A stretch of 63,826 nt of DNA, filler included, from Globobulimina sp. (taxonomy: Eukaryota), in the NCBI GenBank assembly GCA_003354225.1. It is 44 parts of 44 records of this genome, joined end to end, with 100 filler letters (N's around TTAATTAATTAA, not from the genome) between each part and the next. Parts side by side here need not be neighbours in the genome. Positions count along the whole stretch, not along the records: positions 50,859 to 52,210 come from PIVH01018121.1; 43 more parts are not named here. One strand, 5' to 3'. A program made the translations under genes and the position numbers. The notes under the pieces were generated by a model. That model saw only the letters and a list, made by a program, of their open reading frames with translations, made no database searches and had not been told where the DNA came from. This document shows, one piece after another, positions 1-63,826 of this stretch. Every line of letters starts with the position of its first letter. The stretch's first letter is position 1.

Positions 1-32
1 GAATATTCAACTTTGTTTCAAATATCAAAATA

Positions 33-543
33 ATGGGAATTTGTGCAACAGGAATCCATAGGAATGATGAACCAGAAATTGATGTGGATGAGGAACAATT
101 ACAAGATTTAATAAAAACACAAATTGAGGAAATACCAGACAAAGTGAGGGAAAATTGTGATACCTTTCCTGTTGAAATACAAAATGCAGAGCCAAATGAA
201 TATGCTGTGCCTGATACAAAACTCAAATTAAACAAAAATACGCCTCTCGAGGAAATCGCAATGGCTGCTATTAAATCTGCGTTTGGTGAAACTATGCGAA
301 ATAAAATAAAGGTATTAAAATATTATATTTTATAAACAAAAAAGCAGCCACAAATGAGACGATATGCATGTTATATAGAAAGATATTTGGAGCCAACTTG
401 AGACACAAATCGAGGAACAATTGAATGAATGTGATGCATCGGACAAATTAAAGAAAAATGCAAAGGATAAAGTGATTGAACAAATTGATAATGAAGTTGA
501 TGTGCGGATGGATGAGGCATTGGAGAAAATGGAACAAAATTAA
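33..543 (+). CDS. Hypothetical acidic helical protein, 2 exons (33-311, 379-543), possible N-myristoylation/palmitoylation (MGIC)
   Basis: Removing GT..AG intron 312-378 gives a continuous frame ending at TAA 541-543. Confidence 0.6.
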
Positions 544-751
544 TCATTAATGTACGTTAATTGCATACACCACTCCATATATTGTATTTCTTTCGATTCG
601 TATCGGTTTAGGCTTGCTTTCGTCAAATCCGATATATAGAGTGCAAGGATAATTATTAGTGTTTCTAGCTCAAATATATTTCATCAAATTCGAAAGCAGT
701 CATCATTTTTGGTTGTTGTTTTTTTAAGTGAAGATTAAGTGAATACACATA

Positions 752-1354
752 ATGTCGCAAGGAGAAACGATCGAAACTCCGTTAACAAAATTATTGGGAA
801 TTAAATATCCAATATTGTTAGCAGGAATGAACAAAGCGGCCGGACCCAAATTAGCCTGCGCCGTAACAAATGCAGGTCCCCTTATTTAGTAGCACTTTTG
901 TGCATATTTCCTCAAAAACAAAAAAAACAAAGGCGGTCTCGGTGTAATCGGTGGCGTAGGCTTCACTCCTCGTATTTTGCGGATCTCCATAAAACATTTA
1001 AAAAAGGGCTTAAAAGACAAAAACGCGCCATTTGGCGTGGATTTATTATTACCAAAAATCGGCGATGGTGCCAGGAAAACCAACTATGATTACACCAAAG
1101 GCAAATTAGACGCGTTGATTGACATTATCATCGAAGGTGGCGCGAAATTATTTGTGTGTGCCATTGGCGTGCCGCCCAAAGCCATAATCACTAAACTGCA
1201 CTCCGCCGGAATTTTGTGTATGAATATGATTGGCCATCCCAAGCACGTAAAATATGCATTGGCGGCAGGCGCAGATATAATATGCGCGCAAGGTGGCGAA
1301 GGTGGGGGCCATACGGGCAATGTCCCCACGTCCATATTACTACCGTCCTGTGTG
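752..1354 (+). CDS. Nitronate monooxygenase / 2-nitropropane dioxygenase family (3' truncated), intron 876-932
   Basis: Spliced product MSQGETIETPLTKLLGIKYPILLAGMN..AVTNAGGLGVIGG...ICAQGGEGGGHTG matches the NMO/FabK family signature. Confidence 0.92.
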
Positions 1355-1454
1355 NNNNNNNNNNNNNNNNNNNNNNNNNNNNNNNNNNNNNNNNNNNNTT
1401 AATTAATTAANNNNNNNNNNNNNNNNNNNNNNNNNNNNNNNNNNNNNNNNNNNN
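1355..1454. other. Artificial contig linker (44N-TTAATTAATTAA-44N); first of ~43 identical linkers spaced ~1.45 kb apart
   Basis: The same N-flanked six-frame stop cassette recurs through the whole window, and the flanking DNA changes content at each one. Confidence 0.99.
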
Positions 1455-1879
1455 GATATTTGGATTAAGCAAAATATGTTGGTATTTGATGACACCCCAT
1501 TGTATGCAAAAAATCTTTCTTTTCCCAGATTTAGAATTACTTAATTTCTGAAGTTATTCATTAACCCTTTACACGCCACCATCTTAGGATTGTAATACAA
1601 TTGTTAACCATATAAAAATGCAAAATAATTGTTTTTTTTTGCTGAACTTAAGAAATACAAAAAAACAAAACAAAATAAAGAAGAAAAACAAAAAGACTCA
1701 CAAACAAAAAGAAGAAAAGTAAAACAAAAAATAATAATAATTGTTTTCATAAACAAAAAATAAATAACGAATATGATCGATTTTTTTATATACATCATTT
1801 AATAAACAGAATAATAATAATATAGTACAAAAACAGCAAAAAAATATTAAAAATTATTTATTAAATATGAGAATGACCT

Positions 1880-2808
1880 TTATTTATTAACACCGACATC
1901 CTCAATAACAGTATGTGTCTCACCCTGCTGTCCCTCACTCATTGGCGCGTCAATAATTTCTCCCATTTCAATCTCAACATTCTCCGAAAACTGATCATTT
2001 TCATTCCTTTTAAATTTAACATAGCGTGTTTTATCATTGTAATGAGCAACAACTTTTTGTTTCCCTTTATCTTCCAATTCAGTCGATATCTCATCAAATA
2101 TTTCAAATAAACATTTCTCCCCTTTTCCATCATTCATATCAAGCAATGTTTTATCAACAAATGAGGCCAACATATAACTACCAAATTCAGTGTCTAATTT
2201 TGATTGAAATCCAGCATTCGCGGCATGTATCTCTACAAGTTTATGGTCGGGGTTTTTCTCCCCGAGATACCAAAGGCCAATCTCCTCTTTTTCTTCCTTT
2301 TCCTCTTTTTCCTCTTTTTCCTCTTTTCCTTCGAGTTCTTGAGAAAGCACTGTCTTCGCTGGTCCTTTACCGCCATCATTGTCAGAGTCACTTTCATCGC
2401 CACCACGTACTGTACCACGTTCATCGCCGCCATCACAACAATCAAACAAAAACAAACGAGGTATTTGTCTTAAATGCGCATAATCCGCACTGAATATTCT
2501 ATGAATTGCAGTTTTTTCAATCAATTTATAATCAGATGTACAAATATTTTGATTAAGGCCATGACAGGAAACAGCAACAATCAATGCATCATATTTATCC
2601 TTTGCAATTGTTTCGGTTGATATTACATTTTCATTTAAATCGTTTGCTTTCGTTGTTAATAATGTAATGATTTCATCCCGTTTCCATTCTAACTTTGCAT
2701 GCTTTGGATTATCTAATTTCGGATATATATCATAATTTAAATGATCAGCAAATAATTTATAAAGATTTGGAATATCCTGATCCAAATTTAAATCGTTTAA
2801 AAATCCAA
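1880..2808 (-). CDS. Caspase-fold cysteine protease (peptidase C14), 5' truncated
   Basis: ALIVAVSCHG (catalytic His), IPRLFLFDCCDG (catalytic Cys), acidic linker with EEK repeats, then a p10-like segment (HAANAGFQSKLDTEFGSYMLASF). Confidence 0.8.
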
Positions 2809-2908
2809 NNNNNNNNNNNNNNNNNNNNNNNNNNNNNNNNNNNNNNNNNNNNTTAATTAATTAANNNNNNNNNNNNNNNNNNNNNNNNNNNNNNNNNNNN
2901 NNNNNNNN

Positions 2909-4262
2909 AATGCATTTTGTTATTCCTTTGAGACATTCAATAAATTCTTTAAGATATTTAAAGATGGAAACCATTCAAACCACGACCAATTAAACAAAAA
3001 TGATATTTTTTATGGTGAAATCTGGATTTTACACGTTCGGTCTCATTTAATTGATTATCATACAAATTATCAACACAAATCACCACAAAACCTCAGGAAA
3101 AATAAGCTGCAGATAATCTCCTCCATTTACAAAAAAATGTATAAAGCGCACATAGCAACCAATAACGGGCAGTTTTTTATTGATTGGGCCAAATATTACA
3201 TCGATTTACGAAAAAAAAAGGAAAAAGCAAAAAAAATATTAACCATTGCCGCTACAAAACAACTGCAAATTGCACAAACTAATTTTACTGAATATTATTT
3301 ACAAATGCTCGGAACCAACGCGCCAAACCATGCAAATAATTATTTATCACATTCCGATTTGGGCTCCTCCTCAGACTCACAATTTGCAGACCATACAGAG
3401 AGCGAAAACGATGACGACGCCACGCTAAAACATCGAAATAATATGGACATTGATGAAAATGATGCAAACAATAATTATTTGTCCCGCTCGCGATCAACGC
3501 GGTCATTTATGTTCGGCAAACCACCGCAACGAGTCATCTCATCCTCATTCAATACAAATTGTACCACTTCCAACACAAACTCGCAAACCGATTCTGATCA
3601 TTTCGATGAGGAACCGCCGCAACAATATGACTATGACTCTGCCTCTGACTCACAACAAAACGATCAACAACAACCAGAAGATGAGGATGGTGATGAAAGT
3701 GGTGAATTATTTGTGGAGCATAAGTTTGGCCACAAATTGCAACAAATCACGGAAAACGGGATATTTTCTCCATTGCCGCCAAAAAATGATTTAAAAAGAA
3801 CTCCGTTTGTAACCCTAAAAAAAACAAAATTGGATCAAAATATAAATACACTCAACTCCAAGAATCTGAGTGTCAGCGTAGCAAAGAAAAGATTAGTCCC
3901 ATTTACACCCAATACACTAATCCGAAATATGTGTAACAATCAACATAAATCTTTTTCCTTTTCTCAATCCAAAAGGCAGCCAATTCAACGCAATCAAATG
4001 CATGCCAATGATCTGTGGAGTTGTCCGCGTTGTGCGTCTCCACAAAAACAATCAAACGGTGCATGTGAAATGTGTGGATTTGTAAATCAGAATCAAAAAT
4101 ACGCAGAGAAAGAGAACCATACTCCCCACAAATACTCGCGCCCCAAATCACAATCAACACCGCTTCCAATGCCAATGCCAATGACCATTGCAACCCCGCT
4201 CTCAAACCGACAATATACAAAATATGTAAATAATGTGTCTCCTTTTAGTGACAAAAAAAGTG
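2909..4262 (+). CDS. Bub1/Mad3-like (or Mps1-like) checkpoint protein fragment: TPR region, RanBP2-type zinc finger, KEN box
   Basis: Upstream exon KNDIFYGEIWILH plus IYKKMYKAHIATNNGQFFIDWAKYY resembles the Mad3/Bub1 TPR; WSCPRC-x10-CEMCG zinc finger; KENHTP. Confidence 0.55.
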
Positions 4263-4362
4263 NNNNNNNNNNNNNNNNNNNNNNNNNNNNNNNNNNNNNN
4301 NNNNNNTTAATTAATTAANNNNNNNNNNNNNNNNNNNNNNNNNNNNNNNNNNNNNNNNNNNN

Positions 4363-4947
4363 TATTTGGCAAATAAATATAATGGGAAATTTTTGACAAA
4401 AGACGAAAACGGGACAATCCATCCAAATATAGATGAAAATAAGTTAAAATGCAAAGTAATTCAATGGCTATTCTTCCAGAATGCAGGTGCTTATTTAGCT
4501 GTTTTTTTATCAATGATACATTTGTCTAACTGAACAGGTATTGGACCAATGCAAGGACAAAGCAATGTTTTTTACCGCTATGCTCCAAAGAAAATACCAT
4601 TTGCAATTAGCAGATATCAAAAGGAGACACGGAGATTGTATCAAGTGATGGAGAGAGAATTGCAACTAACAAATAACAAATATATTACAAACAATTATTT
4701 CCCAACGATTGCTGATTTTGCGTTGTATCCATGGATAAAAATCCATTTTTGGGCTGGTGTGAAAATTGATGGTTTGGACTATTTAAAGAAATGGATGAAG
4801 GCAATGGCGCAATTATCATATGTCAGACAAGGATTAAATATTCCACCAAAAGCAAAAAACTTACAAAGTGAAGCAAGAGTCACGCAGCAAGGTGGCAGAG
4901 CAATTATCATTGGAGATACCGCCGCTACATTGAAGTCAAAATTGTAA
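4363..4947 (+). CDS. Glutathione S-transferase, Ure2/YfcG (nu)-like, 5' truncated, intron 4487-4537
   Basis: Spliced [45 protein letters not shown]...TIADFALYPW. Confidence 0.92.
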
Positions 4948-5016
4948 TTATAACAGACAGCTAATAATTATTTGTAATCATATTCGTTGCTCAAAAACCT
5001 ACTTTGATTTTGATTC

Positions 5017-5716
5017 ATGTCGAATATGGCCGACAGTATTACAATATCATCACCATCGCATCACTCATATCATCATCATAAACAAATAAAACATGAGTAT
5101 GATTTAAACAGTCACTCAAATAATAATGATTTTATTCATTTCAATCCTCAATCACATCAATCAAAAAATACAAACACGAAAATAATTAAAACTGAGCCTG
5201 CCTTTCGTTGCCAAAAATGTCGACGAACATTTACTACAAATCATGGATTGGCAAGTCATCAACGGTATGTTTGCTATGTGTAATGTCTTTAAGTTTTTGT
5301 TTTGTATTTGTTATTTTTGTAAACAGTGTCCACAAAAACAAAATCGCGCCTGGACCGCAAAGAGAATCCCTTGATTTTAATGCAATGCTTAAAATGTATG
5401 AGTTTTATGTTTATTTGCAGTCAAAAAGAAAATCATTTAAGTCCTAAAACACAAAAAACAATTTAATTCACAGAAATTTCCATCAAAACCATCATTTGAA
5501 TTTTAATTCAAATCAAATTCGAAATTTAAGCTCTCAAATAAAGGAAAATTACCATTGCGATAAATGTAACGCAGCATTTTTTTATCGGAATGATTTGATA
5601 AAACACCAAAAATATTCGCAATGCTCCGAACGTCCATATTTATGTCCATTTTGTGAGAAACCATTTAAAGCACAATTGTCGGTAAAAAAAGATTGTTTAA
5701 ACCTTCATTCAGGAAT
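5017..5716 (+). CDS. C2H2 zinc-finger protein, multi-exon, 3' truncated
   Basis: FRCQKCRRTFTTNHGLASHQR, YHCDKCNAAFFYRNDLIKHQK, SERPYLCPFCEKPF. Confidence 0.8.
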
Positions 5717-5833
5717 NNNNNNNNNNNNNNNNNNNNNNNNNNNNNNNNNNNNNNNNNNNNTTAATTAATTAANNNNNNNNNNNNNNNNNNNNNNNNNNNN
5801 NNNNNNNNNNNNNNNNAACTTTATATGGCCATA

Positions 5834-6017
5834 TCGATTGCAACTTGTAACCGATTGTGAACTGTAATCGACTGTATGTCTAGTGTGTATAGGATGTATA
5901 GGCAAATTAATATTCGATTGCAACTTTTAAACGACTGTGAACTGTAATCGATTATTGCATGCATGTGGTAAGCTAATATTCGATTGTGAGTTGCGACCGA
6001 CTGTGAATTGTAATCGA
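5834..6017. repeat. Three 38-nt imperfect repeats with self-complementary ends, separated by mostly unique 42- and 28-nt spacers
   Basis: TCGATTGCAACTTGTAACCGATTGTGAACTGTAATCGA-like units at 5834, 5914 and 5980. Confidence 0.8.
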
Positions 6018-6888
6018 TTAGTAGTAGTAGCCAGTTGTGTTATTATAAAGGGTGCTCTTGACCGCGCATGTGCCATTTTTCCTCAACTTTCTCAAGGTAC
6101 CCTGTGCTAACATGCTAACATGTTAACCCTAGAAACATTCCTTTGTTTGCTTCCATCCTAAGGATTGATTACAGACACTGCACCAACAGTAACTCTCTCC
6201 ATTGAGATCCTGTCTTGTTAGGACATTTGTGGGCTGTTGCTAATATCACCTAAAACTATCCTGATCATTGAGAGTAAACAAATGACAGAACCAGGGAGTC
6301 AGTGATGTGTGGACTCTGAGCAAAAACAAAACAGCCAACTTTATATCGATGCTGTGGTGCAAGAATGAGATAACTACAGTAAAATCGCTAAATTCTAAAT
6401 AGTTATAATTAGGGTTTGAAAGCGTTTTATAATTTAATTTTGAAAAATACTGTAGTTATCTCATTCTTGCACCACAACGTCGATATGTGGCTCATCGATA
6501 CAAACTGTATCTGGCCATGATATATTATATATATTCGATTGTATGTTTGTTGATAACAAGAGCTGATTACGTCCATTGGTAGGTAATTAACTCTCCCAAT
6601 TGACTCTATGCGTTTGTGTTTTCTTGTTGCTGATAACACCTAAAATTATCCTGTTCATTTAAGAGTAAACAAATGATGTACATATAGAGAATAGAAGAAA
6701 AATAAAATAAAATATGATAAAAATTATACGAACATAAATAGCGATGATATAAATATTGAAAAAATGAAAACATTCAATATCAGGATTTTTTAAAATTTTA
6801 GGAGAGGTTTGACAAACAAAAATGGAAACACCAGAATGTAATCTGTTAAGGAGATTGCTGGTTGGTATGATGCTGGTGGCGATAGATT

Positions 6889-7170
6889 CAAGTCATATCC
6901 CCAAAACGGGATTGGATACCCTATCCGAGCCGTACCCCCAAAACGGGCTTGGATACCCTATCCAAGTCATACCCCTAAAACGGGCTTTGATACCCTATCC
7001 AAGACATACCCCCTAAAAGGGTTTGGATACCCTATCCAAGTCATACCCCCCTAAAACGGCCTTGGATACCCTATCCAAGTCATACCCCCTAAAACGGCCT
7101 TGGATACCCTATCCAAGTCATACCCCCTAAAACGGGCTTGGATACCCTATCCAAGTCATACCCCCTAAAA
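6889..7170. repeat. ~38-bp tandem minisatellite (7+ copies, runs off contig end) with an internal hairpin
   Basis: Unit CAAGTCATACCCCCTAAAACGGGCTTGGATACCCTATC; contains CTTGGATA-CCC-TATCCAAG inverted repeat. Confidence 0.95.
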
Positions 7171-7270
7171 NNNNNNNNNNNNNNNNNNNNNNNNNNNNNN
7201 NNNNNNNNNNNNNNTTAATTAATTAANNNNNNNNNNNNNNNNNNNNNNNNNNNNNNNNNNNNNNNNNNNN

Positions 7271-7557
<287 letters not shown>

Positions 7558-7859
7558 TCAGTTTTCCTTTTCACGCAGATATTCACCACTCACAATATTG
7601 ACAATAATATGTTTAAAATTTGCAAATGTGGAATGACGTCATTTTATTTTATTCTATTCTATTCGTGTGATCGATGAATATAAATTTGGATTAGCATTTA
7701 TCCGACGTGAATGACTCATGCCTTGCTTTGTGACTGTTTCTGATGTTTGAAGTGTGACTTGACTTAAGTGAAAACCTAGAAACATCAAATAAACAATTAA
7801 TCCTTGCGGATCGACAAGAAGTCGACATGACATATATTACAATTTATTGCTTTATTGGT

Positions 7860-7875
7860 GGTGTTGAAAAACACC
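7860..7875 (-). promoter_or_regulatory. Histone mRNA 3' stem-loop downstream of H2B
   Basis: Minus strand CCA-GGTGTT-TTTC-AACACC-ACCAA: 6-bp stem, 4-nt loop, 40 nt after the stop codon. Confidence 0.9.
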
Positions 7876-7915
7876 TGGTGAAAAATAAAAATTAAATAAT
7901 TAATTAAGAAATAAT

Positions 7916-8242
7916 TTATTGTGCGTATTTGTTGACTGCTTTGCTTGCCTCAGTTTCAGCATGTTTTGATAGCTCGCCTGGTAATACTAATTTGCAGGCA
8001 CACTGAACTGCTCTTGCATCCATTGTGGCTTTTTTATTATATTTGACAATATTGGAGGCTTCGGCTGCGATCCGATCAAATGTGTCATGCACAAATCCAT
8101 TCATTACGTTCATGGCTCTTTTACTCATTCCAATGTCTGGATGCACCTGTTTCAAAACCTTAAAAATATAAATGTTAAATGTCTCCTTTCTTTTTCTGTT
8201 ATATTTTCTGCCTGCTGCGGGTGCTGCTGTTTTGGCCGACAT
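7916..8242 (-). CDS. H2B: Histone H2B (divergent, 108 aa, intronless)
   Basis: [44 protein letters not shown]...[22 protein letters not shown]. Confidence 0.97.
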
Positions 8243-8442
8243 TCTTGTTTTATGTTTTAAAGATAAAAAAATAAATTTGTTAATATGGTTTGTTTGATTG
8301 ATTGTTTTGGTGAAGAAAACAAAGAAACAATACTGCACATTTTATTTGTGAAAATTAATTATGAGAATTATACATGTTTGCATATGATTGGCCAACGAAA
8401 TAAATAAATAATGAATAATGAAATAATTATTTGTTGATTGGT

Positions 8443-8458
8443 GGTGTTGAAAAACACC
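8443..8458 (-). promoter_or_regulatory. Histone mRNA 3' stem-loop downstream of H1-like gene
   Basis: Identical GGTGTT-TTTC-AACACC hairpin with the same CCA/ACCAA flanks as at 7860-7875. Confidence 0.9.
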
Positions 8459-8505
8459 TGGTAAAAAATAAAAAATATATTGGATCTTACAAGAAAGCTT
8501 GAAAA

Positions 8506-8624
8506 TTATTTCTTTGATTTTCTTGCTGTTTTTTTCTTTTTGGTTGTTTTCTTTTTTGCCGATTTTTTAGCTGCTTTCTTTTTGGTGGCTGGTTTCTTTT
8601 TTTTTGTTGTTTTTTTCTTTTTTG
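8506..8624 (-). CDS. Histone H1-like lysine-rich C-terminal tail (5' truncated)
   Basis: KKKKTTKKKKPATKKKAAKKSAKKKTTKKKKTARKSKK*, followed by a histone stem-loop and located in a histone cluster. Confidence 0.8.
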
Positions 8625-10448
8625 NNNNNNNNNNNNNNNNNNNNNNNNNNNNNNNNNNNNNNNNNNNNTTAATTAATTAANNNNNNNNNNNNNNNNNNNN
8701 NNNNNNNNNNNNNNNNNNNNNNNNGTTGATTTAAATTTTCAGCCCAATCGGGATATTATTGACTGAGTTACAGATTTGTGTACAGATATTTAGCTATAAG
8801 TGAATTCCTATGGTAGAGTAGTTTTCGTGCCTGGACCAAAGATTACTGTATTTTCGTTATCATAAATGAAATGGCGATACTCTATTACCCCATAAATGAT
8901 TTTTTAAAACCTTAGCTATAAAAAGGTTTAGTTTTCGTGCTAGGGCCCAAGGGCAGTAGGCATATAAGTGGAGTTTTGTTCCCATACTTTGCGTGTAATC
9001 TGTGACATCATAATTGGGGAGTGCAAAATTAGGCCTATACTTTGTACACGATCTGTGAAGTCATAATGGGGAGTGCAAACCTATGCTTAATATGTTAATT
9101 AGGTGTTCCATGTTCAGAGGTCGAAGGTTTGGCCGTACGAGGTCGATTGGGATCGGGTAAAGTGCTAATAATGTTTTCATTGGTCCATATTTTACATTTT
9201 CGTGAGAAACTTTGCTCAAACCTAAAGACGATACACATTTTTGAAAAAAAGACATTATACTTATTGTTCCACCTCACCCAATAATTTTGCCCTATGCTTC
9301 CATCGACTGATGACTTCAACCATATGTGGCAAAGTTAATACATATATCGCCTAAGATGTGCTTTCTGTGCGGTGACATCTAGTTGCTGAATATGCTCTGA
9401 CATATCATGACATGAACCCCACCTGTCTGAGTTCTCGAGACTAAATCTTTTAGGTAAATGAGAATGCAATTTTTCAAACATTCGACCAACACTCAAACAT
9501 TGTAGTGGTATTGTATGGTTTCATTGTTTCTACAGATTCTGCATAGCCTAATGACATCTGCGTGAAAATTGCCAACACAGTCATCGGAGTGACCTTACCC
9601 AATTTGCTACTGCAGTTTTATTGAATTATTATGAGCGGTTCCTTTGTTTCTTTATATGTATAAATGTTTAATTTATGTAAATATAATTTTCACCTTTTTG
9701 GATTAAATATTTTTTGATTAAGATACAATAGAAAAGAATAATATAAGTAGTAAAAATCTAGAAATCGACAATAACATGAAAATATAAGCAGAAAATCAAC
9801 AAGGTCTGAAACATTTCGTCGAAATTAGCAATATTATTAGATAAATACACTCATTAAAAAGTCCCATTAGTCAAAGTATGGCAAAAACGCCAGAGCAATG
9901 CACTGCCTGGCAATCTCGCAGACAAACACTGAACACTCTACAACAGCAGAAGCCAATGACTTGGTGACATGACACACACCTACACATTTGTTGTACAAGT
10001 TATTGAAATCAGTCAGTAATGCACAAGGCATTAAGAAAGTGAAATATAGGGCTCAATGGAGCTGTGATTGCCTAAAGGNNNNNNNNNNNNNNNNNNNNNN
10101 NNNNNNNNNNNNNNNNNNNNNNTTAATTAATTAANNNNNNNNNNNNNNNNNNNNNNNNNNNNNNNNNNNNNNNNNNNNATATATAATCATGGTGCTCACC
10201 TCATAGACGAGAAATAGAAACAATATACCATACGACAACGATACTGTCAGACAGAAACAGGCCAAATAGAAACAGTATTTATAGAAATCAAAAACCGAAT
10301 GCATGGTAAATTTTGGCAGTAAATCAAAAACCAAACATAAACCAAACAAAAGGAAATGGTAAACTGCAGTGCCAGACGAAAGAAAAAAACGGAAACGCTT
10401 CTGAACCCCAAGAGTAAATAATAAATAATAAAACACATTGTCAATTTG

Positions 10449-11065
10449 TCATGTACGTGGTCTATATTTTCTTTTTTTAATCACAGTTTTTGATTTCCAA
10501 TCAAAATGTAATTGCTCCAATTTTTTACATTGCGTTTTGTTCAATACCAATGAAAACGAATGTACTTTGTTTTCAACAACTTTTATCCATCTCGCACTGT
10601 CAGGTTTAGCTGCAATTTCATTGAATGGAGCAGAATACCAAAACATCTGTTTGAATGAACTCATTCTATTTCGACAATGTTCCATTACAAGTTTATTAAA
10701 TATTTCATAATGATCGTTTCCCACAGCGTTTGCCAACCAATTTGAAAATTTTTCAACAGAAAGTGTTTTATTATTCAATCGTATATTCAATAAATTTAAT
10801 TTCTCCGATTCATAATAAATTCTCATATTAGGTTCATACAATTCTTTATATTCTTCATCATTTTCAATAATATCAACTAAAATATCCTGCCAATCCGCAG
10901 ATGCATTGTTTGCCTCCAACAATAACAATTTGATAAATTGCTTATCTTCAAAAAATTCATGAAATGATGAATGATATGTCAACATAAATGAGGATATCTC
11001 GGATAAAGTGTCATTATCAATGCCGGAGATATTTTGCACTGCGGCTTTTATAGCATTAACAATAA
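10449..11065 (-). CDS. Hypothetical protein, 3' part (AT-rich, host-like); 5' end replaced by bacterial DNA
   Basis: ~200-codon open frame with no recognised motif. Confidence 0.5.
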
Positions 11066-11383
11066 AATGTCTTTAAGTTTAACCTCTTCACCCAGCTCTC
11101 TAAGGCGACTGGCTTCATAGAGGCCGACAGCTAGCATTGGTCCAACCAACATAAAGCCCGCTGATAATGTTAAGGACATGGACATAAGGTCTAATTGGAT
11201 TAACCCCAAGAATAAGCCAACTGATATTGCTGTAAAAATAGCGCCGTAAGATAAGCTAATAAAAGGCATGGACCAGATATCGCTCCACCCTTTAGCAAGC
11301 CACCGCCAAGGGTCCTCACGGCTTATTTTGTTCACAGTAATAGTTTGTTGCGATGAACTAGATTGTTCACTTAGATTACTCAT
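11048..11383 (-). CDS. Bacterial DUF2189 integral membrane protein, N-terminal half (truncated at a chimeric junction)
   Basis: PWRWLAKGWSDIW...SLSYG...GFMLVGPMLAVGLYEASR; AGGGG Shine-Dalgarno-like sequence upstream; higher GC than neighbour. Confidence 0.85.
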   Translation of the reverse strand: MSNLSEQSSSSQQTITVNKISREDPWRWLAKGWSDIWSMPFISLSYGAIFTAISVGLFLGLIQLDLMSMSLTLSAGFMLVGPMLAVGLYEASRLRELGEEVKLKDILLLML

Positions 11384-12342
11384 TTCTAGAATTCCCCTGT
11401 CTTCGTCGCTTCCCTGCTATACAATGGCTAAACAAAGGGAGCACTTCAAGTAAAAACGTAAGATTATAGACCGTGGCGAAGACAATGTTCATCAAAAGAA
11501 CTTACTATGCGGGAGATTAAGGGTGTGCGTGANNNNNNNNNNNNNNNNNNNNNNNNNNNNNNNNNNNNNNNNNNNNTTAATTAATTAANNNNNNNNNNNN
11601 NNNNNNNNNNNNNNNNNNNNNNNNNNNNNNNNAGCAATAAAAAGGCGATCAATAATATTAAATTGGGCAATTTAAAAAAAACCAAACCAGCCAGATATTA
11701 TTCTGCGGACTATGATGGTTTACATGCTTACAAACATCAACATATTTATTATAATGAGCAAGAAATTATTAATCAGAAAATCAAATTACATAAAAAATCG
11801 AGGAAACGAAAATTACATAATCTTGGTGCGTTTGATACGTTTGATAGTTTTGAGGATTTTGATAATTTTGACAATCGACCACCAAAAAAAAGGACTAGAA
11901 TGGATATTCATAGTACACATTCGGATCATTCTGATATCGATAATATTGATACTAAAACGTAACTAATTTTTTTTTTTTCGTTTCGTTTTTTTTTTAAATT
12001 TAAATCTGTTGATATACACTGACACAAACTGACTTATCACTGTTTATTTATTAATTATTGTTTATTTATAACAAAAATTGGTATATTTGTTTGCTGACTG
12101 ACTTTGTGTTTATTTCTGTTATAATGTTTTGTTTTGTTGTTGTTTCAATATTCATTCCTTTTTCGTTTTTTTTTCTTTACCGATGTTGTATTTTTGTATT
12201 TTGATGTTGTATTTCGGCTGGTTATAACTCATTGAATTGCGCCTACGGTAAAGTCACAAAACGGACATCTTGATCCTTTCAACTCGAACAGAAAGATTTA
12301 TTTAAGCTTTAGCAGTTTAGCAGTTTTTAGCAACGTTAAATC

Positions 12343-12986
12343 ATGTCACGAGTTAGTTTGCGTCCAACAGAGATAAAGAGAATATTTGAATCAATTAATG
12401 CACCATCAGCTAGCAAAGAATATGCAGATGAGATGGATAAAATTGATCCATTTCAACATTTCCGAAAGGAATTCAATATACCAATAATTAATGAAAAAGA
12501 AGCAATATATTTTTGTGGATTTGGGTTAGGATTGCAACCAAAACGGACATTAACAAATTTAGAGCAAGCATGTGTGGAATGGGGGAAATTAGGTTCTTTG
12601 TCATACACCGATGGCCAGAGACCATTGCGATTTTGTGAAAGACGCTCAGAAGAATTATTGATGGCCATTGTTGGCGCAAAGAGCATCTCAGAAATTGCAG
12701 TAATGAATGCATGCTCAGTCAATGCCAACTTATTAATGACATCTTTTTATCGGCCAACAGCGCAAAGATATAAGATTGTGATCGAAGGCGGTGCGTTTTG
12801 CAGTGATTACCATATTATTAAAGGACAAATGGATTTGAATAAGATCAAGCAAAGCGATGCGTTGATTCAAATATATCCAAACAATGAGAATAACAATGAA
12901 TATGTCATAGACAATGAAGAGTTTATAAATGCCATCCACAAACATGGCACATCGATATCCGTGATTTGGTTGGGAGTCACCCAGCA
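12343..12986 (+). CDS. KYNU: Kynureninase (N-terminal half)
   Basis: DPFQHFRKEFNIP, IYFCGFGLGLQPK, EIAVMNACSVNANLLMTSFYRPTAQRYKIVIEGGAFCSDY. Confidence 0.9.
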
Positions 12987-13444
12987 NNNNNNNNNNNNNN
13001 NNNNNNNNNNNNNNNNNNNNNNNNNNNNNNTTAATTAATTAANNNNNNNNNNNNNNNNNNNNNNNNNNNNNNNNNNNNNNNNNNNNAAATCCAAGACAAA
13101 TCTATAGCAAACTGTTTCTGGATTTGCAAAGCGTTTCTCAGATAATTGAATTAAATGTATACAACTTATCGACCAGGAGGGGGGGTATCTTTTGGAATAT
13201 ATCGTTAATGGATATGGATATGTAAAGTACCATAAATAGAATTAATTTAAATGCAATTTATAAATATTTGAGTGGAATGTTGTATTTATTTATTTTATGG
13301 ATATTGTCGGATATTGTCGGATATTGTCGGATATTGAACTGATGACTGGACAACATTGTATATAAATTGATATATAAATTAAATTAATTTGGCAAACAAC
13401 ATGAAGCGCACGGATAACTTTCATCTGTGTAAAAATATAAAGTA

Positions 13445-14360
13445 TTAAATATCAAATAATATAAAAGATAACGTATTTAAACTATAACTTTGAAAGTATA
13501 ACGATGGATGACTTCCAATTTCATGCCACCAATTATACTGTGCTTGACTTGCTAAAAATCCATCAATTTTTATACGATTCCATTCACCGCAATGATGAGT
13601 GCATGAATCTAAAAACATATGATGTTGAGATGCATATTTGCCACCAAAATACGTATCCATTATTGTATCAGTTAAATTTTGGCCGTACGCATTGACTTCC
13701 TTTGTGTTACCATTGCAAACACATTCTCCTTCAATTTGCCATGCATCAAACCTGGACTGTAAAGCAAACATATTTACGGAAGAAAATTGCGTTGTTTCTT
13801 GAGCATATAAACAAAGTGCGCTCTTTTGAGCTTTCCCAGTCAAACAATCCTGATTTAATGATGCTGAATAATTCATATAATCCCATTGCCATTGTTCCGG
13901 AGTCATCATTTGTCCTTTCCCTTGATATTCCAAAAAAAAGCCAGAATCCGCCATTGCACCGAATTTTGCACCTAATGGCACATGATTCTTTTGTACATAA
14001 TCACAATGTAAAAATGTACCAATTCCACCCGCACTGCAACCACTAAGTAACACATCAGTTGCTTTAGAATATTGGTAATTTTTCGATAATTCAGTAAATA
14101 CTCCTCTTAATATGCGAAAACCACGGAAATATATTGACATGTTTTGTCCATCATACGTTACATCAACAACTGTCTCATTGTTTGAGCCATAATCCGAGCC
14201 ATCACAATATTTCACATATATTGTATTCCAATTATACGTTAACGGATTTGTTGCATTATTTGATGACATATAATGTGAATCATAGTTAGCTGTGCTACCA
14301 TACTTTTTGGATGAACCCAAACTTGTTGTTGCTCGATGAGGACATGTATCATATTCCGGA
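13445..14360 (-). CDS. Pectinacetylesterase / Notum family esterase
   Basis: YNWNTIYVKYCDG, LLSGCSAGG nucleophile elbow, DSGFFL, DSCTHHC. Confidence 0.9.
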
Positions 14361-14966
14361 TTTATTGTTTCTGCAAATCCTGCTGGAACTTTCTTTAACT
14401 TTTATTTTTTTCATTCTTTGAAAGCTGTTTTTCTCGCTTNNNNNNNNNNNNNNNNNNNNNNNNNNNNNNNNNNNNNNNNNNNNTTAATTAATTAANNNNN
14501 NNNNNNNNNNNNNNNNNNNNNNNNNNNNNNNNNNNNNNNCAGCCATTTATTTTTAAGTATGATATATTGATTGTATAGTTTATAATGATGGATATGGGGT
14601 AATTTGGACCATTTATGCATATGCGAGATGTTGCCACATCTCAAGAGTTTATAATAAACACAAGTTTTAAGGAAACCCAACGTTCATAGGGTGTTGGGAT
14701 ACCGGCCCAAAGATACAGCTGGTTTGTTTTTTGATTGTGTGTAATTGTTTTTCAAAAGACATCGCAGTGTAAAGTTTTAGCGAATTTTTAAAATGCTTAC
14801 ATTTTGCATGTATCTTTGTGTGCTATTTGGAATTATTGTGTACACAAAAGGCCGTCATTTATGAAAAGGATCATATTTTGATTTTATGCAAAAATACTGA
14901 AAACTGAAATATATGTGTAATCACTTGAGTCAAGATAGGTTTTCGAACAGGACAGCAGACAATTTA

Positions 14967-15892
14967 ATGGAGTGTGTGGTTTATTTTTTAGTTGTTGTAG
15001 CAAGTGCAGATGATATAGTTAGTCCAGGATCATCAGTGTCACATCATTTGCCAATTGAAACACATCATTCGTTACATCGGCCATTTGATGTCTCAATGCC
15101 GTACTGGAAATATGGCGGTTCAACAGTTTGTACCGAGTCATTTATTCGTTTAACACCAAATGCACAATCAAGACAAGGATGGATATTTAATGAGTTTAAA
15201 TTGCAATCGTCTGATTGGGAAATTGAGTTACATTTTGAAGTAAAATCCGATTATCACATTGGTGGCGATGGTATGGCGATATTTATATTAAATGACACAT
15301 TCCATCCGAGACGGAATCGGGGACTCAATGACAATGGCAATTATTTGGCCGGTCCTATATTTGGAATGATTGAGAATTTCGAAGGTTTTGGCTGTATATT
15401 GGATACCTATGACAATGATGGCAACAGAGACAATCCGACAATATTCATACTCAAACAACAAGGCGATAAAATGCAAAAAGTTATTATATTCTATCCTTGC
15501 ACTCCACTCATAATTAAATTGTGTTTTTAGTGGAACAGCGATACAGATTTTGCAGAGAATATGGTCAAAGATGTAGTGTCTAAAAAAGACAGCGAGTATT
15601 TATGTACAAACAATTATCGCAATGAAGAGAATAAGCGATTGACTCTGCGCTATATTTCCGGCGAATTGCATGTATATATTGGCAATGAATACTGTTTGTC
15701 GGTGAATGTCGGCATTGACACTGGTGCGCTGAATGCAAATTATTACATTGCCTTATCGGCGATGACCGGGCAGGTCGCAGACAAACATGATATATTTTTA
15801 CTAAGTACGCGGTACTTAGATTCTGCGGATTCGAATCGAATCAATGACTCACAATTAAAAAAAGTCGGTTATTCAAAGAAAACATCATGGAA
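14967..15892 (+). CDS. L-type lectin cargo receptor (VIP36/ERGIC-53 family), intron 15480-15530, 3' truncated
   Basis: Signal peptide, HSLHRPF, IRLTPNAQSRQGW, GGDGMAIF, GFGCILDTYDN, SAMTGQVADKHDI. Confidence 0.92.
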
Positions 15893-15992
15893 NNNNNNNN
15901 NNNNNNNNNNNNNNNNNNNNNNNNNNNNNNNNNNNNTTAATTAATTAANNNNNNNNNNNNNNNNNNNNNNNNNNNNNNNNNNNNNNNNNNNN

Positions 15993-17345
15993 GAAACAAC
16001 GATGGAAGTATACATATTGTACATGATTTCCATTCATTACCAGTCATTTCCATTCAAATCCATTCAACGTTTTATTGTAATTACCATATTTATGCAGATA
16101 TCGGCAGAGCCCCATATACCAAATCCAGAGCAGCAATATTATCATAATAGTAATCACAGACATGTCTATAGTCAAAGTGGTAGATTTCCCCATACTCAAA
16201 GTGTGCCATTTCCATCGCGCAGCATCAGTACTAACAACATACATTTTAATACCAACAATCAACGCAGACTACAATTAAGACCATCACACAGCAATCCAAT
16301 CACTACATTTTCATCCGGATCCGGATCCGCAAACTCATCGCAGTTGGACAACCTATCCCGTATAAGCATTGTCGATGACATTGGTGTCAATGAAACGGAC
16401 GATTTGCCCGCTATGCCCAGCCACAATTATACAAAAAATAGTGTTTTTGATATATCGCGTGCCGGAATAGGCACATTGTTCCAAGAGAATAGCGGCGGTC
16501 CAGACATTGTCGACAATATCTCCAATGTCAGCAACACCACATTTAATACCAGCACCGCTGATGACATCTCGCCCAAACAACACAACGATAACAACAATGC
16601 CACGCAAAACGAGATAAATATAAACAATTTGAACAATTTCTTCATTCACAACGAATTAAACCCGTACGGCGTCGCCATGTCACCGCCCGTCGAGAGTACA
16701 TACAAACCGATCCCTACCACAGCGGCACTAACCACATTATCCAAAATATCTGAATCTACGCACCCCACCACCTCATCGCATAATACCTCATCGCATAATA
16801 CCTCCAATACCAATAATAACACCTCAAATGAATCAAATCTGACCAATATATCCAGCAATTATGATCCGCAAACTTATTTAACGCCTTTTATACATGTCAC
16901 CGATGATGACGATGAGATAGTGACCCGAGAATGGGACGATTTGTATAAGTTTAATGTGGCCGATGACAACTTAATGCCGGCTACGGATATTGATACCGGA
17001 TTGAGTTTCAACACAGAACTGTCCTCTGATCATGATGAAGTCCTTCAAGATATTGCCAAATGGAAGGAAAGATTATCTGAGATTAATTCAGTACATTCAA
17101 GTGGTGGAGAAGAGGAGGATAAGGAAGGGAGTGGTGGTGGTATTGGTATGTATGCGACTGGACTGACAGTGCCACAATTATTGCGACCGAAGTCTCTCGC
17201 GAAATGGAAGAGTGATGATCTCAAGAATCAGGTGATGGATATGCAGAGACAGGTGGATTATTTGAAACAATGCGAACAGGAAAACATGAAAAAAACATTG
17301 ATTGATTTGCAAATGCAACAGGAAAAAAAATATATTACCCAATAA
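15993..17345 (+). CDS. Low-complexity N/S/T-rich protein with C-terminal coiled coil
   Basis: Long open frame; no family motif recognised. Confidence 0.55.
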   Translation, partial: ETTMEVYILYMISIHYQSFPFKSIQRFIVITIFMQISAEPHIPNPEQQYYHNSNHRHVYSQSGRFPHTQSVPFPSRSISTNNIHFNTNNQRRLQLRPSHSNPITTFSSGSGSANSSQLDNLSRISIVDDIGVNETDDLPAMPSHNYTKNSVFDISRAGIGTLFQENSGGPDIVDNISNVSNTTFNTSTADDISPKQHNDNNNATQNEININNLNNFFIHNELNPYGVAMSPPVESTYKPIPTTAALTTLSKISESTHPTTSSHNTSSHNTSNTNNNTSNESNLTNISSNYDPQTYLTPFIHVTDDDDEIVTREWDDLYKFNVADDNLMPATDIDTGLSFNTELSSDHDEVLQDIAKWKERLSEINSVHSSGGEEEDKEGSGGGIGMYATGLTVPQLLRPKSLAKWKSDDLKNQVMDMQRQVDYLKQCEQENMKKTLIDLQMQQEKKYITQ

Positions 17346-17445
17346 NNNNNNNNNNNNNNNNNNNNNNNNNNNNNNNNNNNNNNNNNNNNTTAATTAATTA
17401 ANNNNNNNNNNNNNNNNNNNNNNNNNNNNNNNNNNNNNNNNNNNN

Positions 17446-17648
17446 CTACACATACCGACGGCTAATTTTGCAGCTTGGGAGACTGCTGAAGTTTTACCAG
17501 AAGATTGGAAGCCTATGAATACGAATTCTGGCACTGATATTTTCACATTGTATTCCTCCAAATCTTTTAATGCGTTGTATATTTTCGTGTATTGGTATCT
17601 GTCCCAATTGGAGCCTTCCTTTACTTCATCATCGCCTGGTTGACTCAT
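17446..17648 (-). CDS. Dynamin-superfamily GTPase N-terminus
   Basis: ISVPEFVFIGFQSSGKTS corresponds to the dynamin G1 motif (LPQIxVVGxQSSGKSS). Confidence 0.8.
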
Positions 17649-17932
17649 TATATTCCTTGTTTATTGTTTAAACGAGTGCTTACAAATAACAATAAGAACT
17701 TTCGTCTGCTTGAGAGGAATGGAAACAATGGAAACAGTTTTGACTGAAGAGTGTTTTTCTGAGAAATAAATTTAACAAATGTTTGCAGCTGCAAGCACAC
17801 TGGATATGCATTATTCGGTTATTCGGCGGATTAATACAATTAAATTCATCATTCGCAATCATCATTCGCACTAAAAACCTAAAAACAGTTTTAATTTTAA
17901 TTTGAATCGTCGGAAAACAAATTCCACGCAAC

Positions 17933-18798
17933 ATGTTAATTGCAGCACTCTTAACATTTATTATTGGCAGCAATGCATTGGTTTTTAAAGTGAATAAAGT
18001 GTTCAATGATGAAACTTCGACTAATTGGCCAGTTTTATCATTTGATATGCTAAGAACTGGATGTATCAAAGAGAGCAATTTAGAAATCTCCAGCAACACT
18101 GCAGTTTATCAACTATTTAAAGGACATAATGAACAAATTAAAAGCTTTGATGTGACGCAAAAGAAAGATCAATGTCTTCATTCTGAACATAGCAAAGGAT
18201 TTTATCGGTTATTTATTTCAAATGGGAATTACGAGGAATATCCGATCACTGTCAAAGGATCTATTCACGTAACACACGAATATGGAGAATTACCACCCTC
18301 TCAATTTAGAGCTTACCAATACTACAAATTGGCATTGTGTTTAGTATTCGGAATCACTCTGTTTTGGTGTTATTCGATGTACAAAAATAAGGAGTCATTA
18401 GTCACACATCATTATGCAATCGGCGCTGTTGTATTTATAATATTCATAGAAACGTTAATAAGTTGTTTGAAATTAACCTATGTGAATTATTACGGCTCAC
18501 ATTCAATATTCATGGACCATTTCCAAACACAAGCTGAGGTTTCCAGGCAAACGCTGTCCCGCTTACTATTAATTTTAGTGTCTCTCGGCTGGTATGTACT
18601 TATTTACTCATTCACATATGATATAATTTTATTGTTTGTTTGTTTTTGGTTGAAGGGGAGTCACTTTGCCAACGTCTGAAATAACCAACAAAATGAAAGA
18701 AGAGTTGATGAGATTAGGTTTGATTTACTATTTTGGTTCAAGTATTTCATCGCATGTCATGGTGGAGATGATCAGAACAAATGATTTCAGTTCGGCAT
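17933..18798 (+). CDS. TMEM87/GPR107 (GOST, lung seven-TM receptor) family protein, intron 18592-18655
   Basis: Signal peptide, lumenal domain, YGELPPSQF..Y, HYAIGAVVFIIFIE, spliced LSRLLLILVSLGWGVT. Confidence 0.82.
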
Positions 18799-18900
18799 NN
18801 NNNNNNNNNNNNNNNNNNNNNNNNNNNNNNNNNNNNNNNNNNTTAATTAATTAANNNNNNNNNNNNNNNNNNNNNNNNNNNNNNNNNNNNNNNNNNNNTT

Positions 18901-19767
18901 ATGAGTGAATACAAAATTGGCAAAAAAACAGGAGTTGTAATTAAAATTGATGGTGATTTAACAGAAGTAATTTTTTCAGGAAGTTCAGCTTTTGATGAAG
19001 GAGAAGTAAAAAATAAAATTGGATGGTGTTTAAGTATGTTTAATGATTTAACAGATGAAGAATATAAAATGTATGTTGGAAAAAAATACACATATAAAGA
19101 TTTGAAAAATAAAAAAATCGCTGTTCATTGTGACACAAAAGAAAAGTCTTTTGCATTTACCAATTTTATTAAAAAAGAATTACCTGCTGCTCGAGAAAAT
19201 TGGAATGAATACGGAGATGAAACTTGTTATAATATAAATAATATTATGATGTATTCACCTACTAATTTTTATGAAGACGATGGTTATGAAATAATTGATT
19301 TTGATCAAGTAGATTTAACTATTGTCAAAAAAGAGAAATATGAAATGAAATACAAACCATTAAAAGCGTTATCAATGGATGAAATTCTTAAAAATGATCC
19401 ATGCCATACACAATTTAATAAGGCTGCAAAGAAATTTTCATTTTTTGAAGATCATGAATGGACAGAAGAAACTGAAAAATATGTTATTGAACAAAAAGGA
19501 TGGATTACATTTCTTTTAGAAAGAGGGTTCATTGAAGAAATTAAAGATGTATATATGCATACATTTTCTGAAGGAGATAAAATAACATTGTCTAATGATG
19601 GAATTCTTATAATGTATCAAATCGACGATTATATAGGTAAATTTTTTAGAGAAAATGATTATAATAGATATAGTGATAGTGACTTTTCATTAAAAAAAGA
19701 ATATGATTTAAAAACATTGAAAGCTCCTTTTCATTGCATAACTCATATTAATGGAAAAGAAATTTAA
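18901..19767 (+). CDS. Phage-like hypothetical protein
   Basis: Intronless; KIAVHCDTKE...NWNEYGDETCY motif reminiscent of phage hypotheticals; convergent with a phage-type RNR. Confidence 0.6.
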   Translation: MSEYKIGKKTGVVIKIDGDLTEVIFSGSSAFDEGEVKNKIGWCLSMFNDLTDEEYKMYVGKKYTYKDLKNKKIAVHCDTKEKSFAFTNFIKKELPAARENWNEYGDETCYNINNIMMYSPTNFYEDDGYEIIDFDQVDLTIVKKEKYEMKYKPLKALSMDEILKNDPCHTQFNKAAKKFSFFEDHEWTEETEKYVIEQKGWITFLLERGFIEEIKDVYMHTFSEGDKITLSNDGILIMYQIDDYIGKFFRENDYNRYSDSDFSLKKEYDLKTLKAPFHCITHINGKEI

Positions 19768-19771
19768 TTAA

Positions 19772-19812
19772 AAATCCCTCATTAGATTTATTTCTAATGA
19801 GGAATTTGTTTT
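19772..19812. terminator. Bidirectional intrinsic terminator
   Basis: CCTCATTAGA-TTTATT-TCTAATGAGG hairpin flanked by A and T tracts between convergent stops. Confidence 0.8.
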
Positions 19813-19814
19813 AT

Positions 19815-20251
19815 CTAATTACCACAAGTACCGCCCAATTTACATGATGTTTCTTCCATAAAAATTATTTGATTCTCATTATTAATACCTTCAAACTCAA
19901 TAGCATCTTCATAAGGAATTTCTGTTAATGGTTGTCCGCCTCTCGAACCATCAGCATAAAATGTGATTCCTCTAAGACCTGAAGCATACTTTCTAACAAG
20001 ATTTGCAATATCAACAACAGTATCTTCGTTATTCCATTCAGAACCCCATACGGGTAGGTTAACAGTTGAAGAAATGGCCATATCAACATATTCTTGAATG
20101 TCTGCTTGAAATTTAATCCTACGTTCAACATCTTTTGCTAAATCCATTGACGATTCAATATCATCTGGATCAACATCATAATTATCAACCATATATTTGA
20201 CTGTAGGATCAGGATATATTTCTTCTATCCATTCTGTTCCTTTCAGATATC
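19815..20251 (-). CDS. nrdJ: Class II (adenosylcobalamin-dependent) ribonucleotide reductase C-terminus, phage-type
   Basis: ERRIKFQADIQEYVDMAISSTVNLP, LRGITFYADGSRGGQPL, terminal CKLGGTC cysteine pair. Confidence 0.85.
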
Positions 20252-21298
20252 NNNNNNNNNNNNNNNNNNNNNNNNNNNNNNNNNNNNNNNNNNNNTTAAT
20301 TAATTAANNNNNNNNNNNNNNNNNNNNNNNNNNNNNNNNNNNNNNNNNNNNCAACAACAGTCGAAAAGGCCTACTGGTGCTGCTATTGGTTTCGAAACGA
20401 TGACTCAACGAGGCAATACCAGAACTACTGTTAACAAAGTCAAGGAACAGGAACCGACTAAGGTACATATATATAGGTACGGTTGTATACTATAACTGTA
20501 CAGTATATATCATGTACATGATATCATCTTGTCGAGTATAAAAAAATATTTAAAAAATTTGCATGTATTTGGATCTAGTTGGTTCTTACATATACAACTT
20601 TCGATAGCCTGAAAACTGGTGTTGTATTTTTAGATAAAAGCAGTGATTTTGCACAAGAATTGTACTATTAAGATCGAAGGTGCTTTGAGATCCTTGAAAA
20701 TTAGTTTTCCCAGTGAAGAAGGCCAAGACAAACAGATGGATCATTCATCCTCTCTGCAGATGGAATTAGAAACAGAGCAAAAATGTGCCATCCAGCGAAC
20801 TTCTACACCTTTGGCATTTCACGATCGCGACAGTACGAAATTTGATGGTTTCGGACCATATGAGAAATTTCAAAGTTGCTACAGTAATCGCGCCTCCATC
20901 GACAGTCGGGACTATTCTTTGGATTGTGGTATAAATTGGTCAGCCGAAAGTTAAGATTGTTTTGTGAAGAAAGTGATTAATTTCTCCTGTACCTACTTAC
21001 TTTAATATACAATGATTGACCTTTGAGAATCTGTAGTTTAATTTTATGGGGTTATAATGATGTATAATAAAAATCGAACAATATTACATTGAAAACTAAA
21101 TAAAAAGTTTTATTTATGAAAATGAAATTTACCTACATGTACAATACCATAATGTGATACTGTGATATATTCATATTTTGATTTCTTCTTTATTTTGTTT
21201 TCACACTTTTAATTTCATATTATCTAAGAAATGCATAGTGTTAATTAGTGATTTACAGTAGTTTTTTAAATGGATCTTCTATATGTAATTTACAATAA

Positions 21299-21704
21299 TT
21301 ATCCAATTTTTCTTCTATTTTTTCTCTTGTGGTCAGTTTTATATTTCATTAAGATTCGAAGCGCTTTGTGATTTTTAATAAAATGAAATGGAACATTTTC
21401 TACTCTGCTCAACAGTGCCAAACAAAATTTACAACCAGAAATTAAGTCAGGGTTTAGTCTAGGATCCAGTAAACCATACAATATCTCAATAATATTGCTC
21501 CTTTGAAAATTCTGGTTATTGATACCAACTGAAAAATCATAAGGTGAAATAAAGAATCCATTCACTTGATCCAACAAATCTAATATGTATTGACAATTAA
21601 TTCGGAGCTCAGGAGGTATAGCATCAAACACATTTGAAAAGAGCGATCTTGATTCAGGCAAAATATGTCCAAAATAGTCCATTCGTTCATAAGGTGTACC
21701 ATTT
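21299..21704 (-). CDS. Polinton/adintovirus accessory protein ('GasderminX'-like)
   Basis: SNIIEILYGLL...GCKFCLALLSRVENVPFHFIKN resembles the SNIxDLxxxxL...GWxxFxxxL...NVPxxLIxN motif; basic tail. Confidence 0.6.
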
Positions 21705-22028
21705 NNNNNNNNNNNNNNNNNNNNNNNNNNNNNNNNNNNNNNNNNNNNTTAATTAATTAANNNNNNNNNNNNNNNNNNNNNNNNNNNNNNNNNNNNNNNN
21801 NNNNTTTAATTTGTGCACATAAACTAATAATTATATATTGTAAATTCACTGCCAACATCAAATACCTGCAAAGCAGCGTTTCATTTGATCAAGTGATTAT
21901 AAACACGTTATAAATTTACCTGAAGCTTGAGCACCCATAAAAAAATGATTGAAACTTTTTTGGATTTTACCACGCCGACATGTTTAATAAATATATTTAA
22001 AACTTTCAGTTTAATATACATTTTAAAA

Positions 22029-23157
22029 ATGGCAAACGAGCAAAAGGTTGACCTTGCATATACAGCAATCGTTAGCGCCATTGGGAAAAAGTTAAAAAAA
22101 AAAGTTCGATTTAAGCGCATATCAAAAGAATTGGAAAATAATCCAACATTTGGTATCAACACAGTTGACCCGTCAACTAAAAGAACCATATTACATCATG
22201 CATGTCGTAAAGGATTGGATGACATCATTCAATTTCTGTTGGACATTGATAATATTGACATAGACATTCAATCCAAAACAGGAGAAACTCCATTAATGGA
22301 AGCAATCGTCGGTTATAACGAAGTCCACGATAAGAAAAAAAGTAAACATGCTGCATGTATTGAATTATTATTGCAAAATAAATGTAACACAGAATTTAAA
22401 TCGACAGCAAATGGCTGGACTGCGCTGCATGAGGCCGCCTTCAATAATTATACCAATGCCATACAATTATTATTAAAGCATGGAGCAAATATTAATTCTG
22501 TCACTAATGAAAATGAAACCGCTTTGATGTTATCCATTCTTCAAGTTATAAATATATATATTTACCTTCATTTTTATCCATATTTTCAACACAGAAACAC
22601 ATCGAAACTGCGCGTGTACTGTTAAGCAATGACTTGATTGACGTAAACCTCCCAACCTATCGAACTGATTTAGGATGGATAACACCTATAAGCATGGCAG
22701 CGCGTTTTGCTTCATCCTCTCATAATAATCCTGCGATCGATGCCGACGCGGATTCCAGACACAATTTTAATGCTATTTTTGATATGTTATTACAGCGAAA
22801 TGCTTGCATCCATTGTCCACCTTCAATCATTGAACGACATTCCATTAAATCCAATGCTCCAAAAACTTGTTATAGCGCCATTGAGCATGCACGACAAAAA
22901 GGTCTGTACTGTAATAGATAATGCTATGTATGATTTGTAATAATTGTATGTGTATACTTAGGAAGATGGGAAATTGCGAGTAAATTATTGTTACATTCAT
23001 TGGGTGAAAAATTGGGAGAACAAGTTATGAGCACAAAATTTGATGTTTCTAAAGATATGGCAATGGCAAGAAACATGATTGAAATCTATGACCAACAGTT
23101 CAGTGATAAAGATAATTATTTGAAATTCAAACAAAATATAATTCAAAGTGTTATTTC
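22029..23157 (+). CDS. Ankyrin-repeat protein, multi-exon
   Basis: RTILHHACRKG, GETPLMEAI, GWTALHEAAFNN, ETALMLSI. Confidence 0.93.
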
Positions 23158-23257
23158 NNNNNNNNNNNNNNNNNNNNNNNNNNNNNNNNNNNNNNNNNNN
23201 NTTAATTAATTAANNNNNNNNNNNNNNNNNNNNNNNNNNNNNNNNNNNNNNNNNNNN

Positions 23258-24608
23258 ATAATAAATTATGATGACCCACTCTATGATCAGTCTCATTGTC
23301 ATTAAGTACGACTGATCTGAAAGTTTCAGATGCGTATACACCTTGAAAATGATCCATCGAATTATTTGATTGATTATCTAATAATGAATTTAGTTTACCT
23401 TTTTTGTGATGGATTTGCGTGGTAACTTCAAGTGAAATTGAGTCAATATTAATAATTAAATCTAAGTATACGATGCTGTGCTTTACCTCACATTTTAAGA
23501 TAATATTCGATTTAAATAAATTTGATTGATATCTGATGCCATTATCATTGTTTAGTGTGTTTTTAATATAATTAATTTCATCCAATGTAAATATATCTAA
23601 ATTTAATTCAAATATCTCATAAACATCGTCGATGTATCTAAATTCGACTAAAATATTGATTGTTGCAATTTTTTCTCGCGAAAAAATGTGATTAAACATA
23701 GTAAATAACCAATCATTTCTTGTTTTATATTCTAAAAATAATAGGCAAATATTAGCAATGTTGGGTGATATTATCCAACCGGTTGCAACCACTTTGTTTA
23801 AATGTACAATTTTGCCATTTGAGTGAATATAAGTTGTATAGAACACAATTTTAATTATTTCAATCACACCATTTTGAAAAATTGAATTTATTTTAATTTT
23901 ATCCATTAACCAACGAACAGCAATGATAATATCGTCTAATTGTAAACTTTCGTACAATTTTGATACATCACTGGCTCTCTGGAAAATATCATGATGAATA
24001 AATTTATATTTCTCAGCGATATGATTTAAATAAAATTTGAGTTGATACGAATTTTCTAGAATGATTTGATAATTTGTATAATACCGAAAAATGGCTAAAT
24101 ATCCATTCAATTTCTTATTTAATAATGTTTGATAGAAATTAGTTGGATGGGAACCTAAACATAGTACTGGTCTCCACGTAAATGGCCGTCCTTTGTGTAT
24201 TTTGTGTAATGCTCCAATTTTTGCTAATTTTGGATAAGTTTCATTGTTTTTACAATCAAATAAGCCATTTACAAATGGCCAGTAACCAATTTCTTTCTCA
24301 ATTTGCCAAATTCCATTAAATTCTGCTTTAAAATTAATATGAAAATCATATAATTGGTTCATTAAACAACGAGAAACTTCATATTCTTCTTGCGATAAAG
24401 TAACAAAATTCTCGCCTTCTAATAATTTGTATGTAGATTCTAATAATTGTGGTTTTAACATAATTTCTAATCCCATATTTTTATCCAATTCCACAAAAAC
24501 ATAATTTTGCGATCTAAATTGTTCAAATTGGTATTTCATAGTTTGGTTAAAATTTAATTCGGACTCAAGACGTTTTTTATGTTTTTGATAATAATTTAAT
24601 GTGAATTT
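23258..24608 (-). mobile_element. Penelope-like retroelement reverse transcriptase (uninterrupted fragment)
   Basis: ELDKNMG, HKIHK..WRPV, SDVSKLYESL, VATGWIISPNIANI, FRYIDD, YLDLII, QIHHKK. Confidence 0.88.
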
Positions 24609-24732
24609 GTNNNNNNNNNNNNNNNNNNNNNNNNNNNNNNNNNNNNNNNNNNNNTTAATTAATTAANNNNNNNNNNNNNNNNNNNNNNNNNNNNNNNNNN
24701 NNNNNNNNNNAGCAAGCCTCGTCTTACTATTA

Positions 24733-25136
24733 TCAAGGGCTAGATACAGGGTATAACACCTGATCTTTATAACCTGTAGTAATCGCCATAAAGCCAGACA
24801 GTAACTGATCTAAATCATTATCGCCAGTATCGCTAATCAATGGCCGATTATCCAGCGCTGTTAATTTCGCTTTAGTGGCAATAATAGTGATATTTTCTTT
24901 ACCGCCATTTTGCTCAATAATAAAACGAATAATACGTGGGCTTAACTGCTGATTTCCTCGGCCAAAAATATGCCCTTGCCCACCAATTAAGGTGATAACC
25001 AAATTCACTCTTTGCTGATTTTTTGCTGCATGAATAAACATATTCCATAACTGCTCCTCAGTTACATCATGGGCAAACAATTTTTCATTTTGCACTACAT
25101 CGACACCAAGTAAGGTATTGTCAATACCTAACTCCC
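24733..25136 (-). CDS. Bacterial ATP-NAD kinase family protein, C-terminal part
   Basis: GIDNTLLGVDV...VITLIGGQGHIFGRGNQQLSP...LISDTGD...TTGYKD; similarity ends near 25136. Confidence 0.85.
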
Positions 25137-26163
25137 AACCATACTTCAGATAATGTCTATTGATGGCACACAAATAGAAGTACTTATTGGTGTCACTATG
25201 CTCAACAACAAAGGGCAATATCTCCCTGAACCATATATAATTGGCCGCAATCAACGGCGATTCAAAATACTGCGATCGCTCATAGGCAGACTCGAAAGCG
25301 GCCATAATCAAACTTTCCGTGCCTGATTAATAAATGCAGTTAAAAGATAGATAACAGGCGGTTTGTATGCGCAAAGTTATCTCAACAAACGGATCCGGCC
25401 TATACATATCACACAATAAAACACATGAAAAACCCCTCCAATTCACAGCTCAAATCAGCAAATATTCAGAGCTGGCGGTAAAGACTACCCCTTTCCTCAA
25501 CATGCAGTGAAGTCGCCACAAATACTGACCCAGAAAAAAACTTCAGCCAAACAAAAGAATGGCGCCTAAAACTGGGTCCTCGTGACACTGCCACCGTAAC
25601 ACCTCAAACGCTCCGTACATCTACACCAGCTCTCAGCAGTTGCACTGCCTACACCGAGCCTCAACATAACGAAACGTGACAACAACTCTCAGCATAGACG
25701 CTTAAACCAAGTCGTGGTGAAATTAAATTACAAAGGAAAGCCACACAAAACACACCCACCCAAAGTTGCAAAGTGTAAATATAATGATATAGAGATAAGT
25801 TTTTATTGTAATCGGCACATATTTGTTGTAATTGTGATGTACAGACCGCACATATAATGGATATAAATGGGCCCAAAAGCATCGTAAAATTTGGTAAAAA
25901 AAGAAGTATCGAGAAGTATTGAATACGAGAATGAGGAAAAAGCCATGCAAAGGCACCTCAAAATCAACGCCCCGTACCTGCAAAATGCTTATTTTGCGCA
26001 TTGGGACAATTCCGCGAAGTATGAGCATTGGCCAAGCCACATACAGTGCAATAATGCGGCCATNNNNNNNNNNNNNNNNNNNNNNNNNNNNNNNNNNNNN
26101 NNNNNNNTTAATTAATTAANNNNNNNNNNNNNNNNNNNNNNNNNNNNNNNNNNNNNNNNNNNN

Positions 26164-27482
26164 TTGTATTCAAAATATTCTTTGATATAATTTATCATAA
26201 ATTTATAGGCTTTGTTCTGAAATCTGCGAATTGTGGCACAGCTTAACACGCAGCCAAAGGTAAAGGTGTCCAATTTGATTAATCTATTTTTTATCAATTT
26301 GATTAGGTCCAAAAAAACATTGTGATCCTGCTGCGATATATAATGAAAATGGTATAAAATCTGTGACTGTTCGCGCCATAAACTGATATCTTTCTTATTA
26401 TTATGGTCCAAATCATTAAAAAAAGCAAATATATATTTCAAAATGAGTGCCATTTTACCTTTCTGTCCCAACATTAATATTTGAAGGATCAGCGGTGGTA
26501 ACAATGAATAATTCAATTTATTGATCACTTTCATGATTTTGGCTAAACAGCCAATCAATTCCTCGCCGTTTAAATTCAATTCTTTTAAGGATGAGATTAT
26601 ATTAATTACCATATGATGGCAGCATATATCATCATTGCTATTCGTATCTTGTATTTTCCACTTTTTTTCACATATCAATGCGATGATAAATCGTTCAAAT
26701 TCTGCACCGTTTTGGCTGTCTGTGTCTGCGTCGGATATTAAATATAATTCAATTTTTTGAGAGTATTTCAATGTAATTAGTAATTCTGGTAAGAGCTTGA
26801 ATGATTTCCCTGTGTTGTTCTCGTTGTTGACGGAGGACACAATGTGATGTGCATTATGTGCGTGATATGCTAATGGCATTACTGCAATCTGTGCATATTT
26901 GTTATTACTTTGTTGTCGGACTGAGACTCAACACAAATTCTTAACTTCTTCCAAGTAAATCGAGATTGCTTTTTCTGTCCATTTTTCATGCTCTTTTCGG
27001 GTGTGTGGGAAATTAATTATTTTACAAAATTCAATAAAAAATGCGACGGATTTATTCATAAATGCTCTTTCTCCTTTTTTGCTGTTGTGTTTATTATCAT
27101 TCTCATCATCATCGTCGGCATCATCATGGGAAGGATGGATATCATGTTTTCGATTATTTTGCAATGATAAATAGTGATAACTGAAATTTTGATATCCTCG
27201 GAACAATCCTCGAATTAAATTATGAAATGCGATTTCATCATTTTTGTTATATGATTCATGCAATGCGGTTGTAATTTGTTGCGGATTCATTTCGTTAATA
27301 TTATTAATAAATACTTCTATTTCTGCGGTCAAATTGTTTTTATTTTTATCAGTGGCTTGGGTCAATGCAAAGAGACTGGTGGATTTATATGGCATTGGTT
27401 CCACTGATTCATCCTTATTCGTGGTATGGTTCTTGTTCTTATCTTTACGCCTTGACTGAGTTTGTGTATTTGTGCGGGGCAT
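26164..27482 (-). CDS. FANCI: FANCI (Fanconi anemia group I) N-terminal region, intron 26889-26945
   Basis: KSFKLLPELL, GAEFERFIIALICEKKW, LPPLILQILMLGQKG..ILKYIFAFF, FTFGCVLSCATIRRFQ recall FANCI solenoid 1/HD1 motifs. Confidence 0.75.
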
Positions 27483-28282
27483 TATCTGTCAAGGTTTTGT
27501 AAACAAAACTGTAATANNNNNNNNNNNNNNNNNNNNNNNNNNNNNNNNNNNNNNNNNNNNTTAATTAATTAANNNNNNNNNNNNNNNNNNNNNNNNNNNN
27601 NNNNNNNNNNNNNNNNTTTACATCAAAATAATTGTAGAATTCGCTATGATTACAGAAATATTGGGCTGATAACTAGTTTCCAGTGTTTAACATCCAGAAA
27701 CGGGTGTATTACTGTAAACGTAATGATTTTTAAGGTTCTATGTAACCCAACCATTTAGTAAAGGGTGTTTGTGCTACCAATATTTCACGCGTCAACCGCT
27801 GACCGCGTACAACTAGTTATGAAATGGACAAACTAGGTAGTACTGCTTGGAAACATTACTCGGCCGCTTGAACCGTTTTGTTTATGTTTCATAATTGGCG
27901 AGAATATATAAAAGTGATTGTTTGCAACATCTCTTAGATCGATTTGGACAGCCGCTTCTGGAAATGAAAACCCAGAGTTGTTGTTCATATCGATTTTGCT
28001 AAATTCATCGACATGATGGAAATAATAATCTTTTGCAAAAATTTCATATATTAAAATAAAATCTATTTTATCAAGCCGCGACGTGTTATAATGATAAAGG
28101 CGTTAGTATAAGCCTGGCAGATGAATGCTAGATCGATAATAGCTGATACATATAAATAAAACCATTTCAACATTTATTAAGTCAAATGCACACGATTAAC
28201 CAGTATTACCCAAATATGGAGCACGAATCATACCGGCCGATTATATCAAATCGTATATACTAGTAACGAAGTATCGAACATG

Positions 28283-28662
28283 GATGTATTGCCAATAGCG
28301 AATGATGTAAAGTTATATAAATATAATACAGCATTATTCAACATTTCAAAAGAGAGTTCTAGTAATGTGAATAGGGAGTCCCAACTGCCACGTAATCGAT
28401 ATAAGCATACAAGCGTAGGACCCCACGGTAGATCAGCGCAGGCTCGATATCATCCTTACATATAAACCAGGGACAATGATAGCGGATAAGACGCTCGAAT
28501 TAAGCCCGACAGATCCGCAATGTATCGATACGATGTATTGTCCATAGCGAATGATGTAAAGTTATATAAATATAATGCAGCATTATTCAACATTTCAAAA
28601 GAGAGTTCTAGTAATGTGAATAGAGAGTCCCAACTGCCACGTAATCGATATAAGCATACAAG
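28283..28662. repeat. 131-bp direct repeat pair (28283-28413 and 28532-28662)
   Basis: Near-identical copies with a handful of substitutions. Confidence 0.92.
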
Positions 28663-29287
28663 TTACGGTAATGTACCATATAGCGTTAATCCTTAGCAGT
28701 GTGATTAAACAGACAGTTTAGAAATGTGGAGCGCGTCTCACCCTGATATTGCCTGATTTGGATACCGGAAAAACTGGCATAATTACAATGATACGTCTCG
28801 GTCATATCTATTATATTTGTAACAGATTTTAAAACGACTTGACGTCTATTTGTAAGATATATTGTAGTGCAAGTAAGTCGAAAAAGTAAATATGATCATG
28901 GGACCGACTGCTATTATTTCTAACAATTTAATATTCTGGTATTATTAAAAAACGTGAATTGGTAGTATCNNNNNNNNNNNNNNNNNNNNNNNNNNNNNNN
29001 NNNNNNNNNNNNNTTAATTAATTAANNNNNNNNNNNNNNNNNNNNNNNNNNNNNNNNNNNNNNNNNNNNTTAGAAAAATCAATCAGTTTTTTGTTGATTG
29101 TGGATGGGAATTAAAGCAAATCACATATTCCGAAATTAAAAGAAATACGAAACCATGTTCTGAAACATTACAAATTAAGAAAAAAAGTTTACAAACACGT
29201 AGTGTTATTATTGCATACACTTATGTTTGTTGTTGTTAATTTCATTGGATTGCTTTAAATTATTAAGGTGATTGTTTTCAATCTTTT

Positions 29288-30268
29288 TTGTTGAAGCGAT
29301 CATCCCTACTGAGCATTATGTCGTTACGCAATTTCTTTAAAAACAGAAAGTCGAATCAACCATCACGTGATACCACTAAACCATCACTCGACGAAACATT
29401 ATCATTAAAATTGTATGAGATATCATCAACACAAACATCAATGACACCAACTGCCGAATTCGAAACTCTATGTTTATATGACTTTGATTCATATTCAACA
29501 TTAATTGAGTATGGCTATAAAATAATAAAAACAACCCAGATATCTCAAGGCCAAATAATCGAAGCATGTTCCATTGCCAATGGAATGCAAAAATTTGTGA
29601 TCAAAAAAGTGAACAAGACAAAAACAGCAAATATTCTGCGGGAAGCCTCATTATTACGTTTTTGCAGTGACAATAAATATATTTGTAAATATATCGATTT
29701 TTTTAACGATGACAAATATTATTATTTGGTAATGGAACATGGCGGAGATATTTCGTTAAAAACGTGGCTTAAAAAAGCATTTGAAAACATTAAAAACGGT
29801 GCATTGGACGTAAAACAATATAAAAATTTAATAAAATATATCATTTGGCAAATTTCATCGCTTATTTATTGGTTGCATAATGATCGAAAAATATGCCATT
29901 TAGGCATTACAATGGAAAATATTATGCTTTCAAACGAATTTAATGATGGCGCAAATATTGAAATAAAAGTATCGCATTTTGAAAGCGCAAAAGAGTTTAA
30001 TTCTGATAATGAAAAAATAGATGTTTGGTCAATGGGTATTTTATTATACGAATTAACGTTCGGTGAATATCCATCAGATTCCGGGTTATGTGCCATTAAA
30101 TATAATCGTTTGAGTTATCATATTTGTATGAAAAATCTTTCCCGATATACATCACAATCAATGTTGACCTTAATTTGTGGGATGTTGATGTATGATGAAG
30201 CAAAAAGATTTGATGTATTGAAAATCATTCAATGCAAATGGTTTAATGATTGTGTGTTACAAGTTTGA
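29288..30268 (+). CDS. CAMK-like protein kinase fold, probable pseudokinase
   Basis: VIKK, YYYLVMEHGG and DVWSMGILLYEL present; HRD replaced by HLG, DFG by HFE, activation loop/APE missing. Confidence 0.85.
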   Translation: MLKRSSLLSIMSLRNFFKNRKSNQPSRDTTKPSLDETLSLKLYEISSTQTSMTPTAEFETLCLYDFDSYSTLIEYGYKIIKTTQISQGQIIEACSIANGMQKFVIKKVNKTKTANILREASLLRFCSDNKYICKYIDFFNDDKYYYLVMEHGGDISLKTWLKKAFENIKNGALDVKQYKNLIKYIIWQISSLIYWLHNDRKICHLGITMENIMLSNEFNDGANIEIKVSHFESAKEFNSDNEKIDVWSMGILLYELTFGEYPSDSGLCAIKYNRLSYHICMKNLSRYTSQSMLTLICGMLMYDEAKRFDVLKIIQCKWFNDCVLQV

Positions 30269-30522
30269 TTTGTGTGGAATTTACAGCTATTTATTTGTGT
30301 TTTACTGTTTCATTTTTGTTTCTATTGTGTTCATGTTATAGTCTTTTAAGGTGTTTTTTTTTAATCCTACTTATTATCTCTATTATTTATGTGTATCAAT
30401 TCTTCTTCGTTTATTTGTTTTTNNNNNNNNNNNNNNNNNNNNNNNNNNNNNNNNNNNNNNNNNNNNTTAATTAATTAANNNNNNNNNNNNNNNNNNNNNN
30501 NNNNNNNNNNNNNNNNNNNNNN

Positions 30523-31815
30523 GGAGTTGGATATTTTATGCTTTATTATTTGATGGATGTGAGGCTGAATTGAATGCAGCAGCAAATGCGTGTAATGGTG
30601 TGAGTGCAGAATGTTATAATAGTAAGGGATGGCTGACCTCGTTTAAATGGAATGGATATAAACATTGGACGAAATTTATTGCATGTTGGTATCATATTAA
30701 TTCAAGTTCAAAATATAATATTTTGAAACGAAAAGGAATAACTGTTGCTACCAAAGCAAAATTAGTCAGCTTTGTTTTACAGTTACTCCGTACATTACGG
30801 TATCTGGAGGATTTTGAATTTATTTTAAAAGCCGTTGCATTTATTAAACGGTTAGTATCATTATCAACATTGAATGTAACTGATGATTCATTCGCGATTC
30901 AGGAGATTTGTCGTGATGATATTATTAATGATTTGAAACAGTTTGAGGATGAGCCGGAAATAATCGATGAGACAATTGTTAATATTGAGGATAAATTGCA
31001 GCAGAAACGAGATGTGGATGAATATAATATACAAATAAGGGATGATGGCACTGTTAGAATTCTAGGGAATGCGGCTTATTTATATGTTTTATTTTATCGG
31101 ACAGATAATGATAATGAAAGATTGATGGAGATACCATTTATGCGTTGGAGTGCCATTGTGGATGCTTCTGAGTATCCGGTGATAAAATTACCGTGGGAAA
31201 AAATTGTAGATTCATTTGGGAAATGGTTGTATAGATATAAAATATGTGAATTACCATGTTATAATATTATGTTTGAATAAAGATTTTCAAATAACTACAT
31301 CATGGCCATCGGAAATAACGCATAAAATAGTTAAAATATTTGATTTTAATCGGTGGAAACCGAGACCTGATGTATTTATAAGGATTTGTATAGAGATTGC
31401 GAAGGAATGTGATGAAGTTTTATTGTATGAATGCAAAGTAACAGCACAAAAGAGCAGACGTGCCATAACTGACTCGGTTTGGGGTAGGAAAGGTGAAAAG
31501 AAGGGTGATGATGATACATTATATAAACGTTTTTTGCGATTGATATCTTATGCCCAATCCAATCAACTCGCAAAAATTACATGGACATCAGTTATAAAAG
31601 AGGTGGATGCATTGCCATCTGTTACAGCCAAATTATTTGCTGCAGACGGTACTGCGTTTAAAAAAACCTATGGATTTAGGAATGATGATGTTGCAGATAC
31701 ATTTAGTAAATGGTTGTCATATAAAGAGGTACATTTTGGTGGAGCATTTATAAAATATTGTGCGTTGTTGGAGGAGGCGGAGATACATAAACAAGAGAAA
31801 AATGAGAATGACTGA
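30523..31815 (+). CDS. Hypothetical protein (two long overlapping frames, probably joined by a short intron near 31230-31282)
   Basis: ORFs 30570-31280 and 31216-31815 on the same strand. Confidence 0.5.
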
Positions 31816-31975
31816 AGTTTATTGGCTGTTAATATGGGACTTATTTTGTTGTGTTTATTCGTTTTGCTATTTGCTNNNNNNNNNNNNNNNNNNNNNNNNN
31901 NNNNNNNNNNNNNNNNNNNTTAATTAATTAANNNNNNNNNNNNNNNNNNNNNNNNNNNNNNNNNNNNNNNNNNNN

Positions 31976-32884
31976 TTTGCCTAAATATGACGATATAAAA
32001 ACGCAAAAATTATGGTTAAATGTTCCCAGCCAATCATAAATTGCATCTTTTTCATCATTTTTATCATCATCGCCATAGATGCCATTATAAGCTGCATACG
32101 AATGATATGATTGACATAAATTCCATAATATATCATAACAATATATTTTACCCAATCCATTTGTTTCATGATCAGTGTTTTGCATAATTGGTATCAGCTC
32201 ATTCAACAAATTTGATCTTATCATTCTGTCTGGAAATGCTGCATCCACTTCTTGCATATATTCAGTTATTCGAGCTAATAAACGTAAAAACGCATTCATT
32301 GCATCAGTGTCGGCTGGAAATTTCAATATCAATTCACGATTAATTATAATATCATCAATCACAACACATAGAATTTCTGGCTCAATCTCACTGATAACAT
32401 GTACACAAACATTGCAATTAAAGCAGGAAAAAAGAATAAAAACATACATAGCGGCCTCAATTAAGGAATAAACATTGATTTGGCATATTTTTTTATAGTT
32501 TTCATGTTTTAGAATATTTATTATTCGTTTGAATGAGTGATATGGCATTGAACCATCAAAAAATTCATCGTCACACACTAAATTGATTAAGATTTGTAAC
32601 AATTCATTTGTAAGATGTGGTGTTAATTTGTGTACAGGTTTGAGTTGTTCGCCTTCAATGCAATCTTGTTCATCTTGTTGGTTTTTAAAGGGACGTAATA
32701 ATTTCATTAAGCTTAAATGTATTTCATTTTCAAACATCGATTGAATTATTTCCTTATTTGTTGATAAATGCGATAATGCCGTAATTGCTGCTGATTTATC
32801 ATTAATATCCACTGATTCTAATAATTTACCAACATGTCCAATACTGGTTGATGTCTTTGAGCCTGCTGAGTGTGCCATCGTCAA
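31976..32884 (-). CDS. Helical-repeat (ARM-like) hypothetical protein
   Basis: Long frame of amphipathic helices; probably contains a retained in-frame intron. Confidence 0.45.
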
Positions 32885-32952
32885 AATAGCACAACTTAAG
32901 AGTTTTTTTACGAAAAATACAAATTAAGCAAAATGTAAAGAATAGGCAGTTA

Positions 32953-33329
32953 TTATATTTGGTATTGATCCACAATATCTGTGAGCTGTTGATCAACCTT
33001 ATAAATGAGCAAAGAATCATGTTCCGTATTAAATGCGATGTGAGATCTCTCCTCGAAAATGATTGACTTATCCAAATTGAATGGTTTGCGCTTCAAATTA
33101 TTTTCAAAATGGTGAGGTGAGGTTATATCGCGATTTGTGCCGTTATTATACGAGGTGACGGCCCAATATTTGATCCCTGCAGATTTTACAACATTTTTCA
33201 CCAAACGCAAGCCTTGCTTTAATGGCAAATGTTGTATAACGTCTCTGGTCAACACCATATCAAATGAATGGACTCCACCTTTCTCACTTTTCAGACTGTA
33301 CTGAGGCACTCCACATTTCACCAAATCCN
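32953..33329 (-). CDS. Class I SAM-dependent methyltransferase-like C-terminus
   Basis: FDMVLTRDVIQHLP...NLKRKPFNL motifs. Confidence 0.7.
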
Positions 33330-33600
33330 NNNNNNNNNNNNNNNNNNNNNNNNNNNNNNNNNNNNNNNNNNNTTAATTAATTAANNNNNNNNNNNNNNNN
33401 NNNNNNNNNNNNNNNNNNNNNNNNNNNNAATATACTCAATATATATGATATGAGATATGAAAAGGCAAATATGATATGATACACGAGAAGGAATTATGGG
33501 AATATACCATTGGGGCAAATATGAAAAGGATAACATAACATGCATAGCATAAAACGTGCGTTACCAATGACAATAATTAGTTTGAGGAGCAATCATTAAA

Positions 33601-34781
33601 ATGCTGGCTACACGGTTAAAACCACAAAAACCTGATAAATCATGTCAACCAAAAACAAGAGGACATTACATTTACATGGTGGTATTAGTTTCATTTATAC
33701 TCATTCTACTTTCTTATATTGCTGATATATATTTACTGACATTCCATTATGATGCCACCGATAACAACAATGATATCTTTTTAATATCACAACAACCAGA
33801 GAATCAAAACAATGAATTCCAACATGATCCATGTCATTTAAATGCAGCAATCACAAACAAAATATACATTTACGATCTGCCATACTTTTACCGTGAACAA
33901 CCACGCAAACATTGGTATAAATGGATCCATGGCAAACAAAAAATATACGACACGCCCTCCATTTTAAACTTTGCATTCGGTGAACGTATGAATATCAGCC
34001 AGAGCAACAATGACTTTTACCACACACACATGCATTCATTAGAAATATTATTAAACGAAAGGTTCAAATCGCAACACAACAAATATTTTACTAAAAATGC
34101 ATCCGCGGCGGTTTTATTTCATATTCCATTTGCCTTCGCAATGCATTTTAGATTTTATAACGTCAGAGATTGGGATGAACTCATCGACCATCACACGTTT
34201 GTACTGCAATGGCTATCCGACACTGTCCCCAACATCACCAAAATCAAAGATATTGCGCTGCAGCAAAGAGAATCTGCAGTATTCAAAAAATATTTTCTAA
34301 CCAAAAATAACTATAAACCACACTGGTTATCGTACACCAGAATAGCTCATGAAACTGATCGATTGACACGGAAAGACTCACCGTTTTGGATCAATGCCAA
34401 TGCCAATCATGAAACTAATAACTTACATGCCATGTTTTCACCATATTGGCATATTAGCATTGATAGAAATTGTGGCGATCCACGGCAATGTTTTAAACGC
34501 ATTTCAGTGCCGCATCCATCGGTATTTCATCCCACTACTAAGGAATCATTAAAATTGCAAATTGATAAATTGAAAGAAATCAATAAAGCAAATAAGCGGA
34601 ATATATTGGTTTCATTTTGTGGCGCAGTGCGTACTGAGACTCGCAAACAAGCACAGAAAGTATGTCTGAAACATAACAGTGACAAATCAAAATGGAAGAT
34701 TTGGTGGAAACAATACAAAACAACAAATAGTGAATTTGAAATGTGTCATTTTGAGGACTCTGTGCAGTATGAAAAAGTATT
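33601..34781 (+). CDS. Exostosin/GT47 glycosyltransferase (type II membrane)
   Basis: N-terminal TM, KIYIYDLP, SLEILLNERF, LFHIPF, VPHPSVFHP, RNILVSFCG. Confidence 0.85.
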
Positions 34782-34881
34782 NNNNNNNNNNNNNNNNNNN
34801 NNNNNNNNNNNNNNNNNNNNNNNNNTTAATTAATTAANNNNNNNNNNNNNNNNNNNNNNNNNNNNNNNNNNNNNNNNNNNN

Positions 34882-35430
34882 AATACAAATAATTTAAATT
34901 GTCCAGACGGGCATTCGTCACACTCGATTGGTCATTTTTTGGCTTGCTATGAATGTAGCGGAGTGAATTTAAATTTATGTCTTAGAGACGATCGCGAGGT
35001 GGAAATGGAATTAAATCCGAAAGAATACTTTGGAGGAATGTATAGTACAAATGAGTGTGGCGGACCACAATATAAAAATCCATTGACTGGGACCTATGGA
35101 TGTGATATGACAGATGGGTATGAAGCATATTTGGCCATCGCATCACAAACAGATAATTATTGTGATACAAATATATATGTTTGTATGCGACGACCCGTGG
35201 ATTATTTTAATTTTGGTGGCTTTTATACGGAATATAAGACCAGTAATGGATGCGTCGATTGTTTAGAATCAAATGTAAATAATGCAGTGATAAATTCGTT
35301 AACCTGCCCTGATAAACATGATAAACATTTAGTGGCTTATACCTATTCTCCTGGCAGTTCGCCAGAATGTCCTGGATGTAATGGAAAAGCGTATTTGTGT
35401 GAAATGCCTAAAAAAGATAAAAAACGTTAA
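34882..35430 (+). CDS. Protein ending in MPEG1/perforin-2 P2 (MABP)-like three-repeat domain
   Basis: Repeats of FGG(M/F)Y...NPLTGTYGC, NAVINSLTCP and NTNNLNCPDG with conserved cysteines. Confidence 0.65.
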   Translation, partial: NTNNLNCPDGHSSHSIGHFLACYECSGVNLNLCLRDDREVEMELNPKEYFGGMYSTNECGGPQYKNPLTGTYGCDMTDGYEAYLAIASQTDNYCDTNIYVCMRRPVDYFNFGGFYTEYKTSNGCVDCLESNVNNAVINSLTCPDKHDKHLVAYTYSPGSSPECPGCNGKAYLCEMPKKDKKR

Positions 35431-35627
35431 TAAATTGTTTTGTTCTTACGTTGTTTTTAGATCGTTTTTAAGTTTAATTTGAAACAAAAAACTTTGTACA
35501 GACTTGTTTTAATACAATATACAAATTGTTAACAAAAAAAAACTTTGCAAGCCGATTAATTAATGTATATCAAAAACAACACTGTAATTTACCAATCACA
35601 ATCACAAAACAATAAACAAATATATAT

Positions 35628-36234
35628 TTAAAATTTTATAACAACATTACTTCGTTCAGAGTCATCAGAACCAGAATCCGAAGAAGAAGACTCACTTTCG
35701 TGCATAACCTCTGTATTTTCAACATCGCTGTCCTCAGACACATACACATCCTCATCGTCCCCATCATTATCCCCATCAAGCTCCTCATTTTGAAATTCTG
35801 CTGGCATAACCATGAACGTTCCAGTTGGTTGATGCTGTATTGCTTGTAATTCAATCTCTTCTTCCTCTTCAACTAATTCCTCTTCTTCTTCCTGATTGGC
35901 TATGTGTGCATTTATTGCTCTTTCCTTTTGCAACAATGGTATCGCTTCATTTATCCATGAAACTAACTCTGTTTTATAACAATTATTACTTGCAACTTTC
36001 CGTAGCCACTCGTCCTTTATCAATGCTTCTGCACTGGGTCGCAGACTGCCTTTTTTCTTCAAGCATCTGGCTATAAATTCGATAAATCCATCTGAAAAAT
36101 TCAATTGCTGCACAATGTACTGAGGGATGGTTGGCGGCGCATTCTTTGGGATCATAAACATTGCTTTCATCGGTTTGTATTCAGACAACGGTGGCCGCCC
36201 AACGCTTATCTCAATAGCAACAATGCCTAATGAC
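35628..36234 (-). CDS. STE20/MST-family kinase, C-lobe plus acidic tail
   Basis: SLGIVAIEISVGRPPLSEYKPMKAMFMIPKNAPPT...FIARCLKK...RPSAEALI. Confidence 0.88.
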
Positions 36235-36334
36235 NNNNNNNNNNNNNNNNNNNNNNNNNNNNNNNNNNNNNNNNNNNNTTAATTAATTAANNNNNNNNNN
36301 NNNNNNNNNNNNNNNNNNNNNNNNNNNNNNNNNN

Positions 36335-36835
36335 GAAGACATCCGTTCGTTGAAAGCAGATAAATCTATTGTTTGTTCATCAAAGAAATTGAAGAAAGGA
36401 CAAAATATTAATTTAAAGAAACAAACATTGAAGTTCAAGAAAACCAAATATTTGGCAATATATATCAGCTCAAATCAAAATGATTCTGAAACAACGTTTA
36501 TTAACAGTATTCAGTTTAACTCAGGAGTTGGAAAACATGAAAATAAAACATATTCATTTGACACCACTGATAAGCAGAATCAACGTAAATTGCAGCAAAT
36601 GTCAAAACACTTCAATGAGTTGCATATATTATCGGCCCCTAATACAAACCATTTTTTAGAAACAAACGTTTCAGCGACAAATTGTGGTTTTCAACAATGT
36701 TCTGCTCTGTTCAGAATTTTTATGATTCTTCAACGATATCATAAGTATATTCGACAGCAAACTAACAAACATAAAAAAGATATTGCGAGTATTGATGGAG
36801 TATATGGAAATGATTATAAAACACAAATTCCGTCA
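36335..36835 (+). CDS. PITH-domain-containing protein fragment
   Basis: LKFKKTKYLAIYISSNQNDSETTFINSIQF matches the PITH C-terminal motif KFQNVxxxxIFxxxNQxxxExT. Confidence 0.65.
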
Positions 36836-36950
36836 TTTATAAATGACAGATATTCTATAAATGACAGATTCATTTATAAATTCTCCATTGACATTTATAA
36901 ATGACAGATAAATTCTCCATTGTCATTTATAAATTCTCTATTGTAATTTA
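36836..36950. repeat. Short imperfect tandem repeats (TTTATAAATGACAGAT / AAATTCTCCATTGxCAT)
   Basis: Repeated 16-22-nt modules that interrupt the coding frame. Confidence 0.75.
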
Positions 36951-37569
36951 TTGTCCAGTCAGTTTAAGTGTCGAAGCTGAAAAGTGTTTAACCCCACTCA
37001 GTAAAAACCAAAAAAAATTTGGAGATTGTGGACATCGATATCCCAACCAAGACAGACCAAAGAAAAATGTAATCCCAACCAATGATCCTACATTATTGAA
37101 ACATTGTGGTTCATGCATCAAAGTACTACAATTCGCAGAATTAATTAGGAAATTCGTATTGGAGGAAGAACATTCAGAGGTCGTTGAATCATTGTGGCCA
37201 TATTGGAGGAATACAGAGAATTCAAATGAACAATCCATTAATAAATACTATAAATATATCCAACGTTACAGTTTACAGAATTTATATGCAGAAAATGATG
37301 TAGTCAAAGCTTTAGTGGCAAATCATATTGATTATAGTGATAATAAATCAGCGATTAAATTCACTGTATCACATAACAAAGCTAAAGAAGTATTTTTTGA
37401 ACATATTTTTGAGAAAGAAAATAAGTATTATTGGTGGTATAATGAAAAGATCAATGTATTTATTTATAAAACATCGAAAAGAATTAGGATGAATACAGTT
37501 ATTTTGAAAAGGGAGAAGAGAAAGAATCGAAAAGGCGGACATGATATCATAGGACAAGATTTTTTATAA
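36901..37569 (+). CDS. Hypothetical protein
   Basis: 222-codon ORF with no recognised motif. Confidence 0.45.
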   Translation: MTDKFSIVIYKFSIVIYCPVSLSVEAEKCLTPLSKNQKKFGDCGHRYPNQDRPKKNVIPTNDPTLLKHCGSCIKVLQFAELIRKFVLEEEHSEVVESLWPYWRNTENSNEQSINKYYKYIQRYSLQNLYAENDVVKALVANHIDYSDNKSAIKFTVSHNKAKEVFFEHIFEKENKYYWWYNEKINVFIYKTSKRIRMNTVILKREKRKNRKGGHDIIGQDFL

Positions 37570-37810
37570 CTATTTTCAATATCATGTGATCGATGTTTGT
37601 CAATGACTGAGTTATTTAAGTGGGAAATTTCTGTTTTTTTTTGTTTTTATTTTGCAAGTTTGCCAAAAACTAACTAACATCTTTATTNNNNNNNNNNNNN
37701 NNNNNNNNNNNNNNNNNNNNNNNNNNNNNNNTTAATTAATTAANNNNNNNNNNNNNNNNNNNNNNNNNNNNNNNNNNNNNNNNNNNNGTAAAAGCGCACA
37801 GAATAAGTGA

Positions 37811-38731
37811 GTGTTCATACACATAACTATTCCTCCCCAACCCCAGAAAAAACACACACATACAATACACAGAAACGTGGAGAATCCAAATGGAAATCAA
37901 CGTTCTGAAGACTTCATTATCAAATTACACCGTCAACAAAAACGACATGGTATTATTCACAATTCAAAAGAATTACTATCCGATCCACGTCGGGTTGTAT
38001 TTGTATCACTAATCGGTTTGTATCAAACCTGGTCGATGTGTCCGAGCCCTATTTTGTACTCGGCAATTTTTATATTGCCAATAAAAAAGAAATGGATCTA
38101 TTTCCCCAAAAAGTATCAACATGAAATCAATGAAAATAGTCTCGGAAATATGACTCTGTTTCGCGATAAAATCATGTTTCAGCAATTTCTATCTTTACTA
38201 AAATGGAAAGACAGCCAAGGTTTATTATTTTGCATGCTCGGCACTGACCAAATAACACATTCTGACGATTTATTCGCGCCGTTTTGGCGGCATTTTAGTG
38301 AAGTACTCAGCAATTTGTATGATCCCATCACAAAATCAAAATATAACCCCATTAAATTGAGTGCAAAATGGTGGCAATATAGCTTTAACACATTCATTCC
38401 GTCAAAGTATGCGGTGAAAGCGCCCAATGTTTTGAATGAATTATATTTCGTGACGATGAAATTTAAAGTGATGCAAGAAATCATTTTCCAATCAAATCCA
38501 AACTCATTGAAGCCAATTTTCTCATATATTCCCGATATTGCATTGCATGAAAAAGACGACAGCGCGATGATGAAAGGATTTGTTGGTCTGAGAAAGAAGC
38601 CGGAATTTAATGGATTTGTTTGTTTTGAGCAGAACTGCTGTCCGGATATGGACGAAAGCGACGAAGAACAGAATGACAATGGAGGGACATGGATGATATC
38701 AAGCGATTATAACGAATATGACTTAGCATAA
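37811..38731 (+). CDS. Hypothetical protein (3' exon)
   Basis: ~300-codon open frame in AT-rich DNA followed by an AT-rich 3' region. Confidence 0.55.
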   Translation: MFIHITIPPQPQKKHTHTIHRNVENPNGNQRSEDFIIKLHRQQKRHGIIHNSKELLSDPRRVVFVSLIGLYQTWSMCPSPILYSAIFILPIKKKWIYFPKKYQHEINENSLGNMTLFRDKIMFQQFLSLLKWKDSQGLLFCMLGTDQITHSDDLFAPFWRHFSEVLSNLYDPITKSKYNPIKLSAKWWQYSFNTFIPSKYAVKAPNVLNELYFVTMKFKVMQEIIFQSNPNSLKPIFSYIPDIALHEKDDSAMMKGFVGLRKKPEFNGFVCFEQNCCPDMDESDEEQNDNGGTWMISSDYNEYDLA

Positions 38732-39240
38732 ATATATAAAATATACCGTATAATATATATTATATTCAAATTTATAATTAAAATTTAAAATATATATAAA
38801 TAATATCATAATTATTTTTTATTTATAAATGCTTACAACTATGTATTTTATATTAAAACCGTGGTTTTGAATGAATTCTGTTTTTCTAAAAACTACATTG
38901 TGTGGGACAGAAATATCATTTTGGACCGCCACAAATTTATAATAATAATAATTATGCATTTTTCTGTTGTTGTTTTTTGTTGTGACCTTTTTTACTTTCT
39001 TGAATGCGACTTTTTTTTTTAGCATTATTGCTATTGTTTGACTATTTGTTCTCTTTTGTATTGAGTGCGACTTTTTTTTTGATAGTCACGTGTTTTTTGT
39101 TTGTCCCTACGGCAAGATAACTAAACCCAGTTTAGTTTATNNNNNNNNNNNNNNNNNNNNNNNNNNNNNNNNNNNNNNNNNNNNTTAATTAATTAANNNN
39201 NNNNNNNNNNNNNNNNNNNNNNNNNNNNNNNNNNNNNNNN

Positions 39241-39796
39241 TGGGTACTTGGCCAATGCGTTTAGATTTTAACAATGAGTGCAATCCATTTAAATCGTCAG
39301 TGCTGACTCTAATTATTGATGATGCTCTTTCAAAGCATTCACATCCACACTGATTATAATTATATGGTTCATTCAAATGTATTTCAATCATATTTGTATT
39401 ATAACATTTTGGTCCACAACATGGACAGTCTCCATTTAAATTGTAATAAATCACTTTGCCACAACAATCGTCTGCAGCACCAAAACGAGCACCGCATATA
39501 TTGTGAGATTGGATTATTTTAAATGAGTTAATATTGCCATATTGAATAATTATTCCTCGCCTCAATGAACGAGTCGGTAAACAGCAATGAGCCGTTCCAT
39601 AATCCACATCAATCGCAGTTAAATATATTCTCAATGATTTGTCGTCGATTTCTTTGATAGTCAACGATTTCAAATACTGTGCATACCAAAAAAACCCTAT
39701 GCTCCAATAAAAAGCACCGGCTACTCCATAACCCCAATATTTAACACAACCACCATTATCATGGAAAATATTCCATAAATCATATATCCAATCCAT
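39241..39796 (-). CDS. Cys-rich single-pass membrane hypothetical protein
   Basis: One hydrophobic segment and several CC/CxC clusters. Confidence 0.5.
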
Positions 39797-39997
39797 ACAT
39801 CACTTTCTTGGCTATGAAAGTAAGCCATCTTCACAGTTGACAAAGTTTGTAAAGTTTTCTAAAATACAAATGATATCAATAAAATGGAAGCTGTACAAGA
39901 CGTATCTTACCAACGAACAGCTGGATTATGTAACAATTATATAAAATTTCTAAATATAGAAACACCGCAAATATAGAACAAGTACAACAAGCCCAGC

Positions 39998-40593
39998 ATG
40001 GAATTCCTTTATACGAATATGTTTCATTTTGTTGTGTATGGTATTACAGGCGCATTAGGTGCGTTTTTTGTATTTATTTGGGTTATTTATAAAGCAAAGG
40101 GAAAGCAGTTATCATTTGTCAGCGTCATGTTGGATCTTTACCGATACTGCGGATTGTTCACTTTGAGAAGACATAAAGCGGCGTTTCGTTTGTCTGTGAA
40201 TGAAATAAGAAACCAAGCTCTATCAGAATACGATGAAGAATATCTCTCCAAACACCCATACATTCATTTATTACCATTCACAGCACCGTCAAATGAATTT
40301 CGTAAAAGCGATATGAATTTTATCAAACTCAAGTCAATGAATTCAAACATTACAAAACCACAGCAAGTGAGGGGAAGGCTCAATTGGTTCATGCAAGTGA
40401 TGCTTGGACAGCCCTCATCGATCTGTAATACCATAATTAATGATATTTATATCAACAATATAAAATTAGGAATCATATCTTATGCCGGATCATCAGTTGA
40501 AAACGGGATAATTTTATATTGTCATGGTGGTGGATACGTTGTTGGCGATTATAAATATCCCAATGCGATGTTGTCGTTATTGTCGCAGTTAAC
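39998..40593 (+). CDS. Alpha/beta hydrolase (hormone-sensitive lipase-like family), N-terminal part
   Basis: N-terminal TM and IILYCHGGGYVVG oxyanion motif. Confidence 0.85.
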
Positions 40594-40693
40594 NNNNNNN
40601 NNNNNNNNNNNNNNNNNNNNNNNNNNNNNNNNNNNNNTTAATTAATTAANNNNNNNNNNNNNNNNNNNNNNNNNNNNNNNNNNNNNNNNNNNN

Positions 40694-42046
40694 CGCAATT
40701 GTATCATATGCATATTATTTGTGTATCGTATCACATATTTTATGCAGTTTAATGCAAGAAGCAAAACATTGTCCTTTCCAATTTACTATAACCTTTATCT
40801 GCAAATCTGTCCTATCCACAGATGGCAATAAAGTACGCCGCCCTCATTTAGATAATTATTTATTAGGCTTAAAAAGGAAAATGACATTGCGTGGACATGA
40901 TGGCCTGAGTTTGCCTGAACATATCCAAGAAATGGCTGCATTCTTAAGTCCTTTTTTTAGATCAAAAAACTCAAAAAATAAAAACCAAACTTTAAAAAAA
41001 AAGAGAATAAATCTTATCATTGACCGCCGACAAAGCAAAATAAATTCAAATGAATGTGTTTGTTATACGCGTTGTACACGTTTTGATCCAGCAGACCCAC
41101 AGAGAATAATTAAAATGAATGTAAAACCGAGTATACCCAAATTAAAAGCAAAAGTTCAAGGCAATTCCAATTTATTTCATATCAATTTTTATAACTTCAA
41201 ACCTGATGAAATCATGGCATATTTTATTCGCTCTCAAAGCTGCATCCGATTCTTCCCCGAATTAATGATGAATATGTGGCCAAAGATATTTTATGGAGAT
41301 CCCAAATCGTTGTTAGACATCGTATACAAACACAAATTTCGACATTCATTTGCTGTCAAATTGCAGGACAAGCAATTCACACAGAATTATTATGCTATAT
41401 TTAATCAGAAATTTGTGAGTATTAATTACTTTCGACCCATGATGAATATTGACGAAGATTCCAATGATGACTCTCAGTCTCAGTCTGACTCCGATGGCCC
41501 ACTGCCATTTTTAAAGCGATATTTATCGCAAGAATTCGTGGGATTAACTTCAGAACAATGCCATTGTAACGAAGAAATATTACAAAACTTTTATTTTGTT
41601 TCCAGCGACGATTATTTCGAAATGTGTCCCCTAATCAAACGCATTGCATTTTTAATGTCACATCAAAATTCATCCGAAAAGATTGAAAAATTAATCGAAA
41701 TATTTCGAGACTCCGGTTATACAGTAACGAATCTGATGGATGATGTCTTTCATTTATTCGACCAACATAAGTTTGTATCCAATGACACTGCACATGCAAA
41801 GATTAAAAAATATATCATCAACGATGCCAATATTGAGGAATGCGACGATGACGATTGCGATGCGATGCAAAGACACTGCAGGAAAGCCGCCAGTTCCTTG
41901 AACGTAAACGCAGTAAACACAAACAACAAAAGTAATCCCCGAGCCTCAGAGTGGTATAAACACAAAAATGAAGAAATAAAAACATGGATTTCTCAATTTG
42001 ACAAAATACATTGCAGTTTGTTTCATAACAAGGCCAAAACATTCCG
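40694..42046 (+). CDS. Hypothetical protein with a Cys/His-containing lineage-specific module
   Basis: Whole contig is open; CPLIKRI..LMDDVFHLFDQH..C..C..RH..FDKIHCSLFH. Confidence 0.6.
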
Positions 42047-42484
42047 NNNNNNNNNNNNNNNNNNNNNNNNNNNNNNNNNNNNNNNNNNNNTTAATTAATT
42101 AANNNNNNNNNNNNNNNNNNNNNNNNNNNNNNNNNNNNNNNNNNNNGGTTGGTTCGCCCCAAAAATTGACGGTTGAATACAATGTGTAACACACGGAAAG
42201 CAAACTGAATATGGTTGTAAATAGTGAGGGTCCGCAACTATTAAAGATTGTCCATGTCACATAAACAAACAATAAACCATATAAAAATAAATAAACGAAG
42301 CCAACTTGAGCTCCTTGTTTGATTCTGTCAAGTCCTGCCATTAACACTTTGATACTCAGTATGAATTTAGAGGTTTACAAAATCTTTCTACTTAAAAACT
42401 TTATCTCATCATACATACATATTTATCGATACTTTACTTTCACAATCTGTCCATAATTCGAAACACACAGTTTGCGATATTATA

Positions 42485-42892
42485 ATGGAAGTTGTTGACG
42501 GCATCACGTTCCAGTTTCTCAAGGACCCATTCGCTAAACAATGCGAGCCCATCCAAAAGGTTACGTTCCTTTACACAACTAAACAACCAGCTGTTGGGCA
42601 GCGAACTGAAACACAATCCGAAGTGTCGGGAGTCGGTTGGTGCAGATTCAGTGGTATTATTACTGACATTCATGCTCCTCCAACGGAACAAGAATTAAAA
42701 GAACTTAGCAAACCATTCGTAAATTACTTATGTCCGTGCGGTAAATGTGGAGCTGATTGCAATTGTGGGCTTTCTGCAGCTTTTGGCGCTGAACATGGAC
42801 AGAGAGTGACGGGTCGAGCCATCCTTAACTTTGATTTTTATGATAAGATGCATGGAAGGTGCTGTCAATATAGACCAAGTTTACGAAATTGA
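42485..42892 (+). CDS. Cys-rich hypothetical protein
   Basis: 135-codon ORF containing CPCGKCGADCNC. Confidence 0.4.
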   Translation: MEVVDGITFQFLKDPFAKQCEPIQKVTFLYTTKQPAVGQRTETQSEVSGVGWCRFSGIITDIHAPPTEQELKELSKPFVNYLCPCGKCGADCNCGLSAAFGAEHGQRVTGRAILNFDFYDKMHGRCCQYRPSLRN

Positions 42893-43213
42893 ATATCAAA
42901 TTAATGGATAGTAACAAAAGTTTCGTTTGGAACGCGGTGGGAGCACAACGTTTGGATGTCGAAGGCGATGCATTTAGGAATTCGATGCATCAAATTCGAA
43001 GGCGATTAAGTTTATGCAAACAACAACAAACATGCCCCATCATGTAAAAAGAGGAAAATCCAAACTGAAAAATGATTTGTAGCCAATTGTAGGTTTATTT
43101 TTGCCATATGATTTAATGATATATTCAGATATAACCCAGCCACTGTAAAACTTAATTTTAATTATCTTTTACTGCTGTTTTTTTTTGATAAATAAAGCTT
43201 GACAGTTATAATC

Positions 43214-43498
43214 ATGGCAGACGAGAAAAAAGAAGAAGAATGTGTCCGTGTTGTAATTACCGGCGCAAACAGAGGATTGGGATTCGAATTCAGCAAACAA
43301 TTATTACAAAGAAAAAATTATCATATTGTTGCTTGTTGTCGAACACCATCGAAAGCAGCAGAATTACATAAATTGGCGGAAGCGAATGTCGATCGAGTCA
43401 CCATCCTACAGTTAGATGTAACAAATGATGACCACATTTCATCGCTCGTCGCCGCATTACAAAATAAAGCCATCGATATATTATTATTAAATGCAGGA
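43214..43498 (+). CDS. Short-chain dehydrogenase/reductase (CsgA/C-factor-like) N-terminus
   Basis: VVITGANRGLG, LQLDVT, IDILLLNAG. Confidence 0.93.
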
Positions 43499-43598
43499 NN
43501 NNNNNNNNNNNNNNNNNNNNNNNNNNNNNNNNNNNNNNNNNNTTAATTAATTAANNNNNNNNNNNNNNNNNNNNNNNNNNNNNNNNNNNNNNNNNNNN

Positions 43599-44950
43599 TC
43601 AATTTCATCATCTTCTAATTGAATTTTAGCAAATGTTACTTTTTTTCTAATCATTGGTGGAATTTTTTCTTTTGCATACTGAGATTTCATAAACTCCAAA
43701 TATCGATGAATAATTTCATCATCACTACAATCTTCCTTTGTTTCTCGCTGATTTGAATTATTTTGTTCAACATCCTCTTCGTCAACATCCATGTCATCAA
43801 CATCCATTTCGTCTTTAGCAGTTACATTTTCAGTCATATTTGCCATAACATCAATTAAAGCAGTATCTGTTTCAAAATTATTGTTATCTTTATTTTCTGC
43901 TTCATTTTCAATCCAATCTTCTTTCCACGCAGTATTTTTGCCTTTTTCTCTCGGCCAAGGTCTATATTTTATTAATTCATTTTTACAAAATTGTGTGAAT
44001 AATGGATGTTTAGGATCTGCTGGGATTTTAGGTTTCCAATCAATAATTAAATACTTGTTTGGTTCAATTTTTCTTCTTTTTAATTGTGATTCTTTTTTGG
44101 GAATATCTATTACCCTAAACTGACGAATAAATTCAGACAAATTCATGTTTTGTAGATTTTCATCAATTTCAAGTCTATTCTCATAATAATCCATCAATGA
44201 TTTTTTAATTATAAAACTTTGTTTCTTATGTTCTTCATCAAAAAATCTTGTAATTTGCTGATTGTTTTCTAAATGACAATTCACAAAACTCCATTGTTTG
44301 TGTTGAACTAAGTTAAGTTCAGATGCTAAAAGCAATTGTATCACTTCTTGATGTGATCTATCTTGTTGTCCTATGGTCGCGATCATCATTTTTCGAAATG
44401 CAGAATCAGAGCTGTTTGTTTTATCCTCACTGCCAATGACTTTGCTCATGATTTGATTTACATTGTCGCTTCTTGTTTCTGCTTTTGCCGCATATTTAGC
44501 AATGTAGGCAACACATGCACGCCAATCTAAAATAATTTGCATATCTACATTGGCTCTCCAGTTGGATATTTGAGTGCGACAATGCTTATTCATCATTTCA
44601 TCATTTCTTTTTGTAATAAGTATAACAGAATAACTTCCATCCTTTTTTAGCTTAAATTCAATGGTGGTTTTATCTATTGGTGACTTAAATGGGAAGTCAA
44701 ATTTGCAATATGAGTCACCATTTTTTTTATATCGTGTACAATATGAATTGCATCTATGACGTTGTACTGTATTTATTATATCACTATAATCTTTATCAAA
44801 ACTAGTAATTTCTTCATATTTTTTATGACTGGGATGTTCTTGAAAATGTGGTTTTGGAAAATTTGCTTGATCATCAGTGTCTTTAATTGGATTAATTGTT
44901 GTAATTAATATATCACAAAAATTTGTAACTTTTATTTTTGCTCGTTTGCC
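43599..44950 (-). mobile_element. Helitron (Helitron2/Helentron-like) Rep-helicase fragment
   Basis: VQRHRCNSYC...CKFDFP...KRNDEMMN...WRANVDMQII...YIAKYAAKAE (catalytic YxxKY)...LIKYRPW. Confidence 0.9.
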
Positions 44951-45050
44951 NNNNNNNNNNNNNNNNNNNNNNNNNNNNNNNNNNNNNNNNNNNNTTAATT
45001 AATTAANNNNNNNNNNNNNNNNNNNNNNNNNNNNNNNNNNNNNNNNNNNN

Positions 45051-45500
45051 TATTTCCACATCCCGCTCCAAAAAAATCATCTCTAAACCTCCCATCCATC
45101 AGAACTTCCAACGCCGACCACCTTGAGTAAATCATCTCTAAACCCAATTGCTATCTCTTAGTAAATTATCATATAAAACGAGTGATAAATCCGCATAACG
45201 ACATGCCCAGCTTCTCCCCATTCCGCATCCTCGCCTTTTAATGAAATGTTGTCCATTCCATACCACCACGCCGCGTCTCAGTGCAACATTTAATAAATCT
45301 AAAATGCACTCAATCGACGGATGCAACGCGAGTAAATCTGCATTTTCACTCAATCTTAATTTTAATTGTTGTAACCCATATTTATGTAAAATAGATGGAT
45401 ATAACTTTACCACATCGAACGACCATACAATAAAATCTTTTTTGTTTCTGATATGCCACTGAATTTCTTTATTTTCATTGAAATTTATAACTCTGGTATT
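45051..45500 (-). mobile_element. Second Penelope-like RT fragment, disrupted
   Basis: SFDVVKLYPSI, WNGQHFIKRRGCGMGRSWACRYADL, then a frame break before GRFRDDFF. Confidence 0.75.
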
Positions 45501-45604
45501 GGGAGCATGTCAATAGAATGTAATCGCTATATTGCATATTTTGAAAGTGGTCCCACCCACCATCCATGGTACCATTGTGAGTGACTTTTTTTGCCTACCA
45601 CGTA

Positions 45605-46099
45605 CTAACTACAAGTATTAAATATATAAAAAACAAAACAAATACAAATAATATATATATTTTCATCCAAATTCGTTGGCTTTCTTCCGCATTTTCTACA
45701 CCCATACATATACAAAAACATCCGCGATTGACATCCATCACAATAGAATTCCTTAAGCAACGGTATAATTTGCTGCGTCAATCCATGTTCCCCTGGACAA
45801 TTAGTTGGTATTTCTTTCTTTTTCTTGCTTTTCTTTTTCTTTTTCTTTCTCTCTTTCTTCTTTTTCTTGCTCTTCTTTTCTTTTTGTTTCTTGTCTTTTT
45901 TCTTTTTAGGTGCTTTTAGTGATGGCACCAATTGTAAAACACGTCCATAATCCACTGGCGGCGGCAAATTGTTTGTATTGTCACCGTACGTATCGCCTTC
46001 CTTGTATTGAATTGGCGGAAGCCGCGGTTGATACCGAATATTAATTAGTTCCCTTTGTACGCGGCGCTTAGCGTTCGCCACAACACATATTTTGTCCAT
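45605..46099 (-). CDS. Lys-rich hypothetical protein with Cys cluster (zinc-binding-like)
   Basis: Poly-K tract, then NCPGEHGL..FYCDGC..MYGCRKC. Confidence 0.45.
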   Translation of the reverse strand: MDKICVVANAKRRVQRELINIRYQPRLPPIQYKEGDTYGDNTNNLPPPVDYGRVLQLVPSLKAPKKKKDKKQKEKKSKKKKKERKKKKKKSKKKKEIPTNCPGEHGLTQQIIPLLKEFYCDGCQSRMFLYMYGCRKCGRKPTNLDENIYIICICFVFYIFNTCS

Positions 46100-46502
46100 A
46101 TTATCGTTGAATATATCTAAACCATACCATGCGCATCTTTGTGGAATTCTGGAGGGAAATCTTTTGATCCCTTTTTTTTAAACCATACCGCTCCCAATAT
46201 TTGTCTTCGTAATGCTTCTTTTTATTATTTGTCTTCGTAATGCTTCTTTATATTATCTTTAGTCAGTTTCATTATGAGCGTTAGTAGTTAAGTGAGGTTG
46301 ATGTAGATTTTCTACTGAAAAAAAAAAAAAACCACCTTCGCTGAAAATGTGGTCCAACCCACCGACCGATTACATTATATTGACATGCTTTTTAAATAAG
46401 AANNNNNNNNNNNNNNNNNNNNNNNNNNNNNNNNNNNNNNNNNNNNTTAATTAATTAANNNNNNNNNNNNNNNNNNNNNNNNNNNNNNNNNNNNNNNNNN
46501 NN

Positions 46503-47854
46503 TTTGTATGCCGCAGAAATATGGCACGCAGAAAAACATCCATTGGCACCTAAACTGCGATCGCTGTATAACGATATGATAAGACATTGTAATGGGACGC
46601 CGCGATCAAACTCAATCAGATGGCAACATGTACAAATTGGAGAAACTGATATCGATGATATGATTATGCAAAAAAAATCGATGTTTTGGTCGCGTTTAAT
46701 CAGGTCTCCGGACACGAATATATTGAACAATATCATCGCGAGCAATTATTGGTCAGTTTGGAGTGAAGAGAGAAGTAATGAGGAAAATGATTACTTTGTC
46801 AGCGGTCAGCAGACAAAAAATGAAAATAAATATCAAAACTCACTCAAAATCACTGTCAAGAATGAGATTCGGAGACATGGAATGAGCGAGGAATGGTATT
46901 TTAAGGATAGAAATAGGATTGGAATGGGATACGAATGTAAACAAACACCGAGGATATATCGTCGTAAATATAAAGGGCGGTACCATATTATGTATGAGAT
47001 ATTTGACGCTGCGAAGTGCGTAAAAAATTCGGACTATAATTTTATGAAAAGCATTGAGTATGAAGTCGTCCCAAAACGTATCTCATATCAATGTGATTAT
47101 GTACAAATTCCGAAGAATTTAATATATGAAACTAGTGATGATCCGGCACAGAAACTATCTTTTAGTAAAGAATGGGTTGGAAAGTGGGCAGATAGCCTGT
47201 ATTGCTATGATATAGATCCGATGGAAATGTACAAAGTTGAAAATAAGAATATTCAGCTTATTTTCTCGGATGGATCCAATAAAGATATGTGTGGCGGAGC
47301 AGGTTACTGGTCTTGTAACTTGGAGTACTATTTGAATAAGGCAGATTTGGATGAATTGAGGAGAGAGAGCTATGTATCATTAGACGCAAACTGCTCAAAT
47401 GGTATTAGTACATTTTGCTATGGGGCATACCATACCGGCATAAGAAGCTCAATTGATCACTGTGAGCTAGATGCCGCCATACATGGTATGTCGGATATGT
47501 ATAAATACTGTTATGAGATATATGAAATTGAGGAGAGGGAGGTACCGGGCTATGTATGCATTGCCATTGACAGTGAAACAGTGGTAAAATGGCTAGCCGG
47601 TGAGTGGCAGACGAATGACATGCTGGTTCAGAATAAAATAAAGAGTTTCTATGAAGCGGTTAATGACTTATCGGACTTTAGCATCGATGTACATATTATT
47701 TGGGTGAAAGCCCATAATATGGAGATAGGAAATGAAGCGGCGGATGACATGGCGAAGGCTGCTATGTTTAACATCCACCAAACGCGGCAATGGAATGAAA
47801 TCGAGAAGAAATACACAGAAAATGAATGGATTCATTATGGAATGAAGGCAGTTA
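46503..47854 (+). mobile_element. Non-LTR retrotransposon ORF2 fragment: post-RT region plus RNase H
   Basis: YAAEIW, FSDGS, CELDAA, IAIDSETV, WVKAH...GNEAADDMAK (RNase HI D-E-D-D set). Confidence 0.85.
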
Positions 47855-47954
47855 NNNNNNNNNNNNNNNNNNNNNNNNNNNNNNNNNNNNNNNNNNNNTT
47901 AATTAATTAANNNNNNNNNNNNNNNNNNNNNNNNNNNNNNNNNNNNNNNNNNNN

Positions 47955-48449
47955 ATTGTTGAAAGATTAATAAATGATCAAAAAGAATTTGAAGGTATCG
48001 AAAAAATTCTTAATTCAAAAATTAGAAGATATCAACAGAATATTCAACAAAAGTTACAAGATTCCAACTTTGATCATATGGATGATTTGTTAAATGAAAT
48101 TATTGAATTGGACGAAAAATCAAGCAAAATAAAAAAAGAAATTCGGAAAAAAAAATGGTATCAAGATAAAAATGAAATTTATAGAACAATTACATCCAAC
48201 AACGAATTATTAAACAATATCGACGATATGACCCAAAAAATCGATTATTGGCAACAAATGCTTCTTGTTACAGCCCAAGGATATCATTCGCCGCATAATA
48301 ATAATAAGAAGAATAAGAATAAGAATAGTAATAACGGGGATATTACACCTTTTGTTATTAAAGAAGTATTGCGAATAAAATCGGAAAATCAAAAAATTCT
48401 CAATGATTTGCGATCGAAATTAGATGAAATCAGATCAAAAAAGGTGTAG
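47955..48449 (+). CDS. Coiled-coil hypothetical protein, 3' part
   Basis: Open frame from the contig start to TAG 48449. Confidence 0.45.
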   Translation: MVERLINDQKEFEGIEKILNSKIRRYQQNIQQKLQDSNFDHMDDLLNEIIELDEKSSKIKKEIRKKKWYQDKNEIYRTITSNNELLNNIDDMTQKIDYWQQMLLVTAQGYHSPHNNNKKNKNKNSNNGDITPFVIKEVLRIKSENQKILNDLRSKLDEIRSKKV

Positions 48450-49160
48450 TATATTGGCTCTCTCTTTTTTTTATGTATAGATACATTTTAGCTTGATTTC
48501 GCACTTCGCGTTTATGTGTGAACGGGATTTCATATTTTATTTTGTGTTTTGTCAAATGCAATTCGAAGCTTATAAATTATAGTTAATGTTGTTAATGTTA
48601 TTTTTTTTATTTTATATGAACTTACATTCTATTCTTGTTTTATTAAAGCAGATTGTCTTTGAAACAGATTGCGAACCACATAGCATTATGCATAAATTAA
48701 ATACGCAATCCGTGTAAGTTTGTGACTTTGTATATACCAAATAAACTCTAGTTTTTTTTTCAATTGAAATTTGCAAAGAAAAATAAAATTAGTATTATGA
48801 ATACTGTAATTAACACTGGTAATTAACATATGGTAAAATAGAAACAATATACTGTCACAGTCATATGCAACGCTATATTTGCAGTATATTGTTTACAGCT
48901 GTACATACAACCTTGTTCTTGCCATGCATTGATAGGTTTGAATTATCAGAGGGCTACATTTTTGTATGTTAGAATGAGAATCAATTAATACTGCAATAAA
49001 TACATTTATTAAAATTAATGATGTCCGCAATGACCAAAGAAAATAAAAAATAAAGATCCCCGTATGTTTGATGACATTCATCATGACAGCATCAACGCAT
49101 TAATTAGAGTGTCGAGGGCTGACATAATAACTTTTTTGGCTTAGTTTAGTTTCGTTTCAT

Positions 49161-49306
49161 TTCAACGATTAGCAAAGTTTTTGGGTTAGCTAGAGTGGTT
49201 TTCAACCTAGTATTCGAAGTTGACCTAGTATTCGATGACCTAGGTCAACTTCGTATGCTAGGTTCAAAACCACTCTAGCTAACCAAAAACTTTTCTAATC
49301 GTTGAA
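49161..49306. repeat. Imperfect ~146-bp palindrome (MITE/foldback-like)
   Basis: ~68-nt arms TTCAACGATTAG...GTTGACCTAG and CTAGGTCAAC...CTAATCGTTGAA with several mismatches. Confidence 0.88.
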
Positions 49307-49431
49307 NNNNNNNNNNNNNNNNNNNNNNNNNNNNNNNNNNNNNNNNNNNNTTAATTAATTAANNNNNNNNNNNNNNNNNNNNNNNNNNNNNNNNNNNNNN
49401 NNNNNNGTATATCTGGTTCGCGCTACTGAAG

Positions 49432-50758
49432 AATATATGTGACCGGCACTACGTTCTCCAAACAAGCATTAATTAATACCGCATGGATCGAGCCTGGCAC
49501 TGTCGAAGCTGGCAAGAATTGCCATTGTTTCACATTGCGGCGGGATGAATTTATGGATATCGTGGCCTCCAAAAAAGAGTGGAGAAACTATTTATATTCC
49601 TCGAATTTTATCGGTAAAACCAATTCCGTGGTAAAAGGGAATTTCAAGAAATTAAAAACATTCAGTTTGACAGCAGACGAGTTCGCGAAAACAAATATCG
49701 ACATTGATATTGAAAATTCGTTATTAAAGATATTCACATTTATTGCATTGGTATTCAATGTGTGGATGAATCCATTTCTATTGGCATTCTTATACAAACG
49801 CCACAGCAATATGCTATTATACACATTCGTGGTCTGTTGGTTGACGGATTTGATATTTATGGCCGACTGGATACGGACACTATTATTCGTACAATCAAAC
49901 AGCAAAACGAATTCAAACAATTATATGTCAAATATCAAAGCACATTTTGCAGAAAATAAATTCAAATTCGTGCTTCATTTATTAGTGTTATTACCAATCG
50001 ATCTGATATTATTTTTCTCCGCTGATGCATATTACTGTTGTTTTTATAGATTTATAACACGAACCTATCATTTAGGTCAAATGGGCAATTTATTGAACAT
50101 TTTTTTCAGGAAAATAAAAGCCAATCCGGTACAGAAATTATTAACGCAAATGATATTAACAATTTACTTAAGTTTGCATACATTATCGTGCATATTCAGC
50201 CTCGTCGGCGGCGGCTGCGGTTTAACCATACCAATTAGTAACGCATTCGAACATTATTTATTATCCATTTATTACGTAATTACTGTTGTGACCACGACGG
50301 GATATGGCGATATCACACCGCAGAATGTCGAAGAGATAATATTTACGATAATATTGATATTCTGTGGCAATATGATCTATGCCGGCACCATCGGGACAAT
50401 CTCGTCGTGGGTCGGTTCGACCTATGCGCGCATTTTAGAGCATTTCAATCAGTTAAAAGAATTGGAATCATTCTGTATTAATAAGAAATTAAATGCTAAA
50501 TTATCGGAGAAAATATTATTAGCACACAATGAATCATTTAATCAGCGATCCAGAGAGCAAACAATGAAATTGTTCCCAGCCAGATTACAGAAACAATGTT
50601 CATGTGAAATTTATGGAAAATATCTGGCGTCATTCGAGTACTTTGAATATTTATCATCGTCGCAAATATCGGCCATTGTGCGCAATATATCGACACAAAC
50701 TTATTTGAAAGGAGACGTTATATTATCTCGCGGCGATTTGAATGATAAATTACATATT
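49432..50758 (+). CDS. Cyclic-nucleotide-regulated K+ channel (KCNH/HCN/CNGK superfamily) fragment
   Basis: Six TM segments, YLLSIYYVITVVTTTGYGDITP selectivity filter, C-linker and cNBD start (YLKGDVILSRGD). Confidence 0.92.
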
Positions 50759-50858
50759 NNNNNNNNNNNNNNNNNNNNNNNNNNNNNNNNNNNNNNNNNN
50801 NNTTAATTAATTAANNNNNNNNNNNNNNNNNNNNNNNNNNNNNNNNNNNNNNNNNNNN

Positions 50859-52019
50859 TTTTTCTTTGCAAAGTCGGGCTCATATGGTTTCAACATGATC
50901 ATCTCATTGAATTCCGAGTAAAACTGGACATAGTTGAGTTCCCACTGAGCAGCGGGAAAAATCATTGGATTGTTTTCCCAGTTGTTGTTTCCATAAACAC
51001 TTTCAAATTCGCAAATACCAAAGTAAGCTTTCTTGGGCATTGGTCCCCAACCAAAGACGGGTGATCGCCATCCTGATACACCTTTAGGGATTTGAAATAC
51101 CAGTGTACTTGTTTTTGAGTAAGGAAATCGTGCCACATGAGTTTTCATGTAGCTTGACAATAGATCCAGCGCTGCATCGTGGTACACAACTCGTCGCACA
51201 TTCAGCTTGCGGCTGTGAATAATAATTTTGTATGAATCTTCCACACCTTGAGAACGTAGGAGGCAATATGAGTCAGTACTGCGTCTCAAGCTTATCTGCA
51301 CAGACATATTTGGCAGCAAAAGTCGTTTTGTGGTGAATGCATTATGATTTAGCCGGCCATACAGTTTAGCACGTTTGCTTTTTTCAATAAATCGGTGGCG
51401 AATAGAAGGATGGGCTGCTGGATACTGGTAGTCTTTGACCCAAATGTTTGTATGTTTAAGCACGCTGTCTTGAAATAGTTCATCATAATCCAGAAGGTTG
51501 TGAAGCAAAGCAGTCTGCGGATGAAAAGAACCAAGATATCCAACTTCTACACCATTGATCGACAAAGTAACTTTTGTAAACAGTGCATTGAAGAAGTCAT
51601 TGCATGGTTGAATCTTCTCACTGTCATCCTCTGTAAGACTTTCACCATTTCCTTTGACAACTTCAAAGTCAACATCAACATAACAGTTGCTTATATCAGT
51701 TCCCATTTCGTGTGAAAATGGGACTGTGAAATTAAGCAGCTCGGCATCTGAAAATATAGTCACTTAAAACAGTAGATCGAAACTTATCTTAGTGGATTGA
51801 TACTTATCTATGTCACATACCTGGAGTTAGATTGCGGTACTCTTGGAAAAAACTTCTTTTGATAGCATCTTGTTGGTTTTCAATGGACAAAATATCGAAC
51901 AAGTCACTTTTGCGACTATTGCTTTCGAAAACTGTGTTGGATAATGGCTGAAACCAACCCTTCTCCTGACGTTTTGATCTTTTGATATGCTTTGGTTTAG
52001 TTCTGTCTGACTTTGGCAT
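50859..52019 (-). CDS. Polinton/Maverick (adintovirus) double-jelly-roll major capsid protein, 2 exons (52019-51821, 51762-50859), 3' truncated
   Basis: NDFFNALFTKVTLSING, HPQTALLHNLLDY, LYGRLNHNAFTTKRLLLPNMSVQISLRRS, PKKAYFG, NPMIF, PYEPDF; exon 1 supplies the conserved SDLFD...AIKRSFFQEY N-terminus. Confidence 0.85.
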
Positions 52020-52310
52020 TTTGGCAGAGAGAATAAGTGAAAAACCGCAGCTCACCAGATGACAATATAGTAAAAATGATTAAAATAGAATAACTTGCAT
52101 TAATATAGCAAATGTTTACATGTAAGATATGTTCACATTTGGACCCGCCTGACAGAATGAGCCGAAAGAGTAAAAGGAGTAAAAAGAGCAAACTGGGGAG
52201 CAAAAATGAGNNNNNNNNNNNNNNNNNNNNNNNNNNNNNNNNNNNNNNNNNNNNTTAATTAATTAANNNNNNNNNNNNNNNNNNNNNNNNNNNNNNNNNN
52301 NNNNNNNNNN

Positions 52311-52821
52311 CAAAGCCCCAATAATCATCTCCATTCATATAATCTTTTTTCACTGGCAATAGATTTAATAATTGACAGCGTTTACCTTTCCATTGTGGTC
52401 GGCATAAACACGTTCCGTTTCTGTCACAAATCCCGTTTAAGGAACAGTCCATGTCATCATTGCATGGCCAATATATTTCTGCAGTTATAGTATGATCAGA
52501 GTTACATGGACAGAATTGGGGATCATTTATTCTTCCATAACATGCTAAGGTATTATTTGTATTTGTTGTATTGCCTTCGAAATATGTGTATGATTGGCAT
52601 TTTTCATTTGTGTTATCATTCGTATATTGGATACACGCTTGTTGACATTCTTTGTAATCTGTGAAGTCACCAAAATATTTAACATATGGATTATTTTCCT
52701 TGGGCATCGATATTGCATCACCACACACGTTGCTGTAATCCATCCATACATTGATATCCTGACACTTGGTGCGATAAACAAAAAGTGCAGCATAGAACCA
52801 CAGTATGAGCGAGAGCATCAT
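52311..52821 (-). CDS. Secreted protein with PAN/apple-like and EGF domains
   Basis: Signal peptide, ECQQAC...CQSYTY, CNDDMDCSLNGIC...CLCRPQWKGKRCQLLNL. Confidence 0.75.
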
Positions 52822-52862
52822 ATAAAAGATGATAAAATAAGATTTTCTGTGTTTCAGTTCAA

Positions 52863-53662
52863 ATGAATGCTGCATTGGCCATGTCTTCGTGCATTAGTTC
52901 AAAAATAGCAACACGACAACAAGAGCACGAATTATTAACATGCGGATACATCAGACAAAATGTAAAACTTTATATTCCATTCGATGTAATGACTTTATGC
53001 ATGTCATTTTTCGAATATGCTTTGTTTCGTTGGACTTTCATCGCTAAGCAATTAAGTAATCATTATATTTTGGATTCAAAATCCAGCGCATTATTTGATC
53101 TCTACAATGGTATGATCCAAATGCAATGCAATGTGACTCTTAACAATTTTACCATTGTGTTTGCATCGATTAATAATGATATTGAAAATGTAATGTTATA
53201 TGTTGAATTATATTGCAATGAAACAGATTCAATGTGGAAAGGAACCATTAATTCCGCAAATACAACACATTTTGATGTAAAACAACAATCGCAAACAATT
53301 CATGAGATGATCACCATAAAAGGTGCAAATGAATTCAATTTTTGCGTGTATTTTGATATTATTTACATTCATTATAAAATGCAGCATAGTTATATTAAAC
53401 AAGTACAAATCAGTAAAATAATCCAAAATTATCAATGGAATGTTGACTCGTCAATGCTGCTTAAAAAGGATTTTTTTTCGAGTAATTTTGATGATGGTTG
53501 TTGGTGTTTAATGTGTAATAATATAAATATAAATAATCATTCCAATTCTCAAATAAAACTCGGATTAAAATTGTTAGCCTTACCATGTGCTTTGACAATG
53601 ATTTGTGTCGGATATGAAACAGCAGTGAAATGTATTGATGGCACAAATATTGATCATAATTT
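52863..53662 (+). CDS. Divergent tandem MATH/TRAF-like beta-domain protein
   Basis: LLTCGYIRQ..IPFDVMTLC leader; FRWTF, YQWNV, FSSNFDDGCWCL. Confidence 0.5.
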
Positions 53663-54102
53663 NNNNNNNNNNNNNNNNNNNNNNNNNNNNNNNNNNNNNN
53701 NNNNNNTTAATTAATTAANNNNNNNNNNNNNNNNNNNNNNNNNNNNNNNNNNNNNNNNNNNNACGGTGAGAGGAATGGAATGGAATGAAACTCGAACGGG
53801 CGAAATTCACAGAACTAATTATTTGAACACATAAATGTGCGAAATCCCCAGAACTAATTATTTGAACACAAATGAGAGAAGAAATGCCGTCATAGATTAA
53901 GGCGGCGATAATGAGAAAGAATCCCGTCATATATTAAGGCGGTGAGATTAAGAGTTTGCAAATCCAGAACAAAGTCAGAACAAATTTATAATTGAATTTT
54001 CGGTATACAAAGGGGGGGGGGATATATCGTTGAAGGTAAACGAGATTAGAAAACTTTGTAACTGTGATCTTTAATGTCTCAGTGAACTAGATTTGATACA
54101 TA

Positions 54103-54735
54103 ATGTCACACACTTGCGGACGCAATCCAGTGATTGGTGATCAAGAAATAAAATATGATGAGAAACCACCGCTTGAATATCAATTTACAAAGACGAAAGC
54201 AAAGATACATATGTATGAGATTGATGATGAGAAGAAGAATTATTCATATTCTATGATTTACGGGCGAATAATAATGAATAACCTTTTTCGTGCACTAAAA
54301 GAGGAAATTAATGAGAATAACATGCAAACTCTACTTAACATAGTACATCCAATCAGGAAATACGGAGAAAAGAAAAAAGCTTGGCGTCATTTAACTGAAT
54401 TTTATTACTATCCATATACCATGTTAATGAGTTGTAATTTGGTTACACCGATAGATATTGACTATAATCCCTGTGGAAAATATAAAAAAGGAATTACAAT
54501 AAATGCTATCCCATTTTATAACTTTGAATCAATGGATTATAGAAAATGCAAACAAATGGCAGCTAATGCGCTATTAACAAAACCCAAAATTACAAAACAC
54601 AGTAATGGCAAAAAATATACCTATGTATATCAACAATATAAATTTGTATTTGCTAGAAACAACCGAACATTAATGCAATTGGAACATTATAAAGCATCAA
54701 ATTGTCCAAATTGTAATGCAATAATTCCTCAATAA
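54103..54735 (+). CDS. Hypothetical protein with terminal CxxC
   Basis: Complete 210-aa ORF. Confidence 0.5.
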   Translation: MSHTCGRNPVIGDQEIKYDEKPPLEYQFTKTKAKIHMYEIDDEKKNYSYSMIYGRIIMNNLFRALKEEINENNMQTLLNIVHPIRKYGEKKKAWRHLTEFYYYPYTMLMSCNLVTPIDIDYNPCGKYKKGITINAIPFYNFESMDYRKCKQMAANALLTKPKITKHSNGKKYTYVYQQYKFVFARNNRTLMQLEHYKASNCPNCNAIIPQ

Positions 54736-55214
54736 CATATAAATATGTGAATCTATTTACATATGATCATTAACTTATGATATGTTTTTTTTTGACTATA
54801 CTGTACGTTTTCTTTTATTTTTGTTGTTGATTATATTATTGTATGTTAAACAAATCAAAATCGCCAATGATTTCAGTACAATTATTTATCGAATATTTTA
54901 AAAATGTGACCAATTATTTCCATCCCGATGAGCCAACAGTGAACAGTGACCTACAACCAATTTAAAATTAATTCCAGCTAAATTTGCAAAGACTTATTCT
55001 AAACGATATTTGATTTAATTGAGATTTTACAGGCTATGACAGTTTGCATGCTGATGATTTTGAATAAATTGAGAATTTTAATATTGGTAATAATACAGAT
55101 AACAAATTGGAAGANNNNNNNNNNNNNNNNNNNNNNNNNNNNNNNNNNNNNNNNNNNNTTAATTAATTAANNNNNNNNNNNNNNNNNNNNNNNNNNNNNN
55201 NNNNNNNNNNNNNN

Positions 55215-55838
55215 TCGGCATTGTTTGTCATGACGGTAATGGCCGTGGTGTTTGGTTCGATTATTTTGAAAATAATCCCGCAGGAAATAACACATTATGG
55301 CGCAGGAATGTTATTTCTTGGATTTGCCATTAAATTGTTATGGGAAGGCAATGGGATGAAAGGTGGCGAAGCATCGGATGAATTGAGAGAAGTTGAGGAG
55401 GAGTTACGTCATCACGACAGACAAACGAATATAAAAAAACGTGTACGCAAAAATACAACACCAAATAATCAGAATGTTGACATTGAACTTGGTGATATTC
55501 AACAAGAGCCACTCAATAATAATATAATTGACAATAATGATAAAATCAAAAAACGTGACTCGAGCTGGAATTTATCAATTTTAATTCGAGCATTTGTAAT
55601 GACATTCATATCAGAAATCGGTGACAGATCGCAAATTACCACCATTGTATTAGCTGCGCATAAGTCGCCATATGGCGTTGTTGTCGGTGCCTCGTTAGGC
55701 CATGCCATATGTACTGGTATTGCTGTTTTAGGCGGCAAATTTTTAGCATCCAGGATATCTGAAAAAAATGTGACTTTGATTGGTGGATTCTTGTTTTTAA
55801 TATTTGCTGTTGAAACTTTTATCTTTGGACCTATTTAA
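55215..55838 (+). CDS. GDT1: GDT1/TMEM165 (UPF0016) Ca2+/Mn2+ transporter
   Basis: TFISEIGDRSQITTIVLAA, GASLGHAICTGIAVLGG. Confidence 0.95.
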   Translation, partial: SALFVMTVMAVVFGSIILKIIPQEITHYGAGMLFLGFAIKLLWEGNGMKGGEASDELREVEEELRHHDRQTNIKKRVRKNTTPNNQNVDIELGDIQQEPLNNNIIDNNDKIKKRDSSWNLSILIRAFVMTFISEIGDRSQITTIVLAAHKSPYGVVVGASLGHAICTGIAVLGGKFLASRISEKNVTLIGGFLFLIFAVETFIFGPI

Positions 55839-56021
55839 CGTACAACTATTTGTTTTATCGTTTTCTTTCCTTGTTTTAGTTAGAGAGTGTTGGTGGAACT
55901 GCAAATTAGTTTCGTGTTGTTTTTAATTTATTCATTTACATCAATATATTATCCTTGCACTGAACAAATAATATACTTGAAAACGTATACAATTTAGGTT
56001 GAGTGCGAGGATAAAAAGAGA

Positions 56022-56372
56022 TCAGATCATTGTTTGTAATTTATTGTTTCTATACAATTTATCTATTTCTGTGTATCCACCAACAAATTCACCGTTAATA
56101 TAAATTTGTGGCAATGCTGTGTATCCACCATTTAGTTTCGTTAAATAGTCTCTCAATTGATCCAATTGTGCCTCATCATCAAGTTTGTCACATTCAAATT
56201 TCTTAAAATTTGGATATATTTCATCAAAAATTGTCTTTGTCAAAATGCATGAAAAGCAATCTGTCCTTGAAAACATCGTTACTTTTTCAGATTTAATAAA
56301 CTCCTCTGCTGTTTTTTCAATGTCATCAATATTATCATCTAATCTTTTATGTAATGATAAAATTAGTAGCAA
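56022..56372 (-). CDS. Dithiol glutaredoxin (possible signal peptide; start unresolved)
   Basis: FSRTDCFSC, TALPQIYINGEFVGGY. Confidence 0.9.
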   Translation of the reverse strand: MLLILSLHKRLDDNIDDIEKTAEEFIKSEKVTMFSRTDCFSCILTKTIFDEIYPNFKKFECDKLDDEAQLDQLRDYLTKLNGGYTALPQIYINGEFVGGYTEIDKLYRNNKLQTMI

Positions 56373-56666
56373 TGAAAATAAGTAATTATAACTAAACAGT
56401 CAATGGTGAATGAATATTTTGAGAGATACCATACATAATTGGACCTATATATCATTCGATTCATACTATTGGAAAAATAACTCGACCAAATAATAACCAA
56501 ATGCAACTTAAACAAAACTTTAAAAACGGTTTGAAATCATGTGAGACCTACAAGGATGGGATAATTNNNNNNNNNNNNNNNNNNNNNNNNNNNNNNNNNN
56601 NNNNNNNNNNTTAATTAATTAANNNNNNNNNNNNNNNNNNNNNNNNNNNNNNNNNNNNNNNNNNNN

Positions 56667-56993
56667 ATGAATTCAAATCCATGTAGAAAGGAATGTAAAA
56701 GCAAAAGAATTGTGTTATTGCATGCTCCAGCTTCATTTAAGCATTTTGAAAATAATGAGAATGTACTTGTTTTCAGTGGACATACACACGGTGGACATGT
56801 TGGTATAAAATCGTTTGGAATCAATAAAAGTATGATAAGTTTAACCGGTGTGCCAGATAATGGTTTATGGAGTAAAGGTAATAATTTTTTATATGTTCAT
56901 AGAGGACAAGGCAGCAGAGCATTGTATGGGAATTTATTGCTTAGAATTGGAATACCTACGGAACAATCATGCATCACGATTTCGTGGAATTGA
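56667..56993 (+). CDS. Metallophosphoesterase (YkuE-like) C-terminus
   Basis: VLLHAP, FSGHTHGG, LYVHRGQG. Confidence 0.85.
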   Translation: MNSNPCRKECKSKRIVLLHAPASFKHFENNENVLVFSGHTHGGHVGIKSFGINKSMISLTGVPDNGLWSKGNNFLYVHRGQGSRALYGNLLLRIGIPTEQSCITISWN

Positions 56994-57178
56994 GTCGCCG
57001 TTGATTGCTTGTGATTGGCTATTAATTTACATTTTGTTACCAATTCTAAATATAGCAGAGTCCAGATAACGTTGCACTAAAAAGCAAAACAATAAAACTT
57101 ATATACAGGGGGATGGCCGGATGGGCCCGATGAGGTTATCTTTTTAAGAGTTTGAGTTTGAAACATTGTAGAATAACA

Positions 57179-58018
57179 ATGTCAAACAAACCAAAATTGC
57201 TTACAATAACAAATGTTTCGTCTTTTGGCAAAAAATGCCTTATATTATGCATTTCATTGTATTCTATGATATTTATTTATGATATGAATAAGAATAAGAA
57301 TATGAACATCAATACCAATATCAATATAAATCCTATTTTAGAAACTATTAACAATACTGATTTTGGAACGGATTATCCTTCATCTTTCAAGGAATTAAAT
57401 GAACAACAATTTTGTTGGGCAAATCTAAACAGTAAACACAGTTTATTTCTGCAATATGTTTATCAGTTACAATTCAATCGAAATTGTGATGTTTCAAATG
57501 GATTAAATTCACCTAAATATATAATATATGACATGGAGCGAGAAGAATATCAAGGTTTGGGTTCATCAATGGGAACAATGGCCAAATTTTTCACTGTTGC
57601 TTTGCAATTAAACCGTACATTTATATTAAACGGGCAATTTGATTGGGCCAAAGGTAAAAATTATTGCCGTAACACCAACGGCATGGAATGCTATTTTCTA
57701 CCTTTATCAAATTGTAATGCAACTCAACTATTATCAAATCTGAATAAAACTGATCAAAATATGTATTATGAAGGCATTCCAACGAATTGTGTGTTTGGAA
57801 GAAACGATGAATTTCATAATTTATCAAATTGTAATCATTCAATCATACACATTTCAAAGAATGTCGGTCGTGGTCAACTTCAAATGTACAACAGACCCGT
57901 TTTGATTGGAGACATGACAGCATTTTCCATGGAGACTTTTAATTTGACTGCGTTTGAATATCATGCATTGAGCGCTGCCTTTATGTTGAGACCACAATTG
58001 AATGTAAACAAAATTGTG
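57179..58018 (+). CDS. Alpha-1,6-fucosyltransferase (GT23/FUT8)-like protein
   Basis: Type II TM, YQLQFNRNC, GLGSSM, ALQLNRTFIL, CYFLPLSNC. Confidence 0.72.
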
Positions 58019-59166
58019 NNNNNNNNNNNNNNNNNNNNNNNNNNNNNNNNNNNNNNNNNNNNTTAATTAATTAANNNNNNNNNNNNNNNNNNNNNNNNNN
58101 NNNNNNNNNNNNNNNNNNAAGGATAAGGAGAATTGTTAGAGATAAAAAAGAAGGAAAAAGTGATGAGATTCACTCCTCGGATTCCAGTGAGGATGATAAG
58201 ATGGGGCGAGATGGAGATGAGGCAGACAAACGGGTGCATTTTGATGATGGTTTGGATGACGTAACGAGAGAGGAAATAAATGAGATCCTGGATGCGGATG
58301 AAAGAATGAATGAGGATAATGCGGAATTATTGAAATCATATATTAATAAATTAGAGAAGCAGATAAAACGCAGCAAATCCGCTGAATATAGAGTAAATTC
58401 GATGGAGGAGGTAAAAAGATATGCAGATAGTCATGGTTTGGCGGATGCGAATAATAAATATTATGCAACAAGTGATGATTTGGAGCATTTAAAGAAGATC
58501 TTTTGCCCAAAAGGGTCAATGAGTGCGGTGAATGATTTGATGACGGAGAGTATTAATAATGTTTGGGGCATTTTGAGGAAGCCAAAATTATCACCGATTG
58601 ACACTCGTAATGCAATGATACACATTGCAACAAGTATGTATCATAAGACCTCTTTATTATTTTCCAAATTTCTTTAATTTTTTATGAAAAACTAAGACGT
58701 GTTCCCTGTCCTACAATTAAAAAAGATAATTTTTCCAATACGAGCGTGTATTGTGTTTGTTGGGACATATATGTTTATTATCGGATTTTATGTATTTTAT
58801 TATTTTTATATACTTTTCCTTTACGCAAAACACACCACATATGATACTGCAGGCAGTTAATAATTTTATTGATTTTTTATATAAAATGTTTAAAATTTAT
58901 TTCATTTTATTTGTGATTGATTGATATGATTTATATTATTTTTATTATTATTTTATTTTAGGAGGTTTATTACATGACAAAATAAATAAAAATGATGGAA
59001 TTAATTTATTAAAACAAACTGAGTTGAAATTAGCATTAAAAGAATTTATACATTTTTTAGTTTATGGTTTCGGAGATCCATTTTATTTAATAAAATTTAT
59101 GTGGGCCAGTCATTGGAAGATACATTTAAATTATGGTGTAAATGTAAAAATGGCATTGAAAAAGTT

Positions 59167-59470
59167 TATTAGTAACAAAATAACATTTAACACTTTATGG
59201 ACCACGATTACATTGAGAGCAATAGACACATTATTAACATACAATGCAATGGACACTTTTTGCCAAAATATATTGGCCGTAATTCCCTTATCATTCACCA
59301 TTGGAAAAATCTGCGATTTCGCGAAGGTTCTCATATCATTTATATTTTTAATAATCACAGCATACAATTGATTATATCTCTTTTCCCTCACTGAATATGT
59401 TAATAATGTGTCTATTGCTCTCAATGTAATCGTGGTCCATAAAGTGTTAAATGTTATTTTGTTACTAATA
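59167..59470. repeat. Perfect 75-bp inverted duplication (59167-59241 / 59396-59470) at contig end
   Basis: Right arm is the exact reverse complement of the left arm. Confidence 0.93.
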
Positions 59471-59570
59471 NNNNNNNNNNNNNNNNNNNNNNNNNNNNNN
59501 NNNNNNNNNNNNNNTTAATTAATTAANNNNNNNNNNNNNNNNNNNNNNNNNNNNNNNNNNNNNNNNNNNN

Positions 59571-60450
59571 CAAACAATTAGAAAAAATCATAAATGCACA
59601 ACCTGGCGAAGAGATAATTTGTGAAAAAACAGTTAAAACTAAAAAAATCATATTCGACATATTATTATATCCAAATGGTGACAAACCGGAAAATAAAGGC
59701 TTTGCTGTGATTAAATTATGCCCACATTACTTATCCAAACATATTGAATTCGTTGAATTTTATGTATTGATAAAATGTGAAGAAACAGACGCTGTCACAA
59801 AATCAACACGAAAAGGTCGAAATGGCGGAATTGTGTGTCCGTTGTCAGAAATAGCAAATTTGGAAACAGTTTGCTTCAGTTTGATGGTTGATATTAAACA
59901 TATTAAATATACAAAACATTTTAGTTTCAAAAGGCGTACAAAAATGCAAAGATATTACAGGTTTACATGGAATATTAATGGTTTATTGATGCGAAAATGT
60001 AGCAAAATGATTTGTAGACAGCGAATCTTTTCCGACAATTTTGAGAATGATAATTGGTGCTTAATGTTATTTCCAAATGGTTATAAACGTCAAGGAAAAG
60101 CAGACATATCTCTGTGTTGTTTATGTTTGCCATATAAAGCGACATCAATGGATGTAAAGGTTAGATACTTTGTTAACGGCAATAAAATAAAAGAAAACAC
60201 AGAGAATATTCGAACCGGAAAAGTAAAAATACACAAAAACATTGTTCCATTTACAGAGTTTCAGCAAAATGATTCATTATCGTTTACCGTCTTATTGAAG
60301 ATAATGAATATTTATGATGCCAACAATCAAATAATTGATGCAAATAAATGGGAAAAATATGGTATAAATGGAAAAAAACACAGGAGAACAAATGCATGTC
60401 CTCCCGTGTCCATTAAGAGACTTAAGAGTCATAAATCATTGTTACCTTAA
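59571..60450 (+). CDS. Divergent tandem MATH/TRAF-like protein
   Basis: YYPNGD, FTWNI, IFSDNFENDNWCLMLFPNG, LSFTVLLKI. Confidence 0.6.
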
Positions 60451-61930
60451 ATAGTAAATTATATTAATTTTTGATTGGTTTAATAATGCAAATTATGTAA
60501 TTCTTGCGAAGTGTTTGTTTGAAACGATTTATAAACCCCTCATATATATCGTTAATTATTACATTTTCAGGTTTTATAACAACAAGTTATTTTTTTTGTC
60601 ATCCATAAAAGGCAGTGATGAATATAAAAATGAAGGCGTAAATAAGGAAATGTTCATTGTCATCGCCAATGCATAGCTCCATTGTGTTCAAATTGATGTG
60701 CTTAGGCCGATCCATCACCGTTTCGGATTTGCAAGAAAAGGGTATTTCATTGGACCAATTGGTTGGAAATGAAGCATGGATTCATGGCTCAGATAACTTA
60801 TCCAATCCGGCATTGCAGCATTTAGTTTCTGTGTTGCTGTTAAACAAAGTGGAAAGCGGACACGATATATTATGGAAATCAAATTCATTGAAACGTATCC
60901 AATCAATCTTATCCTCACAGCANNNNNNNNNNNNNNNNNNNNNNNNNNNNNNNNNNNNNNNNNNNNTTAATTAATTAANNNNNNNNNNNNNNNNNNNNNN
61001 NNNNNNNNNNNNNNNNNNNNNNAAAGAGAAAAAAAAGAGAGGAAGTCCAAACATAAAAAAGATAAAAAAAAACTAGATAAAAAAAGGAAGTCAAAAAATG
61101 CAAAAGTATCAATGGATAAAAACACGAAATCGAAAATTGAAAAGTTGCAAATTGATTTAAATGCAGAATATTTTGAGATCCGCGCACATGAAATTGAGGA
61201 AAAAAAGGCGCAGAAACAAAATCGGAGAAAAAATAGCAAAAAACATAAACATAAAAAAAGGAAGAAATTATATGAAACTGATGTTTTTTATGCAAATAAA
61301 CAACGAAAATCGTTACCGTCATTGCCGTCAACCACTGATAATAATAATGTGATATTACCAATGTCTCCGCCAATATCATTACACGCGATTCCACCAAAAG
61401 CGCGATTATCAATTTCACCACAAACAAAATTATTTTTTGGTTCTAATAATTACAGTAATTACAATAAAACGAGATTTGTACCACCTTCAAATCAAAAACA
61501 CAATCACTTTATTCCAATCCCACCGCCACCAAAAAAATTAAGCAACAAAATTGATGTTATTTAAATTTTTTTATTCTTTGATTTATTAATTATTTTTACT
61601 AGCTGTTTTTTTCAACATTTTTTTTTTGAATTGTTATTATTTAATGTTTGTATATTATTAATATATCACTATTTTTCAATTTATTTTTTTTTTTAGCAAT
61701 TCTTTCTTATTTTTTGATATTTTTTCTGTCTTTATATCATTTATGAATTTAGAACAAAAAAAATATATTATTTTTTAATAATTTTGATTTTATGGTTAAT
61801 CATTTCTTTAACGGACTTTGACGAAGGCACATCTTTGGAGACTAGAAAATAAGAAGAAAAGGACAACGCATTCTTTGTACATACGTTTGCCGTTAAAAAC
61901 CAGCAAAACATTTTTATTAACAGTTGTGTC

Positions 61931-62374
61931 TTAAGAAGAGCTTGACGTAGATTTTGACCTACTTCGTGACCTACTCCTTGACAGAGACCTCGACATTGAT
62001 CGTGACCTTGATCTTGAATCATATCCCCTTCTCCTCCTCCGACTCCCTTTACCTCTCTTGTATGACTTTTGTTCCATTTTCCTCGTATTATCAATCAAAC
62101 ACAACTCCTTCAGATATTGCTCATAAGCCCTTTTTAATTTACTCTCATCATTTCCTTCACTTTGACTCTGATTATTTATCGGTACTTTATCCATAGGCAA
62201 TGGCACATATGTCCCGCCACCGCCGGTCCTCCTCAAATCCAATGCTAATTTAACTATTTTGCCAATCGATAAATGCAATGTATTCTTGACAATCTGTACA
62301 GAATGTGGCGCTATAAATGGCGATGGATGTGTCACTACTATGCTTTCAGGATGCGGATCCGTTGGCCATTGGTA
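61931..62374 (-). CDS. RS-domain (SR-related) protein C-terminus
   Basis: RSRSRSMSRSLSRSRSRSRS tail. Confidence 0.6.
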   Translation of the reverse strand, partial: YQWPTDPHPESIVVTHPSPFIAPHSVQIVKNTLHLSIGKIVKLALDLRRTGGGGTYVPLPMDKVPINNQSQSEGNDESKLKRAYEQYLKELCLIDNTRKMEQKSYKRGKGSRRRRRGYDSRSRSRSMSRSLSRSRSRSRSKSTSSSS

Positions 62375-62474
62375 NNNNNNNNNNNNNNNNNNNNNNNNNN
62401 NNNNNNNNNNNNNNNNNNTTAATTAATTAANNNNNNNNNNNNNNNNNNNNNNNNNNNNNNNNNNNNNNNNNNNN

Positions 62475-63593
62475 CAATGATATTTTTGTCAATATTTCAT
62501 CATCGGAGCGAGTCCAATCATGTTTTGTGTGGATTTTATTGATGGATTGCTGATAATATCCAATTATTGACAAAATGCTGCGGTTTTTAAAGATATTTGC
62601 TGCGATTAATTGGTTAATGAATTCTTTGTGTATTTCAAACCAATCATAACCGGCGTGTTTAGCTACAATGTTTGTTAAATATTTTATTTCTTTTTTGCTC
62701 CATGAGGTGTTGTCTGACAATACATAGTTATTCCAAATACGTTGATATTCTGAATCTGATCGATATTTTACAATCGCAATGTCGTCCGATAACTTATTGC
62801 AATGTTTGTGGATGAAATATTTACTGATTCTATGCCAATCCAATAAATTTGAGTCAATATCAATGGGAGCGGAGGTATCCAATCTTGACAATTCATTTCG
62901 AAGTTTATTTTGTTCAATGAAAGTATTTTCCGATTCTTTTTCTTTTCCGTTGCTGTTTTCCATTAATTTGCGCTTTGCTTTTTCAATGTATTCGCAGCGC
63001 GCACTGGAAATAATTATGTTTTTCTCCAATTTTGAGAGATTTTTACTTAAATGGAACACTGGAACGTATTTCATCAATTCTTTATTGTTATTGTTATTGT
63101 CTTTATTTTTGTTTGTGTTGGATGTGTTTTTTATTTTTGATTTTTTGAGCCAATATTTTGTGTCAATGTTGTTATTTGGTTCTTTGATTTCGTATTCATT
63201 TCCTTTTAGATTTTTTATTTTATTCACAATGTAAATATGAAATGGTGATAGAAAAAATTTCTCTCTTCGCATTATTGCGCATCGTCGTTTTGAACTGTAC
63301 GATTCCCAGATTTTTATTCGACAGTGCGATTTTAATAATCTTTGTTTTTCCAAATTACATAACAATTGAAGTCGTAATTCATGTAATTGTTTTTTCAATG
63401 ATGCTGTGTACTGTACATTACACGATAATGCCTCACGAAAGCGGTCCAAAGCATCATTCATTTCGTTCATTTTGATGTGTGGTGCAAGGAATTTTTGACA
63501 AAATGGTGACTGGTGGCTGTTGACATGTATTTGACAACTTAGCGTTTGTAAAATGTCAAACAAAAACTTTTCAACGAAAAACTTTTCTTCCAT
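62475..63593 (-). CDS. SNAPC4: SNAPc subunit 4 (SNAP190)-like Myb-repeat protein, N-terminal part
   Basis: N-terminal coiled coil (N..Y...L), LDWHRIS, RSDSEYQRIWNN, WSKKEIKYL, DWFEI, WTRSDDEIL. Confidence 0.78.
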
Positions 63594-63826
63594 TAAATTA
63601 AAAACAGATCAGACGGGTGACACAAAAACACACAATTTAATAAATACATAAGTTTATTATTTTTGTTTTGCTCCATTTCATTATCAATTTATCATTGAAC
63701 CTGTTTATAAGGACACAAAAAACACAGTCACTCAAATACCGTACAAAACAATGTAAGAAAAACAAATAAATTATTATTTTATCAGAGGTCTCTATTGTCT
63801 TTTTCACGAAAAAATCAATGCATTGT

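Follow-up and report, generated by a model that had tools for sequence, protein, structure and literature searches.

Organization of the capsid gene

The window analysed here is a stretch of 63,826 bases made up of 44 size-sorted contigs, each 1352-1354 nt long, joined by N44-TTAATTAATTAA-N44 linkers. One of these contigs, PIVH01018121.1 (50859..52210, 1352 nt, with linkers on both sides), carries on its minus strand most of a gene for a major capsid protein, divided into two predicted exons by a short interval with GT-AG ends. Exon 1 (51821..52019, minus strand) begins with an ATG at 52019 and comprises 199 nt, corresponding to 66 codons and the base G of a split codon. Its product has a basic N-terminus, with nine lysines or arginines among the first 20 residues, and this basic stretch is followed by the N-terminal motif of the family, DLFDIL...IKRSFFQEY. 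Exon 2 (50859..51747, minus strand) is an open frame encoding most of a double-jelly-roll capsid protein. As N linkers separate the contigs, position 50859 is a contig end and not a gene end; exon 2 runs off it, so the stop codon and the C-terminus are missing, the latter amounting to about 90 residues as estimated against homologs of 427-444 aa.

The putative intron opens with GTATGT at 51820 and is followed by two candidate acceptors, 15 nt apart. The proximal AG ends at 51763 and delimits a 58-nt interval, removal of which joins the exons through a G+TG valine codon. The distal AG (TTTTCAG) ends at 51748 and delimits a 73-nt interval (51748..51820, minus strand; gtatgt...tatattttcag; 70% A+T; phase 1), removal of which yields an aspartate codon from G|AT. 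Use of the proximal acceptor adds five residues, and after either one the frame is open for 300 codons, to the contig end at 50859. Splicing normally takes the first AG that follows a branch point, and this would favour the acceptor at 51763. However, the boundaries found in homologs, together with the spacing between EY (QY in L003) and the downstream GTD/GVD, place the intron at 51820-51748: the distal acceptor gives a spacing of 20 residues and the proximal one 25, compared with 21 in the related loci L001, L002 and L003 and in the continuous homolog P0009. The proximal AG at 51763 is possibly an alternative acceptor.

An earlier note on this DNA had described two minus-strand ORFs joined in frame by removal of the 58-nt GTATGT...AG interval, with G+TG giving valine, and these coordinates were reproduced. 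Of the intron that it placed at 51763-51820, the donor is retained, whereas the acceptor moves to 51748 (73 nt) on the evidence of the homologs; its second acceptor, TTTTCAG, does keep the frame but lies 15 nt further on and not 12. Similarly, within the span 50859..52019 assigned to the gene, the start codon at 52019 stands and the other limit proves to be the contig end. The note had also assigned to exon 1 a capsid N-terminal motif with a basic extension. The count of basic residues given above bears out the extension, and the motif is corroborated by a single comparison, in which 13 of 23 residues are identical between the C-terminal part of exon 1 and the N-terminus of P0009 (E 8e-6); against the more distant P0012 no significant alignment of exon 1 was obtained (E 1.6). 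A second copy of the intron was not found in the 63.8-kb window, which gave 10-nt chance matches only, and the interval 51748-51820 contains no terminal inverted repeat. A search of the capsid contig against Rfam returned no family for the intron and one sub-threshold match, to SNORD38, outside it.

Setting within the window

Given that linkers flank 50859..52210, neighbouring sequence in the window is without physical linkage to the capsid contig. The GC content of this contig, 39.1%, is the third highest among the 44 (range 26.5-40.7%). Throughout the window (1-63826), ORFs that appear to enter N stretches are cut by contig ends. By Pfam, the proteins of the other contigs are ordinary eukaryotic ones (histone, caspase-domain, ankyrin, protein kinase, FANCI, pectinacetylesterase, GDT1 and MATH), and no Polinton hallmark domains were detected on the other 43 contigs in a scan of 48 ORFs of at least 120 aa, drawn from 41 of the 44 contigs, the remaining three having no ORF of this length. 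For the pectinacetylesterase-like ORF, all clusters returned by the Atlas were dominated by plants. A 450-codon ORF with an RNase H domain (E 5e-7) fills one contig entirely (46504-47853, plus strand) and is possibly a fragment of a retroelement polyprotein.

The standard genetic code fits the window, as TAA (16 cases), TGA (10) and TAG (three) all end long ORFs. A non-standard code is not indicated, and reading any of the stops as sense lengthens ORFs only modestly. A search for GT-AG joins between adjacent ORFs gave 14 candidates, three of which are on the capsid contig while the rest are unverifiable, and no host intron consensus could be derived from the other contigs. Of two ORF breaks that were inspected, one consists of an in-frame TAG preceded by a pyrimidine tract and the other of an in-frame TGA without GT-AG. 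At 26928-26930 (minus strand), an in-frame TGA with no GT-AG ends around it separates ORF 26931-27488 from ORF 26166-26927, the downstream one, which carries a FANCI solenoid domain; this TGA may mark a gene boundary, be a site of read-through or result from an error.

Capsid family and fold

The PIVH01018121.1 protein (P0002) has 15 database homologs of 268-444 aa, with identities of 44-61% and E values from 6.5e-107 to 3.5e-51, all of them encoded on contigs of no more than 3204 nt. No homologs were detected at E<=1e-3 among database proteins of 526-2000 aa. An exhaustive HMMER search extended the family to 1113 clusters at E<=1e-3, with a typical size of about 435 aa. The PIVH01018121.1 protein itself matches no Pfam family (E<=1), no PHROG and no PDB sequence; in a 90-member sample of the family, three members match PF21738 DJR-like_dom (best E 8.2e-5) and two match PF16903 Capsid_N. 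The nearest Atlas clusters carry PF21738, and one of them is named 'Major capsid protein'.

Structure comparison was carried out with an AlphaFold2 model of P0009 (pLDDT 90.8, pTM 0.89, from a 90-sequence alignment), which is 48% identical to the PIVH01018121.1 protein over 291 aa. A Foldseek search of the PDB gave 262 matches at E<=1e-3, led by the double-jelly-roll capsid proteins from SGIV, EhV-201, Sputnik and PBCV-1 and including that from mavirus as well as vaccinia D13 (E 2e-15 to 2e-12). The corresponding search of BFVD gave 140 matches at E<=1e-3 (best E 4e-20), among them a Cotesia bracovirus protein, adomavirus LO7, an Adintovirus sp. protein, a MELD virus protein and many giant-virus capsid proteins. 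As judged from the modelled fold of this homolog, the gene family is one of double-jelly-roll major capsid proteins (Bamfordvirae).

Gene context is available from a remoter branch of the capsid family. The 12.3-kb IMG/VR viral contig L008 has its capsid gene beside genes for an Adeno_IVa2/Pox_A32 ATPase, an rve+Chromo integrase and an adenain-like Peptidase_C5 protease, and in L009, from the same branch, a capsid gene of the family occurs with an rve+Chromo integrase and a Pox_A32 ATPase. The PIVH01018121.1 protein aligns to the L008 capsid protein with E 5e-23 (22% identity, 311 alignment columns). L008 also has a 1157-aa ORF (2085-5558, plus strand) at the place expected for a Polinton polymerase. 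This ORF has no Pfam polymerase match and no PDB sequence match; its assignment as a polymerase was not confirmed, the sole match being a weak one to Endonuclease_7. Given the homology to a capsid protein encoded beside hallmark genes and the double-jelly-roll fold, the assignment of the gene as a homolog of Polinton/Maverick/adintovirus-type major capsid proteins, as the earlier note had it, is sound. Members of the close clade were not found in IMG/VR (two tblastn-positive stretches and no loci with alignment A3, and nothing in searches with P0019 and P0020), and 37 pattern matches in prokaryote genome contigs included no relative.

An intron shared by related loci

Seven related metagenome loci (L001-L007) were compared by tblastn, with the continuous 430-aa P0009 as the probe. 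L004 and L005 are continuous across the site of the PIVH01018121.1 intron (intron 1). In PIVH01018121.1, L001 and L002, the body of the protein is encoded in a different frame from its N-terminal 20-35 residues, while in L003 the two lie in one frame with an in-frame stop between them. The same exon arrangement in different frames at three independent loci is more than would be expected by chance. Intron 1 is shared by three of the seven loci at the identical codon, in phase 1, with GT-AG ends and lengths of 49-68 nt: 49 nt in L001 (gtaagt...tatatttgcag), 68 nt in L002 (gtgagt...aatatttgcag) and 54 nt in L003 (gtatgtgacata...ttatttgtag, with gtatgt at its 5' end), in each case splitting an aspartate codon. 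In all four copies, that of PIVH01018121.1 included, G ends exon 1 and AT or AC resumes the frame (G|AY, aspartate), and the 3' end is pyrimidine-rich and terminates in YAG; the intervals are 69-85% A+T. The distal acceptor of PIVH01018121.1 (tatattttcag|AT) is an exact match to the split pattern of L001-L003. The first 12 bases of the intron are the same in PIVH01018121.1 and L003 despite saturated synonymous sites (dS 1.42).

The remaining two loci, L006 and L007, lack intron 1 and have a different one. This intron 2 (about 403-452 in L006 and about 543-596 in L007) is in phase 0, has GT-AG ends (gtaag...yag), follows LFS[K/M], and is found in a sister clade. In L007, the intron-1 site is occupied by an in-frame TGA. 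The distribution of intron 1, present at the same codon in three of the seven loci, with two continuous loci and two with another intron, points to an inherited intron, and its position at the same codon in copies with saturated synonymous sites indicates that it is old. On these comparisons of sequence, which support it strongly, intron 1 appears to be a real, inherited intron of the spliceosomal type in a clade of capsid genes. The earlier note had named an intron common to close homologs as counting against its reading of a spliced lineage or a domesticated gene. The intron is indeed shared, by three of the seven loci, and this removes only the uniqueness of the single copy; the reading of a lineage of spliced capsid genes is strengthened by it.

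The same introns affect the way in which these proteins are represented in databases. Among the 15 closest database proteins, four are full length and 11 start inside the gene, and for four of these 11 the DNA has an intron immediately upstream of the called start. The clade thus shows the cost of assuming that such genes have no introns.

Phylogeny, selection and copies in the sample

In the phylogenetic tree, 12 rows, among them the PIVH01018121.1 gene, L001-L003 and an intronless clade, P0008-10, form a group with support of 91/94 and no settled branching order. Since the intron-bearing copies are not separated in order from the intronless P0008-10, the tree fits a gain of intron 1 as well as a loss. 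The loci with intron 2 form a separate, well-supported clade. The comparison of dN and dS among homologs that the earlier note had proposed gave values consistent with a maintained protein: all frames are intact among the capsid copies compared, with dN of 0.28-0.49 and saturated dS, and the close pair L004/L005 has dN 0.061 and dS 0.288.

Several capsid genes appear to be present in the same sample. Among public sequencing runs, the stretch was found in one of unspecified kind (X1) and in none listed as RNA, and runs X2 and X3 gave no match. In X1, a 1012-nt contig with a depth of about 5 covers 50954-51965; the intron interval is present in it, and it contains no exon joint. Two further X1 contigs, with depths of 13 and 21.5, match only the conserved capsid cores (51485-51523 and 51645-51686) and then diverge. 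When translated by hand, the loose ends of these two higher-depth contigs read as P0009-like and L001-like capsid peptides, which implies at least three capsid lineages in the sample. In addition, five diverged copies come from records with one common accession prefix.

Sequences flanking the capsid genes

Upstream of the start codon, two short motifs recur among the relatives. A TGCGGTT motif lies at 52043..52049 (minus strand), 30 nt upstream of the ATG of PIVH01018121.1, and TGYGGTT occurs 19-31 nt upstream of the capsid ATG in six of the eight sequences (L001 13-19, L002 363-369, L004 791-797, L006 17-23 and L007 138-144 in the relatives), with variants in L003 and L005. Fifteen occurrences of the motif were counted over the two strands of the whole 63.8-kb window. 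The motif is a candidate for a conserved 5' leader or promoter element in this capsid clade. Further upstream, at 52100..52107 (minus strand) and 81-88 nt from the ATG, lies the TATA-like sequence TATATTAA, and TATAWA is found 78-86 nt upstream of the ATG in L002, L004 and L005; TATATTAA is a candidate TATA box of the Pol II type. Together, the two elements would fit transcription by Pol II, which would accompany splicing.

Apart from the capsid gene, little of a Polinton is to be seen near these loci. The 1.35-kb capsid contig contains no polymerase, integrase, ATPase or protease gene and no terminal repeats, and no Polinton genes were detected in the flanks of L001-L005, of which 0.03-1.4 kb is available. 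The stretches of 0.6-1.4 kb that follow the capsid gene in L001-L003 show no conserved coding sequence, gave no Pfam match and are mutually unrelated; downstream flanks without coding sequence are unlike a compact Polinton. Neither exact terminal inverted or direct repeats nor circular ends were detected in the eight sequences (PIVH01018121.1 and L001-L007). Repeats resembling TTGTAYAGAA directly follow the capsid stop codon in L001 (from 1344), L003 (from 1544), L005 (from 2339) and L006 (from 1442), and may represent a 3'-end or regulatory signal. A near-identical stretch of 32 nt is also common to L001 and L003 after the capsid stop.

A conserved ORF of 125 aa, predicted to be all-beta, adjoins the capsid gene in three loci, on the same strand in L002 (1-273, plus strand) and divergently in L004 (257-634, minus strand) and L005 (474-860, minus strand). 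It has 10 database relatives with identities of 57-100%. Its structural model is of low confidence (pLDDT 60) and gave no Foldseek match at E<=1e-3; the best Z obtained with VIA was 7.7, and the mavirus penton gave Z 6.1, within the background range. No Pfam family was found below E 0.19, and a profile comparison with the 129-aa ORF that lies upstream of the capsid gene in L008 gave no match. On PIVH01018121.1, the 191 nt available upstream lack this ORF.

Origin and status of the gene

The reading that we regard as probable is that the contig represents the 5' three quarters of a spliced major capsid gene of the Polinton/Maverick/adintovirus kind, which forms part of a mobile element. Its observed basis consists of the homology, the fold as modelled on a homolog, and the position and phase of the intron. 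On this reading, the gene would be transcribed in the nucleus, with the TATA-like box and the TGYGGTT leader motif ahead of the ATG acting as promoter and leader elements, and the host spliceosome would remove a short AT-rich GT-AG intron after codon 66. The distal acceptor at 51748 would be the one most likely used, giving aspartate from G|AT, and the proximal AG at 51763 might serve as an alternative that adds five residues. The intron would have been inherited from an ancestor common to at least three environmental copies, and the same sample would contain several diverged copies of the capsid gene family. The basic N-terminus may direct nuclear import of the capsid protein, and the PIVH01018121.1 copy would be part of a mobile element and not a lone gene. 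For this copy taken by itself, the claim is a comparative one, drawn from the related sequences.

A broader proposal, put forward tentatively and as a single joint reading, is that a whole clade of Polinton/adintovirus-like elements has come to depend on the nuclear gene-expression machinery of the host. Its capsid genes would carry old, position-conserved introns at two or more sites in sister groups, behind a promoter and leader composed of the TATA box and TGYGGTT, and would be spliced like cellular genes while several lineages still multiply in one genome. Were such a lineage of spliced polintoviruses to exist, virus-mining pipelines that are blind to introns would systematically miss or truncate these elements. 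Conserved introns in the capsid gene would mean long nuclear residence, with transcription by Pol II and splicing. They would also bear on whether such sequences have the status of virus, transposon or host gene, with the presence and position of an intron as a simple marker for the transition.

The gene could also be a Polinton-derived capsid gene domesticated by the host, perhaps together with its 125-aa neighbour, in which introns were gained and a host function is under selection. This was the other possibility raised in the earlier note, and we consider it unlikely. The conservation of intron positions despite saturated synonymous sites is what would be seen in orthologous host genes, and the Pol II-like promoter layout, the intact frames with purifying selection, and the lack of any other Polinton gene in the available flanks of L001-L005 all fit a domesticated gene. 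However, at least three diverged capsid lineages in run X1 and five diverged copies under one accession prefix argue against it, as does the side-by-side occurrence of intron-bearing and intronless forms. Further points against it are that the 125-aa neighbour has one orientation in L002 and another in L004/L005, and that no host gene was observed flanking any of the copies.

It is improbable that the sequence derives instead from an exogenous, adintovirus-like nuclear dsDNA virus that was present in the sample without being integrated, and whose late capsid mRNA is spliced by the host, a process known from other nuclear DNA viruses. Although the comparatively high GC content of the contig (39.1%, third of 44), the adomavirus and adintovirus proteins among the nearest structural matches, and the restriction of homologs to short contigs (<=3204 nt) are in keeping with such a virus, the X1 contig is of low depth (about 5), and the run yielded no long viral contig. 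Nor did IMG/VR scans yield a member of the close clade, and the sequences downstream in L001-L003, being non-coding and mutually unrelated, do not resemble a compact viral genome. Finally, a decaying relic, in which the capsid gene would be dead, the 58- or 73-nt interval an insertion or frameshift and its GT...AG a coincidence, is very improbable: L007 does have an in-frame TGA at the intron-1 site, and vertebrate Maverick copies are reported to be mostly degraded (PMC8097293), but four independent loci have canonical boundaries with the same phase and split aspartate, lengths of 49-73 nt and intact flanking frames, and exon 2 is open for 300 codons without a stop.

Comparison with known systems

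The spliced capsid gene that we consider probable resembles the capsid genes of Polinton/Maverick/adintovirus elements such as L008 and L009 in its double jelly roll, in a protein size of about 435 aa, and in the N-terminal DLF...EY motif. In those elements hallmark genes lie beside the capsid gene, whereas the available flanks of the close clade show none. A further difference concerns the introns. The statement of the earlier note that Polinton capsid genes are typically single-exon agrees with four sources. In intact copies of vertebrate Mavericks the ORFs are intronless, in agreement with Kapitonov and Jurka 2006 (PMC8097293); endogenous viruses of protists are said to 'not contain introns', and surveys of endogenous Polinton-like viruses use prokaryotic gene finders in view of this stated absence (PMC10120064); EMALE genes are without introns (PMC8547959); and the core genes of nematode Mavericks, including that for the capsid, are intronless while their cargo genes have introns (preprint 10.1101/2022.07.12.499685). 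Core genes of this kind are thus described as intronless, whereas the capsid coding region has a spliceosomal-type intron at one position in PIVH01018121.1 and L001-L003 and at another in L006 and L007. In the main texts of the papers accessible to the search, no report was found of a Polinton-type capsid gene that has a conserved spliceosomal intron.

The nearest published exception found is that of the Maverick-Polinton-like proviruses of dinoflagellates, which contain introners (PMC11957031 / PMC12166617). The introners are likewise spliceosomal introns inside integrated Polinton-like elements that keep their capsid genes, but they are multi-copy, transposon-derived and mostly acquired after integration. 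The intron described here has no second copy in the 63.8-kb window and occupies the same codon in diverged copies.

Mimivirus and Faustovirus capsid genes have larger introns, which are not known to be of the typical short GT-AG host type. Both viruses belong to the Nucleocytoviricota, and the genome sizes are very different. In Mimivirus (PMC2688009) and Faustovirus E12 (PMC6247863), too, the coding region of a double-jelly-roll capsid protein is split and needs splicing.

Adenoviruses and adomaviruses are nuclear dsDNA viruses with double-jelly-roll hexons, and their late genes are spliced by the host spliceosome. In adenoviruses, splicing attaches leaders to a hexon frame that is itself uninterrupted, whereas the intron considered here falls within the capsid coding sequence. 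One of the best structural matches of the P0009 model is adomavirus LO7.
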